From an uncultured Saprospiraceae bacterium (GTDB lineage Bacteria; Bacteroidota; Bacteroidia; Chitinophagales; Saprospiraceae): a stretch of DNA of 64,000 nt. Below the pieces are notes generated by a model that saw only the letters and a list, made by a program, of their open reading frames with translations, ran no database searches and was not told the DNA's origin. Below are positions 1-64,000 of this stretch, one piece after another (positions within the stretch are counted from its first letter, which is position 1; each line of letters begins with the position of its first letter). The DNA lies in contig CALLLR010000008.1 of the NCBI GenBank assembly GCA_938008185.1, positions 1,058-65,057 on the forward strand, in the 5' to 3' direction. The translations under genes were made by a program, and so were the position numbers.

Positions 1-173
1 TCGGTTAATAAGCAAAGTAAGCCTTCTTTATCGACCATCTTCTCTTTCAATTCTTCGGGGGTCATGGCCCGGTCGTAGGGAAAAATTTCCAGGTCGACGT
101 TCGCTTCTAATTTTTCAATTGCAACTTCCGGCAGTTGACGGGTCAGTAATACTTTGGGGCGTAAATTAGCCAT
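1..173 (-). CDS. 2-hydroxyacid dehydrogenase / glyoxylate reductase family, N-terminal fragment running off the window
   Basis: Own translation of the minus strand from ATG (cat at 171-173): MANLRPKVLLTRQLPEVAIEKLEANVDLEIFPYDRAMTPEELKEKMVDKEGLLCLLT. This resembles the N-terminus of GhrB/GyaR-type reductases. It is absent from the ORF track because it is truncated. Confidence 0.55.
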   Translation of the reverse strand, partial: MANLRPKVLLTRQLPEVAIEKLEANVDLEIFPYDRAMTPEELKEKMVDKEGLLCLLT

Positions 174-518
174 TGTTTAAAATGAATTAAAGAAACTGTT
201 TAAGAATAAAACCCGCCAGCACTTGGTTTCGCTCTCTGTATAAATTCTTAAACAACGCTTATTTTATGGGATTGCCATCGAACTGTTTTCTCGATCTATT
301 CCCGTTGATTTGTTGACATCTTTAAAACATATCCCCCCTTCGTTAAGTTTTGAAAATCTATTTTTAATTCATCATTTTTTCTAAAAAAACCGGTTAGTTC
401 CAATTGTCCCAAAAGATCATACCTTCCAAATAAAATATGGATAACTTCAATAAAAAAGTGTGATTACTACAAAATTGAGTAATCACACTTCTATATTTAA
501 AAATCAAAATAACTTTTT

Positions 519-2969
519 TTAATTTACTGTGATATTTCGGGTAATGACTTGTCCATCTATTTTCAATCTAACCCAATAAGTACCTTTGGGTTGATTAGTC
601 AAATCAATTTGATAAATTGAATTGGTAAAAGATTGTTCGTTGGCTCGAAAGACTTCCTGTCCAATGGTATTAAATACATTTAATTGAACCGCAGCATTTT
701 GTTCCATCTCAAGCGTTACCTGAAATAATCCATTATTAGGATTAGGGCTTACCATAAGAGTCGTCAGGCCTTCAATATTATCTACCGCGACCAGATCATC
801 TACAAAGTAAGTGTCATTAAAAATACAGCCATTAGCATCGGTGATTTCTACTGAGTAATCGCCCGTGACTAATCCGGCAATATCCTCGGTAGTAGCACCA
901 TTAGACCACGCAAAAGTATAAGGGCTAACACCTCCGCTAACCGTTATATCAATGGCTCCGGTGCTGCTATTTCCAATATCATCGGTAACTTCTCCCGTCG
1001 CCAAATATCCTACACAGCCAACGGCAATTTCGTAAGTTTCAGTGTAGGCACATCCGTTAGATGCGGTGACGGTCACGCTATAGATTCCAGGAATAAGATT
1101 CATTAAATCTTCGGTAATAGCACCGTTAGACCATAAGTATGTATAAGTATCGTTGCCGGTTACGGTAAGGTCAATGCTGCCTGGATTACCATTCATCAGA
1201 TTAACAACTGCGGCATCGATGGTCGGAGCCAGACAATTTCTGACGCCTATATTATCCAAAGCGAAATCAGCGGTAAAAGTTGGCGATCCGTTATTAGCAA
1301 TATCTCCGGAGATCGTTACTTCTACTACTGATCCGATAAAGTCATTCAAGGAAAGTGAACTCGTTTCCCAGGGCTGAGTCTCCGAAGCTTGTTGTTGGCC
1401 AGATAAGATTCCAATGATGGATTCATTACCAGCCTGATCATTCACCGTAACAATAAGGTTTCCGATGGCTCCACCAAACATATGGTAGTCAAAACCTAGC
1501 TGTACGTCATCGGCACTGGCTAAGTCAATACATTCGGTTGTGATTATCCCAACATCATCAAGGGTCGCTGCCGAAGTTTCCATATAAATATAATTAGCAC
1601 TCCCTCCTGATCCCGTAGCTGGTCCTGTGCCAGTAGAAGCGGTAGGTCCCGTGGCTACTTCAAACGGTAAAGATCCCTCATTATACAGAAAAGGAAATTC
1701 AACTGCTCCGATATTCAGTCCTTCAAAATCCACGGCAAAGTCGGGTACAACAGTCTGTTTGTTTGCCACAATTCTGGAGGTTAGATCGTTTGAATTATTA
1801 ATATCTCCATCCACCGCCGTACGAACGCCAACCTGGTAAACTCCATCTGCGGAAAGATCAATCGTGGCGTTAAAAGTATAGCTGAGCGTACCTCCGCCAG
1901 CCAGTGGGCCAGGGATTATTTCCGTTTCTACTACCACACCGTTTACTAAAATTTCTACAGGTATATCAGATATCGATTCGCCGCTAAAATTAGTTACCTC
2001 GAAAGTAACAACTTCCGCATTCATTAGATTACAACCAGATACCGGCGAAGACAGCGCTTGTGTCCCCAAATCGGTAGCCGCATCCGGATCAAAAGATAAT
2101 TCGTACCCAAATAAGCGATCGGGAGTCGCCTGATTGACTCCTCCCAGAATCAGTGTTCCATCATCATCCCAGGTATTCGTAATAAACATTCCACCAGCCA
2201 ATGCTCCGTCAGTATTCAGATCCTGATTTACGTCTCTGCCCACGCCCGTTGGTGTTCCGGTATTCAAATCAATTTGAGAAATTAAAGAATTAGAAGGATC
2301 ACCCGCCTGATGAAAAACCCAAAGATAAGGACCTTCAGCGCTGACCCCGTCAAAAGCAGCACCGTACATACCGCCCAGCGTGTGAGTAGTAGCTGGAATA
2401 GTCGACAAAATTCCTCCAGTAGTACTTATGGAATAAATCGAAGTATTAAAATTACCAACCCAAAAACCTCCATTTCCATTATCAAGACTGGCATCGTAAC
2501 TGATAAAACGAATGGCATCGGGAGAACTAGTAGCAACAGAATTAGTAACCGTCTTTGTTATTGGATCAATCATATGAATGGTCGTCGTGTTATTAGCAGC
2601 CCAAATACTAGTTCCATCCCAGGTCATCGCACGGATAAAGCCAGTCGTTGCGTCTAACAGCTCTGGTATAGTAAAATTTTCTATAAAACTCCCATCATTA
2701 GCTAATACCACAATGGTATCTTCATTCCAGTTAGCCACCCAAAAGAAAGAATCAACGTGAACGGCTCCAGCTAACGCTCCTTGCTCGCTATCAGTGGTGG
2801 CATCGTAATCAAATAATAAATCCCATTGTGCTTGTGAGGCTACGCTGGATCCAGGTACTGGTCCTACTGGCCCAGCAGGAGCTTGCTCTGATTGAGCAGT
2901 TAGAATACTAGCGGAGAACATTAAAGTCAGTGCTAATAAAAAAAATTGGTTTGTAAATTTATTTTTCAT
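519..2969 (-). CDS. T9SS-secreted surface protein with a MAM-like domain, two SprB-type repeats and a C-terminal T9SS sorting domain
   Basis: Signal peptide MKNKFTNQFFLLALTLMFSASILTAQS. Two repeats of YT(Y/F)xWSNGAxTEDxxxLxxGxYSVxxTxxNGC. The C-terminal ~80 aa (LMVSPNPNNGLFQV...GTYWVRLKIDGQVITRNITVN) matches the Por secretion tail pattern. Confidence 0.8.
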   Translation of the reverse strand: MKNKFTNQFFLLALTLMFSASILTAQSEQAPAGPVGPVPGSSVASQAQWDLLFDYDATTDSEQGALAGAVHVDSFFWVANWNEDTIVVLANDGSFIENFTIPELLDATTGFIRAMTWDGTSIWAANNTTTIHMIDPITKTVTNSVATSSPDAIRFISYDASLDNGNGGFWVGNFNTSIYSISTTGGILSTIPATTHTLGGMYGAAFDGVSAEGPYLWVFHQAGDPSNSLISQIDLNTGTPTGVGRDVNQDLNTDGALAGGMFITNTWDDDGTLILGGVNQATPDRLFGYELSFDPDAATDLGTQALSSPVSGCNLMNAEVVTFEVTNFSGESISDIPVEILVNGVVVETEIIPGPLAGGGTLSYTFNATIDLSADGVYQVGVRTAVDGDINNSNDLTSRIVANKQTVVPDFAVDFEGLNIGAVEFPFLYNEGSLPFEVATGPTASTGTGPATGSGGSANYIYMETSAATLDDVGIITTECIDLASADDVQLGFDYHMFGGAIGNLIVTVNDQAGNESIIGILSGQQQASETQPWETSSLSLNDFIGSVVEVTISGDIANNGSPTFTADFALDNIGVRNCLAPTIDAAVVNLMNGNPGSIDLTVTGNDTYTYLWSNGAITEDLMNLIPGIYSVTVTASNGCAYTETYEIAVGCVGYLATGEVTDDIGNSSTGAIDITVSGGVSPYTFAWSNGATTEDIAGLVTGDYSVEITDANGCIFNDTYFVDDLVAVDNIEGLTTLMVSPNPNNGLFQVTLEMEQNAAVQLNVFNTIGQEVFRANEQSFTNSIYQIDLTNQPKGTYWVRLKIDGQVITRNITVN

Positions 2970-3090
2970 GAAAAAAATTTAAAAATGTTAAGAGAAGATT
3001 CTGGTCAAAAATTAGAGGAGTAAGATAGGAAATGGTTTTTAATTTTAAATAAAAAAAATGAAAATAGTAATTTTAATTGCAAATAAAAAA

Positions 3091-3114
3091 GCCTCCTCCC
3101 GGCGGGGAGGAGGC
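3091..3114 (-). terminator. Strong GC hairpin with a U-tract on the minus strand (orphan intrinsic terminator)
   Basis: gcctcctccc-ggcg-gggaggaggc is a perfect 10-bp stem. The A-run at 3085-3090 gives UUUUUUAUUU after the stem on the minus strand. No convincing minus-strand ORF lies upstream of it. Confidence 0.5.
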
Positions 3115-3725
3115 AAATTCCAAGGAACTGATTTCAATAAATTAGTCCCAGAACAGCATCTTTGACAAAAGTTAAATTTCATAGAACGCTTTGTCTTATT
3201 TTGAAAAGTGGAAGTGACCAGAATTCTGATCACTTCCCTGATACACTTATCAAATTAAAATAATATCGTATGGGGTTATGATTTTACATCATATACAATA
3301 CGGATTGTTCTGACTTGGTTTTATGGCAGATAATAATTTCTGGTGCTTTATAAAAAGCATCCAACAATTAACAAATATTAATCTTCTAAAAAATAGTAAT
3401 TACCACATCACAGATAACAATCCGTAATTGGCAAGGTCGGTTAGTGGGATGATAAGTCGTATCCTTGGATATTTCTTACATCGGTTGGGATGGAAAGCAA
3501 CCTGATCAAACAGGATGCCTTCCTCATTTATACCTATTACAGGGTAAGAAGGTTTCAGTTTAATATTTAAAATATACAAATATTAATGAAATTAACATTT
3601 GTTTGTGATTCCACCTCTCCTTTTTCTCCTTCAATGAACTTAAATATTAACTGAGGTACTCATAAATAAATATTTAAATGAAACAAAAAGTTTCATTTTT
3701 ACTTGAATAATAACATTTTTTGTTT

Positions 3726-3733
3726 TATGTTTG
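3726..3733 (+). promoter_or_regulatory. Bacteroidota -7 promoter box (TAnnTTTG)
   Basis: tatgtttg lies about 50 nt upstream of ATG 3786. This argues that the annotated ORF start at 3720 is too early. Confidence 0.35.
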
Positions 3734-3785
3734 TGTCGCGCGCAACATCATCGGATACATAAGTATCTCAGAAATACTAAACATT

Positions 3786-4676
3786 ATGAGTAAAACAACA
3801 ATTTTCGTCGGACCTTTAAAACATCGGATCATCATGAAATCTATCCTTACCAAACAATGGATCAGCCAGCACTGGTTTAAAATCATTTTGCCAGGCATGG
3901 TCATTTTTTTATTACAACAAAAAAATCTAAACCTACAGTTCAACCTAAGTAATCAACAAGCAACAACCATTACTGAAACAACTGCCGAGACCGCCAATGG
4001 TGAATCATCCTGGTTTAGTAAGTTAAAACCAAGTCATCTGGCGTCTCATCTGGCCGGTGGCCTGACCGAAAAAATTTCTTCAACAACCGTCAAAGATTTA
4101 GAGGAAAAATCGCCCCATCAAATGGGCCATTCTGATAATCTTTCCAATACCTACAGCAACATGACTTATCGGGAATCTGCTCCAAAAGCAGTTCCAACTT
4201 ATACTAAAGCACAACTAAAAAAATTAAAAAAGCAACGTGCTTACGTAGATCGCTTTGTCAATGTAGCACAGGTAGAAATGAAAAAATACGGTATTCCGGC
4301 CAGTATCAAACTAGCGCAAGGGCTGATTGAAACCAACGCGGGTGAAAGTCGGTTGTCTACTAAAAATAACAATCATTTCGGAATGAAGTGTTTTTCTAAA
4401 AAATGCAAAAAAGGGCATTGCAGTAATTTTACGGATGACAGTCACAAGGATTTTTTCAGAACGTACAAGAGTGCCTGGGTCAGCTACCGGTCACACAGCA
4501 AAATGCTATCCGGCAACAAACGCTACAAGCATTTATTTAAATTAGCTCCCGTTGATTACAAAGGATGGGCAAAGGGTTTGTACAAAGCTGGATACGCAAC
4601 GGACAAGCGTTACGCAGAAAAATTAATTAGCATTATCGAAGAATTAAATTTACAACAATACGATGAGATAAACTAA
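3786..4676 (+). CDS. Glucosaminidase-domain (mannosyl-glycoprotein endo-beta-N-acetylglucosaminidase, FlgJ/LytD-like) membrane-anchored protein
   Basis: C-terminal IPASIKLAQGLIETNAGESRLSTKNNNHFGMKC...GYATDKRYAEKLISIIEELNL matches the glucosaminidase fold signature. There is an N-terminal TM segment. The start is taken at ATG 3786, with 3834 as an alternative. The ORF track start at 3720 lies inside the promoter box. Confidence 0.7.
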   Translation: MSKTTIFVGPLKHRIIMKSILTKQWISQHWFKIILPGMVIFLLQQKNLNLQFNLSNQQATTITETTAETANGESSWFSKLKPSHLASHLAGGLTEKISSTTVKDLEEKSPHQMGHSDNLSNTYSNMTYRESAPKAVPTYTKAQLKKLKKQRAYVDRFVNVAQVEMKKYGIPASIKLAQGLIETNAGESRLSTKNNNHFGMKCFSKKCKKGHCSNFTDDSHKDFFRTYKSAWVSYRSHSKMLSGNKRYKHLFKLAPVDYKGWAKGLYKAGYATDKRYAEKLISIIEELNLQQYDEIN

Positions 4677-4806
4677 ATGCACGGTAAAATCTAAATTATC
4701 GTGTACTGAATGACAACGCTCAATTGTCATCATCAGAAGAGGCGGAAGTACCGTACTTTGGTATAAGAAAGTTTTTTAAATACTCGGAGGTGGATTTCCG
4801 TAAATT

Positions 4807-4834
4807 GGGGTTGTAGTGCGTCGACTACAGCCCC
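4807..4834 (+). terminator. Hairpin followed by a U-rich tract downstream of the glucosaminidase gene
   Basis: ggggttgtag-tgcgtcga-ctacagcccc followed by tcttcttt. Confidence 0.4.
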
Positions 4835-4875
4835 TCTTCTTTGGGAATCGTCGATAGAAAAAAAATCAGATTTGA

Positions 4876-5166
4876 CTAGAAAGTGTTAAATTTCTTGGTT
4901 TTATCTTCGAAATGCACATCTTGATCTTTCTTTAGGTGTAATTGTAAATTAATTACCAGTTCTTCTCCTCCCGCTTGCAGCGCGGCTTCTTTCGCTTGCA
5001 TAGCGACGGCCATTACCTCTTCCAGCGATCCTTCCAATAAAGTAGCAAAAGGTTGAACTTCGTATTTTGTGCCAGATGCCTGCACAACGCGAATCGTCGC
5101 ATCAATAATTGGATAAGCATCTGCCGTATTAACGGGAATAATTTGCAAAGAAAGATTTACAGTCAT
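4876..5166 (-). CDS. MTH1187/YkoF-family (UPF0045) thiamine-binding-like small protein
   Basis: 96 aa. MTVNLSLQIIPV...AYPIIDATIRVVQASGTKYEVQPFATLLEG is typical of the MTH1187 family. Confidence 0.7.
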   Translation of the reverse strand: MTVNLSLQIIPVNTADAYPIIDATIRVVQASGTKYEVQPFATLLEGSLEEVMAVAMQAKEAALQAGGEELVINLQLHLKKDQDVHFEDKTKKFNTF

Positions 5167-5180
5167 GTGCTTATTAGAAT

Positions 5181-6080
5181 TTATTCAATTACGGAGCGAA
5201 TGGCGCGTACCAAATCTTCAGAACGGGGCGCCATAATAAATTCTACCCGACGATTTTCATTTTTTCCCGCAGCAGTTTCGTTGGAAGCACGAGGTTTGAA
5301 TTCTCCCCTGGCGCCGAGGGTCACCTGGGAAGGACTAAAATCATATTCTTCGGTCAAAATTCTTACAACGGTAGCGGCTTGCTGAGCACCAACGTTCCAG
5401 TTGTCCACGCTTGATTTACGAGCGGGTGGAGCGTTGTCGGTATGTCCAATGACCGAAAGATTCATCGTAGGATAACGACTTAATACATCGCTTAGTTTTT
5501 CCAGTACCGTCAAAGCCAGATCGTTGACTTTGACCACACTTTTAGATTTAAAGATCAAGTCATCCAAGAGGATCAATCGAACTTCTTCCAGTCCCGTCTC
5601 TATAAAATACTGTGTTTGCAGAATGGCTCCTATTTCTTGTCGTAATTCACCAGCCAGGGTTCCCATCAATTGAGTATGACGATCCAAAGTAATATTGACT
5701 TCGGCGATTAGTCCGTTTAGCCGCTGAATTTCTGAGTCTTTTTGCTGAAGGTTTTGATTTAAATTTTGTTGTGTAGAACTAGATTGCGAACTGACGTTTT
5801 CGATGGTCCCCTCTAATTGAGTAATGCGATCTTGCAGTTCTCCCCGCAGCATCAACAAAACATTATTCTCTCCCTTAGCTTCGGCTAATTGCAAATTAAG
5901 ATCAGTAATAGATTCCTCTGCCCTTCTGATCTTGCTGTCTCGCAAAGAAGTTTCTTGTTCCAGTAAAGCAGCCTCTTTTTTAGCCTGCATTTCCAGAGCC
6001 AGTAAGTGTTTTTTATTACTGATACAGCCTCCTAGCAAGCAAACCGCTCCAACGCAAAAAATAATTTTTTTAAATAACAT
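5181..6080 (-). CDS. OmpA/MotB-domain lipoprotein with a coiled-coil N-terminal half
   Basis: Lipobox LLGGC. C-terminal IGHTDNAPP...NENRRVEFIM is the OmpA-like peptidoglycan-binding motif. Confidence 0.8.
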   Translation of the reverse strand: MLFKKIIFCVGAVCLLGGCISNKKHLLALEMQAKKEAALLEQETSLRDSKIRRAEESITDLNLQLAEAKGENNVLLMLRGELQDRITQLEGTIENVSSQSSSTQQNLNQNLQQKDSEIQRLNGLIAEVNITLDRHTQLMGTLAGELRQEIGAILQTQYFIETGLEEVRLILLDDLIFKSKSVVKVNDLALTVLEKLSDVLSRYPTMNLSVIGHTDNAPPARKSSVDNWNVGAQQAATVVRILTEEYDFSPSQVTLGARGEFKPRASNETAAGKNENRRVEFIMAPRSEDLVRAIRSVIE

Positions 6081-6089
6081 ATTATTTAT

Positions 6090-8888
6090 TTATTCGCCAT
6101 CCTTTTTATCCGTCACTTGTTCACCACCCTCTTTTTTCTTGATCTCTTTAGCCGCTTTTTCTACGTCGTTGGTTGCTTTTTTCAAGGCTTCCAGATCCTT
6201 TTCACGGTTTTTCTTTTCCGCAGCTTTCGGTTTTTTAGGGGCAGTAACACCTGACTTTGGAGCGACTTTACCCGTAGGTTTTTTTTCTGTTTTATCGAAA
6301 GATAATTGATCCTTGTTAGCGTTTACATAGATGGTATCACCTGCCGTAAATTCACCACTAAGCAGGTACTTGGATAGTTGATTGGTGATTTCCCGTTGCA
6401 GTACCCGCTTTAGTGGACGTGCGCCAAACTGAGGATCATAGCCCATTTCGGCCAGTAAGTCCTGAGCCGGTTCCGTTAGTACCAGTTTCATACCTTGTTG
6501 GACGATCATCTTCTCAGTTTTTCGTAATAGTATTTTTAAAATCTTTTTGATTTCATCCCGGGACAATGGCAAGAACATGATCTGCTCATCAATTCTATTC
6601 AAAAATTCCGGTCGTAAATTTTCTTTTAACGCTTCAAAGACTTCATTCTTTGTCGTCTCAATAATATCCGTCCGGTGTTCGTCACCCAAAGCGTCGAGGT
6701 CTTCAAAATTTTCCAGAATCACTTCTGCTCCCATATTAGAAGTCATGATGATAATGGTATTTTTAAAATTTGCTACCCGACCTTTATTATCCGTCAGACG
6801 ACCATCGTCCAGTACTTGTAATAAAATATTAAACGTATCCGGATGTGCCTTTTCGATTTCATCCAAAAGAATAATGGAATACGGTTTTTGTCTTACCGCC
6901 TGTGTAAGCTGTCCGCCTTCATCGTATCCTACGTAACCCGGAGGCGCGCCTACGAGTCGGGAAACAGAGTGACGCTCTTGAAATTCACTCATATCAATTC
7001 GGGTGATGGCCCGTTCGTCATCAAATAAAACTTCCGCCAGCGCTTTGGCCAACTCCGTTTTTCCGACCCCGGTTGGTCCTACGAAGATAAATGAACCGAT
7101 CGGACGATTGGCGTCCTGCAATCCTGCCCGACTACGCCGCACAGCATCGGATACGGCGCGTACTGCCTCATGCTGACCAATCAATCGTTTACCAATTTCT
7201 TCTTCTAGCTTGAGCAGTTTATCTTTTTCACTTTGAATCATTTTAGACACGGGGATGCCGGTAGAACGAGCGACTACTTCCGCGATATCATTTGCGGTTA
7301 CTTCTTCGTTGGTAAAACGATTTTCTTCCGGTAGCTTACTCAATTTTTCTTCTGCTACTTTTAGCATCGCTTCCTGTTCTTTAATTTTTCCGTAACGAAT
7401 CTTTGCTACTTCTTCAAAGTCAGATTCCCGTTCCGCTTTTTCTGCGTCGTGTTCTAAAGTTTCGATTGTTTTTTTAATGGCCTGAATCGTATCAACCACT
7501 TCCTTTTCGTTTTTCCAGCGAGCCGTAATGGACTCCAGCGATTCCCGTGCGTTGGCAATCTGTTCATTGATCTTGGCCAGTTTTTTCTTATTACCTTCCC
7601 GTTTAATGGCTTCCCGCTCTATTTCCAGTTGGCGGAATTTACGATCCTGTTCGTCTATTTCGTCGGGTACCGAGTCCAGTTCCATCCGTAATTTTGCGGC
7701 AGCTTCATCAATCAAATCAATCGCCTTGTCGGGTAGAGAACGGTCCGCAATATAGCGGTGGGACAATTCTGCGGCGGCAATCAGGGCTTCGTCCAGAATA
7801 TCAATTTTATGATATACTTCATAACGCTCCTGTAGTCCACGCAAGATAGAAATGGTATCTTCCACCGAAGGCTCTTCAATCAAAACCGTCTGAAAACGTC
7901 GAACCAACGCTTTGTCTTTTTCAAAATATTTTTGGTATTCGTCTAACGTAGTTGCACCAACTGTACGCAATGTTCCACGGGCCAACACAGGTTTAAGAAT
8001 ATTAGCTGCATCAATACCACCCTGTCCACCACCGGCACCAATCAAAGTGTGAATCTCATCAATAAATAATACAATCTCGCCGTTAGAATTTTCTACCTCT
8101 TTGATAATTCCTTTTAATCGCTCTTCAAATTCACCTTTGAACTTTGCGCCCGCAATCATCGCGGAAATATCTAACGTATAAATTTTTTTCGATTGTAAAT
8201 TTTCGGGAACATCATGTTTGACAATTCTCCAGGCAATGCCTTCTACGATCGCCGTTTTACCTACGCCAGGTTCACCAATTAATAACGGGTTATTTTTTCT
8301 ACGACGACTTAGAATATGAAGTACGCGACGAATTTCTTCATCCCGACCGATGATGGGATCCAGTTCGCCAGATTCAGCACGTTGATTGAGATTTATTGCA
8401 AACTTTTCCAGTGAATTATATTGGGTTTCTGAATGCTGACTTTCGACTTTACTTCCTTTGCGCAATTCTTCGATAGCAGCGCGCATCCCTTTGTCAGAAG
8501 CTCCGAGGTTACGAAGGATTTCGCCTCCTTTTTCTTTGCCTTGAATAATTGCCAGCAACATCAGTTCCACGGAGATAAATTCGTCGCCAAATTCTTTGAG
8601 CATTTTTTTAGCACGGCTCATCGCCTTGTTAGCGTTGTCGGTCAGATACTGTTTATCGGTACCTTGAACCTTTGGGTATTTTTTGATTTCCTTGTCAAGT
8701 TGCTCGTCGAGTACCGCAAGGTTGACCTCCATTCTTTTTAATAAAAAATTGGGGACGTTTTCGTCCGTCAGAATAATCCCTTTAATTAGATGAACCGTAT
8801 CTACAGATTGTTGGTCGTAGCTACCGGCAAGTTGTTGGGCTTTAAGAATAGAATCCTGGGATTTTATGGTGAAATTATCGTACGTCAT
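6090..8888 (-). CDS. clpB: ATP-dependent chaperone ClpB, carrying an extra Lys/Glu-rich C-terminal tail
   Basis: Two AAA+ modules (GEPGVGKT and GPTGVGKT Walker A), a Clp N domain and a coiled-coil middle domain. 932 aa. Confidence 0.95.
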
Positions 8889-9028
8889 GGCGTGTATTTT
8901 ATTTTGGGTCGAAAATAAGCAATTTTAAGGTTTTCCCGTATTAAAATTTTTATTTATTGGTAGAGATGCTGAATAATCGGTTTTTGCATCAGCGATCGGA
9001 AAGAGATAACTACGTTGAAGAAAATAAA

Positions 9029-9068
9029 GTAAAAGGGGCCTGTCCACTTCTGCGGACAAACCCTTTAC
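9029..9068 (-). terminator. Intrinsic terminator after the 9096..10559 gene
   Basis: Minus-strand RNA gtaaaggg-tt-tgtcc-gcagaagt-ggaca-gg-ccccttttac followed by tttattttc. Confidence 0.5.
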
Positions 9069-9095
9069 TTAACTAAAATATTCATCAAAAATACA

Positions 9096-10559
9096 TCAAA
9101 AACTTTCTGATGTTTTTGGTTTTGATCTTCGTTTTTTCTTCTTTGGTGGATTTATCAAATAGTTGATTCCTATCTGAACACTGATTGGAACATAACGTTG
9201 TCCGATTTCAGACTCAGTGGCGGAAATTGAAGTAAGTGGCAATTTAATACGCGGTGCAATTAACCAGCTGAGTTGATTGGTAACCGGGCGGCTGTACTCC
9301 GTGCTCAACCACAATCCAAGACCAGCTTTTCGCTTGAAATACCGATCGTACAGCGTTCTGTTTTCTCCCGAGCTGATTTCTCTGATCGGTGCTGTGTCTG
9401 TAAAAGAATTCGTAAATATTTTTCCATCAAACGCAAAAGCGAGATTAAAATCCAACCCTCCGTACACCCGCCAGTAATTTTTACGATAGCGCCATGCCTT
9501 TCCGATTCCAACCGGAAAACTGAAATAGCGGTAGAGATTGGTATGCCGGACTTTTCTGGTAGTTGTAGTCGTCGTACTCACCGGGCCGCTGATCGTTTCA
9601 GTTATCTCCCCATCGGCATTTTCTACGACGGCAATAGTACCAATGCTCGTCAATGTAGTTTCTTCCATGGTCTCATAGCGAAATCTTTCCCGGAATTCAA
9701 TATATTCCAGTCCCCCCGACAGGATCAATCCCCGGGGAGACTGCGCAATAAAGCTACTGCCAATGGTAAATCCTCCTAATCCTTTTTCACTATCTTTCCG
9801 GAAATTAGTATAGGTCTCATTCCCGCGGGATGACAGTATTCTAAGCGGCAGAACCGGACCCGTCACCAGGGTTGTATTATATTTCCATTTGTTTCTTAAA
9901 GGCTTTATTCGTCTTTTCTTTTTCGATTTTTTCTTTTTTTCCTCTGATTTTATTTTTCCGGACTTTTCAGTTTTATCCTTTTTCAAAGGTGGTTCTGATT
10001 CCTGCGGTTGTTCTATATTTTCTGATTCAACAAAAATTTCATCCGCTTTTATTTCATTTTCTGATGGAGTTATTTCCGGGACAATGCTCTCTTTTTTTGT
10101 ATAAACTATTTCCTCCGAATGCTTTTTTTCTGAAGGCGGTGATACGAATGTGTTCGTAATCGCTGCGATGGTAATTGAGCCATTCTTTTGCTTTGACACC
10201 GCTTTATCGACATCGTATTTTTGATCGTTAGAAATGAGAGTTATTGCGAAGTCGCGCTGTGTTTCGGTGCAATCTTCTTCTTCAAAAAAAACGGTGGACT
10301 CCACCGTTGGAATTTTGGTTTCTAATATTTCAGGAGCCGGAACACCAGATGTGATACTATCCGCATTCCATTGTTTTAAACCAAGTCCAAACAAAACAAG
10401 ACTCACACCGCCAGCCAGCCACCAGAAAAACAGGAAACGTCGTTTCTTTGTCTCTTTCAGATGCGGCTCTACGTTTTCCCAGATCACATCAGTCGATAAA
10501 TCAGGTTCAAACGCGGAAAACGCCTCCCGGAACTGGTCTTCAAAATTATTATTTTTCAT
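9096..10559 (-). CDS. Membrane-anchored protein downstream of an ECF sigma factor (putative anti-sigma / envelope protein with a beta-rich C-terminal domain)
   Basis: Short cytoplasmic N-terminus, one TM (FLFFWWLAGGVSLVLFGL), a Lys/Glu-rich linker and a beta-strand-rich C-terminus. There is a 3-nt gap to the upstream sigma gene. Confidence 0.5.
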   Translation of the reverse strand: MKNNNFEDQFREAFSAFEPDLSTDVIWENVEPHLKETKKRRFLFFWWLAGGVSLVLFGLGLKQWNADSITSGVPAPEILETKIPTVESTVFFEEEDCTETQRDFAITLISNDQKYDVDKAVSKQKNGSITIAAITNTFVSPPSEKKHSEEIVYTKKESIVPEITPSENEIKADEIFVESENIEQPQESEPPLKKDKTEKSGKIKSEEKKKKSKKKRRIKPLRNKWKYNTTLVTGPVLPLRILSSRGNETYTNFRKDSEKGLGGFTIGSSFIAQSPRGLILSGGLEYIEFRERFRYETMEETTLTSIGTIAVVENADGEITETISGPVSTTTTTTRKVRHTNLYRYFSFPVGIGKAWRYRKNYWRVYGGLDFNLAFAFDGKIFTNSFTDTAPIREISSGENRTLYDRYFKRKAGLGLWLSTEYSRPVTNQLSWLIAPRIKLPLTSISATESEIGQRYVPISVQIGINYLINPPKKKKRRSKPKTSESF

Positions 10560-10562
10560 AGC

Positions 10563-11120
10563 TTAATTTTTTAGCGATTTTTTTTTTGCATTAGCCGTCA
10601 TTAACTCCTGTAATTTCCGGCGCGCGCGGGTCAGGAAAGTACGCGAACTGCTTTCTGGAATATTTAATAATTCGGCAATTTCACGATGGGTATAACCATC
10701 TATTATTGACAGATTAAAAACTACCCGATGATTTTCCGGCAGTCGTTCCAGCAGACTCAGGATATCATGCACATTTAATTGACTTTGAATAACTGGAGTT
10801 GTCGGCATTAAAACTCCAGACAGATTTTCTAACCTCAATCCTTTTTTACGTTTCTTTTCCAGCACTTTGTTAATCGCAATACGACGACACCAGGATTTAA
10901 ATCCGGCTATTTCGTCTGCTTTACATTTTTCAATTTTATTAAAAATAGTAATGAGCGACTCTTGCAGTAAATCCTGAGCATCCTCGTGTTGCGCAGTATA
11001 GCGCCGGCAGATCACGTAGAGATAAGGGGAAAGATGATTTACCATTTCCCGCTGCGCTTTTCGATCCAATTGCTTACAGCCTTTAATAATATTTTTCATT
11101 CCTGACTTTTCGTTTAACAA
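10563..11120 (-). CDS. ECF (sigma-70 family) RNA polymerase sigma factor
   Basis: Region 2 (DLLQESLITIF...WCRRIAINKVL) and region 4 (GYTHREIAELLNIPESSSRTFLTRARRKL). Confidence 0.85.
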   Translation of the reverse strand: MLNEKSGMKNIIKGCKQLDRKAQREMVNHLSPYLYVICRRYTAQHEDAQDLLQESLITIFNKIEKCKADEIAGFKSWCRRIAINKVLEKKRKKGLRLENLSGVLMPTTPVIQSQLNVHDILSLLERLPENHRVVFNLSIIDGYTHREIAELLNIPESSSRTFLTRARRKLQELMTANAKKKSLKN

Positions 11121-11151
11121 TCATAAATATTAATTTATCGATTCAATTAAA

Positions 11152-12897
11152 CTATGGAGTTCTTTTGATTTTAAAATCTCCGTTAAATGGTGTCTGTGTT
11201 CCATCCGTGTTATTTCGTACACCACTGTAAGTTCCAACAATAAAAGTTCCATCGTCTTCTATTATTTCTATTGATAAATCAGGACTCGCAATATCCAAAA
11301 GAGGGTATATCGGAAATTGAGTATCAGCATTTACTACTTTTAAGAATATGCTGTTGTTATAAGTTCCTATCCCATCATATGCTCTGATATCTATTTGAAA
11401 TTTTCCTTTCCCACTAAAACCTTCTAATACCAGCCAATCCGTAGTTTGATTATTTTTGAAGAAATATTTTGTAGGGGCCGTCCAGTAATCTACTCCCTCG
11501 ATGGTCAGATTAAAAAAGTCGGGTAATTCTTCGCAGGTCATCTGACTTCCCAAATCTAAATCTGTAAATTCGTCGTGGATGATGGCGGGGGTCGTTTGCG
11601 GCTGACTATTGCTGTATGACCTGATTTCCATTTCTGGAAAAGCTACACAAATCAGTTCCAGATTAACATTAAATCCACCATCCTCAAACGGAATGATAAA
11701 AAGATTGCCTGGATAACGAACCGCTAAATGACCATCCAGAATATCAGTGGTGATACAGTGTGCTACCGTTCCCGTCAGATTAATATTAAACAGGTCTGAT
11801 ATTTCGTTGAGGTAGATGGTGTCTAATAAAAAATCATCACTGTAGGGACCAATTTCCATTTCGTATAAAGTACTGTCGCATTGATCTTTTAATGTCAAAA
11901 GCAATAGTGCTCCGCGGGGAACTGAGCCGCAAAAGAATCCGAGTGAATCGGTAAAGCCCCAATAAATAAAATTATCAGTCAAATCTTCTATAATGACTTT
12001 TTGATAGGCTACCGCCGTAGAATCAGCGTAAAAAAACTGTCCCGAGAGACAAATAGCTTCCAACGGAATATCGCAGTTCCAGTACCCACCACTCGAGACT
12101 TTGCATTTGTAACTACCACCCGATTTTAGACAGGCACCTTCCAATAGCCATTCTTCCTCGTCCGTATCGAATCGCCAGAGTGGGATTTCGTCAGGAGCGG
12201 TATTCTCCAGTTCGGTAGGGATAGGTATTTCCAGGTCTATAAATTCACCGTCTCTAAGAAACAGTCTTTCTCCTGTGGCGGTCTCTAATTCCAGGGCCAC
12301 CATTCCGTAGGTAGCTAAAGCCAAAGGATTTCCTCCTTCGTCGGTCGAGGTGAGCGCTCCGGGCATCAGGCCTCCTACGGCAGGATCAACGGGATCAAGC
12401 CAACGGGAATATACGGATACCGGACCATTATATTCAGCGCCATTTTGACGGCGGATAGCTCCAGCAGGAATGTCGATCAATACCCCTTGAGGATTAGTAT
12501 AGGTGGCTCCGTCACCAGATTGGATTGTTTCAGGATCACCTTTGTTTACCATATTTATACGAACAAAAGAATTCCCTTCCGGTGAAAAATTAGAGTGGAC
12601 AATTCCAGTAAAGAATTCGCTGGAACGGGCTTCGACAATATTACCCGATTTATTTACATTGATATTCTTAAAACTGAAAAGACCACGGCTGTCCGATTGC
12701 CGGGTTTGACCATTGACGGTAACGAGAGCATTGGGTACAAATTCTCCCGCTTCATCAGTGACAATGCCCCGAATAGTCGTTTTAATTAAAACAATGGGCT
12801 CGTCGCTTATGGAGTCTATTGTTAGTTCGTCAATATCTTTACTACATCCCGTTAGTGTAAGAATAGAAACCAATAGGCAATTAAAAATACATTTCAT
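11152..12897 (-). CDS. Lipoprotein with an N-terminal carboxypeptidase-regulatory-like domain
   Basis: Lipobox LTGCSKD. IRGIVTDEAGEFVPNALVTVNGQTRQSDSRGLFSFKNI resembles a CarboxypepD_reg domain. Confidence 0.5.
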   Translation of the reverse strand: MKCIFNCLLVSILTLTGCSKDIDELTIDSISDEPIVLIKTTIRGIVTDEAGEFVPNALVTVNGQTRQSDSRGLFSFKNINVNKSGNIVEARSSEFFTGIVHSNFSPEGNSFVRINMVNKGDPETIQSGDGATYTNPQGVLIDIPAGAIRRQNGAEYNGPVSVYSRWLDPVDPAVGGLMPGALTSTDEGGNPLALATYGMVALELETATGERLFLRDGEFIDLEIPIPTELENTAPDEIPLWRFDTDEEEWLLEGACLKSGGSYKCKVSSGGYWNCDIPLEAICLSGQFFYADSTAVAYQKVIIEDLTDNFIYWGFTDSLGFFCGSVPRGALLLLTLKDQCDSTLYEMEIGPYSDDFLLDTIYLNEISDLFNINLTGTVAHCITTDILDGHLAVRYPGNLFIIPFEDGGFNVNLELICVAFPEMEIRSYSNSQPQTTPAIIHDEFTDLDLGSQMTCEELPDFFNLTIEGVDYWTAPTKYFFKNNQTTDWLVLEGFSGKGKFQIDIRAYDGIGTYNNSIFLKVVNADTQFPIYPLLDIASPDLSIEIIEDDGTFIVGTYSGVRNNTDGTQTPFNGDFKIKRTP

Positions 12898-13013
12898 AAT
12901 ACTACTTATTTTAAGTTTTCAAAAACGAATATAGTAGTAAGATGAAATAAGATAGTTAATCGCTACAGCAAACAGAATTTTTTTTGATAAATTATTTTTC
13001 AGAGTAGGCTTTT

Positions 13014-14054
13014 CTAAAAATGTTTCCAACCCTGTGCCTTAATTTCGTGGATATTCCCCCCTTTGGTATGCAATTTTATGCCCTCTGATTTCTCCACCAT
13101 CTCACCCATTATATAAATATCCGGAAGGTATTTCACCTTTTCCAGGTCTTTGGGATTTATGGTAAATAACAATTCATAATCTTCTCCTCCGCTCAACGCG
13201 CAGGTAATCGGATCCATTCCGAAATCAATGGCCTGTACTTCCGCATCGGGATGAATCGGAACGCCGCTTTCTTCGACCAAAGCCCCTAATCCGGACTGTT
13301 TACATAAATGAAATACTTCGGACGCCAATCCGTCTGATACATCAATCATCGCAGTGGGAATTAATTCAGCCTTGGCAAATGCTTCGATCATATCATGGCG
13401 TGCTTCGGGTTTCAGTTGACGTCCAACCAGATACCCCTGATCTCCCAAATCTGGTTTAACACCCGGATTTGCGAGGTAAATTTGTTTTTCTCTTTCGAGT
13501 AATTGTAATCCCAGATAAGCAGCCCCCAAATTTCCGGTAACGCATAATAAGTCCCCCAGTTTGGCGCCGTCGCGGTAGACAATTTTATTTCTCTCCTGTT
13601 GACCGATCGCTGTGACGCTGATGATAAGTCCTTTGGGAGAAGAGGTCGTATCCCCTCCAATTAAGTCCACTTTGTAAAATTTACAGGCTTGCTCGATTCC
13701 TGCGTAAATTTCTTCCAGTGCTTCCACGGAATAGCGATTAGACAACGCCAGGGAGACCGTAATTTGCTTCGGATAGGCATTCATAGCGTAAATATCCGAG
13801 AGATTGACGACCACCGCTTTGTAACCGAGATGTTTGAGCGGCGAATACATCATATCAAAGTGAATGCCTTCTACCAGCATATCAGTGGAGACGACCGTCA
13901 TGAGATTACCATTTTCGATGACGGCAGCATCGTCACCGATAGATTTTACGGTAGATAAATTTTTATTTTTGAAATTCTTAGTCAGGTGGTCAATGAGTCC
14001 AAATTCTCCTAGTTCGTTGACATCTGTTCTTTTTATGTTTTTATTTTCTTCCAT
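13014..14054 (-). CDS. thiL: Thiamine-monophosphate kinase
   Basis: GEFGLIDHL...IGDDAAV...STDMLVEGIHF...KAVVVNLSDIYAM...GGDTTSS is the canonical ThiL/AIR-synthase-like pattern. Confidence 0.9.
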   Translation of the reverse strand: MEENKNIKRTDVNELGEFGLIDHLTKNFKNKNLSTVKSIGDDAAVIENGNLMTVVSTDMLVEGIHFDMMYSPLKHLGYKAVVVNLSDIYAMNAYPKQITVSLALSNRYSVEALEEIYAGIEQACKFYKVDLIGGDTTSSPKGLIISVTAIGQQERNKIVYRDGAKLGDLLCVTGNLGAAYLGLQLLEREKQIYLANPGVKPDLGDQGYLVGRQLKPEARHDMIEAFAKAELIPTAMIDVSDGLASEVFHLCKQSGLGALVEESGVPIHPDAEVQAIDFGMDPITCALSGGEDYELLFTINPKDLEKVKYLPDIYIMGEMVEKSEGIKLHTKGGNIHEIKAQGWKHF

Positions 14055-14226
14055 TTTGCAAAGATAAGGATATTATGGTTTCGGGGTTGATATGTGATAA
14101 AATCTGCTGGTTGGCCAGTTAGCTATTGGCTCGTTGGCTTCCCTATACCGTAAAATTTCGATATAAGGAGAATCGCCGATGAAGGAGTTAACAACAAAAA
14201 AAGATCACCTAAGTTGTATCTTTATT

Positions 14227-14943
14227 TTAAAGCACCCATTCTTGCAATTGCTCGTAAATCGGCTGACATTCTTCTAACAATGGTTTTAATTTTTCCGGAA
14301 ACGGATCGGCCTTTTTTCGATATGGAGCGAAACCGGTACTCTGGTGGACGTTTTTATACCAATATTTTGCCCAGATACCATCTTCGGGTCGCGGACCGGC
14401 AGGCCAGCTGAGCATCGCCAGATCAAAAGGGATATTTATTTTTTCGCATAATTGGGTAAGTACATTTTGAGGATTTTCCAAAACTCTTTTTGAATCCAGT
14501 ACGATGATCTCCTGTCCTTTATTTTTTAGATATTCGATCAGTTGTAAATGAGCGGCGTACCCAACGTCGGTCATGGTTGGCGTGGCTACTTGTTGCGCGT
14601 AGGAGGGTAGCATGTCGACTGGATCACGGGTGAGAATGAGGTTGACCATCTGGTCCATAAATGACCAATCGAGTTCTACCAGATGGTGTGTCATTTGTTT
14701 AAAAAAAGCAATGGGGCGGGGATGATTTCTTTGCATCATTTCGATCACTTTAGCGCCATCGTTTTCCATATTTGCCAGAATTTCTGTTGCACCCGGATGG
14801 TAGGCGTCAGCGGGAGTTTTACGCAGGTAATGCGCGTACAGGGGTTCATCGTACACGCAGGTATCTGCACGTTGGGCGAAGGCGTACATGGTCGCGGTGG
14901 AGATATTCCGAGGTCCCGACCAAAGGTTTATTTTTTTAGTCAT
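14227..14943 (-). CDS. Sulfotransferase-like P-loop family protein (assignment tentative)
   Basis: N-terminus MTKKINLWSGPRNISTATMYAFAQR...VYDEPLYAHYL, recalled as a sulfotransferase-like family. The stop of the upstream gene overlaps this start by 1 nt. Confidence 0.4.
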   Translation of the reverse strand: MTKKINLWSGPRNISTATMYAFAQRADTCVYDEPLYAHYLRKTPADAYHPGATEILANMENDGAKVIEMMQRNHPRPIAFFKQMTHHLVELDWSFMDQMVNLILTRDPVDMLPSYAQQVATPTMTDVGYAAHLQLIEYLKNKGQEIIVLDSKRVLENPQNVLTQLCEKINIPFDLAMLSWPAGPRPEDGIWAKYWYKNVHQSTGFAPYRKKADPFPEKLKPLLEECQPIYEQLQEWVL

Positions 14944-17900
14944 TAGAATTCTATTTGATCTCTGATTTGTGTTGGGTTAAGTCGATTAAAATTTATATTA
15001 AAACTGATTCGATTGCTGTAACCACCTTTTTGACCCAGTAATTCATTTACATTATCAGAATTAAAAAGTGGAAAATATATCCCTACCGTACCGTCCAGAA
15101 AATCGAGCATGATTCCACCGCTATAAACCAGCTGATCAGAAAAACGATCATCGCTTCCCAACGGGCCAGAATTGTCGTAGTATCCGAGATCAAAATACGG
15201 TTTGATCGGAAGACCAAGAGGTAAACGTTTCGGCAAATCTCCTTTGATATTTATCGCAAAAATAAAGTTATTACTTTTCCCAAGATTTCCAGCCTGACTG
15301 GGTCCGACAGGTAATTTCATACCGCCATCATTCAAACTGATTTGCTGCGAAAAAAAACCATCACTTTCGGATCGCCCAAAAAACAATTCGTCGTATTTGT
15401 AATCATTGAATCCTTCACTGTACAATGCGAGCGCTCCCTGCGTGGTTCTCCCTGCGCCCCGATCACGAAGCGTATTCTGTAAAAATCCACCGAGAAAAAA
15501 ACGAAACGAAATATTCCTTCCAGATTTATACGTATAGTTAGTGGTATAACTCAGAGTAGCTTTTAGATAACTTTGGTTGCCGATAAAACTGTCGTAAGAT
15601 TGTTGTTCCAGCGCAACCCTTAGTTTATAGGGATTGACACCACGGTTGTTTTGGGCGACGTAGCTAAGTTCAAAAATAGGTCGGATGTCGGTTGTGTTTC
15701 CGGTGTAGATGTTCTCCATCGCAATAGTGTCAAAGGCAAAGTTAGCCGACTCCTCAGACAAAATTAAGGTTCTGAATTTTAGATAATGAGAAAAGCGCTT
15801 GTTCGGCTTTGTATTTAAATCCAGGGTAATAGAAGGAGTGATCTTCCGATACTTGAGAAAATAATCACTGGTCTCGTTATAAAAAGAATTGAATTGCTTC
15901 GCTCCTAATTTTAACGCTACACCTTTCAACAAATCCGAAGCTGGATAAAAGCGATAAGCTAATTCTCCCACACCGACTAATTGCTTTGATTTAAAACCAT
16001 AAGAGGGCAACAAGGCAAACTCAAAAGATTTGACTGGGACAGATACATTATACAATGCCAAACCCGCCATTGGTCCGTCGTATTTATTGTACCCTAAGGT
16101 TGGAGAAAAATAGAGTGTACTACGATTTGGATTTTCTACCCCAGACAGAAATTTCAATTGTAAAGGTTCTACTTTTTTGAAACTACCAGTAGTTTTGATA
16201 TTATTATTTCGACGATTAATTTCGGTTGTAATTCCTTCGGCATCAATGACAATTTTATCGTAATCTGTACCCGCAAAATCAATCTTTTTATTCTCGTTAA
16301 AACCTTCTACAAAAATCGTGGTTTTTATTTCACCATTTTTAATACCACTAATTGGAAACGGGGCCGACATTTCTCCTTTATTTTCAATCGTTAGTTCGTA
16401 ACCACTTCCTTTTTTCTCAATATGCTGAATGGCATAATCCTGGTGATCTATTCCATTAATTAAATTATCAAAAAGCCAGTCCAGTTTTTTACCCGTTGCA
16501 TTTTCGAGATAGTTGCGTAAATCTTCCGGCTGCGGATGCTGAAATTTCCAGGTATCATAAAACCCACGCATGGCAAGGTCAAATTTTTCCGTACCCAAAT
16601 ATTTTTCTAACCATCGAAAAGCAACGGCCGGTTTTTCGTAAGCACCGAGCCAGTAATTAATATATTTAAAATCATCAGAATGGGTCTCCGGTGCCTGATC
16701 ATCTTTGCGACGTGCCTGATGTAAATAGCCCAACTCTAATAAATCAATCGGCGATTCAGCAAAAAAAAAGTCTCCTCTATTTTCAGAAAATCTACTTTCG
16801 CTATAATATTGATCGCGGTACCGATGATCATAGTAAGAATTCAGTCCCTCGTCCATCCACGGATGATCCCGTTCGTTACTCGCCAAAATTCCATAAAACC
16901 AATTGTGGCCTACTTCGTGTGTGATCACTTCGTCAAGTGCCTGCGCGGTACCCGACAAACCAATTACCGTAATCATGGGATACTCCATACCGCCGCCTGC
17001 GCTCAACGCACTCTGCACAGCAGTAGCATGCGGGTAAGGATATTCGCCCACTAAATCTGAATAAAATTTGACGGAGCGGTCGAGATATTTGATCGCTTCG
17101 TCTTTCCATAAATTTACTTCTGTTTGTGTAAAATAAGCCCAGGTATCTACTAACTTTCCGGATGCCAGTTGTACGGAACTACGCTGCACCATAAATCTTT
17201 TGTCCGCAAACCAGGCAAAATCGTGGACTCGTTCGGCTTTATAATGCAGCGTTTTCAGTGTAGAACTACTGGCAGGAAAAGTATCCGTTCCCAAGTCAGT
17301 TTCTGGAAGCAGATTTACTAATTTTGCATTTGACTCAGCAATTTTTTGGGTAAGAAATTCTTTTTCAGTATCGGTTTGTAAAACACCCGTAGCTCCCATT
17401 ACATAATTTTCGGGTAGCGTAATTTTCACATCAAAGCTTCCAAACTCACTATAAAATTCTCCCATATCCAAATAAGGCATCGGATGCCAGCCGTCGCGAT
17501 CATACACAGCGGGTTTGGGATACCATTGAGTCATCTGATAGGATTCTCCGACGTGACCAAGGCGAGAAAAAGAGGCGGGAATTTTTAGGGTAAAAGGTGT
17601 TTTGATGATAATAGAACTACCGGAGGTAAGTGGTTTTTTTAATTTTAAACGAGCGATATCTGGATTTTTCACATCGTACTCAATTATCTGAGGTTTGTCG
17701 TCTACGGTAAGATTTAGATTACTAAAACCACCTCTTTGCTTTTTATTTGAGAAATAAAACTCCGTATCTCCTTGCCTGATTTTTTGTTTGGCAAAGGCCG
17801 TATTCCTACTTTGGTAGGCGTTGGGCCAGAGGTGCAAATAAATTTCATTGAGTGATTCTGGAGCATTATTTAGGTAAGTCATCTCGATGTTTCCCGTCAG

Positions 17901-18029
17901 TTCGTGCTTTTGATCATCAAGGGTGACCTCAATTTTATACTTTACTTCCTGTTGAAAATAATCAGATTGGGACATTCCGGAGGAAACGATTAAAAAAAGA
18001 ATATTTAAAACCCAGTATATTTTTTTCAT
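14943..18029 (-). CDS. M1-family (gluzincin) metallopeptidase with a long beta-rich C-terminal extension
   Basis: HEVGH-X18-E zinc motif (HEVGHNWFYGILASNERDHPWMDEG), a signal peptide, 1028 aa, and a C-terminal residue of Phe. Confidence 0.8.
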   Translation of the reverse strand: MKKIYWVLNILFLIVSSGMSQSDYFQQEVKYKIEVTLDDQKHELTGNIEMTYLNNAPESLNEIYLHLWPNAYQSRNTAFAKQKIRQGDTEFYFSNKKQRGGFSNLNLTVDDKPQIIEYDVKNPDIARLKLKKPLTSGSSIIIKTPFTLKIPASFSRLGHVGESYQMTQWYPKPAVYDRDGWHPMPYLDMGEFYSEFGSFDVKITLPENYVMGATGVLQTDTEKEFLTQKIAESNAKLVNLLPETDLGTDTFPASSSTLKTLHYKAERVHDFAWFADKRFMVQRSSVQLASGKLVDTWAYFTQTEVNLWKDEAIKYLDRSVKFYSDLVGEYPYPHATAVQSALSAGGGMEYPMITVIGLSGTAQALDEVITHEVGHNWFYGILASNERDHPWMDEGLNSYYDHRYRDQYYSESRFSENRGDFFFAESPIDLLELGYLHQARRKDDQAPETHSDDFKYINYWLGAYEKPAVAFRWLEKYLGTEKFDLAMRGFYDTWKFQHPQPEDLRNYLENATGKKLDWLFDNLINGIDHQDYAIQHIEKKGSGYELTIENKGEMSAPFPISGIKNGEIKTTIFVEGFNENKKIDFAGTDYDKIVIDAEGITTEINRRNNNIKTTGSFKKVEPLQLKFLSGVENPNRSTLYFSPTLGYNKYDGPMAGLALYNVSVPVKSFEFALLPSYGFKSKQLVGVGELAYRFYPASDLLKGVALKLGAKQFNSFYNETSDYFLKYRKITPSITLDLNTKPNKRFSHYLKFRTLILSEESANFAFDTIAMENIYTGNTTDIRPIFELSYVAQNNRGVNPYKLRVALEQQSYDSFIGNQSYLKATLSYTTNYTYKSGRNISFRFFLGGFLQNTLRDRGAGRTTQGALALYSEGFNDYKYDELFFGRSESDGFFSQQISLNDGGMKLPVGPSQAGNLGKSNNFIFAINIKGDLPKRLPLGLPIKPYFDLGYYDNSGPLGSDDRFSDQLVYSGGIMLDFLDGTVGIYFPLFNSDNVNELLGQKGGYSNRISFNINFNRLNPTQIRDQIEF

Positions 18030-18495
18030 TTTATATCTTTAAGATTATTGGTAAAAATACGGCTATTGTAGTTGTTATAAAATGATCCTATGAAATATCT
18101 GTTGCTTTTCGTAGACTCGGCGACGGGTCATTATCAGATTGATGAGAAAAATTCGATTGTACTAAATGCTTTTCTACGTGGAAATATATTTACAAGTCGC
18201 TTCTCGGTGATGGATAATTTGTTGGATTGTACGTACGAAAAATCAGGAGACGAGATTATTTTACCATTATAGGAAAAGAAAAAACGGTGGAGACGGGTGG
18301 AGGCGTAATAGTAGGAGATACGATTCCGGTGGTCCAGAGTTATCCGGTTGAAGCGGATTAGCGGATTAAATTCGAGGGTGTTCAATGAACTGTGGAGGGT
18401 GTGAGGGTGTCCCGTTAACTGTGTCTCAAAAATAACAAATTAAAAACTTAAATTTGAGACATGACAATTAAGAAAGAATATTTCAATCCTAATCT

Positions 18496-19233
18496 CTAAA
18501 AACTCACCAACCGCCTACTCTGATCTTGTACCGCCATGATATTTACCGGATCAATCCAGTATTGCTCCATAGTCTGTGGACGAATCTCAGCGGTATCATT
18601 AGCCGCAAAAACAGAATTTGACAAGTGCATGGCCGGAACTGCAAGTGGGTCAGCGACAGCATGAAAAGTACGCTGGATCGTTTGAGCAACTTCCTGCAGC
18701 GTATCCAGGATGGTATGTTTTTGCGTTAAATCTGAGGAGATCGGACCAACATTTTTGCGGCGTACAGGGGCCGTTACGGCTGGAACTGAAGCAGTCAAAT
18801 AACCGGGTGCTGCTGCTACAGCTTCATGCACGATGTCCGTTTCCTGAAGCGCAAAGACATTCTGGTCAGAATAATTTTGGGTGCCGGTCCACGGGGCCAA
18901 GAAATAGATCAATACCAAACTCGCGCCCAACGCGGGCTGCCAGGCGGGAACGGGATAGTTAAGCAAAGTACTCCACCAATTTGAGTTGGTAGATTTTTCT
19001 TTTTGGGCAGCAAGTACTTTTAACAAATTGGTTTTCACCTTTGGACTTGGCAATGGCAGGTCTCTGGCAAACATATCCGTAGCTGCCAAAAGTGTCTTAC
19101 GCGTAGCATCATAGCACTCCGGAGAAAACCTTTCCTCCAAAAGCAAGATTTCTGCCTCCCTTAACTGCCCATAACTCTTGGTCAACATCAGCTGCTCTAT
19201 CTGTGGATCTATACTAGCCGGCCTGTTTCTCAT
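18496..19233 (-). CDS. Putative anti-sigma factor (single TM)
   Basis: Overlaps the upstream ECF sigma gene by 20 nt. Central [16 protein letters not shown]. Confidence 0.5.
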
Positions 19234-19840
19234 AATTCATTTTTTTTAATGCTTCGGGTCGAAAAACCTGCAGCTTATCTGATAACTTTCGGAGGGCGTA
19301 GTAAAGCCGGGACTTTACGGTTCCTTCCGGACAATCCATTACTTCGCTAATTTCTTTGATGGATAATTCTTCTTGATAACGTAATATAAAACAGGTGCGG
19401 TGTATGTCTTCTAATTCTTCTAAGGCATTGGTCAAGCGGTTGGTAAACAACGAGCGGTCAATCGCATTGGGCAGATAAAAATCCATCTCATTGTCCAGTC
19501 CGGGCCGTACGTCGATAACCATTTTTTCCTGATTATTGGTCAAACGCTCGACGCGACGGTATTCATTTTTGCAAAGGTTACCAGCGACCGCATACAACCA
19601 GGTTGAAAATTTTCGGTCGGTATCAAACCGATCTCCTTTTTCAATAATTTTAATAAATAAATCCTGCAAAAGGTCATTGGCCCGTTCCGTATCTCGATTG
19701 AGCATTCGGTAGAAAAAGCGATACATCTTTTTTTCGTAACGACTATACAATTCGTTAAAAGCGCGCTCGTTACCTTTTACCACGAGTGGTATCAGCTTTT
19801 CGTCGGAATATTTTTTATAATTTTTTAATAGATTAATCAT
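19214..19840 (-). CDS. ECF (sigma-70 family) RNA polymerase sigma factor
   Basis: Region 2 [12 protein letters not shown]...[12 protein letters not shown] and region 4 [29 protein letters not shown]. Confidence 0.85.
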
Positions 19841-19889
19841 AAATATTGGAAATTTAAGGTGGGTCTATCGACCCGGTGAAACGATACAT

Positions 19890-20336
19890 TCAAAACAGCA
19901 AATTGAGTTTTGAAAAACGCTCCACAACCTCCATAAATATTCTAAAGCCCGCCGCGGGATCGGGTCCACGGTATGTTTGTTGATGATTACCCGTAATTTT
20001 AACCGGCATCAACCACTGAACTATCTTAGTAGATAATACTTGCTGAACAATCCCCACGGACGAAGCGGAGATCACGATTGAATTTGAAAGATGGTTAGAG
20101 ACGTAAATAATCGGATTTTGCCCCGCCTCTCTCGTCTGGTTCGCTTCCTCGTTCGAATTTTCATTCGCATGGGCCACTGAAAATAAATTACCAAAAGACT
20201 CATAAAGCAATCTGCCCGCCGCCCGGTAGTCCTCCCATCCAGCGTTGGATTGGGTCAGGGACCGAAGTTTTTCTGCCGACTGGGTCAAGCCCATAACAGA
20301 AAGTAACAACAATAAGGGTAGAAGGAATTTTCTCAT
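19890..20336 (-). CDS. Secreted hypothetical protein
   Basis: Signal peptide MRKFLLPLLLLLSVMGLTQS. No recognisable domain. Confidence 0.45.
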   Translation of the reverse strand: MRKFLLPLLLLLSVMGLTQSAEKLRSLTQSNAGWEDYRAAGRLLYESFGNLFSVAHANENSNEEANQTREAGQNPIIYVSNHLSNSIVISASSVGIVQQVLSTKIVQWLMPVKITGNHQQTYRGPDPAAGFRIFMEVVERFSKLNLLF

Positions 20337-20719
20337 TTTCTTTTTTTCCGCTCCACGGAGCGATTTATTTTCGGAGCTTGTTCCTGATTTAGGTTTTACT
20401 TATCTTACAAAGTGAATTTATAACGTAGCTAATAATTGTCTACGTTGTCCGATTCTCTTAGTTTTACACCTGATTTTGCGAGTAGTTCACCGATTTTTAA
20501 AAAAATTTGCGATTTAAACGCTCCTAAAGATAGGAAACAATCCATTCAGATGAAAGATTTAAAATATTTACTAGCCGATTTTGCTCCTTTGGCGGCATAT
20601 TTTGGTATTTATTGTAGAGAAATCTAGCCATCAGAAGTGATTAAGATATATGATGATACCGATATTGGAGTCCGTGAATAAATATAAGGACCGACGACTC
20701 GGAGAAAAAGAAAAAATAA

Positions 20720-21439
20720 ATGCCTCAAGTTTTATCAATTATTATTCCCGCTTATAACGAAGCTCGTACCATTCATTTTATTTTGAATAAGGTGAAAGCG
20801 GTGCAACTAATCGGCGGCCTGGAAAAAGAAGTCATCATCGCCAACGACTGTTCGACAGATCAGACGGAAGAAGCGATTTTACGTTACCAGGCGGCCAATC
20901 CGGATTTGCCGATCAAATATTATAAACACGATATCAACCGGGGAAAAGGCGCTGCGTTGCACACAGGCATTCAAAAAGCAACGGGTGATTTTTTGATTAT
21001 CCAGGATGCAGATTTAGAATATGATCCGGAAGAATATAATATTTTACTTAAGCCGATTCTGGATGATTTTGCGGATGTAGTGTATGGGTCCCGCTTTATC
21101 GGTGGCAAGCCGCACCGAATTTTATTTTACTGGCATTCGATCGGTAACCGTTGGCTCACCAATCTTAGTAATATGTTTACTAATTTGAATTTAACGGATA
21201 TGGAAACTTGTTACAAGCTTTTCCGAACGCCGATGATTCAGCAGCTTTCCTTGGTAGAAAAACGGTTTGGGTTTGAGCCGGAGGTGACGGCGAAAATCTC
21301 GCGGGTAGAGAAAGTACGGATTTACGAAGTGGGAATTTCCTATTACGGACGGACGTATGAGGAAGGAAAAAAAATTGGCTGGAAAGATGGGTTTCGGGCG
21401 ATTTATTGTATTTTGAAGTATAACTTGTTTAAAAATTAG
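20720..21439 (+). CDS. Family 2 glycosyltransferase (polyprenol-phosphate sugar synthase-like)
   Basis: LSIIIPAYNE...NDCSTD...IIQDADLEYDP is the GT2 DxD pattern. Confidence 0.85.
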   Translation: MPQVLSIIIPAYNEARTIHFILNKVKAVQLIGGLEKEVIIANDCSTDQTEEAILRYQAANPDLPIKYYKHDINRGKGAALHTGIQKATGDFLIIQDADLEYDPEEYNILLKPILDDFADVVYGSRFIGGKPHRILFYWHSIGNRWLTNLSNMFTNLNLTDMETCYKLFRTPMIQQLSLVEKRFGFEPEVTAKISRVEKVRIYEVGISYYGRTYEEGKKIGWKDGFRAIYCILKYNLFKN

Positions 21440-22757
21440 GAAGGCGTAAAAAATTATCCCAATATATTTCTTTAGTCATGTTCTCGTAGTGAATGATAAA
21501 ATACCGAAACTGATACACCTGAATTTGACAAACAATCGTCAATCCAATAATCACCGACCACAGCACCGCTTTTTGTTTTATATTTTTCAATAATAAACCC
21601 AGCGGAATAAATAGCATTGGAAAATATTCTACGTATACTCTGGAAGAAAAACTCCCTCCGTACCACCAATTCCACCAGGAAGATAAAAAATAGGTTAGCA
21701 GAAAAAAGAAGATCGTAAATGACCAGAATTGATAGCGGTTATTTTTAAATAAATAATAAAGTCCAAAAAGAGAAACAAACGCCAAAGGGGTATATAAAAA
21801 GAGTCCTTTTTTATAACTAAATAAAATATCCAGAATATGCGGGTCGCTAAAATTAAAACCTTCTTCCGCGTAGGAATAAATAAAAAAATGACCCGTCTGT
21901 ATTTTATAAATAATCAGCTGAATCGACACTACTCCTAAAAATAGAAACAGACAAGGAAATATAATTTTGGGACTCGTAAAAAGCGCCACCGTGGCCTTTT
22001 TAAATCGCTCAAATTCAAAAGCCAGAAAAGGCGTTGCCAAAAGAATCAACCCATTAAGCGACCGAATTAAAATGATCATTCCCAGCAAGAAGGATAAGAG
22101 AAAAAATAATCTTTTATTGACCTGAACTATCTTTCCTTTCTCACTAAATCCCCGAAACAAAACCATCGAATAATACATAAACATCGCGATTAACCCAAAA
22201 GAATAAACATGCGACATTCCGGGATCTAGCACCGTATAGACAAAAACATTGGTACCAAACGTCACGGCAAAAAACAGGAGCGTTGTTTGAGTCTTCGAGA
22301 CCTCAAAAAAAGTCAAAATTCTGCCAAAGAAAAACAAACCTAACAATAAATAAGCAACAGCTCCAATATTGATCCAGATCGGATAATATTTTGAGTATCC
22401 ATCCAACGGCTGATCAGCCAGCCAGGAATGTAGATGAGCGATAAAGAAAAAAGGTAACTGGGCAACCGCCGTTCCGCAATAATATTTATTGATAAACTTT
22501 CCTTCTATTCTTTGACGATAATCGTAATATAAATTAGGATAAGCGGACTGCTTTTCTATTTGCTCAAAAAAACCAAAATTTAAATCCTGGTAGATAAAAA
22601 CAGCCGGAAGGTAAGCATAATATCCCTTCGCATCAGATTCAATTATTCGCTGATATTTGTCTTTACCCCAATGAATATTGTTGGCAACTGCGAGAAGAAA
22701 AATACCGAGCAAAAAAAGACGATATTTATGAAAAAGTATTGTTAATTTTAGGTGCAT
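21429..22757 (-). CDS. Polytopic membrane protein, probably a lipid-linked-sugar-dependent glycosyltransferase (GT-C-like)
   Basis: More than 10 predicted TM helices. It is convergent with the GT2 gene, and the 3' ends overlap by 11 nt. Confidence 0.5.
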   Translation of the reverse strand: MHLKLTILFHKYRLFLLGIFLLAVANNIHWGKDKYQRIIESDAKGYYAYLPAVFIYQDLNFGFFEQIEKQSAYPNLYYDYRQRIEGKFINKYYCGTAVAQLPFFFIAHLHSWLADQPLDGYSKYYPIWINIGAVAYLLLGLFFFGRILTFFEVSKTQTTLLFFAVTFGTNVFVYTVLDPGMSHVYSFGLIAMFMYYSMVLFRGFSEKGKIVQVNKRLFFLLSFLLGMIILIRSLNGLILLATPFLAFEFERFKKATVALFTSPKIIFPCLFLFLGVVSIQLIIYKIQTGHFFIYSYAEEGFNFSDPHILDILFSYKKGLFLYTPLAFVSLFGLYYLFKNNRYQFWSFTIFFFLLTYFLSSWWNWWYGGSFSSRVYVEYFPMLFIPLGLLLKNIKQKAVLWSVIIGLTIVCQIQVYQFRYFIIHYENMTKEIYWDNFLRLPNF

Positions 22758-22818
22758 TTATTATTTTGTGAAGCCTTTTTTGATCTTAAGTTCTTGCCAA
22801 AATTAAAAAAAAAAGAAC

Positions 22819-23454
22819 TTATAATAAAAACACCTTCACCATCAGCACTATTCCAAATACAACCAAGGCTGCACCACTTACCATCCGCAAAATATAAATA
22901 TGGTGATCGGTCATATAGCGGCGAATATACTTTGCCAAGGCGACCTTAAGCGTATCCGTTAAAATAATCGTCAACATCACACCGATAAAAAACAGAGAAG
23001 CGTAATCAGTGGAATAGTCTTCTCCCAGCACAATCAAACTCATCACACTAAGCCAGAAGAAAAAAGTAAATGGATTGATCGTATTAATCAAAAAACCTTT
23101 AGCCCACAGCCCCAAATAGGTTCTCGCCCCAATCTCGAGACGTTCTTCACTAATAGCTGGTAATGGTTTCGACTTGGTCAACATCATTCCTACACCCAAT
23201 CCAATCAAAATAAAACCACCGACCGATCCAAAAATCGCCTTAAAACCAGACCATTCGGTTACTGTGACCAAAAAAGAAGCAGCAAAAAATACAGTCAAGA
23301 TAAATATCAAATCACTGATCCAGATACCCAGCCCGACCATCAGTCCAGCCCGCATTCCCCGCTCTACCCCCGCTTGTATGAGCGCAAAAAAAATCGGCCC
23401 CAGCATGATGGCAAGTATGAGTCCGGTTTGTATACCTTGAAGTAGAGGAAGCAT
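22819..23454 (-). CDS. LysE-family amino-acid exporter
   Basis: 211 aa, six TM helices, N-terminus GxxLAxxLGPIFFALIQ typical of LysE/RhtB. Confidence 0.8.
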   Translation of the reverse strand: MLPLLQGIQTGLILAIMLGPIFFALIQAGVERGMRAGLMVGLGIWISDLIFILTVFFAASFLVTVTEWSGFKAIFGSVGGFILIGLGVGMMLTKSKPLPAISEERLEIGARTYLGLWAKGFLINTINPFTFFFWLSVMSLIVLGEDYSTDYASLFFIGVMLTIILTDTLKVALAKYIRRYMTDHHIYILRMVSGAALVVFGIVLMVKVFLL

Positions 23455-23686
23455 TTTAAGGTGATCTTTTATTTTGAATACATTATAATCTAAAAATAAA
23501 CCTTCAAAAGATAAATTGATTTAGTCTACCGTGCATTGGAGTTAAAAAACAAAGTTACGTCCTTTATCATTAGAATGACCTGCCGTTCAATAAACTTAGC
23601 AACAACTTTGACGCTGACATAACAAATTTATTCCCTGTCATTGTTCACCATTACGGTCTACATGGCAGACTTATAGCTGGCAAAAA

Positions 23687-23725
23687 GCCAGATTGAAACG
23701 AATCAACCTGGCTTTATTATTTTTT
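23687..23725 (-). terminator. Bidirectional intrinsic terminator after the 23798..24793 gene
   Basis: gccagattga-aacgaa-tcaacctggc, flanked by an A-run (23682-23686) and a T-run (23713-23725). Confidence 0.5.
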
Positions 23726-23797
23726 AATATTTTAAAACAACAACCAATCGAAAATTATTGCTGATCCGTTGCGCTGCTCATTTGACGATCACTCATC

Positions 23798-24793
23798 CTA
23801 ATATCCTTTCAGCAAATATCGGATCCCGTCCGCCTCAAAAGCACTTAAGGTACGCTTGGGCGTCAAATAAAGATAAAGAGTACCTCCCCTTTCCAATGCA
23901 AATTCAATCTGGTATCGCTCTCCATCGGGTACAGCTGTTTCGTCCTCCCGCTCCGTCATCTTACTGACCTCATATTCGGTTACTACATCTTCGGTAGTTC
24001 CATCTTCGTACATCAAAATGGAACGCACTTTCACTACGCGTCTTTCTTTCAGTTTTATGCCCGCTTCTTTCAGTTCATCCTCATCCATCATCAACGCTTC
24101 GGCAATCGTTGGCAAAGGTACTTCTTCTGCTGCTTCCTCGTTTTTCTTTCTCTTCTTCTTTTTTCTTTTATCGATGATTTTCACCGTTTGAATAAACTTG
24201 ATACTCGTACTGTCTTCAAAATGTAATCGCTCTTGCACACCCCGCTGCGCCTCGTGAATTCTAAAAAATGGACGGATGGTCATTCCCCAGATACTGTCTT
24301 TATCTTCCAGTTCCTCCTCCCAACGACCCGAAAAAAATGCGTCCTCTTCGTTGCGCTGTGCTTCTGGCATCTGCGCTTGATAAAAGATGAGTTCCTGCTC
24401 GTTGGTCGTTCGTTTAAAAATTAAGGCATCTACCTGCGCCCGATTATTCAGCACCACCTTGAGATGTCCCTGAATCGTTGAATTACGGGCATTCATTAAC
24501 AAGAGCTTGTATCCATAATCGGTCGTATTGATATTATTGATACTATAAACACCCTCGATACCCTCTCCTTTCACAAAAAGATTGGATTGGGTAACGCCAA
24601 AAGAATATTCTCCCGGGCTCAACTCTTCCTGAGACGATCCCTTTATTTCCATAATTCCAGGAACAAAATCATATCCCACCAAATCCGTTGGATCTTTAAA
24701 CTTCCGGTCAGAAATATAGGAGTAATCCTCCTGGGCCATCCCCGAAAAACTAGCGGAGAGAAAAATAATAAAAAGTAAATTTCTAAACATCAT
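23798..24793 (-). CDS. Secreted hypothetical protein
   Basis: Signal peptide MMFRNLLFIIFLSASFSGMAQ and an internal Lys-rich stretch KRKKKKRKKNEE. Confidence 0.5.
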   Translation of the reverse strand: MMFRNLLFIIFLSASFSGMAQEDYSYISDRKFKDPTDLVGYDFVPGIMEIKGSSQEELSPGEYSFGVTQSNLFVKGEGIEGVYSINNINTTDYGYKLLLMNARNSTIQGHLKVVLNNRAQVDALIFKRTTNEQELIFYQAQMPEAQRNEEDAFFSGRWEEELEDKDSIWGMTIRPFFRIHEAQRGVQERLHFEDSTSIKFIQTVKIIDKRKKKKRKKNEEAAEEVPLPTIAEALMMDEDELKEAGIKLKERRVVKVRSILMYEDGTTEDVVTEYEVSKMTEREDETAVPDGERYQIEFALERGGTLYLYLTPKRTLSAFEADGIRYLLKGY

Positions 24794-25002
24794 GTATCAG
24801 TTTTCAAAGAAGTTTTTTCCTAAATAACTTCTATTGGTAAATAGTGTTTCAATAAAGACAAAAGGCTTGCCGATTCATTTTCTTTTATTCAAAACTACCC
24901 TTTCAGACGTATTCATACCCGCAAAAGGAACTATTTTAGGATAGTTTTATTATTTCTATAACTTTTGGCGCGGTTGCAGTAGGGCCGCATTGCAATACGC
25001 CC

Positions 25003-26694
25003 CTACTGCTGCACCGCCTTGTGTACCACCTTCAGCACCTCCTTTTCCAACTTATCTGCCCGCTTCGTCATGGCCAGTCCATCTTTTACTACTTTTTTCG
25101 CGAAGGCCTTATCTTTCAGACCTCCTACATTGATCTTTACGTTAAGGTACGCACCATGGACAGCGGCCCGAGCACAAAGTGCCCCTACTCCCGCGTCGGA
25201 GATAGAATTAGGATTGCCACTTTTGGCCATTGCTTCCATCAATTCAAAAGAGGCCAGAGATTGCTTCATGACGGCCAGCGGAATCTCAATGGCCCGGCGG
25301 GTAGCCGCTTCGATTGCTGCAGTTCGGGATTCTTTTTCGGCTTTAGAAGACTTTGGTAATCGGAACGCTTCCATGATTCCATTAAAAGCATTGGTATCTT
25401 CGTCTACTAGTTTCAGCAGTTGATCTTTCTGCTGTTGTCCCTTTGCCGCCCAGTCCGAAAACTCCTCCCATCGATCATCCCAACCTCTTTTATGAGCCGA
25501 TAAATTTGCTACCATGGTACCCAACGAAACACCTAAGACCCCTACGTACGCAGCAATTGAACCACCGCCCGGAGCGGGACTTTCCGATGCTGTTTCATCC
25601 GCAAAACCTTTTAAGGTACTATGCACCAGTGGCCTATCCGTGATATCTTCTAATTGGTATTCGATGATTTTTTTTCTAGGATCGAAATCACCCAACTCAT
25701 CCAATCCCAACGATTTGACGGCAATCTTAATCAGTTCCCCCTCAGAGACGCCAATGGAACGTTTTTGTTGTTTTAAAAAATATTTACCGGTATCCAGCAT
25801 CACCTCTAATGGTACCAGCCCAACCAATTCCGATCCCGTAATTCTCAATCCTCTTTTGTTGGCACTTTTACGGCAAGCTTCAAACGCTACGTGCAGCGGG
25901 GTGACCCGAATATTAGTAAGATTCATGGAAATTTGCGCAACTCCGTATTCTTCAATAAACCAGCCGATCGCCTTGACGCCCTTACAGGCACCCGGCACCC
26001 GTTTGGGATTGCCTTTCCGATTTTTGACAATGGCCCCGGTCACCTTATTTCCAATTCTTTTTACGCGACCATTTTCGCGAACATCAAAGGCTACAGAATT
26101 CGCCCGACGAACGGAGGTAGTATTCAGGTTTATGTTATAGGCGATCAAAAAATCTCTGGCACCAATCGCCGTGGCTCCCGAACGCTCATTAAACTGCGTT
26201 GGTCCATAATCTGGTTTCCAGTTAGGATCTTTTAACTTTTGGGGTAAGCCCTCGTATTCTCCCGAACGTACTGTCGCCAAATTACGACGCTCCGGTCGGG
26301 TAGCTGCCGACTCGTACATATAAACAGGAATATTCAAATCCGCACCAACCCGCTTGGCCAGTTTATGGGCATACTTTGCCGTTTCGTCCATCGTGATATT
26401 GGCAATGGGAATCAGCGGACAAACATCTGTGGCCCCCATGCGAGGATGTTCGCCCTGATGCTGAGTCATGTCAATTAGTTCACCTGCTTTTTTGATGGCC
26501 AGATAGGCCGCTTCAATAACCGGTTGTGGTTCGCCCACAAAAGTGACTACCGTACGATTGGTAGCTTTACCGGGATCAACGTCTAGGAGTTTAACGCCTT
26601 TTACTTTTTGAATCTCATCCGTAATTTTTTTAATTACTTCCGGATTTAATCCGTCACTAAAATTGGGAACACATTCGATAAGTTGTTTGGACAT
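25003..26694 (-). CDS. Bifunctional glutamate formimidoyltransferase / formimidoyltetrahydrofolate cyclodeaminase
   Basis: MSKQLIECVPNFSDG... is the canonical formiminotransferase N-terminus, and the C-terminal ~200 aa are cyclodeaminase-like. The start is taken at the internal ATG 26694 rather than the ORF start at 26766. Confidence 0.85.
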   Translation of the reverse strand: MSKQLIECVPNFSDGLNPEVIKKITDEIQKVKGVKLLDVDPGKATNRTVVTFVGEPQPVIEAAYLAIKKAGELIDMTQHQGEHPRMGATDVCPLIPIANITMDETAKYAHKLAKRVGADLNIPVYMYESAATRPERRNLATVRSGEYEGLPQKLKDPNWKPDYGPTQFNERSGATAIGARDFLIAYNINLNTTSVRRANSVAFDVRENGRVKRIGNKVTGAIVKNRKGNPKRVPGACKGVKAIGWFIEEYGVAQISMNLTNIRVTPLHVAFEACRKSANKRGLRITGSELVGLVPLEVMLDTGKYFLKQQKRSIGVSEGELIKIAVKSLGLDELGDFDPRKKIIEYQLEDITDRPLVHSTLKGFADETASESPAPGGGSIAAYVGVLGVSLGTMVANLSAHKRGWDDRWEEFSDWAAKGQQQKDQLLKLVDEDTNAFNGIMEAFRLPKSSKAEKESRTAAIEAATRRAIEIPLAVMKQSLASFELMEAMAKSGNPNSISDAGVGALCARAAVHGAYLNVKINVGGLKDKAFAKKVVKDGLAMTKRADKLEKEVLKVVHKAVQQ

Positions 26695-26921
26695 GAGTTG
26701 TTGAGTTTTGAGTTTAACGTCGTATCTGAACGATATCAAGGCTTTCTGCCAAGGCAAACTGTTCAAATCAGCAATTTTTACGTTAAGGAGAAAATTGAAG
26801 TTGTGATTGTCATAGCAATTTTTTACGCTATTTAGAACAAATTTAGATAAAAAAGAAGAAACCGGTGCTTGTCCGGATATTTATATTAGTGTAACTTTAT
26901 TAGGAATCAAAACCGTCAATC

Positions 26922-27386
26922 ATGAAATTCATTTTATTTTGTTTTGCCTTGTTTTTGTTTGGTTGGTCCAGCACTTGTACCATCAACCGCCAGGCGGGTT
27001 ATCCTTTCTCGGAGCCGGACTTACATTATCCAGCAAAGGTGGATTTGACCATAAATATCCTTGACACCGACGATCAAAGAAAGCCTAAGTTGACCGAACA
27101 GCAGATTCGCGGGAAAAAATTATTTCGGAAAAATTGCGCAAGTTGTCATCGCCGGAACATGGTAGATGACATGACCGGACCAGCCTTACGAGGGGTTACC
27201 GAACGATGGGCAGGAAGAGAAGAATTGCTTTACGATTGGATCAAAAATTCTCAGGCGGTAATCGCTAGTGGTGATCCGTACGCCGTTGCGTTGTACAAAA
27301 CATGGGACAATAGCGAAATGAATGCTTTTCCGAAATTGACGGATGAGGATATTGTGGATTTGTTGAGTTATATTGAAAGAAAGTAG
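26922..27386 (+). CDS. c-type cytochrome (class I)
   Basis: Signal peptide plus the haem-binding CASCH motif. Confidence 0.8.
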   Translation: MKFILFCFALFLFGWSSTCTINRQAGYPFSEPDLHYPAKVDLTINILDTDDQRKPKLTEQQIRGKKLFRKNCASCHRRNMVDDMTGPALRGVTERWAGREELLYDWIKNSQAVIASGDPYAVALYKTWDNSEMNAFPKLTDEDIVDLLSYIERK

Positions 27387-27438
27387 TCTTACAATAAAGT
27401 AGCGGGGAAAATACGTTTAGAAGTTGGTATTTTAGGTT

Positions 27439-27446
27439 TAAATTTG
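27439..27446 (+). promoter_or_regulatory. Bacteroidota -7 promoter box (TAnnTTTG)
   Basis: taaatttg lies 40 nt upstream of ATG 27486. Confidence 0.35.
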
Positions 27447-27485
27447 TTTCCTGCTGTGCTGTTCAAAACATAAATTTTCTAATAG

Positions 27486-28781
27486 ATGCAATATATACTT
27501 ACGCTGAGCTGTCTCCTGATTTTCCAATCAGCCCTTTTTTCCCAACACAAGAAAAACATCGACTGGTACGAACTTGATGTCCACCACGGCAAATTGTTTC
27601 AGCCTAATACCATTGAGCCCTACAGCGGGACTGCCTACGAGAAGTTCGGTGACGGGAGCAAAGCAAAAAAAGTCCCTATCAAAAATGGAAAAGTCGACGG
27701 CAAGGTAGAAGAATGGGCCATGAATGGTAAAAAAATTGCTGAGCTAAACTACGTAATGGGAACGCCGCAAGGGATGGAAAAAAGATGGTACGAATCCGGA
27801 AAGAAAAAACTGGAAGCTACTTACGTCAATGGTATTGTAGATGGCGTAGTTACCGAATGGTACGAAAACGGAATTAAGCAATCCGAAGGTTATTTTAATC
27901 AAGCTATTGAGGAAGGGGATCATTACTGGTGGTTTAATAATGGCGCTAAAGAGCGACTGATTCCTTATAAAAATGGTAAAGCCAATGGACTGGTCAAAAA
28001 TTGGCATTTTAACGGAAATAAACGATTAGAAGGTATTTTTAAAGACGGAATGGAAAATGGTGATTTTACCGAATGGCACATCAACGGCGAGGTCTCCATT
28101 ACGGGTACCTACGCCATGGGAAAAAAGAATGGCGTTTTTAAAACCTATTCTAAAAAAGGAATTTTACTACAGGAGCAAACCTACGACCAGGGAACGCTCA
28201 CCAAAGACCTTAATTACCGCAGCGGAAATATTAACTGGTCTGGCGGCTATACTCAGGTTTTTAATGGAAAAGAAAGCTTTTACAGCGTAGATATTGGCGG
28301 GACCGACGTTTATCCCCGCGAGTCTACCCAGGATATTATTTACGTAGTGGATCGCTATTTTTTGCAATTATTAAACACGCCCATTGATTTATTTCAGAAA
28401 ACTGACTTATCGCCAAAAGATGATTCCGAAATTCTAAAAAAATTCGTATCTTTTGAGTCTGAATATATAGAAGAAAAATCGGGAAAAAAGATTGAGGTGA
28501 TTTCCAAATCAGGGGTTACATCCAAAGGAATACCATATATACACTGGCATTTTAAACCAACGCCAAAAGAAAATACCCCCGTCACCCCCAGAACAGTCAA
28601 AGAGGAACACTATATTTCGTTATTATGCAACCAGGAGATTTTGAGTCTTTATGGTCTGGTAACACAAGTTAATGATCCGGCAGCAGTTCAACAGATGATG
28701 ATGAAAATTGCCAATACTGTAAAAATTGCCGAAGAACGGATTGAACTAAATGCACTTAATCGGCAATTACATAATCGTTGA
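27486..28781 (+). CDS. Secreted MORN-variant / YwqK-like repeat protein with an unknown C-terminal domain
   Basis: Repeats of GxxxGxxxEWYENGxKxxEGxY type occur about 8 times in the N-terminal half. Confidence 0.65.
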   Translation: MQYILTLSCLLIFQSALFSQHKKNIDWYELDVHHGKLFQPNTIEPYSGTAYEKFGDGSKAKKVPIKNGKVDGKVEEWAMNGKKIAELNYVMGTPQGMEKRWYESGKKKLEATYVNGIVDGVVTEWYENGIKQSEGYFNQAIEEGDHYWWFNNGAKERLIPYKNGKANGLVKNWHFNGNKRLEGIFKDGMENGDFTEWHINGEVSITGTYAMGKKNGVFKTYSKKGILLQEQTYDQGTLTKDLNYRSGNINWSGGYTQVFNGKESFYSVDIGGTDVYPRESTQDIIYVVDRYFLQLLNTPIDLFQKTDLSPKDDSEILKKFVSFESEYIEEKSGKKIEVISKSGVTSKGIPYIHWHFKPTPKENTPVTPRTVKEEHYISLLCNQEILSLYGLVTQVNDPAAVQQMMMKIANTVKIAEERIELNALNRQLHNR

Positions 28782-28818
28782 ATTGTTGGCGCAAGCCAAA
28801 ACATTAAAACCGTAGCTA

Positions 28819-30249
28819 ATGAAATTATTATTACCATTTAGTGTTTTAATTTTTCTTTTCTCATCTTTTTCGTTTGCCCAGACGGTCACCGTTTCGGAAG
28901 AGATTTCAATTCGTAATGATAATGCGTATGATATTATTGGAAAAATGGGTGAACGTTTTTTACTCTACGAGGAACAAACCAATAAAGTAGAAATCCAGGC
29001 ATTCGATATGCGCATGCGCCAAAGCTGGAACAAAGAGTTAAAATTTGAACACAAACGCTTTGAAGTCGTGGGACTAATTCCCAATCGTAATAGTTTTAGC
29101 ATCATCTACCATTATAAAAAGAAAAGAAAAGAATATCTTAAAGTTCAAAAGTACGACGCGGCGGCTAACATGATCGATTCCGCCACCATAATGGAATACC
29201 CTACTGCCTTTGGAGAACCCGCCCATCAAATGATTTATTCTGAAGATAAAAAAAAGGTACTCATTTATTCCATCAAAAACCAAAGTGACATCAAAGCCAT
29301 CTCCTACGATTTAATAAATAAAAGAGTATTGTGGGAAGCCAATTTTGAAATTGATGATAGTCAGTTTTTTAACGAACACATCGAGATGATTCTTAACAAC
29401 AAAGGAGTCATGTATCTGGTGATGAGTAAAAATAATCGTAAAAATAAAATTGATGAGCACCATTACCTGATCTATCGGTGTGGAAAACAGAATGAGGTCA
29501 TTGAAGCTTTTTTATTACCAATGGATAATAAGCTGACCTATAGTGTTTCTTTTGATTACGATAATCGCAATCAGGTATTAGTAGCTGGTGGTTTATACTC
29601 CGTTAAAAACAGAAGTCGAGCGGAAGGTTATTTTTCTATACACATTCCAGACTACGACTTTGGTAAATACCGGCTAAATTATAATCCTTTTGAAGATGAG
29701 CTCATCTCCGATCTGGAAGGAAAAATTATAAAGGATTTTAAAGGCCTGGAAAACGTTCGCATCCAGGACATTGTTCTTAGAAAAGATGGTGGAATGTTAT
29801 TGATGTTTGAACGCACCAAAGAATACGAACGGCGAATGGCTTCGGCGGGTCGTGGCCTGGTGGGTGCGGATGGTCTGCGATATATCGTAGATTATTATTA
29901 CGACCACGTTTTTATTGTTGCGGTTCATCCGGATGGAACACCACACTGGGATCAAATTCTACACAAAAAACAATATTCGCAGGATGATAATGCCATTTTC
30001 TCCAGCTACTTTATCTTAAAAACACCTTCGCAGCTTCGTCTTCTCTTCAACGATGATATCAAACTGGAAAGCACGGTCAGCGAATACGTAATTAATAGCA
30101 AAGGAGAATATGATCGCAATAGTGTGATGAGCACCAAAAATCAGGAAATAAAATTACGCTTTCGAGATGCCGTTCAGGTGGCATCAAATGAGGTGATCGT
30201 GCCTAGTGAAAGGCGGAATCGGCTGAAGCTCGTACGGGTTATTTTTTGA
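28819..30249 (+). CDS. Secreted hypothetical protein
   Basis: Signal peptide MKLLLPFSVLIFLFSSFSFAQ. No recognised domain. The stop codon lies inside the first copy of the 124-bp tandem repeat. Confidence 0.5.
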   Translation: MKLLLPFSVLIFLFSSFSFAQTVTVSEEISIRNDNAYDIIGKMGERFLLYEEQTNKVEIQAFDMRMRQSWNKELKFEHKRFEVVGLIPNRNSFSIIYHYKKKRKEYLKVQKYDAAANMIDSATIMEYPTAFGEPAHQMIYSEDKKKVLIYSIKNQSDIKAISYDLINKRVLWEANFEIDDSQFFNEHIEMILNNKGVMYLVMSKNNRKNKIDEHHYLIYRCGKQNEVIEAFLLPMDNKLTYSVSFDYDNRNQVLVAGGLYSVKNRSRAEGYFSIHIPDYDFGKYRLNYNPFEDELISDLEGKIIKDFKGLENVRIQDIVLRKDGGMLLMFERTKEYERRMASAGRGLVGADGLRYIVDYYYDHVFIVAVHPDGTPHWDQILHKKQYSQDDNAIFSSYFILKTPSQLRLLFNDDIKLESTVSEYVINSKGEYDRNSVMSTKNQEIKLRFRDAVQVASNEVIVPSERRNRLKLVRVIF

Positions 30250-30572
30250 CTTCGAGGTTTTTTAGATTTTCTTGAATTCCAAATTTGCTTAGTCGAACGT
30301 TCCCTTCGGTCTCTTTACTCCTGCTCAAATATGGAAGGAAAATTTAAAAATTCCTCTCAGCGAATCCTTTTGACTTCGAGGTTTTTTAGATTTTCTTGAA
30401 TTCCAGATTTGCTTAGTCGAACGCTCCCTTCGGTCTCTTTACTCCTGCTCAAATATGGAAGGAAAATTTAAAAATTCCTCTCAGCGAATCCTTTTGACTT
30501 CGAGGTTTTTTAGATTTTCTTGAATTCCAGATTTGCTTAGTCGGACGCTCCCTTCGGTCTCTTTACTCCTGT
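30244..30572. repeat. Tandem repeat, 124-bp unit, about 2.65 copies, more than 97 percent identical
   Basis: The unit ttttgacttcgaggttttttagattttcttgaattccaRatttgcttagtcgRacgYtcccttcggtctctttactcctgctcaaatatggaaggaaaatttaaaaattcctctcagcgaatcc starts at 30244, 30368 and 30492. The third copy diverges after 30571. Confidence 0.95.
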
Positions 30573-30586
30573 TCTTAAACTTCTCT

Positions 30587-30594
30587 TATCTTTG
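30587..30594 (+). promoter_or_regulatory. Possible Bacteroidota -7 box (TAnnTTTG)
   Basis: tatctttg lies just after the tandem repeat and upstream of the glycosyltransferase reading frame. Confidence 0.3.
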
Positions 30595-30716
30595 CACCAA
30601 CAATATTTCTTTGCAAACGCTCAAATCAAACCATCCAGCCTTTAAATAAAAACACTTCCTTCCCCAACTGGCTCTACCAACGCCTTTTCCCGATCCTGAT
30701 CGGCTGGGGATTCCTG

Positions 30717-32120
30717 GTGCGCATCATTCCGTACCTGCACAACCGCGCGCTCTGGTACGACGAAGCCAACCTCGCTACGGGTATCCTCACCCTGCCCTTC
30801 TCTCATCTGGCCAACGGACTTCCCTACGATCAGTCGGCGCCGTTATTTTTTCTTTATTTGGAAAAACTGGTAGTAAGTTTATTAGGAACCAGTGAGATGG
30901 CCTTGCGATTAGTTCCGCTGCTGGCCGGATTAATCAGCGTGGTTATTTTTGCAAAAATAGTCCGCCGGCTATTGCCTGATCCTTTTGCGGCGATGGCCCT
31001 TGCTTTTTTTGTTTTCAATTCAAATTTGGTTTATTTTTCTTCAGAGGTAAAACAATACAGTGTCGATGTGCTGGCCGCGGTGAGCATGACTTATGGAACG
31101 CTTTTATTATTGGACAATTTAAAAGATAAGAAAAAGTGGATCTATCTCAGTCTCTGGGGAAGCCTTTTTATTTGGTTTTCACAACCCGTCGTATTTGTGT
31201 TGGCGGGAATTTGGCTCGCCTTATTAGTACAATTTTTACGCAAAAAAGAGGCGATAAAAAACATCATATTACCGACCATTTGCTGGAGTATCAGTTTTGG
31301 TCTTTTCTTTTATTTACAAATATTACCAACACTCCAAAATACAGGACTGGTCAATTATCATACGGAATATTTTATGCCGCTAAAGTTTTGGGAGGTGGAA
31401 AGTTGGCGCTGGTACGGGAATACTTTTTTACGAATTCTCGGTAATCCAGGTGGCTTTTTTTATAAGTGGCTGGCACTGCCTTTCGCGTTGATGGGTGTAT
31501 ATGCCGTCTGGAAAAAAACTACACCTGCGCATTGGTTGTTATTGGTAATTCCATTTTTGATCGCTTTACTGGCCTCGGGATTGGAATTGTATTCTACCAT
31601 CCCGCGACTGCTGCTTTTTACGGGGCCGGCGATTTTATCATGGGTCAGTTTTGGGTTGTTTTATTTTTATGAAAAAATAGAAAAATGGACCTTCGCAAAA
31701 TGGATCGTGGCCTTGGTGGCGGGTCTGCTAATCTTACAAACTTTTTTAAATACCGCCATTCACAATATGGTCAAATTCAAGCGGGAAGAAATCACAACGG
31801 CGCTCAGGGATATTGAAAAAAGCCGACGGTCTGCCGACGAATTGTATGCCTACGCTTTTACGGATGCGGCACTTCGGTACTACCTCCCCGATTACCCCAA
31901 CTGCACGCCGACTATTTACGGTCAACCACTTTACAAAGATTGGCGAAAGGATTTTTCAACGCTGACAACCGGGCAAAAAATCTGGTTGTTATTTTCACAT
32001 TATAAAAGCGAAAAAGGCAGAGAGGATGAAATCATTTTAAATTATGTAAATAAGAAAGCGAGACAGTTAAAGAAAGGAAAGGATGAAAATTGCGGGTGGT
32101 ATTTGTATGAGTGGGAGTAA
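30717..32120 (+). CDS. GT-C-type membrane glycosyltransferase (ArnT/PMT, GT39/GT83-like); 5' end unresolved
   Basis: Multi-TM protein with a DE motif in the first loop (LWYDEANLATG). The frame is open back to 30579 and encodes a plausible TM1 (WLYQRLFPILIGWGFLV), but has no ATG/GTG/TTG before GTG 30717. Confidence 0.6.
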   Translation: MRIIPYLHNRALWYDEANLATGILTLPFSHLANGLPYDQSAPLFFLYLEKLVVSLLGTSEMALRLVPLLAGLISVVIFAKIVRRLLPDPFAAMALAFFVFNSNLVYFSSEVKQYSVDVLAAVSMTYGTLLLLDNLKDKKKWIYLSLWGSLFIWFSQPVVFVLAGIWLALLVQFLRKKEAIKNIILPTICWSISFGLFFYLQILPTLQNTGLVNYHTEYFMPLKFWEVESWRWYGNTFLRILGNPGGFFYKWLALPFALMGVYAVWKKTTPAHWLLLVIPFLIALLASGLELYSTIPRLLLFTGPAILSWVSFGLFYFYEKIEKWTFAKWIVALVAGLLILQTFLNTAIHNMVKFKREEITTALRDIEKSRRSADELYAYAFTDAALRYYLPDYPNCTPTIYGQPLYKDWRKDFSTLTTGQKIWLLFSHYKSEKGREDEIILNYVNKKARQLKKGKDENCGWYLYEWE

Positions 32121-32129
32121 ATTTTTAGG

Positions 32130-33413
32130 TTATTTTTTATCCACCAATTCCAGCACTACCCGCCTGTTTTTAAGTCGACCCTCAGCGGTCTCATTCGAAT
32201 ATTTAGGTTGCGTCTCTCCCATTCCGATCAATCGAATATTTGGAAAATATGTTTGAACGACCTCCCCGATCGCTGCGGCTCTTTTTAGCGATAAAATCTG
32301 ATTATCCTCTAGTCCTCCCACGTTATCCGTATGCCCGGTAATTTTAATCACACTGACTTGTTCATAATCAATCGTTGATAAAATCTGCTCTAATTCTAAA
32401 ATATTGGTCTCGTTTAATTCGTAGCTACCAGAAGCGAAATACTGATCTCCAATTTCAATTTCTTTTTTTAATACTGGTTTTGGTTTCAGATTAGGAATCA
32501 AATCAGTAATTGTATCTGCTAGTGTAACCAAAGTTTCTTTTTTGCGCTCTATACAAACTTCGCTTTCATTCTGACTAATTAGCTCGACATCATCGATATA
32601 GTAGTTACAAAAAGGCGCTTGCCACTTTTTTTTTCCGGTATTAGCTACAACAACTTTTACAACTGTTTCCGGTAATTCATAATCTAAATTTCCAATATAG
32701 ATGTAGGTCTCTCCTCCTCGGGCTACATACTCACAGAATACCTGCTGATAATCAGTTATGGTACTTTCTGGAATTAAGATTTTACAATCACTCGGTAGTT
32801 TTTCTGCTTGATAAGGTAGGGACTCACCTGACAATGTGATAATTTTCTTTCCTTTAAATTGAACTTTTTGTTTTCCATTTTTAGAATGAATAGTATCCGA
32901 AAAGAAAACATCAATATGATCTACTAAAGTATTCCCTTTAGCAAGTTTAATCCAAAAAGAAAAATGATAAATATTATTTTTGATTAGTGGTTGACAGATA
33001 CGTCCCACGAGATGAGATGTTTTAAAAATATGTTTATCTATTCGCTGAAATGGAAAGACTTGACCAAAGACATGACCAGTATTCGCTTTTCCAGTATTAG
33101 AATAATAAGTAGTCCCGACAGTAGTAGAATCGTCATTAAAATTCCAATAAGCAGAAGCTACGTATGTCTGTTTTATACTGTCATTCATGAGCCACCGTGC
33201 ATGAAAAACATCTTTCCCTTTAGGTGGTTTTACTTCTACTCCATCAATACTAAATGTACTCCCAATATTGTATAAATTTAATGATTCAAAGTCGCCATTA
33301 AGGATGAGATTGGATTGAGCGGACAAGTTCGTAGCAACTATCCAAAAAAGCATAGAGGCGATTACTCGTCTCAATAAAAAATATCTATATTTTTTTAAGA
33401 TAGCGTTTATCAT
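32130..33413 (-). CDS. OmpA-family protein
   Basis: C-terminal ITGHTDNVGG...LSLKRAAAI...NRRVVLELV OmpA-like domain, plus an N-terminal signal/TM. Confidence 0.8.
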   Translation of the reverse strand: MINAILKKYRYFLLRRVIASMLFWIVATNLSAQSNLILNGDFESLNLYNIGSTFSIDGVEVKPPKGKDVFHARWLMNDSIKQTYVASAYWNFNDDSTTVGTTYYSNTGKANTGHVFGQVFPFQRIDKHIFKTSHLVGRICQPLIKNNIYHFSFWIKLAKGNTLVDHIDVFFSDTIHSKNGKQKVQFKGKKIITLSGESLPYQAEKLPSDCKILIPESTITDYQQVFCEYVARGGETYIYIGNLDYELPETVVKVVVANTGKKKWQAPFCNYYIDDVELISQNESEVCIERKKETLVTLADTITDLIPNLKPKPVLKKEIEIGDQYFASGSYELNETNILELEQILSTIDYEQVSVIKITGHTDNVGGLEDNQILSLKRAAAIGEVVQTYFPNIRLIGMGETQPKYSNETAEGRLKNRRVVLELVDKK

Positions 33414-33506
33414 TTCAATTAATAAAAACTTTAAACCGTATGAGTATTCTATTAAAATGAGTAAAAAAATAATTTATTTTCAAAAAACGAAAAATTAACA
33501 AATTCC

Positions 33507-36500
33507 TTAAAAATAATACCCCAACCGCAACGTAAACGTATCATCATCCCGACTATTTGTAAAACTATAATACGCATTGATCACCGCCAGTCTGAATGGA
33601 GAAAACCAAACGCCCGCAGTAGATACCGAATGCCATTCATCCGAGCTTTCACCCTTCAACCAGACCCGTCCAATATCGTATCCTCCGTTGACTCCGAATT
33701 CAAATGGAAGGATTTTATTTTTCCAGTAAAACAAAGAAATTCGTAAATCTGTATTTCCGTAAATAGCCGTTTCTCCGGAATATCGGTTATTTCTAAAACC
33801 CCGCAAAAAGCTATTATTTCCCAAGGTCTGATAATTGTAAAATCGCAATCCTTCGTCGCCACCGATCAGATGAGATCCGCCAAAACGCAAAGCCAAAGTG
33901 ATTGGAAATTTTCGGTTGAGCGTGGCGTAAGTACTCAGTGATCCGCCGATGGTTCCAAAATGATCTTCGTCGGTAAAATTACGGCGGTAATCCGCAAAGA
34001 CGGACAAACGGGTTCCTTCTTTTCCACCCACTACCGTATTGATTTCTCCGGTCAAACTCAGCCCACCGTAGTGCTGTACTTGAAAGTCCTCTTCCGAAAA
34101 GAACTCACTACGGGAAGAAATACGGTTATCTTGTTTTACGGTTCTAACCCGTTCGTAAAAAGGACCAAAATTGATTCGATAAATTTGATTCCGCCAGGTG
34201 TTTCCCAGTAATGGTGCTACCCGTAATCTTTCTAGTCTTACCTGATTAAAATTGGTCCGCTGACGGGGTGGTCGGTTCTCGTTTCCTAATCCAAAAAAAT
34301 TAAAATAGATCGGTTGCTCCACCGTTACGGTTGGTAGAAAATCGACTTTCCCAAAAAAATCAACAAAGTCTGCCGTATAACTAAGATTAAAAGAGTTGGA
34401 CTTGGTGGCTCGATTAAAAAGGATGGTTTGTCTACTCGCGTACGGCTTTTCCCGAAAACGGTACCGCCAAAAACTAAAACCCAATCCCACAAAAACACCA
34501 TCATCAACATTACTCCCAAAAGAAGGCAAGGGTAAGTAGCGGTTATGCGTAAAGAGATGCCGGTCGTATTGATTGACCGTTAGATTATCTTCCGTCATGT
34601 CCTTGGTATCTTTTCCTCCTTCAATGATAATGCCATCGGGCTGATCGTAAATCCAGTTCTTTTTTCGCAAGCCCGTCACGTTTGATTCGTCGATAACCCG
34701 ATCCATTCCTTTACCACCAATAACTCTAATGATCGAACCTTTCCTGGACTTTCCTTTAAAAATAAATTCGTCATCGTTTTCAAAACCGTACAGTCTAACT
34801 TCTTTGGTTTCGGACTGGTAAAAAATTCGGTGATAAGTTTCTGCTTTTTTAACGTGCTTTTTATTTATGTGAAAAACGCGCACTTCGGTACTTCCGTCTT
34901 CGCGGCGTTCTATTTCAAATAAATCCCGCTTGTTGGTTCCTCGTACATCAACCGTTCTTGCCTGATATTCGTACAATTGTTCCGCGTATTTATGAAGCTC
35001 ATTTCGCCGGGATTTCAATTTGGAAATTACTTCCTCACCATTAATTTCCTGAATCGAGGCAGGCCAATCCGCAACGGCAGATTCGATTACTTCGTCCGTT
35101 AACTTTTCCTGCAGTGTGCGCGCAGCTTCGAGCCAGTCTTCCCGACTCAGTTCGTTCATAAAATAACGATCAAACCACTTGCCATTAAAGGTTTGTCCAA
35201 TCGGATCTTTGAGATGGGCTTTAAAAGTTTTGGTTTGTCGATTTGCAAAATTTCGACTTGCTAACCACGGGATTAATCCACGACTAGCGTAGAAGGTTTG
35301 ATCGCGGTCGCGTGGAATAGGTCGGTACAAATTGGTCCCGTCTTTCTGCTTAAATTTTGCCCAGCGCCACTGGTCGTCGTGTCGATCCCAGTCGTGAATG
35401 AACATATCAAAAATTCTGCATTTTACAACCCATTTTTGGTCGATTCGATTATCGGGATCTTTATTTAATTTTGGAATTAATTTTCGGTAAGAAATAATAT
35501 CTTCACTATTCCCAAAACTGTTAATATCAGAACGGTCCCCCGCTGGTCGTTCTTCAAACATGTATAGATTATCCCCGAATTCATTATTATAGGTACCCAA
35601 CGCTGGTTGGCGTGGTGCATAAACGAGGCGCGGATTGGTGTGATAAATTCCAGCAGCTTCCGCCAGCATTGGAACAACCAAAGCACCGTAAGGATGTAAG
35701 CCCGACACCTGATCCTGAAAGTAGCCTTCTACCCAGGTATCTAAAAATTGAGCAGGGGTTGATTTTACAACACTTTTATTGAGCGAGCGAAGTACGAATT
35801 GTTGTTCTTGGTCGTTTTCCAGACGGATCGTTCTGGACGCTTTTCCTCCACCGAGCTGAATCGGTTGTAACCCTCCTTTTGCCCGGGACAAATCAATTGG
35901 TGGTGCTTTGACGGTAGCGGCCCAAGCTTCCCGATATTGACTTCCCAAAAACAATTCACTAAACTTTCCTGTCAAATACTGTGGAGAGGCAACACGAGCG
36001 ACAGAATCTTTCCCGATGGGTTTATATGCTTCGTTAGAGGACAGGTCAATCGCAGGAGGATTTCTGCTTTCCTTAAGTTGTTTTCTAAAACACACAATCA
36101 ATCCGTCACCCTTTTTATTAGGCTTTACAAATTCCAGCCACATACTGCCATCTTCGTAAACATAAATTTTAGAATAGCCAGTCGAAGCATGAACAAAGTC
36201 GGCTTCTACAAAATTAGGATCGGGACGTCCGGTGGTCGCGTAATCCACTTTTCTATTTCCACCGCCACTGATAATAAAATGGTGATTAATTTTATTCTGA
36301 TGAAAATACTGAAGATTGTTTTCGTGTGCGGAAACGAAGACCATATCTTCATAGTCCAGTAGCATATATTCGATTTCTCTTTTTAATAATAAAAAATCGG
36401 GATGATTAATATCTCCTTTATTTCCGTACAAACTACGCCGAATCAAATTGAGCGAGCCAATGCCGGGCAATGGCAGTAGATGGTCCTTTAGTGAATAATG

Positions 36501-37295
36501 TCCACCCCGCACACCCCGGCTATAGAGTGGATGGTGCATGATGATTAGGACATGATCGTTACGGTGTTTATTAATTTGCGCTCTCAGCTGTACCAGATAA
36601 TCAAGACGGGAAGTAGCCTCACAACGCTGATTAATATTTTCTTCTTTGTGTGCATTTTGTATCCACCACTGGCTATCGACAAAGATCATAACGATGTCTT
36701 TATTAATCTCCTCTTTTTCAGGTCCGCTGCATCCGTTATCCGGTAAAAAACGGTCTCCTTTTCCGTCTGGAAATTTACTATCAAAATACGCTTCGATAAA
36801 TTCTTCCTGCCGCTGGATTGCTGTCAGTCCTCCGGTGTGGCCATTCTGCCAGTCTCTTCTACCCGGCGCAAAAAAGGTTTTCCCATTAAAATTATCAAAG
36901 AGACTAAATATTTTCCGGAGTTCTGCTTCGCGTTTCTCACGGTTGGGATCTTCCGGCGCAGGCAATCCAGCCGGGGCAATATTATTACCTAAAAACACGA
37001 GTGAAGAAGCATCCGTTGCCGCGTTCAAATCTTTTTGTAAAAGTGCTAAAGCCGGAGGTAGTTCTTTGGTCAGATGAGTGTTTCCCACATTTCCTACCAA
37101 AAAAAACGTATGCTCCGGTTTTTCGGTGGGTAGGTTATTTGTTTCCCAATTTATTACATCCTGCTCATAATAGGGCAATTTTTTGGTATTACAGGATGGC
37201 GTCAATCCGATGACCATCAGCAGCAATATTAGTTTGCAGAAAGTAGGAAAAAAAGAAGCCTTGAAAATTTTCATTGAAGAATTTACAAAGAACAA
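33507..37295 (-). CDS. Metallophosphoesterase-domain protein fused to a C-terminal Omp85/surface-antigen-like beta-barrel
   Basis: Calcineurin-like motifs (IIMHHPLYS, SAHENNLQYF). The C-terminal ~400 aa are beta-rich and end in LRLGYYF. 1262 aa. The start may be the internal MKIFKAS. Confidence 0.65.
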   Translation of the reverse strand: MFFVNSSMKIFKASFFPTFCKLILLLMVIGLTPSCNTKKLPYYEQDVINWETNNLPTEKPEHTFFLVGNVGNTHLTKELPPALALLQKDLNAATDASSLVFLGNNIAPAGLPAPEDPNREKREAELRKIFSLFDNFNGKTFFAPGRRDWQNGHTGGLTAIQRQEEFIEAYFDSKFPDGKGDRFLPDNGCSGPEKEEINKDIVMIFVDSQWWIQNAHKEENINQRCEATSRLDYLVQLRAQINKHRNDHVLIIMHHPLYSRGVRGGHYSLKDHLLPLPGIGSLNLIRRSLYGNKGDINHPDFLLLKREIEYMLLDYEDMVFVSAHENNLQYFHQNKINHHFIISGGGNRKVDYATTGRPDPNFVEADFVHASTGYSKIYVYEDGSMWLEFVKPNKKGDGLIVCFRKQLKESRNPPAIDLSSNEAYKPIGKDSVARVASPQYLTGKFSELFLGSQYREAWAATVKAPPIDLSRAKGGLQPIQLGGGKASRTIRLENDQEQQFVLRSLNKSVVKSTPAQFLDTWVEGYFQDQVSGLHPYGALVVPMLAEAAGIYHTNPRLVYAPRQPALGTYNNEFGDNLYMFEERPAGDRSDINSFGNSEDIISYRKLIPKLNKDPDNRIDQKWVVKCRIFDMFIHDWDRHDDQWRWAKFKQKDGTNLYRPIPRDRDQTFYASRGLIPWLASRNFANRQTKTFKAHLKDPIGQTFNGKWFDRYFMNELSREDWLEAARTLQEKLTDEVIESAVADWPASIQEINGEEVISKLKSRRNELHKYAEQLYEYQARTVDVRGTNKRDLFEIERREDGSTEVRVFHINKKHVKKAETYHRIFYQSETKEVRLYGFENDDEFIFKGKSRKGSIIRVIGGKGMDRVIDESNVTGLRKKNWIYDQPDGIIIEGGKDTKDMTEDNLTVNQYDRHLFTHNRYLPLPSFGSNVDDGVFVGLGFSFWRYRFREKPYASRQTILFNRATKSNSFNLSYTADFVDFFGKVDFLPTVTVEQPIYFNFFGLGNENRPPRQRTNFNQVRLERLRVAPLLGNTWRNQIYRINFGPFYERVRTVKQDNRISSRSEFFSEEDFQVQHYGGLSLTGEINTVVGGKEGTRLSVFADYRRNFTDEDHFGTIGGSLSTYATLNRKFPITLALRFGGSHLIGGDEGLRFYNYQTLGNNSFLRGFRNNRYSGETAIYGNTDLRISLFYWKNKILPFEFGVNGGYDIGRVWLKGESSDEWHSVSTAGVWFSPFRLAVINAYYSFTNSRDDDTFTLRLGYYF

Positions 37296-37440
37296 ATGAC
37301 AAAAAAAAAAAATTACCGGTACTCTTCGGACGTTCTACAGTGCCTTGTACCCTATATAAATGACTATCTCCCATGAAAAGTTCATGTTTATTACCATTGT
37401 CGACCATTAAAAGCAAAGTTAATAAGTCTGTTTATTTTAT

Positions 37441-37448
37441 TAAATTTG
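37441..37448 (+). promoter_or_regulatory. Bacteroidota -7 promoter box (TAnnTTTG)
   Basis: taaatttg lies 60 nt upstream of ATG 37508. Confidence 0.35.
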
Positions 37449-37507
37449 TGCCATAATCTAAACAACCTTATGAAGTTGTCTTGCACTAAAATTTTCAATA
37501 AAGAATT

Positions 37508-38443
37508 ATGAAAACCAGAACGATCCTTGGAATCCTTGCACTCCTGTTATTTTTTTTCCTTTTAGGAACTGCCTATTGGGGTTATGGACTAAAAACGGAG
37601 AAAGAAGAACTTGTTTCAGAAAAACAAAGATTAACTGATGAGTTGGGAGCAATTGAAATTTTAAAATCAGATCTAGAAGCAGAGGTCGACAGCCTCGAAT
37701 CCGCTTACTTTTCTTTGGCCGACGAAAACGAATCTTTACAAGAATCCTTGAACAGCGAAAAAGCCAGAGTACGGCGTCGCGACCAGCGCATCAAATCTAT
37801 CAGCAATGCCCTGGCCAAAGAACAAACGGACAACGGAACGGAGATAAACGATCTACGCAGTCAGATCCAGGGACTACTCGCCTCCAAGACGGCATTAGAA
37901 TCCTCGATTTTTTCCTTACGCTCCGAAAATGATTCTCTGCGTAATGCAACCGTTGGACTGACCAAAGATCTCGGTAAAGCACGCGAAGATAACCTCGCCA
38001 TGGCCAACCTCAATCGCTCTATGGAAGGTGAATTGGATCGACTCACACTCGCCAATTTTAAAGCTTCTGCCTTCAACGTTGAATTTTTAAAAAGAAATAA
38101 TAAAAAAGTTACTTCCAAATCCCGTCGTGCCAGGCGTGTTAAAGTTAGTTTTGATCTAACTTCTGTACCACAGGAATACCAGGGCGTACGTCCAGTCTAT
38201 CTGGTCATTACCGACGAGAAAGCAACTCCGATCAGACTTCAAGAGCCTATTTCAGCTCAGGTAGTCGTCAATGGTCAAACCCAGGATATCATGGCCGCCG
38301 AAGCTAAAGAAGTCAACGTACAAAAAAGTCAACGAATTTCTTTTACCCACGAATTAGACGAAAAATTGAGCGCTGGTTATTACCGTATCTCAGTTTATAC
38401 GGATATTGGGTTGTTAGGAGCTACTAATTTTAGATTAAGGTAA
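37508..38443 (+). CDS. Membrane-anchored coiled-coil protein
   Basis: N-terminal TM, about 170 aa of heptad-like Leu/Glu-rich sequence, and a beta-rich C-terminal domain. Confidence 0.55.
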   Translation: MKTRTILGILALLLFFFLLGTAYWGYGLKTEKEELVSEKQRLTDELGAIEILKSDLEAEVDSLESAYFSLADENESLQESLNSEKARVRRRDQRIKSISNALAKEQTDNGTEINDLRSQIQGLLASKTALESSIFSLRSENDSLRNATVGLTKDLGKAREDNLAMANLNRSMEGELDRLTLANFKASAFNVEFLKRNNKKVTSKSRRARRVKVSFDLTSVPQEYQGVRPVYLVITDEKATPIRLQEPISAQVVVNGQTQDIMAAEAKEVNVQKSQRISFTHELDEKLSAGYYRISVYTDIGLLGATNFRLR

Positions 38444-38545
38444 TTATTTGCTGCTTGCATTTTACTAATTGCTTCCCTCTAATCTCTCAGTAACATCCTT
38501 AGAATTACGATGGAGGAAAGCAAGAAGCCAGCGGCAAATAACAAG
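38444..38545. repeat. Long imperfect palindromic intergenic element (copy A)
   Basis: Left arm ttatttgctgcttgc...ttgcttccctc and right arm gaggaaagcaagaagccagcggcaaataa. Related to the element at 57310-57388. Confidence 0.5.
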
Positions 38546-38562
38546 AAACTCATTCTTTCACC

Positions 38563-39084
38563 ATGTGGCAAAAAATAAAAGAAGAAATCACCTACCAGGG
38601 CTGGCGGGATATGCTCCGCCGAACCTTCCGTTTACCTAACGGAAAAATAGCTGACTTTGACATTGTGCGTAACGCAGACTTTGTAACCATCGCAGCCTTC
38701 ACTAAAAATAAAGAAGCCATTCTGGTCAAACAATTTCGTCCCGGTCCGGAGATGGAATTACTCAGTTTTCCAGAAGGATATATTGATCCGCAAGAACTGC
38801 CCGAGGCAGCAGCCCACCGTGAACTGGAAGAGGAAACCGGCTACCGGGCGGGAAAAATAGTCTTTCAAAAAGTATTTCGACGGGCCTACTCGACCGAAAC
38901 ACGAACTTGTTTGCTCGCCACAGATTGCGAAAAAATCACGGACCAGCGTTTGGATACCACCGAATTTATTGAGGTGCAGCTTTATCCTTTACCCGATTTT
39001 AAAAAAATGCTCGCAGATCCCTACAATCAACAATTAACCACTATAGACAGCGGCTATATGGCGCTGAATTACCTGAGTTGGTAG
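38563..39084 (+). CDS. NUDIX hydrolase (ADP-ribose pyrophosphatase-like)
   Basis: Nudix box GYIDPQELPEAAAHRELEEETGY. Confidence 0.85.
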   Translation: MWQKIKEEITYQGWRDMLRRTFRLPNGKIADFDIVRNADFVTIAAFTKNKEAILVKQFRPGPEMELLSFPEGYIDPQELPEAAAHRELEEETGYRAGKIVFQKVFRRAYSTETRTCLLATDCEKITDQRLDTTEFIEVQLYPLPDFKKMLADPYNQQLTTIDSGYMALNYLSW

Positions 39085-39324
39085 AAACCTATTTTGTCTC
39101 CCTCAAATTCAAAGCAAAACTTCCGTTTTCTCTTCAACGCAAAAGCTCAGTTATTACCAAACGAATTACTAGTGCCTCGGGATCAATTAACAACGCTTTG
39201 CATCCTTCATTTTTTCAATCCACAAAAAAAAACGATATTGTATCCAATTAATATTTGTTTACAAGCAGTTGCTTAAGGTTATTACTGTTTCTTTCAAAGA
39301 ATTCGGTCAAAAAACACATTTTTT

Positions 39325-40527
39325 ATGAAAAACCTCCTCCTACTCAGTATCTACGTATTGATCGGTCTGGCCTGTCAAGCACCGACTGCCAATGATAATA
39401 CCATAGAAAATTCGACTAAGGAAACCCCTAAAGTCGAAAAAGTAGCCAACGAAAAAAAGAAAGCAGAAAAGCCTAAACCGCCCGTTCAGCTTGATAAAAT
39501 TAAACTACCCAAAGGTTTTAAAATTGAATTATTTGCGGAAAAAATCAAAAACGCCCGATCATTGCGACGCAGTGAAGCGGAAACTATTTACGTCGGTTCG
39601 ATGCGTGCCGGTAATGTATACGCCTTGCGCGACGAAAACAAAGATTTTAAAGCGGAGAAAAAATTTGTGATTGATAAAAAACTCAATCGCCCTAATGGAG
39701 TAGCCTACCGGAACGGAAGCCTGTACGTTGCGGAGATCAGTCGGATTTTGCGGTATGATGATATTGAAAAAAATATGGACAAAGAACCAGAACCAGTAGT
39801 AGTTTACGACAAGTACCCCACCGAAGATCACCACGGCTGGAAGTACATCAATTTTGGTCCCGATGATAAATTATACGTTCCCGTTGGAGCCCCCTGCAAT
39901 ATCTGTGAATCCGAAGATCCTGTTTTTAATAGTATCACACGTATCAATCCTGATGGGACTGATTTTGAAATTATTCAAACGGGAATCCGCAATACCGTTG
40001 GGTTCACGTGGCATCCAGTGACGAAGGAACTCTGGTTTACCGACAATGGCAGAGATTGGATGGGGGACGATATTCCGGGCTGTGAGCTTAACCACGCCCC
40101 TAAAGACAACATGAATTTTGGCTATCCATACTGTCATCAGGGAAACCTTCCCGATCCGGAATTCGGCGAAAAAAGATCTTGTGATGAGTTTACTCCACCC
40201 GCTCAGGTGTTAGGGGCACACGTGGCGCCACTCGGACTCGAATTTTACACTGGTCAACAATTTCCCGCCGAATATCAAAATCAAATTATTGTAGCAGAAC
40301 ACGGTTCGTGGAATCGGGAAAAGAAGAGTGGCTATCGATTAATGCTCGCCAAACTGGATGGAGATAAAGTCGTTAGTTATACCACATTTGCAGAAGGCTG
40401 GCTGAATCATGATACACAAGAAGTTTGGGGACGACCAGTGGACTTGGAACTGCTTTCTGATGGCTCAATGCTGGTCAGTGACGACTATGCGGATGTAGTT
40501 TATAGAATTAGTTATAGCCCGATTTAA
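39325..40527 (+). CDS. Sorbosone / PQQ-dependent sugar dehydrogenase family lipoprotein
   Basis: Lipobox LIGLAC. Beta-propeller motifs RPNGVAYRNGSLYVAE, FGPDDKLYVPVGAPCN, WFTDNGRDWMGDD and FGYPYCH. Confidence 0.8.
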   Translation: MKNLLLLSIYVLIGLACQAPTANDNTIENSTKETPKVEKVANEKKKAEKPKPPVQLDKIKLPKGFKIELFAEKIKNARSLRRSEAETIYVGSMRAGNVYALRDENKDFKAEKKFVIDKKLNRPNGVAYRNGSLYVAEISRILRYDDIEKNMDKEPEPVVVYDKYPTEDHHGWKYINFGPDDKLYVPVGAPCNICESEDPVFNSITRINPDGTDFEIIQTGIRNTVGFTWHPVTKELWFTDNGRDWMGDDIPGCELNHAPKDNMNFGYPYCHQGNLPDPEFGEKRSCDEFTPPAQVLGAHVAPLGLEFYTGQQFPAEYQNQIIVAEHGSWNREKKSGYRLMLAKLDGDKVVSYTTFAEGWLNHDTQEVWGRPVDLELLSDGSMLVSDDYADVVYRISYSPI

Positions 40528-40641
40528 TAAAATATATTATTTTGTGAAAGAAAACTCCTTTTAGGAATAGCAACTAAATGAATGGAGACAACACCTCCGA
40601 TTCCTAGATAATTTCAACTAACTTCAACTACAATAGCACGC

Positions 40642-40649
40642 TAAATTTG
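40642..40649 (+). promoter_or_regulatory. Bacteroidota -7 box (TAnnTTTG) that contains the TTG used as the ORF start
   Basis: taaatttg at 40642-40649. The ORF-track start TTG at 40647 is its last three bases, so the true start codon of the 807-aa ORF is uncertain. Confidence 0.3.
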
Positions 40650-43070
40650 GATACTCAATCAAATATTTCAACGACTACGGCACCAGATCGCTTACCAGAT
40701 CCGCTTTTGCACGAATTTGAACACCGGGCCATTCATCTTATTACCGAAGCATTCAGCAGTGAGACGCAGGAGACGACTCATATTTCTTTATTAGCAGATG
40801 GATTAGTCGAACTAAGTGAACAGGCATCCGAAATCGGTAGCCTGGCATATCGTCACCTATTGTCCCCAGACCCCGAACGTTTTGAAGACTACCTGATTAC
40901 TTTCGACTGGTCGGAACGAGTAAAATATTTTTTATTATTGTGGCGAGATGTTTTATTTGAGGAGCATAAAACTTTTTTAAGAGTATCAGATGGAGACGTT
41001 AGCCTAAAGTCCTTTCAAGAACAAAAAACGAAATCGCGGGATTTACTTTTTGAATTAAGTAATGATTTAAAAAATTATTTGGAAGCTACAAAAAGGGCCA
41101 CGCCAAATCATGAAAAAGTAAGAGATACCTGGTATCTACAAACCAATCCCTGGCCGGTCTATCAAGTTCAGTTTGCTCAGTTTCAAGAACAAGCAAAAGA
41201 GTTAAGAAGACAATTTGAGGCACTATGGAATTCTTCTGGTGCCTACGTAGTCATCAATAGTCATTTTATTGACACCTTTAATAATTACCTGGAGACGGTT
41301 GAACAGGTGAAAGCAGAAATAATCTCCATTCGGGAAGGGATTAAGGAAAAAGGAAACGAGCCTATTTCAATGGAGGTAGTAAATCAATTGGAAGAGGTAG
41401 ATCGTAAAATTTTAATTTCCAGTAAACTGGGAAAATTCAATGCTGATCTGAACGACCAAATTCAGGAGTTACCTAAAAAAATGAAAGTAAACGTTTGTCT
41501 CAACAACGGATCTTTACAATACAAAGATTTGGATATTCGACAAAGTACCCGCGAATGGCTTGAATCGGAAGTGATGTCGGAAGTTTATGAATTTTTTCAA
41601 ATTAGTAATAATATTCATAGTCGCCTGAACCTGGCAATTGAAAATATTAGAAATCTAATTCAGAACGAACGACTGGAAGATCAGCCCCATCCCACAGGTG
41701 ACATCCTGCAAATCCTACAAAACCTCACCAAAAATCTCGATAAAAGTGGAGAAAATATTCTCGGATTAAGAGAAGATGTAAAAGGCCAGCTGGGGAAAAC
41801 ACTCGGTGTTTCAAAAGTTTTTCAGGAAGACTTTCTTTCCCTCTCCTTTCAATCTACAATCAACCAATATCGCCGCTATAAAATAGCCTGGTGGGAAAAA
41901 TTGAAAATGTGGATCAAAGAAAAAGGCTATTTTATTAAACAATACCGAAAAAGTATTCGCGAAGAAGAAGTTATGTCCGTCTCCGAAAAAATAGTCCGCG
42001 TGGTACGAGCACGTACCGTACAGGCCGATAATTTACACTATACCAACATTTTTATGACTCGCGGATACATCGGCAGCTCTTTTTGGGTAGGCCGTACGGA
42101 CGAACTAAATCACATAAGTACTCAAATCGAAAATTGGCAATTAGGTTACCGAGGCGCACTACTCTTAACAGGGAAAAGATTTTCTGGAAAAACATTGTTG
42201 GGACAACTGGTAAATCACAACTATTTTGGAGATAACGCCATTTCTCTTAATCCCGAAAATAGAATTACACTGCAGGGACGTACTTTCGAGACCACCATGG
42301 ATCTGGGAGCAAGTCTGGATTTTGTCTTGAAATATGCACAAGAACCCACCATGATCTGGATTGACGACCTGGAGCTTTGGCAAGATGATAAAATAACATT
42401 GAGCCAAAACGTTCGTCGCTTAATACGAGCGATTGACCAAAACGCAGGGCGAATTTTCTTTATGGTTTCGACGAGCAACTGGTTATACAATCAGCTCAAA
42501 CAGTGGTTTGACATTGAGAAAATTTTTCAGACAGAAATCACACTGGATCGAATGAGTCTGGAAGACATTAAGAAAGCCGTATTGATTCGACACAGTGCCA
42601 CGCATATGCAATTGATCAATGCGAACGGCGAGGAATTTACTTCTAAAGAACTGGACAAACTGGTAACCCGATTGTATCGAATATCCGAAGGAAATATCGG
42701 CCAGGTGATGCACCACTGGGCGGCGTTGATGCATAAGTATAATGACGAAAAAGTCCAGCCACATTCTGAAACTATGTTTACTTTACCTAATTTTATCACT
42801 CCGGATATTGCGGTACTTTTACGATCTATTATGATCGAACGAAGAACTAATGAGTACCGCTTACGAAAGTATTTGGGACCCACTTTTAAAAACGTATATC
42901 GTCCTATTTTACAACGGGCCATGAATCTGGGTGTCGTACAACGCAACATGAACGGCTGGCTCGAAGTAAACCCAATGGTGGTCAATGAGGTGGGCCGTTT
43001 GTTGGATGAACAACAATATCTGGAATTTGATGGAAAAAAAGGATATACTACCAATCAATCAATAATTTAA
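40647..43070 (+). CDS. Large P-loop NTPase: unknown helical N-terminal half, ATPase_2/AAA_16-like domain and a probable C-terminal winged helix
   Basis: FWVGRTDELNHISTQIENW...LLLTGKRFSGKTLLGQL carries Walker A (GKRFSGKT, nt 42171-42194). Walker B-like MIWIDDLELW. The C-terminal RKYLGPTFKNVYRPILQRAMNLGVV is wHTH-like. Confidence 0.6.
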   Translation: MDTQSNISTTTAPDRLPDPLLHEFEHRAIHLITEAFSSETQETTHISLLADGLVELSEQASEIGSLAYRHLLSPDPERFEDYLITFDWSERVKYFLLLWRDVLFEEHKTFLRVSDGDVSLKSFQEQKTKSRDLLFELSNDLKNYLEATKRATPNHEKVRDTWYLQTNPWPVYQVQFAQFQEQAKELRRQFEALWNSSGAYVVINSHFIDTFNNYLETVEQVKAEIISIREGIKEKGNEPISMEVVNQLEEVDRKILISSKLGKFNADLNDQIQELPKKMKVNVCLNNGSLQYKDLDIRQSTREWLESEVMSEVYEFFQISNNIHSRLNLAIENIRNLIQNERLEDQPHPTGDILQILQNLTKNLDKSGENILGLREDVKGQLGKTLGVSKVFQEDFLSLSFQSTINQYRRYKIAWWEKLKMWIKEKGYFIKQYRKSIREEEVMSVSEKIVRVVRARTVQADNLHYTNIFMTRGYIGSSFWVGRTDELNHISTQIENWQLGYRGALLLTGKRFSGKTLLGQLVNHNYFGDNAISLNPENRITLQGRTFETTMDLGASLDFVLKYAQEPTMIWIDDLELWQDDKITLSQNVRRLIRAIDQNAGRIFFMVSTSNWLYNQLKQWFDIEKIFQTEITLDRMSLEDIKKAVLIRHSATHMQLINANGEEFTSKELDKLVTRLYRISEGNIGQVMHHWAALMHKYNDEKVQPHSETMFTLPNFITPDIAVLLRSIMIERRTNEYRLRKYLGPTFKNVYRPILQRAMNLGVVQRNMNGWLEVNPMVVNEVGRLLDEQQYLEFDGKKGYTTNQSII

Positions 43071-43071
43071 T

Positions 43072-43797
43072 ATGCTGGACGGTTTAATTATTAGCTGGAG
43101 TCACTGGTTTATTTTGATCTTTATTTTTGTAGGGATCTTCATGCTGGTAGGGTTTATTATAAATCTAATCGAGCGCAATACCCGTACGGGTTATTTTTCT
43201 CGTCGTAGTATTCAGTATCTCCGGAAATTTAGAGGACTAATGGAACCATTCGGTATTGGTATTCTCTTAGTGACCTTTGCGCTGATCAACCCACTGGTAC
43301 ACGGCCCGTTGATTTTGGTAAGTTTGGCCCTGGCCTTTATTCCCTTAAAAAATTATTTTACCGGGCATCTTTTGTTATTGAATGATACCTTTTCTGAAGG
43401 TCAGCGCATCAAGGTAAATGGTAACGAAGGAGTAATTGATAAGATTGACCGTTTGGGACTAACACTCCAGATTAAAGAAGGCGTTCGTTTTATTAATTAT
43501 ACCACGCTGATTAACGATGGGTTTACCAAAGTAGAAGGAGAGCGACTGGAAGGCATCAATTTTTTGCAAATTGTTCCTCCGGAAGAAATGGAAGATAAAA
43601 GTATACGCAAGCTCAAAGATAAATTGTTTGCCTGTCCATACATTGATTGGTTTTATCCACCCGAGATTAAAATAGTTGATCAACCTAACCAGAAAATTGC
43701 GTATAAAGCAAGACTAAGAGTGCGTCAGGATCAACATCTTAAACATTTAATAAAGCTACTCGAAGACTGGGGATATCAGTGCCGGCCTATTCTTTAA
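43072..43797 (+). CDS. Small MscS-family mechanosensitive-channel-like protein
   Basis: Three TM helices followed by GQRIKVNGNEGVIDKIDRLGLTLQIKEG (MscS beta-domain signature) and an alpha/beta C-terminal domain. The ATG lies 1 nt after the upstream stop codon. Confidence 0.6.
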   Translation: MLDGLIISWSHWFILIFIFVGIFMLVGFIINLIERNTRTGYFSRRSIQYLRKFRGLMEPFGIGILLVTFALINPLVHGPLILVSLALAFIPLKNYFTGHLLLLNDTFSEGQRIKVNGNEGVIDKIDRLGLTLQIKEGVRFINYTTLINDGFTKVEGERLEGINFLQIVPPEEMEDKSIRKLKDKLFACPYIDWFYPPEIKIVDQPNQKIAYKARLRVRQDQHLKHLIKLLEDWGYQCRPIL

Positions 43798-43848
43798 AGC
43801 TATAGCTTACGATAAAATAAAATTTCAAAAGATTATTAAAATAGAAAA

Positions 43849-45132
43849 ATGTTAGAACCTTATAATCTGCTCATTGAATCCAGTATTATTCTGCTGCTTT
43901 CCTTCGTTTTTGGAGAAATTTCTAAAAGAACCAGTGTGCCATCGGTACTCATGCTGATCGTTTTGGGCATTATCATCAAACTCGGGATTGATAATATTAT
44001 CATTCCGGAAAATCCGTATGACTTTTTTCCTTATTTAGAAATTTTGGGAATTGTCGGACTAATTATGATCGTACTGGAAGCGGCTCTGGAGCTGGAACTT
44101 AAACCGGAGAAATATATTCCGATTGCCAAAGCTTTCGGGATTGCGGCTATCGGATTAATTCTGTCTACCTGGGTAGCCGCAGAAATTTTAAAATATGCTT
44201 TTGAAATGGAAACCACCAAGGCCTGGTTGTACGCTACCCCACTTTCGATTTTATCCAGTGCGATTATTATTCCAAGTGTTAGCGGATTGCGACCTGACAA
44301 AAAGGAGTTTCACATTTACGAGAGTACCTTTTCTGACATCCTGGGGATTATTCTATTTTATTTTTTAAGTGGTAAACTACTCGCAGAGTACGACCCTATT
44401 GGCCACCCTGGCGGCGGTGCAGCAGCCTATGCCGGTACGATCGGACTGACGGTTATTCTATCGCTGATTGCCAGTTATATCATCGTCTTGATATTTCAGA
44501 ATATCAAGAGCCACGTAAAATTATTTCTACTGATTGCGGTACTATTACTCCTGTATTCGGTCGGTAAAAAAATGCACTTATCCTCACTCATCATCATTCT
44601 GGTTTTTGGATTATTGATTGCTAATATGAGATTATTTTTCCGCGGACCTTTAAAAAAGATGCTAAACTATAAAAAGGCCTTGCATATCTACGAAGGGCTT
44701 CACGTCATTACGATGGAAACGGCTTTTGTGGTACGTACCTTTTTCTTTGTAATTTTCGGTATTATTATCGAATTGAATACATTGGCTAGTATAAAAGTAG
44801 CCGCAGTTAGTATCGGAATTATATTTTCAATTTATTTAATTCGCTATGTCGTTTTGCGGATAATGATTGGGAAAGATATTCTACCACAATTATTTGTCGC
44901 GCCTCGGGGCTTAATTACCGTATTATTATTTTACGCTATTCCGGAAGAACTTGCCGTGGAAAACTTCGAAAAAGGAGTTCTGTTATTTATTATTATCGGA
45001 ACAAGTTTAATCATGACTGGTGCAATGATCAGTGATAAAAAACGATCCGGCGTAGCCATCAGAAAAGCAGAACGTAACATGGTAGGATCAGAGCCCTGGA
45101 CCGCACCAACCGTGGTGGAAAAAGAGGATTAG
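43849..45132 (+). CDS. Cation:proton antiporter (Na+/H+ exchanger family)
   Basis: About 12 TM helices. N-terminal FGEISKRTSVPSVLMLIVLGIII is typical of the CPA1/CPA2 families. Confidence 0.75.
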   Translation: MLEPYNLLIESSIILLLSFVFGEISKRTSVPSVLMLIVLGIIIKLGIDNIIIPENPYDFFPYLEILGIVGLIMIVLEAALELELKPEKYIPIAKAFGIAAIGLILSTWVAAEILKYAFEMETTKAWLYATPLSILSSAIIIPSVSGLRPDKKEFHIYESTFSDILGIILFYFLSGKLLAEYDPIGHPGGGAAAYAGTIGLTVILSLIASYIIVLIFQNIKSHVKLFLLIAVLLLLYSVGKKMHLSSLIIILVFGLLIANMRLFFRGPLKKMLNYKKALHIYEGLHVITMETAFVVRTFFFVIFGIIIELNTLASIKVAAVSIGIIFSIYLIRYVVLRIMIGKDILPQLFVAPRGLITVLLFYAIPEELAVENFEKGVLLFIIIGTSLIMTGAMISDKKRSGVAIRKAERNMVGSEPWTAPTVVEKED

Positions 45133-45170
45133 TGAGGAAAATGAATACTTAAGAATTTTGTAATGAATAG

Positions 45171-45205
45171 TGCCCTCAATCGCGTACTCCTACGCATTGA
45201 GGGCA
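45171..45205 (+). terminator. Hairpin terminator after the antiporter gene; first copy of a repeated hairpin family
   Basis: tgccctcaat-(15 nt)-attgagggca followed by tttataatt. Confidence 0.55.
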
Positions 45206-45227
45206 TTTATAATTACCCAAACATTTG

Positions 45228-45301
45228 TATTCCCGACGGGGCTCGAACCCGCAATCTCTGCTGTGAAAAAGCAACGACTTAACCAATTTGTCCACAGGAA
45301 C
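45228..45301 (-). tRNA. tRNA-Glu (UUC)
   Basis: By-eye cloverleaf: acceptor GTTCCTG/CGGGAAT (G1-U72, U6-G67), anticodon arm TTGCT-TTTTCAC-AGCAG, T arm GCGGG-TTCGAGC-CCCGT. No encoded CCA. Confidence 0.7.
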
Positions 45302-45312
45302 AGTGAAAAAAG

Positions 45313-45386
45313 TTATCCCGATGGGGATCGAACCCATAACCCACGGTTTAAAAGACCGTTACTCTAGCCAATTGAGCTACGAGGTA
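45313..45386 (-). tRNA. tRNA-Lys (UUU)
   Basis: Acceptor TACCTCG/CGGGATA (U1-A72, C3-A70 mismatch), D arm GCTC-AATTGGCTA-GAGT, anticodon arm ACGGT-CTTTTAA-ACCGT, T arm ATGGG-TTCGATC-CCCAT. Confidence 0.7.
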
Positions 45387-45393
45387 ATGCTAG

Positions 45394-45464
45394 CAGAAGC
45401 ATAGGGATTCGAACCCTAGCAGAGCAGTTTTGGAGACCACTTGACACAACCGACGCTTACTTCT
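45394..45464 (-). tRNA. tRNA-Trp (CCA), atypical (no clear D stem)
   Basis: Acceptor AGAAGTA/TGCTTCT (A1-U72), anticodon arm GTGGT-CTCCAAA-ACTGC, T arm TAGGG-TTCGAAT-CCCTA, G73. Only 17 nt lie between the acceptor and anticodon stems, and I could not draw a Watson-Crick D stem. Confidence 0.55.
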
Positions 45465-45500
45465 GTTTTTTATTCAGTAATGAATAATTAAAAATCACAG

Positions 45501-45572
45501 TGGCAACACGGGAATCGAACCCTACCCTTTCCGGCTTCAACGGAATGCTCTCACCAAGTGAGCTATATTGCC
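45501..45572 (-). tRNA. tRNA-Phe (GAA), atypical T stem
   Basis: Acceptor GGCAATA/TGTTGCC, D arm GCTC-ACTTGGTGA-GAGC, anticodon arm TTCCG-TTGAAGC-CGGAA. In the T arm GGG-TTCGATT-CCC only 3 GC pairs are evident. Confidence 0.6.
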
Positions 45573-45602
45573 ATTTAACTAAAAAACATTACTTGTACTA
45601 TG

Positions 45603-45676
45603 TTCCGATGGATGGATTCGAACCACCAACCTCTTACGTATCAGGTAAGTGCGCTGACCAATTGCGCCACACCAGA
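45603..45676 (-). tRNA. tRNA-Ile (GAU)
   Basis: Acceptor TCTGGTG/CATCGGA (U1-A72, two G-U pairs), D arm GCGC-AATTGGTCA-GCGC, anticodon arm CTTAC-CTGATAC-GTAAG, T arm GGTGG-TTCGAAT-CCATC. Confidence 0.75.
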
Positions 45677-45685
45677 GTTTCTTAG

Positions 45686-45757
45686 AGCTGATGACCGGAA
45701 TCGAACCGATAGTATCCTAATTACAAATTAGGTGCATTACCGTTTTGCTACATCAGC
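45686..45757 (-). tRNA. tRNA-Thr (UGU)
   Basis: Acceptor GCTGATG/CATCAGC, anticodon arm CCTAA-TTTGTAA-TTAGG, T arm ATCGG-TTCGATT-CCGGT, U73. Confidence 0.75.
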
Positions 45758-45780
45758 TTATTTTCATTAAAAGTACATTG

Positions 45781-45853
45781 CGTCTCAGATAGGACTCGAA
45801 CCTATATTCCTCACCTTAACAGGGTGTCGCTTTACCAAATTAGCTACCAAGAC
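45781..45853 (-). tRNA. tRNA-Asn (GUU)
   Basis: Acceptor GTCTTGG/CTGAGAC, anticodon arm ACACC-CTGTTAA-GGTGA, T arm ATAGG-TTCGAGT-CCTAT, G73. Confidence 0.75.
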
Positions 45854-45880
45854 TTTTAAATAATCCTTTAATCATTTTAG

Positions 45881-45954
45881 TAGCGATGGAGAGATTCGAA
45901 CTCCCGATCTACTCTGTGTAAGAGAGTTGCGTTAAACCGCTACGCTACATCGCT
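45881..45954 (-). tRNA. tRNA-Val (UAC)
   Basis: Acceptor AGCGATG/CATCGCT (A1-U72), D arm GCGT-AGCGGTTTA-ACGC, anticodon arm ACTCT-CTTACAC-AGAGT, T arm GGGAG-TTCGAAT-CTCTC. Confidence 0.8.
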
Positions 45955-45967
45955 ATTTCTACTTTTG

Positions 45968-46054
45968 CGGAAAGAGTGGGAGTCGAACCCACACGAGTCG
46001 TTAGCTCCGAACTGTTTTCAAGACAGTGGCCACCACCTATTGGCTTGTCTTTCC
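45968..46054 (-). tRNA. tRNA-Ser (UGA), long variable arm
   Basis: Acceptor GGAAAGA/TCTTTCC, anticodon arm ACTGT-CTTGAAA-ACAGT, a variable arm of about 18 nt, T arm GTGGG-TTCGACT-CCCAC, G73. Confidence 0.8.
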
Positions 46055-46078
46055 GTTTTTTTAAAAAATCATTCATTG

Positions 46079-46151
46079 TCCAAGCGGTAGGAGTTTTGAA
46101 CCTACACTCCCTGCATCCCAAATGCAGTGCTCTCCGTTAAGCTACGCCTGG
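46079..46151 (-). tRNA. tRNA-Pro (UGG), atypical 9-nt T loop
   Basis: Acceptor CCAGGCG/CGCTTGG (C1-G72), anticodon arm CTGCA-TTTGGGA-TGCAG, T arm GTAGG-TTCAAAACT-CCTAC, A73. Confidence 0.6.
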
Positions 46152-46253
46152 ATATTTAATATTCATAGATACCTTCCCATTTTCAAATTGTATACACTAA
46201 GGGCATTAATCATTGTTGAACATTCGATATTCAACATTCAATATTTCAAATAG

Positions 46254-46327
46254 CGGTAACGACGGGAATCGAACCCGCAACTTGAGGATAGACAATCCCC
46301 TGCTCTACCTGATTGAACTACGTCACC
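46254..46327 (-). tRNA. tRNA-Asp (GUC)
   Basis: Acceptor GGTGACG/CGTTACC, D arm GTTC-AATCAGGTA-GAGC, anticodon arm GGGGA-TTGTCTA-TCCTC (pyrimidine at position 37), T arm GCGGG-TTCGATT-CCCGT, G73. Confidence 0.7.
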
Positions 46328-46369
46328 GTTTATACTCAATTAACAATGTTATCCAACGCGGATGCTGTT

Positions 46370-46387
46370 CTACGCATTGAGGGCATT
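46370..46387. repeat. 18-bp direct repeat of 45190-45207 (ctacgcattgagggcatt)
   Basis: Identical 18-mer on both sides of the tRNA array. The right copy carries only the 3' half of the left hairpin. Confidence 0.9.
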
Positions 46388-46812
46388 ATTAATTAATAAA
46401 AAACAGTATACAAACTTGGAAATTAGATATTGGAATCTTGGTTCATAACTGCTTTTTTCTAACAGCTATAAACTCCTTTGAGATAAACTACTAGATAGGT
46501 TTGGGAATAAAAGACCCACTAGGATCACCGGCCCAGACGCTAAATTGCGTGCCGCCCGTGGGTTCCTGGTCCTTCTCCCGTTTTGAGGAAATACTAAAAT
46601 TCATATTTTGAATTACTAATTGCATTCTTTAAAGATAATGTTTTATACGCGTAAAATTACGTTCGCACTTTCAAAATACTAAACCGTTATATCCCTGATA
46701 AAAGTTCCGGATGGGTTTAATTTATTTTCATAAAAAAACAAACATCTGCCTTTACCAACTGTGAATCAACCATTTAGAAGATAGATTATTTTAAAATAAA
46801 ATCTATAAACAT

Positions 46813-46852
46813 AAAAAACTTCCTCCCACCCAAAGGTAGAAAGAAGTTTTTT
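46813..46852 (-). terminator. Intrinsic terminator of the acyl-CoA dehydrogenase gene
   Basis: Minus-strand RNA cuucuuucuacc-uuu-gggugggaggaag (G-U rich, 12 bp) followed by uuuuuu. An A-run on the other side makes it potentially bidirectional. Confidence 0.6.
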
Positions 46853-46866
46853 CTTAAAATTATTCA

Positions 46867-46912
46867 ATGATTCCCTCCGTACGTAACCTACGATTGAGGG
46901 TATTATTAATTA
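46867..46912. repeat. Third, diverged copy of the hairpin family seen at 45164-45215
   Basis: aatgattccctccgtacgtaacctacgattgagggtattattaatta compared with aatagtgccctcaatcgcgtactcctacgcattgagggcatttataatta. Confidence 0.6.
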
Positions 46913-46937
46913 TTCATTCAAATATTACTCATTACCC

Positions 46938-48752
46938 CTAAAAAGGATAATCTTCTTTATCAATTACCACTTCCGCAATCATTCTACGAGCCTTCTTTAC
47001 ATTAACCGGAGGATACTTCGTAAAACGCTTCAGTCCTAATAACATCGTTTTCAGCAAATCACCTTCCGCAAAAGATACCAATGCGTCCGTCGCGTTTTTA
47101 TGAATTCTCGCGGTCGCATCTGTCATAAATACTTTGAGCATTGCTTCGTAAATTTCCATTGGGAATTTTGTCTCCGTTTTTTCAGAAAGCTTCTCTACTC
47201 GTAATAAGGTGGATTCTGCCACCAGCAAATCAATCATCATATCCGCTACATTCATCAAAATTTCCTGCTCTTCCTTTAAATTGATTTTACCATCCATCTG
47301 CATCTTAGCCGCAGCTCCAGCTACCATTAGAATCACTTTCTTAAAGTCCCCTACCGCTTTTTTCTCTTCGCCGTACACTCCCTCTGGCTTGGCCATCGAA
47401 GGCATAGACGTTAATTCTTTTTGTACCGCCCAGGCTGGCCCGACGATATCCAGCTTACCTTTCATAGCACGCTTTAACAACATGTCTACCGTCAACAGGC
47501 GATTGATCTCATTGGTCCCTTCGTAGATTCTGGCAATCCGTGAATCCCGGTACGCACGCGCGGCGGTCCCTTCTTCGCTAAAACCCATTCCGCCGTGAAT
47601 CTGTAAGGTTTCATCCACAATATAATCGAGTGCTTCGGAACCTGCTACTTTCAGTATCGCACATTCGATCGCGTATTCTTCCGCCGCTTGTAATTTGGCT
47701 TCTGCAAAATCCAACCCGCTTTCCATTAGTTCTGTTTTCTTATCCTGCATCAAATCAGATACCCGATATAAAGCAGATTCTGTGGTAAAAATCTTGATCG
47801 CTTCTTCGGCCAACTTATACTTAATGGCACCGAAGTTTGCGATCGGCACCTTAAATTGAATTCGCTCTTTAGCATAAGACACGGCAGAACGTAAACTTTC
47901 TTTGGCTCCTCCTAACGACAATGCACATAGTTTAAATCGACCATTATTAAGCGAATTAAAAGCGATCAGGTGACCTTTGCCAATTTCTCCCAGAATACTA
48001 TCTGCGGGTACTTTCATGTTTTCAAAAAACACCTGACGAGTAGAAGAACCGTTGATTCCCAACTTCTTTTCTTCGGCTCCAAGTACGAGTCCTTCCGTTC
48101 CTTTTTCTACCAAAAATCCGGTAAATTTATTACCGTCGATTTGCGCAAATACGATAAACAGATCCGCAAATCCGGCATTAGAAATCCACATCTTCTGCCC
48201 GTTGATAATATAATGCTGACCGTCATCGGTCAAATCCGCACGGGTCTTGGCCGAGAGAGCATCTGATCCGGAACTCGGCTCCGTCAAACAGTAGGCCCCG
48301 ACGATTGAACCATCACACATTCCTGGTAAATATTTTTGCTTCTGTTCCTCATTACCAAAATACAAAACAGGCAGCATACCTATTCCAGTGTGCGCCGCAT
48401 ATGTGGTATTAAAAGAAGCTGCCGGGCCCATCGTATCACAAATCAAGGTATTGGTGTTGGTATCCAACTCCATTCCACCGTAGGCCTCCGAAATATGTGT
48501 ACCCAGTAAGCCCAAACCACCCATCTTGCGGAGCATGGTATCTGCTAACTCATATTGCTTCTTTTCCAGCTCATCTAAATTTGGCTTAACTTCTTTATTC
48601 AGAAAATCCAAAACCATATTACGAATCATTAGCTGCTCCTCGTCAAAATCCTCGGGGATAAAAATATCCTTTGCCTCAGTATCCTTGATTAAAAATTCTC
48701 CTCCCTGGAGTGGCTGTAAATCCGTGCTGCTTATTTCGGGATTCTTTGTCAT
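46938..48752 (-). CDS. Acyl-CoA dehydrogenase (long, about 600-aa FadE/VLCAD-like type)
   Basis: Conserved ACAD motifs (GAYCLTEPSSGSDA, QIHGGMGFSEE, YEGTNEI) plus a C-terminal extension domain. Confidence 0.9.
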   Translation of the reverse strand: MTKNPEISSTDLQPLQGGEFLIKDTEAKDIFIPEDFDEEQLMIRNMVLDFLNKEVKPNLDELEKKQYELADTMLRKMGGLGLLGTHISEAYGGMELDTNTNTLICDTMGPAASFNTTYAAHTGIGMLPVLYFGNEEQKQKYLPGMCDGSIVGAYCLTEPSSGSDALSAKTRADLTDDGQHYIINGQKMWISNAGFADLFIVFAQIDGNKFTGFLVEKGTEGLVLGAEEKKLGINGSSTRQVFFENMKVPADSILGEIGKGHLIAFNSLNNGRFKLCALSLGGAKESLRSAVSYAKERIQFKVPIANFGAIKYKLAEEAIKIFTTESALYRVSDLMQDKKTELMESGLDFAEAKLQAAEEYAIECAILKVAGSEALDYIVDETLQIHGGMGFSEEGTAARAYRDSRIARIYEGTNEINRLLTVDMLLKRAMKGKLDIVGPAWAVQKELTSMPSMAKPEGVYGEEKKAVGDFKKVILMVAGAAAKMQMDGKINLKEEQEILMNVADMMIDLLVAESTLLRVEKLSEKTETKFPMEIYEAMLKVFMTDATARIHKNATDALVSFAEGDLLKTMLLGLKRFTKYPPVNVKKARRMIAEVVIDKEDYPF

Positions 48753-48796
48753 GATAAATTATTTTATTATTATTTGAAGTAGATTTTTATAAAAAA

Positions 48797-48810
48797 TAGC
48801 GAATTTTCGC
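48797..48810. promoter_or_regulatory. Palindromic operator-like site, copy 1 (tagcgaattttcgc)
   Basis: Half-sites gcgaa/ttcgc. Identical 14-mer to 48859-48872. Lies 45 nt upstream of the acyl-CoA dehydrogenase start. Confidence 0.4.
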
Positions 48811-48858
48811 TCAAATATAAGTGATATTTAAATAAAAATGCAAAAAAGACGCCATTAT

Positions 48859-48872
48859 TAGCGAATTTTCGC
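48859..48872. promoter_or_regulatory. Palindromic operator-like site, copy 2 (tagcgaattttcgc)
   Basis: Identical 14-mer, 62 bp from copy 1. Confidence 0.4.
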
Positions 48873-49253
48873 AAAAAAAATACTTTTTAATGATGGAAGC
48901 GCCAAATCGATTGGTAAAATGGAAATTTTTAATTGATATTTATTACAGGCGACCAATCAACTCTATTACAAATTTGGCTCCAATCATAAATGACAATTGA
49001 CCTTATAAAATTTCAATGAAAATGGTTAAATGAAAACTAACAATTCTTGATTAAACATTCTCAATCAATATGTTTTGTTTCCTAATAAATATTCATATAT
49101 TGCATGATAACTACTTTAACAATATATTTTACCAATAACCCCAATTTCACTAAATAATAAAAATTTATAAAAAGGAATGTTAGTGATTCTATGGGAGAAT
49201 CCACAATAACAAAAATACTCGAGCAATATTGTAGTGCGAGTTGACTCCTAATT

Positions 49254-50909
49254 TTGTGGGCACGGTTTCTTTATGAAAATTTATATCATGAAAAAATTAT
49301 TCTGTTCTGTTCTGTTCTGTTGATTGGTTGTCAAAAAAACCTTGATGTTGATTTACCCCTTGATAGCCTTTCCAAAGACACTACCGCTACACAAAGAGAT
49401 GGTGATAACAATCTGTATTCTAAGGAATATATTTTAGAATATCTTGAAGCTAATGAACCAATAGATTGGGAAGTAGAGAGAGACCCCAAACTACTCTACA
49501 GTATTAGTATGTACACTGATTCAATTTTAATGTTTATTTATAAACCTGACAAAGTTCTCAACATAGAAGATGAAATTTCTAGTGCTGATATCTCGGATAA
49601 TGACTGGCTTAATGTAAAAAATAGAATTCATAACGAGATTGAGGAATTGGATTCACATTTTGAAAATCTAACAGTTGATTATGAAACTCCCGTACCTTTT
49701 TCAGTAATTAAAAGTCAAAAATTTAAAGTATTTGAAAAATTATGCTCGGATAATAGTGTTCATTCTTTAGAAGTCTCATCTGATTTATTTATGATGTTAG
49801 TAAAATTTCCTAAGGAAGAAATAAATAGACTTGGATGCAGTTGTGATGAACCTTCCGAACCTTCTACATTAGATTATAGTATGTTAACTCCAGACGTAAA
49901 GGTACCTTGGAATTACGAAGAAAATGGAATTACTACATCTACATGGCAGTTATCTACTGGTTCAGGTATTGGTGTAGCAGTCATTGACTCTGGCGTTTCC
50001 TTCGCACAAGAAAACCTGGATGAAAATCAGTTTTTTAACTCTGGAGAATCTATTGGTAGAAGTGAGCAGAGGATTAATTTCTTACCAGCTAGGATCATAC
50101 CGTTTTCAGTTATAGGTATTGGCGGAATTATTACAACCGATTGGCGTGAAATTTTCGTTGAAGACACTCCACCTTCTGATGATTGTGGTCATGGCACTAG
50201 GATGGCAGGTATTATTGCTGCTCCAAGAGGAAGTGATGGAAATTCTGTCGGTATAGCGTATAATTGTGACCTCTATAACTTTAGAGCAGTGCACAATCCG
50301 ATTATTCTGACAACGCTTGAAAAAGCTGCAGTTGCAGCGGCACTATTTCAGGCTTCTTCAACATTTAATATAAAAGTTATAAGTATGTCTATTGCTCAAC
50401 CTTTTGGTGCAAGCGAAGCTATAACAATAGGTTTAGCTAATGCCTATAGCTCAGGTAAAATGATTGTATCTGCAGCAGGAAGTAGTTTTGCTGATATATT
50501 GGGCCAGCAAAGTATTGTTCTATTCCCTGCGAACGACTGGAGAACAGTAGCCGTAACGGGTATTAGAAATACTTCTTCAAACGGTCCCTTAACAGAAGAC
50601 GCAGTACAATGTACTATTTGTCACTACGGTCATAATGTTCAATTCGCAGTTATTCTGCAGGATGAGGAAGATGACGACAGGACTTCTTTGACTGTAACGT
50701 GTGATTATGATATACCAACAAACACCACAGCAAGTTCTTGTGCCATTGCCACGGTATCAGGTATTGCAGCGTTAATTTGGTCAAAAGAAGGTGGAAGTGC
50801 TTCAAGAGAAGTGATACTAAACAAAATGCGAGAAGCTTCTAGCAATCCAATAGGAGACGATCCAAATTTTGGCTATGGATGGATAAATACAGCCGAAGCA
50901 TTACAATAA
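49254..50909 (+). CDS. S8 (subtilisin-like) serine peptidase, lipoprotein; start codon ambiguous
   Basis: Asp in VAVIDSGV, His in DDCGHGTRMAG, Ser in TTASSCAIATVSG. Lipobox LLIGC. The in-frame start is only a TTG at 49254, and the ATGs at 49273 and 49288 are out of frame in the present repeat state. Confidence 0.7.
   Translation: MWARFLYENLYHEKIILFCSVLLIGCQKNLDVDLPLDSLSKDTTATQRDGDNNLYSKEYILEYLEANEPIDWEVERDPKLLYSISMYTDSILMFIYKPDKVLNIEDEISSADISDNDWLNVKNRIHNEIEELDSHFENLTVDYETPVPFSVIKSQKFKVFEKLCSDNSVHSLEVSSDLFMMLVKFPKEEINRLGCSCDEPSEPSTLDYSMLTPDVKVPWNYEENGITTSTWQLSTGSGIGVAVIDSGVSFAQENLDENQFFNSGESIGRSEQRINFLPARIIPFSVIGIGGIITTDWREIFVEDTPPSDDCGHGTRMAGIIAAPRGSDGNSVGIAYNCDLYNFRAVHNPIILTTLEKAAVAAALFQASSTFNIKVISMSIAQPFGASEAITIGLANAYSSGKMIVSAAGSSFADILGQQSIVLFPANDWRTVAVTGIRNTSSNGPLTEDAVQCTICHYGHNVQFAVILQDEEDDDRTSLTVTCDYDIPTNTTASSCAIATVSGIAALIWSKEGGSASREVILNKMREASSNPIGDDPNFGYGWINTAEALQ
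49300..49321 (+). repeat. Pentanucleotide simple-sequence repeat (TTCTG)x4 plus a partial unit
   Basis: ttctg ttctg ttctg ttctg tt, inside the signal-peptide coding region of the S8 peptidase. Confidence 0.95.
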
Positions 50910-50920
50910 ATTAATGTATC

Positions 50921-51331
50921 ATGAATGCTATTTTCAAGGCTTTACCTGTTGTTTCTCTTATTTTATACAGCTTTGCACTGCTTATCTCTCTAGTGTCTGA
51001 TCATCAAGCTAGCGTTTCTTATATCCCTTCTTCGGTAGTTGTGATTCCAATAATTCTCTTGTGCGTCTTTTTTGATTTAATCACAAAATCTTTTAGCAGA
51101 ACAATGGATGAGCCAATTATAAAAATATGCCTGCTTTTATGTTATTTTTTGAAGGTTCTGTTTTTGTTAGTCTTTTTATCAAATTCACTCAATATCATTA
51201 TTCCAAATATATTTATTAGTAAAAACCTTTCCGTCATCAGCAGTTTCACAAAATCAACGTTTACCTATTTTATTTCGACTAATTTATTGATGTTCGGAAC
51301 GTGGATCATCCTAAAATTTTCAAAGGACTAG
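50921..51331 (+). CDS. Small polytopic membrane protein (about 4 TM), unknown function
   Basis: 136 aa, hydrophobic, begins 11 nt after the S8 stop, and shares the same AT-rich composition. Confidence 0.5.
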   Translation: MNAIFKALPVVSLILYSFALLISLVSDHQASVSYIPSSVVVIPIILLCVFFDLITKSFSRTMDEPIIKICLLLCYFLKVLFLLVFLSNSLNIIIPNIFISKNLSVISSFTKSTFTYFISTNLLMFGTWIILKFSKD

Positions 51332-51346
51332 CAATTTATAAAAAAA

Positions 51347-51382
51347 GCCCGCAAACCATTCTAACCGAATCGCTTGCGGGCT
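51347..51382. terminator. Bidirectional intrinsic terminator
   Basis: agcccgcaa-(18 nt)-ttgcgggct, flanked by an A-run (51340-51346) and a T-run (51383-51392). It separates the convergent genes 50921..51331 and 51414..51896. Confidence 0.65.
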
Positions 51383-51413
51383 TTATTTTTTTGCAGTATT
51401 TTATAAAAATCTT

Positions 51414-51896
51414 TTACGCCAATTTGATCAGCAACGCTCCCTTTTCTACCGCCGCTCCCTTCTCCACCAAAATCTCTTCCACCACGCCATCCCCGGCAGA
51501 CTTAATGACGTTCTCCATTTTCATGGCTTCGAGGATGAGGAGGGGATCTCCTTTGGCGATTGTTTGACCCGCTTTGACGCTTATTTCCAGAACCAGACCG
51601 GGCATGGGTGCCTTGATCTCATTGACCTTTTGGGTGGTCACCACTTCCAGTCCTAACTCTCGCACCAGTTGATCGTATTCATCTTCTATTTTGAGATGAT
51701 AGGCTTGTCCATTCACGAGTAATTTGAGTTGTTTTTTGCCAGGATTCTGCTCCAGAATTTTTATCCGGTAGGATTCATTGTGATAAAGTAAATGGTAAGT
51801 ACCATCTGATTGCTGGATCATATCCAGGTCATTCAACTGTTCTTTTTCTATTTCAATGGTATTCTGGTCGTTGACCGTAATGGCATATTTTTTCAT
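51414..51896 (-). CDS. Biotin/lipoyl-attachment protein (biotin carboxyl carrier-like)
   Basis: C-terminal APMPGLVLEI...GDPLLILEAMKMEN biotinyl-lysine motif. Confidence 0.8.
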   Translation of the reverse strand: MKKYAITVNDQNTIEIEKEQLNDLDMIQQSDGTYHLLYHNESYRIKILEQNPGKKQLKLLVNGQAYHLKIEDEYDQLVRELGLEVVTTQKVNEIKAPMPGLVLEISVKAGQTIAKGDPLLILEAMKMENVIKSAGDGVVEEILVEKGAAVEKGALLIKLA

Positions 51897-51945
51897 AAAA
51901 GATATTTCTTAATGGTTGAGCTACTCAGGTCAGCGTACTAGTACT

Positions 51946-52359
51946 CTAGCGCTCACTGTTTTGTTGAGTAGGACGTTTGGGCCTCATTTTTCCCAGCAGG
52001 ATCATAAACCGTGTTTCAAAAATAGTAAAGAAAAGATAATTGATAAAAAATGGAATGATAAATAGTGCGTCGGGCGGTTTATTTATTTTTACGTATATAA
52101 AAACAAATCCCACCGATAACATCATCTTAAAAAATATAAACCCCATGGAAGCATTCGTAAAATCGTGCCGGTTGGGACTTTGAGCGGCCCTTAAACCATA
52201 AGCGAAAATGGCTTGGCTGAAGACGACAAAAAATAGCCAGCAGGACCACGAAAAAGGCGGTAAATGACTAAACTTATCAAACTGATGCAAGATAAATAAA
52301 ATCACCGCTACACCACCGGCAGCAATAACCAATTCTTTAAAAAAGTTAGATATAGTCAA
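51946..52359 (-). CDS. Four-TM membrane protein (ATP synthase protein I-like context)
   Basis: 137 aa, hydrophobic. Overlaps the upstream AtpZ-like gene by 4 nt. Confidence 0.5.
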   Translation of the reverse strand: MTISNFFKELVIAAGGVAVILFILHQFDKFSHLPPFSWSCWLFFVVFSQAIFAYGLRAAQSPNRHDFTNASMGFIFFKMMLSVGFVFIYVKINKPPDALFIIPFFINYLFFTIFETRFMILLGKMRPKRPTQQNSER

Positions 52360-52595
52360 GACTTGGGTTGGATAAGATCTTTTACAATCAGATATAATAC
52401 GGCGGATATTCCAATAACGGCTCCTATGATGGTAAAAAGCGGACGTTCATTACCATAATGAATATCTGCTTTTTGCCCTAAAAAGGCACCCACGCCTACG
52501 GTCACCGCCATCTGTGTAGCCATGCCCATATATTTCATGAAGGAAGCGCTGGTACTAGGCTTGGACTTCGCTGGCTTTTTTTCCTGCTTTGACAA
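52356..52595 (-). CDS. AtpZ/AtpI-family small membrane protein
   Basis: FMKYMGMATQMAVTVGVGAFLGQKAD...LFTIIGAVIGISAVLYLIV is typical of AtpZ. The start is proposed at TTG 52595 (MSKQEKKPAK...). The ORF-track start at 52694 would overlap bactofilin by 140 nt. Confidence 0.55.
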   Translation of the reverse strand: MSKQEKKPAKSKPSTSASFMKYMGMATQMAVTVGVGAFLGQKADIHYGNERPLFTIIGAVIGISAVLYLIVKDLIQPKS

Positions 52596-53031
52596 TATTA
52601 TTAGTGGATGGTTTGGAAGCTGATATTCCGTTATTGCTCGTAGACTGAACGCCCATTTTACAAGCAACGTTGAAAATCGCACCAGACTGTACAATTAATT
52701 TATTTGTTTTGATGTCACCGTTTACTTGTGCGGTTTCGCGTACGTTTAGCAATTCTGCTACCTGTAAGGTCCCTTCAAAGCGGCCTTCAATCACGGCGTT
52801 TTCGCAGATTACATCTCCATCTACCAGACCGTGTGGTCCTATAATTACCTTGGCTTTACAGTCTAAAGACCCCTTGACGGTTCCATCAATACGGATATCA
52901 CTCTCGCATCTGATCGTTCCTTCTACGGTGGTTCCTTTGACCAGCGTATTGAGTGAATGAGGGGATGCAGAAGGAATTATCCCTCCTTTTTTATTTGTAT
53001 TATTTACTTCTTTGTTTTTGCTACCAAACAT
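52555..53031 (-). CDS. Bactofilin (polymer-forming cytoskeletal protein)
   Basis: Beta-helical repeats VEGTIRCESDIRIDGTVKGSLDCKAKVIIGPHGLVDGDVICENAVIEGRFEGTL. Confidence 0.8.
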   Translation of the reverse strand: MFGSKNKEVNNTNKKGGIIPSASPHSLNTLVKGTTVEGTIRCESDIRIDGTVKGSLDCKAKVIIGPHGLVDGDVICENAVIEGRFEGTLQVAELLNVRETAQVNGDIKTNKLIVQSGAIFNVACKMGVQSTSNNGISASKPSTNNIVKAGKKASEVQA

Positions 53032-53295
53032 GGTTCCCTGATTTTTTTGTTATTAATAATACCTTCCAAACCAAAATGATTTGGTCGTTCCTCCGCGGGG
53101 AAGTGTTAAATATAGTGTATCAGTAGTTGTAAATGTAAAGTGTAGGTTGGTCTTGTATGCGCTAATCGTAAAATAGTCGTCATATTGAAGTATTATTCTA
53201 CTAAGGCGAAAATAGTATTTTTTTTTATATTTATTGGTATTTGAAAGAGAAAAAACACGAGTGGACCACGTACTATAAAATATCTCAAAATAAAA

Positions 53296-53329
53296 AGCCC
53301 CGGAAGTGGCGTTAACCAATTACGGGGCT
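53296..53329 (-). terminator. Intrinsic terminator of the porP/sprF-like gene
   Basis: agccccg-(20 nt)-cggggct. On the minus strand the stem is followed by ttttatttt. Confidence 0.6.
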
Positions 53330-53353
53330 TTTTAGGCTTTTTATTTTTGAATC

Positions 53354-54406
53354 CTAGAAATTAGGACAGTAAACATTTCTTTTTTCGTTTCCACAAATCT
53401 TGTAAACCATAGAAAATTCAAATGCTCCCTGTGAATCACTCGCTGCTCTCAGGCTCGAAACGTTGACATCATAACTGAAACCAAAAGCGAAATCATTATA
53501 ATCAAATTTAGTAGAAAGAATCAAGGCATCTGCCGTTACGCTCTCTTGAAAGTGATTAGAAATACGCATCCACGCTCCAACTTGGAAAGCCTGGTAATTG
53601 GTACGGGAATTACCCAGTAAAAACTTCAAACTTGTACCCGTATTTAACTGAAACGAAGGTCCCTGGAAAAAGGTCACAACACCCGGTACGAGACCTAATT
53701 TGCTGGTCATCAAAAACTCACCACCGGCGTGTATCGTAAACTTACTATATAAAGCTTCGAATTCCTGATTGTTGAAGGACTGATCGGCCCGGTTTAAGTG
53801 ATGATAAGCACCGCCTACGTAAAAGTTGCTATTGTCATCTAACACCGTAAACCAAAGTAATCCGGCAGAAATATCCGCAAAGATCAAGTTGTCGTCACCA
53901 AAAACCTCCCCGGAAGCCATATCTGGATCAAAGACACCTCCTGATTGCTGATTACCCCAGCGCAGGTTTTGAAATTGCACGCTACGTTGCGTCACTCCAA
54001 TATCAGCACCAAAAACTAAATAGTGTGCCTTGGAACGGTAACCGCCCATTTTCTTACTGTAAGAGGCGGATAGTTTTCCCTGTAAAGTGGAGAATTCAGA
54101 CTCTCCCGCCTTGTCGCCCCAAAAAGAACCTCCAATACCGAAAAAATCGTATCGCCCAACGGCAATGCGCTGGTCGTAAGAAGCAGAGTAAGTCTTAAAA
54201 GCATTTTGCTTTAAAACGCTGGACCATTGATTACGGTAATTAGCCACTAGTCTCACGTTACAATTCATTACCCCGGTTAAGGCGGGATTAAGATTGAGCG
54301 GAGAAAGATAAAACTGGGAAAAGTGAATGTCCTGCGCTTTCAGGCTGGTACTGCCTAATACCAGAAACGCAAAAAGAAATAAAATTTGTGTCGATAATCT
54401 TTTCAT
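53354..54406 (-). CDS. Type IX secretion system membrane protein, PorP/SprF family
   Basis: AQDIHFSQFYLSPLNLNPALTG...ANYRNQWSSV is the canonical PorP/SprF N-terminal signature. Beta-barrel-like remainder. Confidence 0.9.
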   Translation of the reverse strand: MKRLSTQILFLFAFLVLGSTSLKAQDIHFSQFYLSPLNLNPALTGVMNCNVRLVANYRNQWSSVLKQNAFKTYSASYDQRIAVGRYDFFGIGGSFWGDKAGESEFSTLQGKLSASYSKKMGGYRSKAHYLVFGADIGVTQRSVQFQNLRWGNQQSGGVFDPDMASGEVFGDDNLIFADISAGLLWFTVLDDNSNFYVGGAYHHLNRADQSFNNQEFEALYSKFTIHAGGEFLMTSKLGLVPGVVTFFQGPSFQLNTGTSLKFLLGNSRTNYQAFQVGAWMRISNHFQESVTADALILSTKFDYNDFAFGFSYDVNVSSLRAASDSQGAFEFSMVYKICGNEKRNVYCPNF

Positions 54407-54780
54407 GTCAACTATTGATTAAAATGAATAATAGATACTTACTTGTCCAGTCTAAACTGAACAGCATCATTGGGAAAAATAGACACGGAACGTAAGTAAA
54501 TACTTGTGATATTGGGGAGGGATTGCTAAAAATACTGCCTTCTACCATCACGAAAAGTAAAAATACTGAATTTCCCGATATATTATAATATTATTTCCCT
54601 AATAAGACAAAAAATAGGGTTTTACCCCAAATTTTAACAATTCCTTATCATTTCAGGAAAAACAATTTCGCTAAAGTATTCATGGATAGGTTGTCAACAG
54701 AGGTGTATTCCGGGATCAAGGGCAAAATCACTTGCGATCCTTGTTCTGCCGGAATAAGTCTAACGTGTTAGGTTTTATTA

Positions 54781-55905
54781 TTATTTCAATAACTCCGGAA
54801 AATTATCCTCTTCTATCTTTTCTATTGTTGGGGGTTCTTTAATCCAGCTGGCTCCATATTGCTCAATAAGCACATTATCCAGATCATCTGCTGTTTTGAA
54901 TAAATGCTCAAATAATCTGCTTCCGGTATCTATGTTTAGATAACGATCGTAGATTAACAGGGATAGTACAACCGCGTTGCCTTTGATACTGAGTGTCAGG
55001 CCTTCTAGCTGGTAATTTTGCCGTAGCAAAAACTGATATAGGGGGGATAAATCTTGTGCAGGCAGGTGACACAGGTACGAATCTCCAATTATTAAGCCAG
55101 ACTTTTCGTAGTAAGAAATATTTATGTGGGCACTTCCTTTTACAATATCCCAGTTATTCATACCACGTCGAGCCAGTTTTGCGGCGTAACCTAACCTACC
55201 TAGTAGCTGTTCAATGGTTAAAGCCATACCGATCGGTTGGTATGGTTTTATGGCGGAGGCCAACTGTATCGCATTATTACAGCCCGGACAACGGTGAGAT
55301 TCGATGGAAGCTTCTGATACCAATAATTCACAATTTCCACAGAGTACCGCCACGGACATTTTACTGTTTTTAAATTCTCTGATTTGCTGACTCAGTCTAC
55401 CGACGGGAAGGGTAAATCCAGTGAATTCATCTCTATTTACCAGAAAGGTATTGACACCGATTACTTTTCCAGCTTCGTTGACCAACGGTCCTCCACTGAA
55501 TCCAGGACTTAGCATCGCGGTATGATGGATAAAAGGAATACCGTAGCTGACCTTTTCCAGTGCGCTAATATTACCAGCCTGAACTACATAGTCTGCTCCG
55601 TAAGGATGACCGACGGCGTAGACAATATCTTCGAGCATTGGTGGTACTTCTTTTTCCAATGATAAAGTCGTTCCTTCAAATCCTTCCGGTATGGCCAGAA
55701 AAGCCAGATCGTATTTTTCATCCAGATAGACCACCGGAACGATTTGCTGCCGAAAGTTAAAACCATAAACAACTACTTCGCGGTTGTCACGCACCACGTG
55801 CTCGTTGGTGACAATCAATCCTTCCGCTCCCAAAACAAAGCCGGTCCCCGTACTGTGCGGGGTAGCAATCTGAACAATTCCGTTTTTCAATAATGACTTT
55901 CTCAT
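54781..55905 (-). CDS. Trypsin-like (S1/S1C-type) serine protease fused to a zinc-ribbon and a YbjN-like C-terminal domain
   Basis: GTGFVLG...TNEHVV, DLAFL and GFSGGPLVN form the catalytic triad context. CGNC...CPGC ribbon. The C-terminus LLRQNYQLEGLTLSIKGNAVVLSLLIYDRYL...ADDLDNVL is YbjN-like. Confidence 0.7.
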   Translation of the reverse strand: MRKSLLKNGIVQIATPHSTGTGFVLGAEGLIVTNEHVVRDNREVVVYGFNFRQQIVPVVYLDEKYDLAFLAIPEGFEGTTLSLEKEVPPMLEDIVYAVGHPYGADYVVQAGNISALEKVSYGIPFIHHTAMLSPGFSGGPLVNEAGKVIGVNTFLVNRDEFTGFTLPVGRLSQQIREFKNSKMSVAVLCGNCELLVSEASIESHRCPGCNNAIQLASAIKPYQPIGMALTIEQLLGRLGYAAKLARRGMNNWDIVKGSAHINISYYEKSGLIIGDSYLCHLPAQDLSPLYQFLLRQNYQLEGLTLSIKGNAVVLSLLIYDRYLNIDTGSRLFEHLFKTADDLDNVLIEQYGASWIKEPPTIEKIEEDNFPELLK

Positions 55906-57230
55906 TGCAGCTTCATCATATTTACATTACGAACCATTAATAGATAGGTTCTGGCAAAACCAGCACAATCCGTAAAATCCAGACTACTTATTTCCGGGTT
56001 TAATTTAGGAAATTTTTGTCGGTGGGTTTTTACAATATTACGAATGGCCCGCCGAATTCCTTTTTTATCAAAACTCTTTTTTTCTAAATCATAATAAACC
56101 TCCGGGAATCCTAACTCCCTGAAGTATTCCGGCTCCATAATTTGATAATATAAATGAAAGAAAGCACGATCGGGCAAAGGTACCGCATAGTTGAACAGAC
56201 AATAGCCAACAATATATCCGGGAACAGCCAGGGCCGTATCCAGATAACCATTCTGTCGAAACCACTTCATATTTCCTAATTCTCCGTCAATAAAAGACCG
56301 AACCCGGTCGTGACTGGCCGGGTTGGTAATCCCAAAAGTGGACGTAGTCAGGTACATTTCTCTATAGTAATCTGCTGCCAGGCGCTCCAGTAAGGCTTGG
56401 TATTCAGACCTTACTATCGCTACCTTTTCGGCCATAGTCCGATCGTCTTTTGAAAAATATAGACGGTGAATTCTTTCGAGCGCTTCCATCATAAATCCTT
56501 CGGGACAAATGAGATAGTCCAGTTTATAGGCAGTATTTAGTAGATGGTAACCAAGTCCTCCCGGGTATTCTTCTACCGATTTTCCATGATCGGAGATGGC
56601 GTTGACGACTGCTTTTATTTTTTTTGTAAAAAAAGCATATTTGATCTGCTTTTCTTTTTCGCTGATACTCCTTAGATGGTCAACACCAACCAGGGTGATA
56701 TTTTGAAACTCATCTTCCAACAGGTCATCCTGTTTATCGGCGTTGGTCGCCAGTTCTTTTAACGCATAATACAACTTGTAGGGAGAACCGTCCAGGGTAT
56801 ATGTATCAAATTTAATGGTTAATATATCCGACTCATCCAGCGCGAAACGAGCATACTTTAAATCAAAATTCCGACGGATTAGTCGTTCCATAAAAGCCGC
56901 ATCCAGTTGGCTGGCCCGAGCGATTTTGGCTTCCACCACGACTTGCTTTTGGTTGGCAATTCCTTCTATTTTTTTAGACCCCTGAAAAAATTCAAATTTA
57001 ATACCATCCGCATTTTTTTCGTATCGTACATTCTCCACCGAAGGGTCATTCAGGTATTCCAGAAAAGAGGCGTAGGCATCCGTGTAATTTCCTGCCTCGA
57101 ATAGTTCCTGGGCATCATCCCAGGCATCATACTGGTCGGTGGTCTTATAAGCATCTGTGTAGCGACCAAAGTGTACCTTTGGTGCTGCTGCTGCTTTTCC
57201 CGTTCCAAATAATCTGCTGAAAATATTCAT
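55902..57230 (-). CDS. Hypothetical protein with an N-terminal YbjN-like domain
   Basis: FMERLIRRNFDLKYARFALDESDILTIKFDTYTLDGSPYKLYYALKELATNADKQDD resembles YbjN / T3SS-chaperone-like domains. Its stop overlaps the protease start (ATGA). Confidence 0.55.
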   Translation of the reverse strand: MNIFSRLFGTGKAAAAPKVHFGRYTDAYKTTDQYDAWDDAQELFEAGNYTDAYASFLEYLNDPSVENVRYEKNADGIKFEFFQGSKKIEGIANQKQVVVEAKIARASQLDAAFMERLIRRNFDLKYARFALDESDILTIKFDTYTLDGSPYKLYYALKELATNADKQDDLLEDEFQNITLVGVDHLRSISEKEKQIKYAFFTKKIKAVVNAISDHGKSVEEYPGGLGYHLLNTAYKLDYLICPEGFMMEALERIHRLYFSKDDRTMAEKVAIVRSEYQALLERLAADYYREMYLTTSTFGITNPASHDRVRSFIDGELGNMKWFRQNGYLDTALAVPGYIVGYCLFNYAVPLPDRAFFHLYYQIMEPEYFRELGFPEVYYDLEKKSFDKKGIRRAIRNIVKTHRQKFPKLNPEISSLDFTDCAGFARTYLLMVRNVNMMKLQ

Positions 57231-57309
57231 ATCTTAAGGCAAAATGTTGACTAAACATTCGAATAAGCAATTAAAATATAGGCCGTAATTTATTATTAGA
57301 AAAATGCTG

Positions 57310-57388
57310 TTATTTGCCGCTTGCTTCTGGCTACTTGCTTCACTCAACCGCGATAAAAGAGGGCAAGAAGCCAACAGCAAGTAGCAAA
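57310..57388. repeat. Long imperfect palindromic intergenic element (copy B)
   Basis: ttatttgccgcttgcttctggctacttgcttcactc-(13 nt)-gagggcaagaagccaacagcaagtagcaaa. The arms are about 75 percent identical to those of copy A at 38444-38545. Confidence 0.55.
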
Positions 57389-57497
57389 AAGCAAAAAAGC
57401 AACCCTATCTTTTTAAACTAATTTTGCACTATTCGTGACTTTATTTTTAAATGCTGACTCGCATTAAACCTTAAAAGTAATATTTTTGGGCGAAACT

Positions 57498-58460
57498 ATG
57501 CAATCCTTTCGTACCATCTTACCGCCGTTACCGGGTCTACCACAAATACAACCCGACGATCACCTGCTTTGCCTGGGGTCTTGTTTTGCGCAAGAGATCG
57601 GCGACCGTTTTTCGGCTGGACGATGGTCCGTTCGACTCAATCCCTTCGGTACTATTTACCATCCCTTTACAATAGCAGAAGGCTTACTCCGCTTATTGGA
57701 AGGACAACCTTTTGCGGCAGAGGATTTGTTTCATTATCAGGAGCAATGGCACAGCTTTGCCCACCACGGACAATTTTCCGGATCAGATCAGACAGAAACC
57801 CTGACCGCGATCAACCAGGCACTGGCCGCAGGTTTCACTCAATTAAAAAAAGCAAATCTCCTGCTATTGACTTTTGGAACCGCAAATGGATTCGTACATA
57901 CCAAATCAGGACAGGTAGTCGCTAATTGTCATAAATTACCTGGTCAGGACTTTACCAAAAAACTATCTTCACCGGACGCTATTTATAAAAAGTTTGCGCC
58001 TATCTTAGAGCGCATAATTCAGCAATTTCCTAATCTAAAAATCGTTTTGACGGTCAGTCCAATTCGACATCTCCGGGACGGATTGATCGCAAATCAACGC
58101 AGCAAAGCGAGTTTGTTATTAACTTGCGCCGAATTAGAAAAAAACTTTGCAGCAATTCATTACTTCCCAGCTTACGAAATACTAATGGACGATCTACGCG
58201 ATTATCGTTTTTATAAAAATGATTTGATGCACCCCACAAAAATGGCGGTTGATTATATTTGGGAATATTTTAGAAAGAGTTGTTTTCCGGAGGCTACCCG
58301 GATTTATTACGACGAAGTGCTCGCCATTAATCAAATGCTAGCGCACCGTCCTTTGCGGCCGGACAGCTCTGCTCATCAGAAATTTTTGGATCAGCTTAAC
58401 ATTAGAATAGCAGAAATGGAGCAAGAATATCCGGGAAAATATTTTGGACCAAATCAGTGA
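57498..58460 (+). CDS. GSCFA-family protein
   Basis: Contains the eponymous LCLGSCFAQEIG motif. The start is taken at ATG 57498 (the ORF track uses TTG 57486). Confidence 0.85.
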   Translation: MQSFRTILPPLPGLPQIQPDDHLLCLGSCFAQEIGDRFSAGRWSVRLNPFGTIYHPFTIAEGLLRLLEGQPFAAEDLFHYQEQWHSFAHHGQFSGSDQTETLTAINQALAAGFTQLKKANLLLLTFGTANGFVHTKSGQVVANCHKLPGQDFTKKLSSPDAIYKKFAPILERIIQQFPNLKIVLTVSPIRHLRDGLIANQRSKASLLLTCAELEKNFAAIHYFPAYEILMDDLRDYRFYKNDLMHPTKMAVDYIWEYFRKSCFPEATRIYYDEVLAINQMLAHRPLRPDSSAHQKFLDQLNIRIAEMEQEYPGKYFGPNQ

Positions 58461-58479
58461 TTATCCAAAGATTCAACCA

Positions 58480-59652
58480 CTACCCCACTCGCTTTATAGT
58501 GGCCGATTGCCAGCTATTTTCGTTGACGCCTTCCAGTAAAACCAGTCCCGGTGTTTTACCAATCTCTATACTTCCCAGTATTTGCTCGTATCCCAGTGCC
58601 TCGGCCCCGTTGATGGTTGCCCATTCCAGCAATGTCTGAAAAGGTACGTAAGACTTAAAGCGGGCGATCGTTTTCATTTCTTCGAAAATGGAAAGCTGCC
58701 AGTTAGAAGTCAGACTATCTGTCCCGATGGTCATCCGCGCTTGAGTATCTAAAAAAGCCTGATAATCTGGCAGTCGATTTTCGATGTATAAATTAGCGTT
58801 TGGACAAGTAGCCCAGTAAACATTTGGGCTCCAGGAATGTGCCGCCTCAATGTCGCTGGTCGTTGTCAAGGTATTGTGCACAAATAAAGTTTTGCACAAT
58901 GGATCCATATGGTCAATTGCGTAGTAAATAGATGGCTTGTAAAGAGGAACAAAGGTTTTGAGTGCCATCCCAAAATCTTTGTAAAAGTTCAAAAAATCTC
59001 CTTTTCCCGTTAGAAATAAATCGTTTTCAGCAAGGGTTTCCTGATTATGAATGCTGACGGTTTGCCCTACGTGATTGACGCTGTTTATTTTTTGAAATAG
59101 CTTTTCGGATACCGTATACGGAGCGTGTGGGACAACACTTTTTTTATTACCGTCGATTCCGGCCTGAGTAGAAAAAACGGACATATATTTTTCAAATTCA
59201 CTATCGGTCAATCCTTCATTTAAAAAATCAAACATTTCTACGAAGGTATAATAGTGCAATGAACTCGCTAATTTCTGGATAGCCGTATCCGTCTTATTAG
59301 AGATATCCCCTACCGCAACAATTCCTCCTTTGTACATTTCCTCATCTGCCTTACGAATGGCGTCCATAATTTCTTCTTCGGGAAAATCACGAAACTTAAC
59401 GACGCTGGTAATGAAAGGAATCAACCCTGTCCCGGTGCCTACCTTTCCACGCATGTGAGACAGTTCTAAATGACAATGTGTATTGACAAATCCAGGTATG
59501 ATAATTCCATGATACTTTTCCAAAGAAGTCGGATCGTGACCTCGTTTTTCTTCCACCGCTAAAATTTTTCCTGTATCGTCCAAGACGATTACTCCGTTTT
59601 TGATAGGATCATGAGTGACAGGATAGATAAAATCTGCGGTAATTTTTTTCAT
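58480..59652 (-). CDS. Metal-dependent amidohydrolase (nucleoside/aminofutalosine deaminase-like)
   Basis: [13 protein letters not shown] metal-binding motif, then HAPYTVS and TDS motifs further on. Confidence 0.8.
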
Positions 59653-59682
59653 TGTAAGTGTGTGTGTATATTATGAGTGTAC

Positions 59683-60792
59683 TTAAAACTCCAGGACCAA
59701 CAATCCATTTTTCACCCGGGGTTCAAACCAGGTTGATTTAGGTGGCATGATCGCTCCAGCATCTGCCACTTTAAACAGATCTTCAATCACAACGGGATAC
59801 AAACAGAAGGCTATTTTATTTTCATCTTTACGGGTGCGCTTGGCAATATATTCAAATCCTTTAGGACCTTCTACGTAAGTGATACGATTGTCGGTTTTGG
59901 TATCCTTTATTTTCATGATATTTTTCATTACCTCCTGTTCTAATAGGCTGGCATCCAGGATTACCTTTTCCGTTTTATACTTATTCAGTATTTCTTTTTT
60001 CCATTTTAGTCGGAACCACTCTTCTCCGATCAACATCGTTAGTTCAAATTTTTTACGGGGCTTGGCAGCTTTTTTTAATATTTTGATGTCAAATATTTGG
60101 GAAATTTCTGCCATAAATCTCGCCATGGTTCGATCATCAAGTCCTTCTACTACTCGATTATAATCATAGATAGATAATTCTTTAACCGCAAAAAAAGCAG
60201 CCAGAATCTGATCATACTGTCCTTTCTTCTTTTTTTCTTTCATCTTTTCGGCCATCAATGCGGAGGTGGAACTACGGTGATGACCATCCGCAATATAAAC
60301 ATGCGGCACTTTCTTTACAAAAATATCCTGAATTCTTTGAATAGTCGTTCCCTCTTCAATTTTCCAAATAGTATGCTTCTCCAGACTATCTTCAAATGAG
60401 ATACTAAAGAAAGGTTTTATTTTTTTGATCTGCTGATCGATAATTTTTTCTATCGCATCAACCGTTGGATAGGTAACCAGAATTGGTTTTACGGCTGCGC
60501 CCCGTTTAATCATCAATTGGAGCTGCTGTTGCTCTTTACTGGCCAGCGTATTCTCGTGTTTTTTTATTTTATTATTAAGATAATCCTGAACTGTGGCACA
60601 TCCGATTAATCCAGTGTAAGCTTTGTCATCCGTTTTAATTTGATAAATATAGATGGCATCTTCGGCAGATTTTTGAAAAAAGTCGCTTTTTCGATAATCC
60701 GAATAAGACTCTTTCACAGTAGCGAAAAAGAAATCAGCGGACGTAATATATGCTAGGTTGGGATACACTGCCTGAAAAGGATTAATCTCCAT
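59683..60792 (-). CDS. DUF1015-family protein
   Basis: N-terminus MEINPFQAVYPN... and internal YIADGHHRS are typical of DUF1015. Confidence 0.75.
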   Translation of the reverse strand: MEINPFQAVYPNLAYITSADFFFATVKESYSDYRKSDFFQKSAEDAIYIYQIKTDDKAYTGLIGCATVQDYLNNKIKKHENTLASKEQQQLQLMIKRGAAVKPILVTYPTVDAIEKIIDQQIKKIKPFFSISFEDSLEKHTIWKIEEGTTIQRIQDIFVKKVPHVYIADGHHRSSTSALMAEKMKEKKKKGQYDQILAAFFAVKELSIYDYNRVVEGLDDRTMARFMAEISQIFDIKILKKAAKPRKKFELTMLIGEEWFRLKWKKEILNKYKTEKVILDASLLEQEVMKNIMKIKDTKTDNRITYVEGPKGFEYIAKRTRKDENKIAFCLYPVVIEDLFKVADAGAIMPPKSTWFEPRVKNGLLVLEF

Positions 60793-61008
60793 TGCAAGAT
60801 AATTAATAGATGACCCTTGAGAATATTGATAAATTAGATGGATTTATACACAAAATAGTATATTTTCTAATCTATTAAAACGCCATTCCCGCGCTGGATC
60901 GGTGGTATAATTTGGTTAAAAAACTGCAAGATAAAAACTATTGGGGAAAGGCAGGAAAAGTCAAAACAATTTACTACTAAATTTTTAACCCTTATAAAGG
61001 ATAAAGGA

Positions 61009-61509
61009 CTATTTCATCATCTTCATAAATTTACTAATAAACCAGTTGTTATCTGCTTTGATCAGCTTATCTAAGGTCGAATCCGCTTTATTAGAGATTA
61101 TCTTCATATCCTGAATCACCTTACAAAATTCTTCTGATTCACTACACATGCCATCCACACTGCTAACCTCGTCCAATACTTTGAGCATCGGTTCGAGTTC
61201 TTTTTTCTTTCGTTGGATAATAATGCGACGAAATACCTCCCACATATCTTTTTCGGCAATAAAAAATTCTTTGCGCTCTCCTGGCTTTAACTCTTTATAG
61301 ACCAATCCCCAATCAATCAACGCCCGGATATTCATATTAGCGTTACCACGAGAGATTTTTAATTCATCCATGATTTCATCCGCAGATAAACATTCTGGTG
61401 CTAGTAGCAGCAAGGCGTGCACTTGTGCCATTGTACGACTTATGCCCCAACTTGAGCCCAAACTACCCCAAGAATTAATAAACCGATCTCTACCTTCGTG
61501 AACTGTCAT
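61009..61509 (-). CDS. GbsR/MarR-family transcriptional regulator
   Basis: FINSWGSLGSSWGISRTMAQVHALLLL...LSADEIMDELKISRGNANMNIRALIDWGLV wHTH pattern. Confidence 0.75.
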   Translation of the reverse strand: MTVHEGRDRFINSWGSLGSSWGISRTMAQVHALLLLAPECLSADEIMDELKISRGNANMNIRALIDWGLVYKELKPGERKEFFIAEKDMWEVFRRIIIQRKKKELEPMLKVLDEVSSVDGMCSESEEFCKVIQDMKIISNKADSTLDKLIKADNNWFISKFMKMMK

Positions 61510-61643
61510 GATTTTTTATTTAAAAAAACGGTATCCAAAGGGGAAATAAGATTTTACCTGATATTGTTCATCGAAGATGAAGAATATTTTTATTTAATTA
61601 AACAACATCTAAGCCTGCAGATCCAGTCAGTCAGACTTCATGC

Positions 61644-62750
61644 TCAATTACCTTTATAAAAAGGGAGTTTGGTTAGCACGGCAGGGAGTCGTTTTTTACC
61701 CACCACAATCATCACCGTTGTACCCACTTGATCAAAGCCTTTTTTCACATATCCCATTCCTATAGGAATATCTAGTGACGGAGACTGGGTTCCAGAAGTT
61801 ACTTCACCAATCAGGTTTCCTGCCTCATCTTCGATTTGGTATCCGTGTCGGGGCACTCTTCGGTCAGATAAAGTAAATCCCACCAGTTTTTGATCAACCC
61901 CGTCCGCCCGCTGTGCCCGAAAGATGTCAATGGAATTGAAATGGTCTTTTTTTGTTTTGGTAATCCAGCCCAAGCCTGCTTCAATAGGAGAAGTGGTGTC
62001 GTTGATATCATTGCCGTAAAGACAATATCCCATTTCGAGTCGTAAGGTATCCCGTGCGCCTAATCCAATGGGCGTCACTTCCACGGCTGGATTGGTAAAT
62101 AAGGCTTGCCATAAAGTCAGCAACTGGTCGCTATTTACGTATAGTTCAAATCCACCCGCACCAGTATATCCCGTAGCAGAGATCAAAACGTTGTTTAATC
62201 CAGCCAGCGTTCCTTTAGTAAATGTATAGTAGGAGAGGCTACTCAAGTCTACTTGGGTCAATGGTTGTAAAAGCGCAGCTGCCTGAGGACCTTGTACGGC
62301 GAGGAGTCCGGTCTGATCCGATATATTAATCATTTTAGCATCAAAGGTATTCTGCTCCGCAATCCAGTTCCAATCTTTTTCAATATTTGATGCATTTACT
62401 ACCAACATGTAAGCCTGCTCACCTTCGGAACAATTATCTTCCGTCAGGCGATATACCAATAAATCATCAACGATCCCACCATTTTTGTTAGGCAAACAAG
62501 AATACTGCGCATCGCCTATTTTTAGTTTGCTAACGTCATTGGAGGTAACGAGTTGTAATAAATTCAATGCCTCTTTGCCTCGGACAATAAATTCTCCCAT
62601 GTGCGATACGTCAAAGACGCCTACTTTTTGTCGAACAGCGGCATGTTCATCTTTAATTCCCTGATAAGAAATTGGCATATTATAACCGGCAAAACCTGCC
62701 ATTTTTGCACCTAGGTCTTCGTGAATCTTTGTTATTGGTGTATTCTTCAT
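61644..62750 (-). CDS. gcvT: Glycine cleavage system aminomethyltransferase (T protein)
   Basis: [26 protein letters not shown]...[10 protein letters not shown]...[11 protein letters not shown] is the canonical GcvT pattern. Confidence 0.92.
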
Positions 62751-62791
62751 TTTATTAAATAGTTGGTATAATTTGGTAACAGGTTAGCATT

Positions 62792-64000
62792 TTAATTCTG
62801 AATTTTAATATCTGTAATTCGATCTCCTATTTGCAATTGATTAACGACGTCCATTCCTGATTTTACTTTTGCAAAAATAGTATAGTTCCCATCCAAATGG
62901 GGGGTAGGAGAATGGGTGATAAACCATTGAGTACACTCGGTATGATTTCCAGCAGATGCCATTCCCACGTATCCAGCATCATCATAGTAAGCCATCCCCA
63001 ACTCTGATCGAATCGTATAGTCCAGTCCACCATAGCCGTCTCCACGCGGACACCCCCCCTGAACGACAAAGTTAGAAATTACCCGGTGAAAATTTTTATT
63101 ATCATAAAAATTATTACGCGCCAGTCGTACAAAATTGGACACCGTTCCTGGTGCGTGTTGTAACATCAGCGATAAAGTAATTTCCCCTTTTGAAGTAAAT
63201 ATTTTTGCTTCTGCATCCGGATTAATTCCATCAATTAAATTCCAATCAATAGGGTGGTTATAGCGAGGAGGAAGGTTGGCAGGTGCCGTAACACCGTTAA
63301 AGTAATCGACGGTTTTTTGTAATTCGTATTTTATTTCAATTTCCTTTGGGAGTTCCAGTTTACCCATGGCAGTGGTCATATAATCAAAGCTATCTACTAC
63401 TGCTTTAAAATCCAGGGCAGGCATCCGTAGTACTTTTGCGGCGTAAGCGCTCATGGCAATATCTCCCTTTTCAATCGCTTCTTTGAAATAGCCTGCTAAT
63501 TCTTTTTTTACCCGTCGGGCGCTGGCCCCAAAAAACTTATCAAAATCAGGTCTCATCGCAATCTCCGCCAATGCATCTACACTGGCCGACCGGATGATGG
63601 TCTGCTCCGACTGATATCCTTTTTGATGAATATATTTATAGTTCCAACCGTATTCTGACAACGCTTTTAGTAATCCGGCCTTTTCGTAAACATTATCGTT
63701 GGGTGCCTCGACTCTGGCTTTTATTTCTGCGTTGATATTATTTGTCCTATTGACAAAGTATTTTGGCACATACCGATTCGCCGCTCGCAACAAATTATTA
63801 CGAACTTGCCACGAGAGATTTTCTGTATTTTTAGCAGTATTAAAATAGAGGGTAGCATTCCGCGCATTTCCATAATCAACAAAAAATTGACTCGCCGCCT
63901 GAGCGATATGTTGATTATCACTTTTTAAGGCATTAGTGATCAAGTCCTTCACTTCGTCATATTCGTAATTACTCATAGCCCGAATTACATTTACTCTCAC
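62792..64000 (-). CDS. Cyclophilin-type peptidyl-prolyl isomerase with an N-terminal helical-repeat domain (5' end outside the window)
   Basis: C-terminal FHRVISNFVVQGGCPRGDGYGG...GMASAG...QWFITHSPTPHLDGNYTIFAKV. The ORF is open to the window edge. Confidence 0.8.
   Translation of the reverse strand: MRVNVIRAMSNYEYDEVKDLITNALKSDNQHIAQAASQFFVDYGNARNATLYFNTAKNTENLSWQVRNNLLRAANRYVPKYFVNRTNNINAEIKARVEAPNDNVYEKAGLLKALSEYGWNYKYIHQKGYQSEQTIIRSASVDALAEIAMRPDFDKFFGASARRVKKELAGYFKEAIEKGDIAMSAYAAKVLRMPALDFKAVVDSFDYMTTAMGKLELPKEIEIKYELQKTVDYFNGVTAPANLPPRYNHPIDWNLIDGINPDAEAKIFTSKGEITLSLMLQHAPGTVSNFVRLARNNFYDNKNFHRVISNFVVQGGCPRGDGYGGLDYTIRSELGMAYYDDAGYVGMASAGNHTECTQWFITHSPTPHLDGNYTIFAKVKSGMDVVNQLQIGDRITDIKIQN

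Follow-up and report, generated by a model that had tools for sequence, protein, structure and literature searches.

The 64,000-nt stretch of Saprospiraceae DNA analyzed here (the window) carries a dense tRNA array in the convergent intergenic region between a fadE-like acyl-CoA dehydrogenase gene and a Na+/H+ antiporter gene, which raises the question of whether these tRNAs form a core operon, a phage-derived cluster or an acquired auxiliary set. The original prediction considered an acquired set with phage-like features. Acquisition, rather than a core operon, is supported by an empty site in a relative, by variable content among close relatives and by the presence of the array at three other loci. 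The island of ~1.65 kb is thus very likely an acquired accessory tRNA island, namely a deletion derivative of an Asp-first family with 25 tRNAs and a GOLLD RNA, lineage-specific and extra to the core set. The surrounding chromosome is ordinary for Saprospiraceae.

ARAGORN identifies 11 tRNA genes at 45227-46327 on the minus strand, exactly the number and strand predicted from the letters of the sequence, and none beyond these 11 in the 64-kb window. In transcription order they are Asp-GTC, Pro-TGG, Ser-TGA, Val-TAC, Asn-GTT, Thr-TGT, Ile-GAT, Phe-GAA, Trp-CCA, Lys-TTT and Glu-TTC, hence 11 different anticodons with no repeated unit:

46253..46327, minus strand: tRNA-Asp(GTC), the first gene of the array (ARAGORN; RF00005, 58.1 bits)
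46152..46252, minus strand: Asp-Pro spacer of 101 nt, including what remains of a palindromic element
46078..46151, minus strand: tRNA-Pro(TGG), C1-G72, 9-nt T-loop (ARAGORN; RF00005, 58.9 bits)
45967..46054, minus strand: tRNA-Ser(TGA), long variable arm (ARAGORN; RF01852)
45880..45954, minus strand: tRNA-Val(TAC), A1-U72 (ARAGORN; RF00005, 69.6 bits)
45780..45853, minus strand: tRNA-Asn(GTT) (ARAGORN; RF00005, 61.3 bits; four compensatory pairs)
45685..45757, minus strand: tRNA-Thr(TGT) (ARAGORN; RF00005, 68.6 bits; eight compensatory pairs)
45602..45676, minus strand: tRNA-Ile(GAT), U1-A72 (ARAGORN; RF00005, 65.1 bits)
45500..45573, minus strand: tRNA-Phe(GAA), best read with G1-C72 and A73 (ARAGORN; RF00005, 51.9 bits at 45501-45572)
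45393..45464, minus strand: tRNA-Trp(CCA), atypical short D-arm, A1-U72, G73 (ARAGORN alone)
45312..45386, minus strand: tRNA-Lys(TTT), U1-A72, C3.A70 mismatch (ARAGORN; RF00005, 60.6 bits)
45227..45301, minus strand: tRNA-Glu(TTC), G1.U72, the last gene of the array (ARAGORN; RF00005, 57 bits)

The genes are separated by spacers of 6-35 nt, with the single exception of 101 nt, and since the ARAGORN ends include nucleotide 74, these values agree with the 7-36 and 102 nt given originally. CCA is encoded in none of the 11 genes, so that enzymatic addition would be needed, and position 74 is C throughout. The anticodons, spacers, acceptor-stem details and lack of CCA were therefore all described correctly. 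As to the gene starts singled out as unusual, only those of Lys and Val and the G.U pair of Glu really are, whereas A1-U72 is normal in bacterial tRNA-Trp and non-G starts are known from tRNAs of Escherichia coli (Ile, Gln and Asn). The G+C content of the window tRNAs is 42.5-54% (mean 50%), compared to 62% for the core tRNA-Asp of one relative, and that of the window overall is 40.2%, below the mid-40s percent that had been assumed as genomic background.

Rfam accepts 10 of the 11 genes, hence the suspicion that covariance models might reject most of them can be dismissed: RF00005 matches nine with 52-70 bits (gathering score 29), and tRNA-Ser is matched within the tRNA clan by RF01852 (47.1 bits; gathering score 47). 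The sole failure is the atypical tRNA-Trp, which falls below the RF00005 threshold in the window; the ARAGORN tRNA-Trp genes of the related contigs L001, L024 and L027 are also missing among the Rfam-listed tRNA matches. Despite this failure tRNA-Trp is conserved, with six compensatory pairs.

The tRNA genes are real, and their cloverleaves are kept by compensatory evolution. In alignments of orthologues, 96-100% of the stem cells form canonical pairs, and changes are compensatory in 47 of 242 stem pairs and one-sided in 31, which places the cloverleaves under selection, with the proviso that alifold-based pair counts are biased towards pairs compatible in all sequences. tRNA-Val has compensatory changes at six stem pairs (six orthologues). 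For the eight orthologues of tRNA-Ile, 97.6% of the cells are paired, against 27-49% with slid partners, the covariation score was reached in 0 of 500 shuffles, and the pair 1-72 is UA in six, AU in one and CG in one, so that this cloverleaf is supported by covariation under both shuffle and slide controls. The G1.U72 pair of tRNA-Glu is kept in all four orthologues. The tRNAs shared by the window and L001 are 83-100% identical, compared to 78-80% for the flanking coding DNA; tRNA-Ser is identical in L001, and tRNA-Asp has 100% identity in L001, L022 and L026. Two genes have blemishes specific to the window: the T-loop of tRNA-Pro is 7 nt long in five orthologues, which identifies a 2-nt insertion in the window, and tRNA-Lys has C3.A70 where its orthologues have C3-G70.

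Members of this Asp-first array family were found on at least nine Saprospiraceae contigs in at least four chromosomal contexts, and a 28-mer of the array tRNA-Asp, the gene that opens every array of the family, matches five Saprospiraceae metagenome-assembled genomes and one metagenome contig. The arrays of L024 and L027 comprise 25 tRNAs each within ~4 kb (3.4 kb in L027), with a histidine kinase/LytTR pair on one side and FGGY kinase/desaturase genes on the other, while the array of L025 adjoins LpxD and an MFS transporter, and that of L026 adjoins DUF1501/DUF1553 genes. In its full form, the array has 25 tRNAs, whose 24 anticodons amount to roughly one per codon box and cover all 20 amino acids, together with a GOLLD RNA of ~900 nt. 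The gene order of the window is a strict subsequence of that of L027, which implies the deletion of four blocks, amounting to 13 tRNA genes and GOLLD. GOLLD (RF02032) follows Ile-GAT in all five arrays for which this region is available (L001, L024, L027, L029 and L032), with scores of 88-127 bits (E-values of 1e-22 to 1e-34) that lie below the gathering score of 150, and it is usually followed by His and/or Ile-TAT. A search of 45100-47000 with RF02032 at E<=1 yielded no match, and tRNA-Phe is found 28 nt after Ile-GAT, at the position occupied by GOLLD in the five sister arrays; the window copy therefore derives from a GOLLD-bearing form and has lost this RNA. The array of L026 is likewise devoid of GOLLD. 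At the position of the long Asp-Pro spacer, sister arrays have Lys-CTT or Ala, and two types of tRNA-Glu, merely 63% identical, are distributed across the arrays. The family thus forms an erosion series from 25 genes to 11, with and without GOLLD, and arrays truncated by the end of their contig show at least five genes.

The insertion site also occurs without the array. In L005, whose fadE and antiporter proteins are 84% and 76% identical to those of the window, the gap between the two genes is 103 bp and contains a terminator hairpin and no tRNA, and the flanks are otherwise collinear with the window. In relatives with fadE identities of 87%, 80% and 77%, fadE has other neighbors and no adjacent tRNA, and no array lies beside fadE in L020, L021 and L003. 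Six distinct relatives (L001/L002, L022, L023, L029, L030 and L031) have the array in the syntenic position, following fadE, with a fadE identity of ~96% as measured for L001, L022 and L023 only, and within this ~96% clade it has apparently been inherited vertically. The content differs in each genome, with 11 genes in the window, 15 in L001, at least 11 in L029 and at least eight in L032 (for which the site is not established), so that a synteny check of the antiporter-fadE interval, suggested at the outset, reveals neither the same genes nor a consistently occupied locus. Compared with the core tRNA-Asp of L003, the relative with 80% fadE identity, the array tRNA-Asp matches at 47 of 75 positions and differs at 28, with a G+C content of ~53% against 62%, a comparison that covers this one core gene; the core gene of L003, which neighbors the AccA gene, likewise has no CCA and has C74.

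The 1.8-kb gap at 45133-46937 had been described as free of protein genes, yet it holds a conserved ORF of 44 codons, which is part of a leader upstream of tRNA-Asp:

46668..46710, minus strand: two conserved blocks 5' of the micro-ORF (GGAACTTTT, GGTTTAGTATTTTGAAAG), candidate promoter region
46491..46625, minus strand: conserved micro-ORF of 44 aa in the array leader (MQLVIQNMNFSISSKREKDQEPTGGTQFSVWAGDPSGSFIPKPI)
46441..46473, minus strand: conserved leader hairpin directly after the micro-ORF stop (GTTTATAGCTGTTAGAAAAAAGCAGTTATGAAC)
46398..46418, minus strand: conserved block with a terminal T-run (CAAGTTTGTATACTGTTTTTT), from the alignment

The micro-ORF lies upstream of tRNA-Asp in arrays of all four genomic contexts. 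It has 44 aa in nine variants, its indels are in-frame (33 nt in L026), and a dN/dS of mostly 0.23-0.44 points to purifying selection. It matches no Pfam family and only eight proteins in a database of 5.8 billion sequences. The hairpin is the best-conserved block of the leader across nine arrays, and RNAalifold predicts an 11-bp stem, with both-sided changes in three of 16 predicted pairs. The T-run of the CAAGTTTGTATACTGTTTTTT block is missing in L024 and L027. Inspection by eye suggests that the 5' part of this block could form an alternative pairing with the 3' arm of the hairpin. The GGAACTTTT and GGTTTAGTATTTTGAAAG blocks are kept in arrays from different genomic contexts (the window, L001, L023, L026 and L027); the Bacteroidota -7 motif TAnnTTTG does not occur in the leader, hence we infer, rather than read from a motif, that the promoter is located at 46668..46710.

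Palindromic elements are found on both sides of the array, and a likely terminator parts fadE from the island:

46865..46911, minus strand: degenerate palindromic element directly after the fadE stop codon
46813..46852, minus strand: hairpin and T-run, likely the fadE terminator, read from the sequence
46335..46399, minus strand: AT-rich palindromic element 5' of Asp (hairpin of -18.4 kcal/mol, z = -3.3)
45160..45218, minus strand: palindromic element that closes the array and adjoins the antiporter stop codon (hairpin of -26.6 kcal/mol, z = -5.2)

The hairpin and T-run at 46813..46852 are kept in L001 and L023. The 19-mer AATTAATAATGCCCTCAAT is confined to the island within the window, and the degenerate element after fadE has one mismatch to it and folds weakly (z = -0.9). 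Genome-wide REP sequences were considered and rejected, because in L001, as in the 64-kb window, no sequence within three mismatches of the 19-mer occurs outside the island. An exact 18-nt repeat is common to the element at 45160..45218 and to 46370-46387 (0.01 expected by chance), but its interpretation as att sites bracketing the array was discarded, because it merely reflects two copies of the palindrome family. A 17-mer of the palindromic element has 14 single matches in viral contigs, none of them near a tRNA, and these were treated as chance. The arrays of L024, L025 and L027 have no palindromic elements, which are thus a clade-specific addition and no defining part of the family.

The window array belongs to a kind already described, the L-arrays and GOLLD-linked tRNA arrays, of which it is a new and reduced example. 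L-arrays, such as the trn operon of Anabaena PCC 7120 (Santamaria-Gomez et al., 2021), are horizontally acquired and sporadic, add to the core set, are eroded by indels and have been reported in Bacteroidetes (PMC8421152). Like them, the window array is co-oriented, dense and non-periodic, with one gene per anticodon, and at 11 genes (25 ancestrally) it far exceeds what gene-by-gene accretion would yield. Its family is equally sporadic, as L005 has an empty site, L020, L021 and L003 have no array and three other loci are occupied, and its backbone order is eroded by insertions, deletions and duplications. It differs from L-arrays in keeping 11 genes only, compared to 25 in the full family member, in having no linked HNH homing endonuclease, and in its leader, which consists of the 44-aa micro-ORF and the hairpin instead of the promoter repeats of Anabaena. 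The very high tRNA density is shared with the tRNA array units of Tran et al. (2016), defined by at least 20 tRNA genes and at least two per kb (PMC4758250); the window has 11 genes in 1.1 kb (10 per kb) and so attains the density, while the number is reached by L024 and L027 with 25. Bacteroidetes are unmentioned in that study (PMC4758250). Mycobacterial tRNA clusters contain GOLLD, tRNA-Ile-TAT and a pseudo-tRNA inside GOLLD (PMC6582537), and GOLLD, which occurs near tRNA islands, is typically encoded by phages or prophages (PMC12286853); GOLLD-containing tRNA clusters are also treated by Morgado et al. (2020), as cited in PMC12286853. The sister arrays resemble these clusters in holding GOLLD with an embedded tRNA-like gene and the rare tRNA-Ile(TAT), and, as in mycobacteria, they reside on a chromosome without a prophage. 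The window differs in having lost both GOLLD, of which none lies within or next to its cluster, and Ile-TAT, in having no HNH endonuclease and in the host phylum, Bacteroidota. No nucleotide similarity of the array to mycobacterial or plasmid arrays was detected by blastn.

An origin as part of a prophage or by very recent phage delivery, with the tRNAs serving phage translation or countering anticodon nucleases, is extremely improbable and for the window already largely refuted. It is suggested by the GOLLD of the sister arrays, given its typical carriers (PMC12286853), by the full set, a minimal yet complete decoding set with Ile-TAT among its members, and by the identity of the best phage matches by blastn, which are weak (~80% identity over three tRNAs) and fall in tRNA clusters of Bacteroidota-infecting Cellulophaga phages. 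The cluster of Cellulophaga phage phi38:1 (NC_021796) is also AT-rich and compact, but the clusters of these phages have another gene order, interspersed small phage ORFs and no shared leader, GOLLD was not detected in them by blastn, and nothing indicates that they are directly related to the array. No phage, integrase or transposase gene turned up among 29 ORFs scanned in the window, which include 26 of the 37 with at least 200 aa, or beside any sister array, and neither a mobility gene nor a target-site duplication was found. When the window array, the L024 array and the L024 GOLLD region were compared with 50,697 phage records by blastn, only single tRNA-sized matches of 71-87% identity were obtained; IMG/VR contains no exact match to the array Asp or Ser or to either of two GOLLD core motifs, and plasmid blastn gave isolated tRNA-sized matches only. 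Thus no donor was found among phage, IMG/VR and plasmid sequences, where single tRNA-sized matches of 71-89% identity are all that was recovered. Moreover, the insertion measures just 1.8 kb, and the array is older than the divergence of lineages that share only 80% identity in the DNA around it. The label "phage-like" given to the array in the original prediction finds no support as worded: it draws only on analogy and on the GOLLD of the sister arrays, and no phage or IMG/VR sequence matches the array.

The array could instead be the ordinary core tRNA operon of the genus, the main or only source of its isoacceptors, with species differences as normal operon turnover. This is very unlikely: the syntenic arrays following fadE in six relatives, the structural selection on the tRNAs and the core Asp of L003 with its C74 and missing CCA would fit, but the site is empty in the relative with 84% fadE identity and otherwise collinear flanks, every genome differs in gene content, the array also occupies three other loci, its tRNAs are AT-rich, unlike the single core tRNA compared, and eleven genes are far beyond the accretive pattern for Bacteroidetes (PMC8421152). 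A decaying relic, in which an acquired array is lost piecemeal and the remaining 11 genes are neutral and without a role in translation, is distinctly unlikely, albeit less so than a core operon. Slow decay would fit the loss of GOLLD and of 13 ancestral tRNA genes, over half of the original set, the different subset retained by each lineage, and the window-specific defects of Pro (9-nt T-loop) and Lys (C3.A70); there is also no recognizable Bacteroidota promoter motif, and poor expression is usual in L-arrays (PMC8421152). Against neutrality, the cloverleaf is intact in nine of the 11 genes, the tRNAs shared with L001 (83-100% identity) have diverged less than the coding DNA around them (78-80%), stem substitutions are overwhelmingly compensated and purifying selection acts on the leader micro-ORF.

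For the preferred reading, an acquired accessory island, the window tRNAs are held to be extra to the core set, which is supported indirectly, by the empty site in relatives and by the core tRNA-Asp of L003, rather than by a census of genomic tRNAs. A single transcript would start at a promoter of the island itself, 5' of the micro-ORF and the leader hairpin, and would be cut by RNase P and a 3' nuclease, after which CCA would be added enzymatically. In this way, it may supply extra isodecoders beside a complete core set encoded elsewhere. These would probably matter under translation stress, by analogy with the L-array of Anabaena, which is silent during normal growth and induced by impaired translation, as shown for Anabaena only (PMC8421152). 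A bolder view, unlikely though conceivable, is that the leader is attenuator-like, such that stalled ribosomes switch on the spare tRNAs of a self-contained tRNA-GOLLD island that moves without a mobility protein. Here, the micro-ORF would be followed by the covarying hairpin, the 3' arm of which would re-pair with the segment ahead of the T-run. If true, this would provide a mechanism for the induction by translation stress seen in L-arrays, and a natural series with and without GOLLD (the window and L026 being without it) for probing the role of GOLLD.

No earlier paper on a Saprospiraceae tRNA array or its link to GOLLD was found in the literature searched, and acquired tRNA arrays and their GOLLD link now extend to Saprospiraceae (Bacteroidota). 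In genome annotation, the array tRNAs are not to be counted in the core decoding set. The erosion series in otherwise similar genomes, together with the micro-ORF leader, offers material on the purpose, regulation and decay of tRNA arrays and GOLLD.

ARAGORN places 11 tRNA genes on the minus strand at 45227-46327, in the order and with the anticodons of the original prediction, and finds no further tRNA gene in the 64-kb window. The predicted list of spacers also proved correct (6-35 nt by ARAGORN, plus a single one of 101 nt), as did the absence of duplicate anticodons among the 11 genes, the lack of an encoded CCA (0/11) and the first acceptor pairs (Lys U1-A72, Trp A1-U72, Ile U1-A72, Val A1-U72 and Glu G1.U72). 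The Rfam tRNA model accepts 9 of the 11 at 52-70 bits (gathering score 29), the long-arm Ser scores 47.1 bits with the related tRNA-Sec model, whose gathering score is 47, and Trp is the sole array tRNA below the Rfam threshold. The view that these first pairs are atypical stands in part: A1-U72 is usual for bacterial tRNA-Trp and non-G starts are present in several E. coli tRNAs, so that the unusual starts are those of Lys, Val and Glu. The tRNA genes have 42.5-54% G+C (mean 50%), and the window measures 40.2%, not the "mid-40s" assumed for the genome. Phe, for which the ARAGORN drawing is odd, is better read with G1-C72, A73 and C74; C74 is found in all 11 array tRNAs, with a probability of ~4e-9 by base composition. 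A single core tRNA of a relative (L003:20321-20395) has C74 too, followed by A-rich sequence. C74 without CCA may be a lineage-wide 3'-processing feature and not a trait of the array, the tRNAs of which are presumably expressed, extended by CCA addition and charged.

The array lies downstream of a dehydrogenase gene, in the same direction, between two protein genes:

43849-45132, plus strand: Na+/H+ exchanger (antiporter), 427 aa
46938-48752, minus strand: acyl-CoA dehydrogenase (fadE), 604 aa

In a Pfam scan, 29 window ORFs (26 of the 37 of at least 200 aa) have ordinary Bacteroidota chromosomal functions, including ClpB, type IX secretion proteins, formiminotransferase-cyclodeaminase and GcvT, and none of the 29 is an integrase or phage protein; the dehydrogenase homologues place the organism in Saprospiraceae/Lewinellaceae, and an exact search for the dehydrogenase protein gave no database entry. 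Upstream of the antiporter, two plus-strand ORFs of 807 and 241 aa (40647-43797) have no Pfam match; both are kept beside the antiporter in the relative L001 (86 and 84%, respectively), and the 241-aa ORF also in the relative L005 (52%).

An ordinary core operon would be expected to occupy the same locus in related species, and the synteny comparison gave the opposite outcome. In L005 (dehydrogenase 84%, antiporter 76% identical), the two genes lie 103 bp apart with a terminator hairpin alone and no tRNA between them, and in the 87%, 80% and 77% relatives the dehydrogenase gene has other neighbours and no tRNA beside it. The array is present at the dehydrogenase site in L001/L002, L022 and L023 (dehydrogenase ~96% identical), and likewise in L029 and L030/L031, where the dehydrogenase gene is directly upstream, yet its content varies between these relatives, with 15 tRNAs across a 3.6-kb interval in L001. 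The array-flanking DNA of the window and L001 is 78-80% identical, and eight shared tRNAs are 83-100% identical; the array was therefore inserted, or already in place, before these lineages split, was remodelled after the split, and the next more distant relatives lack it. These results support the main interpretation of the original prediction, namely an accessory, lineage-specific tRNA island rather than a core operon, and the array genes are probably redundant in this genome.

The island belongs to a family. A 28-mer of its tRNA-Asp matches five species-representative Saprospiraceae MAGs and one metagenome contig, with no match in IMG/VR, and Asp heads a co-oriented array at every match. 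The arrays L024 and L027 each hold 25 tRNAs in ~4 kb; the 24 anticodons among them account for all 20 amino acids, four-codon boxes being served by U34 tRNAs (Arg by ACG) and split boxes by G34/U34 pairs, and Ile-TAT and one CAT are included. Family arrays occupy at least four chromosomal contexts, with no mobility or phage gene adjoining the array in any of the four:

Context 1: dehydrogenase / antiporter (the window's own)
Context 2: histidine kinase-LytTR / FGGY kinase-desaturase
Context 3: LpxD / MFS transporter
Context 4: DUF1501-DUF1553

The order of L027 is Asp, Pro, (Leu, Arg, Arg, Tyr, Leu, Gly, Ser-GCT), Ser-TGA, (Lys, Cys), Val, Asn, Thr, Ile-GAT, (GOLLD with an embedded tRNA, His, Ile-TAT), Phe, (Met, Gln), Trp, Lys-TTT, Glu, where brackets mark what the window is without. 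Since its order is a strict subsequence of that of L027, the window copy is best read, from gene order, as a deletion derivative.

Directly after Ile-GAT, all five arrays that have this region (5/5) carry the RNA GOLLD (~900 nt, Rfam RF02032), with matches that span the full model at 88-127 bits (E 1e-22 to 1e-34), all five below the curated gathering score of 150:

L001:9913-10862: GOLLD
L024:2684-3666: GOLLD
L027:3812-4808, minus strand: GOLLD
L029:4381-4884: GOLLD
L032:2303-2746: GOLLD

Across distant arrays, conservation over the entire ~900-nt inter-tRNA stretch is 82%, and each GOLLD contains a tRNA-like gene, with the anticodon CTA (L001), TCA (L024, L027, L032) or TGA (L029). Two of these anticodons are complementary to stop codons, and the acceptor stem of the L001 gene appears imperfect. 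In the window and in the array L026, Phe directly follows Ile-GAT and Rfam gives no GOLLD match; the window copy has lost this component. In the window, the spacer that follows Ile-GAT (45574-45601) opens with ATAGTA, as does the spacer that follows Ile-TAT in L001 (L001:10937-10954); because of this common start, a deletion of GOLLD, His and Ile-TAT with both of its ends at tRNA 3' ends is suggested.

Deletion is not the whole history. The window Lys shares 92% identity with the upstream Lys of L024 vs 84% with the same-position copy of L027, and two types of Glu(TTC), 63% identical, occupy the last array position, one in the window and L024, the other in L001 and L027:

Window 45227-45301, minus strand: last-position Glu
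L001:11760-11832: last-position Glu
L024:4495-4569: last-position Glu
L027:3063-3135: last-position Glu

The Glu grouping conflicts with the relationships from other array genes and points to cassette exchange between arrays; together, the Lys and Glu patterns imply recombination or gene conversion besides deletion.

The unusual stems could be read as damage, and covariation argues for their maintenance. Among orthologues of the 11 window genes, compensatory double changes are seen in 47 of 242 predicted stem pairs and one-sided changes in 31 of 242, with canonical pairs in 96-100% of cells, counts that come from alifold consensus structures and are biased toward pairs compatible in all sequences. 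With a standard cloverleaf imposed on eight Ile-GAT sequences, 97.6% of cells are paired vs 27-49% with slid partners, 0/500 shuffles reach the covariation score, and pair 1-72 is UA, AU or CG depending on the array; unusual first pairs are therefore maintained features and not damage. The G1.U72 of Glu is kept in 4/4 orthologues. The gene that Rfam leaves out is the following:

45393-45464, minus strand: atypical Trp with a short D-arm (3-bp stem, ~5-nt loop)

For L001, L024 and L027 too, the tRNA matches that Rfam lists do not include the Trp gene predicted by ARAGORN, and because the gene is conserved with six compensatory stem pairs, it is an atypical tRNA under maintenance. Two blemishes are specific to the window: the T-loop of Pro has gained 2 nt, and Lys has a mismatch, C3.A70, in its acceptor stem.

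AT-rich palindromes (AATTAATAATGCC...GGCATTATTAATT) that form strong hairpins (z -3.3 to -9.4) flank the array:

Window 45160-45218, 46335-46399 and 46865-46911: palindromic elements
L001:8360-11921: palindromic elements

They are confined to the island in both the window (4 matches in 64 kb) and L001 (11), and an exact 18-nt repeat is common to 45190-45207 and 46370-46387. A role as att sites was rejected: the palindromes are abundant in, and restricted to, the clade whose array sits beside the dehydrogenase gene, with none in the L024, L025 and L027 arrays, and are thus a secondary, clade-specific feature. They behave like a repeat multiplied within the array.

The closest described kind is the L-array, which is long, co-oriented, non-periodic and sporadic, with Bacteroidetes among its phyla, and is horizontally acquired, extra to the core set and eroded by insertion and deletion; in Anabaena, it is induced by translation stress (PMC8421152). 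GOLLD is associated with tRNA islands (PMC12286853, PMC6582537), and its presence in the sister arrays ties the family to this association; these arrays match the mycobacterial GOLLD-tRNA clusters, also in the rare Ile-TAT and in the tRNA-like sequence inserted into GOLLD (PMC6582537). Unlike such GOLLD-containing clusters, the window copy is without GOLLD, and its 11 genes are below the array unit threshold of 20 (PMC4758250). Arrays of this type often have an HNH endonuclease linked to them, which is absent from the Saprospiraceae family; this family has a micro-ORF leader in its place. Searches of phage, IMG/VR and plasmid collections gave no donor, and the best phage matches are Cellulophaga phage tRNA clusters (~80% identity, three tRNAs, different gene order); what is said here of the origin and physiological role of the island, we infer. 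A literature search found no description of such arrays in Saprospiraceae, and since the island is a cut-down example of a kind already described, its novelty is modest.

The leader lies in the 1.8-kb interval that had been thought free of protein genes, a claim contradicted by the micro-ORF within it:

46491-46625, minus strand: 44-aa micro-ORF, 160-300 nt upstream of Asp
46441-46473: 11-bp hairpin directly after the micro-ORF stop codon, the leader's most conserved block
46398-46418: block ending in a T-run, ~25 nt beyond the hairpin

All four contexts have the micro-ORF alongside the array; it has 44 aa in nine variants with in-frame indels and a dN/dS of mostly 0.23-0.44, and finds just eight matches among 5.8 billion database proteins and no Pfam family. 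Three of 16 predicted leader pairs covary, and by eye, the hairpin's 3' arm could base-pair with the 5' part of the T-run block. As L024 and L027 have no T-run, a possible attenuator is only a lead. Two conserved blocks upstream of the micro-ORF (46668-46710), in which a TAnnTTTG motif was not found, may form a candidate promoter region. The conserved leader, with its micro-ORF and hairpin, and the naturally occurring range of arrays, some carrying GOLLD and others lacking it, are the most interesting lead to come from this family.

Follow-up and report, generated by a model that had tools for sequence, protein, structure and literature searches.

A perfect TTCTG tandem repeat lies at the 5′ end of an S8 peptidase gene in an uncultured bacterium of the Saprospiraceae, and its number of units sets whether an ATG start codon and a lipoprotein leader are read in frame with the enzyme. 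We consider it probable, at roughly 60%, that this locus is an opa-like translational switch that has been caught in the OFF state. Context gives strong backing to the step from frame logic to a phase-variation switch: other genes in the genome and the genus have the same layout, their tract lengths show no preference for any frame, and one sibling locus is polymorphic. Positions refer to the window, which is the whole stretch of 64,000 nucleotides that was analyzed; the source genome is a metagenome bin assigned to the Saprospiraceae (64% complete, 281 contigs, 3.84 Mb).

Sequence Context and Reading Frames of the Repeat Tract

Tandem Repeats Finder places the tract on the plus strand at 49300–49321 (period 5, 4.4 copies, 100% match). 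Read directly from the sequence, four perfect TTCTG units occupy 49300–49319, and two further in-register bases extend to 49321. The local order is ...TAATTTTGtgggcacggtttcttt ATG aaaatttatatc ATG aaaaaatta (TTCTG)4 TT gattggttgtcaaaaaaacc..., in which the first ATG (MKIYIMKKL..., 49273–49275, plus strand) and the second ATG (MKKLF..., 49288–49290, plus strand) share one frame. The tract is located 9 nt after ATG 49288 and immediately 5′ of a lipobox, TTG ATT GGT TGT (L-I-G-C, 49320–49331, plus strand), with the predicted lipidated Cys encoded at 49329–49331. In all three frames, the repeat encodes the cyclic peptide FCSVL, which forms the signal peptide's hydrophobic core. Seven consecutive A residues at 49333–49339, immediately beyond the Cys codon of the lipobox (tgt caa aaa aac), form a second, weaker slippage-prone site.

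In the assembled four-unit state, both ATGs run into a TGA at 49321–49323 (plus strand) that overlaps TTG 49320, yielding products of 16 aa from 49273 and 11 aa from 49288; this reading, made in an earlier note on the sequence, is confirmed, and frame computation likewise agrees with its statement that the ATGs and the peptidase, on either side of the repeat, are in different frames. The same note described the long ORF as lying in another frame with TTG 49254 as its only possible start. The first part holds, as the ORF list gives a Peptidase_S8 ORF of 551 aa from TTG 49254 (49254–50909, plus strand), in a frame that is open back to 49245. The second part does not, because TTG 49320 is also in frame and is the start of the public gene call (P0001, 529 aa, beginning MIGCQKN and lacking a signal peptide).

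Varying the unit number in silico gives a regular series. With 3, 6, and 9 units, translation from ATG 49273 gives 543, 548, and 553 aa, respectively, and the ATG frame reads MKKL(FCSVL)nLIGC-QKN... through the whole enzyme, whereas 1, 2, 4, 5, 7, and 8 units lead to a stop after 11–30 aa. The proposal that removal of one unit would join the ATG to the ORF is therefore correct, with MKKLFCSVLLIGCQKN... followed by the full protein as the product, and the addition of two units has the same effect. Two features by which a contingency locus is recognized are observed here. A perfect repeat, with a unit length that is not a multiple of three, separates the start codon from the main part of the protein, and adding or removing units in silico alternates the product between full length and truncated. 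The ON frames display a basic N-region, a hydrophobic core, and a lipobox of the form [LVI][ASTVI][GAS]C. Judged by this pattern, the ON form of the S8 peptidase is a putative lipoprotein and substrate of signal peptidase II.

Chance alone does not account for the TTCTG repeat. In 100 dinucleotide shuffles of the window, no match to it arose, even with two mismatches tolerated, and period-5 repeats of at least 20 nt number two in the whole 3.84-Mb genome versus zero in each of 10 trinucleotide-block shuffles.

Upstream of the two ATGs, TAATTTTG (49249–49256, plus strand) matches the Bacteroidota −7 promoter box TAnnTTTG and contains TTG 49254; ATG 49288 lies 39 nt downstream of the start of this box. 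Genome-wide, TAnnTTTG is most frequent 31–36 nt upstream of the first ATG in long ORFs (38 matches versus a background of ∼15–20 per 6-nt bin). A single match is weak evidence, since the motif is expected by chance about once per 600 nt. A σ70 promoter scan was set aside as not meaningful for Bacteroidota, and the TAnnTTTG count was used instead.

The S8 Peptidase and Its Homologues

The long ORF matches PF00082 over aa 236–542 (E = 3.8e-22, 79.4 bits versus a cut-off of 21.8). From Pfam and the alignment, the mature S8 (subtilisin-like) peptidase is encoded at 49332–50909 and has an N-terminal region of ∼210 aa. The catalytic residues, located by alignment with homologues, are the Asp in VAVIDSG (49974–49994), the His in CGHGTRMAG (50184–50210), and the Ser in TASSCAIA (50727–50750), all on the plus strand. 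The peptidase frame contains 0 stops in 526 codons, as compared with 36 and 68 in the other two frames. In the TASSCA segment, Ala precedes the catalytic Ser where every aligned homologue has Gly (G[ST]S.A), and SAAGS is found at 50469–50483 where homologues have mostly CAAGT and, in a few cases, AAAGT. These changed residues may reflect relaxed constraint or altered specificity. Downstream, after a 12-nt gap, a called gene for a hydrophobic protein of 136 aa with no Pfam match (50921–51331, plus strand) is probably co-transcribed with the peptidase. The G+C content of 48800–50200, a segment that runs from upstream of the peptidase gene through its 5′ half, is 28–35% as compared with 40.7% for the genome.

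The closest homologues of the peptidase share 42–46% identity with it. All homologues with a complete N terminus carry an ATG-encoded MKK... lipoprotein leader, with starts of the type MKKLFF..., MKKL..., or MKK..., as in MKKLFFITCSLVFISMVLVVSSC-SKQ, MKKLFFTICSLVFVSIVLVISSC-SKQ, MKRLNLIVIFAIILLSYAC-EKD, and MKKVCLIFLSGFFLTVYYGC-SKD. Their lipobox Cys (in SSC, YAC, FAC, or YGC) aligns with the LIGC Cys at 49329–49331. The closest homologue (L002, 46% identity) has ATGAAAAAACTA, with a −7-like box 36 nt upstream. Because the close homologues start with ATG-MKK...lipobox-Cys and because 3, 6, or 9 units join the ATG to the enzyme, the ATG, probably that at 49288, is the ancestral start codon. It follows that the assembled four-unit allele is out of frame and that the gene is OFF here. 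The earlier note had raised the case of orthologues that use a TTG-type start without any repeat: the repeat is indeed absent from all peptidase homologues, but each complete leader begins with ATG rather than TTG. The absence of the repeat from all homologues indicates that it is young.

Searches for other copies of the locus gave no second allele. Apart from the window's own protein, no protein of >46% identity was found, the protein cluster has a single member, and no other assembly with the gene was found. A scan of metagenome contigs for the S8 flanks joined by 1–7 units returned 0 matches. Among 201 genomes of the family, (TTCTG)4 is present in three; the other two occurrences, at a contig end or between genes, are uninformative.

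Leader Repeats Elsewhere in the Source Genome

A census of perfect repeats was made for a layout consisting of an ATG, one to six codons (usually with Met-Lys first), the repeat, the end of a signal peptide, and a long ORF. At least seven further loci of the source genome (G000), in genes for secreted proteins or lipoproteins, share this layout, and all are out of frame with their own ATG. (TTTC)10.25 at C20:41424–41464 leads through ...SNLSFAQ... into a protein of 1994 aa with PKD, fn3, NosD-like, and T9SS sorting domains; a search of metagenome contigs with the N terminus of this giant protein found no relative. (CTTT)8.25 at C262:481–513 precedes an open frame of 147 aa (...SLLGQC...), and (TTCC)7.25 at C256:13151–13179, on the minus strand, belongs to a lipoprotein (...AIVSCGEEE). 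(TTCT)9.25 at C178:303–339 is followed by a short frame, ...LFAQSNPAAPV*, with 29 codons before the stop, and (TCCT)4.25 at C271:13706–13722, 134 nt from the contig end, by an open frame of at least 54 aa. The remaining two are (AC)6.5 on C43, in front of a 611-aa ORF (...LFGQD...), and (TTCATTTA)3 on C187, in front of a lipoprotein (...VSSCEKN). The shift that puts these seven loci out of frame is +1 at some and −1 at others. Leader repeats of only 3–3.25 units are mostly in frame.

The repeat units are hydrophobic in every frame, with TTTC encoding FLSF, TTCC encoding FLPS, and TTCTG encoding FCSVL, so that the repeat can serve as the hydrophobic core of a signal peptide at any length. All eight loci of this genome, the S8 locus included, are OFF. 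Under random tract lengths, this outcome has a probability of ∼0.04 ((2/3)^8), and it counts against the switch reading.

The genome is also unusually rich in tandem arrays of 7 and 8 nt, with up to 15 copies (ACGGTAAG, ATTAGTGG, CAAAACT). Most appear to be intergenic; examples are located at C70:6637–6758, C274:9551–9754, C111:9713–9800, and C202:284–362, and at 26694–26715 and 57363–57402 of the window.

Leader Repeats in Relatives and Beyond

Tracts of at least six TTTC units are present in 10 of 81 sampled genomes of the family. One complete genome of the same genus contains five such loci, and all five lie after ATG-AAR and before the end of a signal peptide. Across 185,579 species, each represented by one genome, the pattern ATGAA-N(4–16)-(TTTC)6 occurs at only 61 loci. 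About a third of these (∼20) are from Saprospiraceae or Lewinellaceae and most of the others from Bacteroidota, with a few from Aminicenantes, one from Treponema, and others.

Of the (TTTC)n loci with a long unambiguous ORF, 8 of 30 are in frame. This proportion matches the one-third that freely drifting tract lengths would give; a stable coding repeat would give a value near 100%. An early count, with 1 of 17 in frame, had pointed to loci that are almost always OFF, and this idea was dropped when the larger, unbiased set became available. Systematic non-standard decoding and ribosomal frameshifting were also dropped as explanations, given the same in-frame count and the need for both +1 and −1 shifts.

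Tract lengths differ between orthologous loci. The C20 tract of 10.25 units corresponds to one of 9.75 units in another genome (G006, C25) with flanks that are 91% identical, and the C262 tract of 8.25 units corresponds to one of 10.25 units (L093) at 80% flank identity. In the family of the C256 lipoprotein, (TTCC)n follows ATGAAAAGAAGAT, or a similar ATG leader in more distant members. Over five genomes of the genus, the lengths are 5.25, 6.25, 7.25, 7.75, 10.5, and 10.75 units, and one of six loci is in frame; the proteins compared share 37–83% identity, and some are perhaps paralogues. Two still more distant members of the family (28–36% identity), one with no repeat and one with (TTTA)5, are both in frame and have plain lipoprotein leaders.

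A (TTTC)n leader is also seen in three metagenome-assembled genomes labeled Eubacteriales, Saccharicenans, and Aminicenantes (L096, L101, and L115), with 6.5, 7.25, and 10.25 units, of which only the 10.25-unit tract is in frame. The gene looks like one orthologous giant secreted protein (...KLFAQSGIYDR...), and these cases indicate that the leader-repeat design occurs outside Bacteroidota as well. In addition, three (TTTC)8 leader loci (L091, L104, and L130) are found in one gammaproteobacterial bin labeled Halioglobus, which comes from the same metagenome as a Salibacteraceae bin. The Halioglobus-bin loci may represent Bacteroidota DNA placed in the wrong bin, or they may be genuine and extend the design to another phylum.

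A One-Unit Polymorphism at a Sibling Locus

Direct evidence for a change in unit number is provided by the C256 lipoprotein family. The protein cluster of its orthologue in one genome of the genus (G004) has two members, of 296 and 317 aa, with source samples SAMN23429950 (metagenome contig L154) and SAMN23429949 (metagenome contig L153). Over an alignment of 2,095 nt, the two contigs show 0 mismatches and differ only by one 4-nt gap, located at the tract. With 8.75 TTCC units (L153:614–648), the frame is maintained and a protein of 317 aa is encoded (MKRRFPSFLPSFLPSFFLVFTLLAIGSC...); with 7.75 units (L154:555–585), the leader is out of frame. This difference between the two contigs indicates that slippage-driven ON/OFF change of a leader repeat does happen in the genus. 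Across the lineage, sibling loci carry tracts of differing length whose frame is random.

Proposed Switch and Alternative Explanations

As proposed, translation of the lipoprotein S8 peptidase would start at ATG 49288, or possibly at ATG 49273, and slipped-strand mispairing at replication would add or remove TTCTG units. Since five is not a multiple of three, each change of one unit would bring the start codon into register with the lipobox and the enzyme or take it out of register. A tract of 3, 6, or 9 units would specify the MKKL(FCSVL)nLIGC-QKN... form, which would be exported as a lipid-anchored protease (ON). Four units, the state of the assembly, would give the 11- or 16-residue peptide that ends at TGA 49321 (OFF). 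Tract length could change without harm to the signal peptide because the repeat gives the same hydrophobic peptide in every frame. At 4.4 units, the S8 tract is short even among the out-of-frame tracts found here, and it falls below the operational criterion of five units; this cut-off, used by PhasomeIt, is a pipeline threshold and not a mechanistic definition (PMC5953494). With four units being short and below that cut-off, the slippage rate at the S8 locus may be low. We infer that units are still gained and lost here often enough to matter, and that some cells of the population produce the ON form.

It is possible, if rather unlikely, that a one-off slip from three to four units recently inactivated the gene, with a tract too short to revert meaningfully, and that the locus is a young pseudogene. 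A history of this kind would account for a tract of only 4.4 units, below the usual cut-off, for the lack of a repeat in any homologue, for the unusual substitutions at conserved positions near the catalytic Ser, and for the failure of the contig scan and the single-member protein cluster to yield a variant allele. It does not sit easily, however, with a frame of 526 codons that is untouched, and even a perfect three-unit pentanucleotide tract at this exact spot is improbable, as only seven three-unit pentanucleotide repeats occur in 3.84 Mb. Also against an isolated event are the many similarly built loci in this genome and in the genus, one of which is proven to be polymorphic.

We regard it as improbable that the four-unit allele is expressed from TTG 49254, as MWARFLYENLYHEKIILFCSVLLIGC..., with the repeat being merely an odd spelling of a signal peptide. 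A hydrophobic stretch and the lipobox would be retained from this start, the frame is open to 49245, and the repeat encodes hydrophobic residues whichever frame is read. Yet the resulting N-region of 14 residues would have no net positive charge, the homologues all have ATG-MKK leaders, and the public gene call chose TTG 49320, which gives no signal peptide. The position of TTG 49254 inside the TAnnTTTG −7-like box would, moreover, place it upstream of the transcript start, although this argument is weak. Very unlikely indeed is an artefact of assembly or sequencing, with three or six units in the real genome. The source is a metagenome bin in 281 contigs at 64% completeness, and assemblers can collapse or expand repeats; the earlier note had itself allowed for an error of this type. 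Against it, a contig of 3245 nt from the independent Logan assembly of run ERR9287627 (L071) is identical to window 48801–52045, four-unit tract included, so the count is not the oddity of one assembler. The 22-nt tract is also far shorter than a read, and exact 5-nt errors are atypical of short-read data.

A wider proposal, for which we put the odds only slightly above even, takes in the S8 locus: this genus, together with a scattering of other Bacteroidota and members of a few other phyla, may possess a whole set of evolved contingency genes in which a pyrimidine-rich simple repeat (TTTC, TTCC, TTCTG, and others), hydrophobic in every frame, forms the core of the Sec or lipoprotein signal peptide.

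Comparison with Known Systems

Repeat-driven ON/OFF switching of surface proteins is textbook knowledge for host-restricted pathogens, such as Neisseria, Haemophilus, Helicobacter, and Campylobacter. In the papers searched, we found no account of such repeats in Saprospiraceae, nor of repeats in the signal peptides of Bacteroidota.

The closest parallel is the opa system of Neisseria, in which a CTCTT/CTTCT pentanucleotide repeat is placed in the signal-peptide codons and the repeat number sets the frame of the mature protein (PMC13742949, PMC5953494). Similar to opa, the S8 gene has a pyrimidine-rich pentanucleotide inside its leader codons, and the number of units determines the frame, such that control would be translational and the gene ON only if the number fits. 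The two differ in tract length: opa tracts that switch have at least 5 units, typically 7–28, whereas the S8 tract has 4; opa alleles with 1–4 units were scored as non-variable, and the PhasomeIt threshold is five or more (PMC5953494). They also differ in product and setting, as opa encodes a β-barrel adhesin of a host-restricted pathogen in 4–12 copies, and the S8 gene encodes a single-copy lipoprotein protease of an uncultured environmental member of the Saprospiraceae. Finally, the S8 tract is known from assembled sequence, in which no length variant was found.

In Helicobacter pylori oipA, a slipped-strand CT dinucleotide repeat in the 5′ signal-peptide region determines whether an outer-membrane protein is in frame (PMC10564699). 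The repeat of the S8 gene likewise lies in the 5′ coding region and sets the frame of the product. The oipA unit is a dinucleotide, the organism is a host-adapted pathogen, and switching has been shown experimentally.

The (TTCC)n and (TTTC)n leaders of the genus and family resemble the S8 leader in position, one to six codons after ATG-AAR and before the end of the signal peptide. They are likewise pyrimidine-rich and hydrophobic in all frames, they precede the same type of cargo, and they occur in the same genome. In contrast to the S8 tract, a run of 4 units of 5 nt that is unique to the source genome, they have 5–18 units of 4 nt, and one of them is proven to be polymorphic.

The mechanism itself is already known from opa and oipA, and the family-wide pattern is more interesting than the S8 locus alone. 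A practical consequence is that secretome predictions from metagenome-assembled genomes will miss genes of this kind because gene callers mis-start or truncate them, as in the 529-aa call without a signal peptide observed here. If the wider proposal is true, lipoproteins, proteases, and T9SS cargo would be switched individually by slippage, and the S8 tract would be a newborn member of the set. Pathogen-style phasomes would then exist in free-living environmental bacteria, with phages or grazers, and not an immune system, as the selecting agent. Provided that the S8 repeat and its sibling loci do act as switches, uncultured bacteria of this family would diversify their exported proteases, lipoproteins, and T9SS cargo cell by cell.
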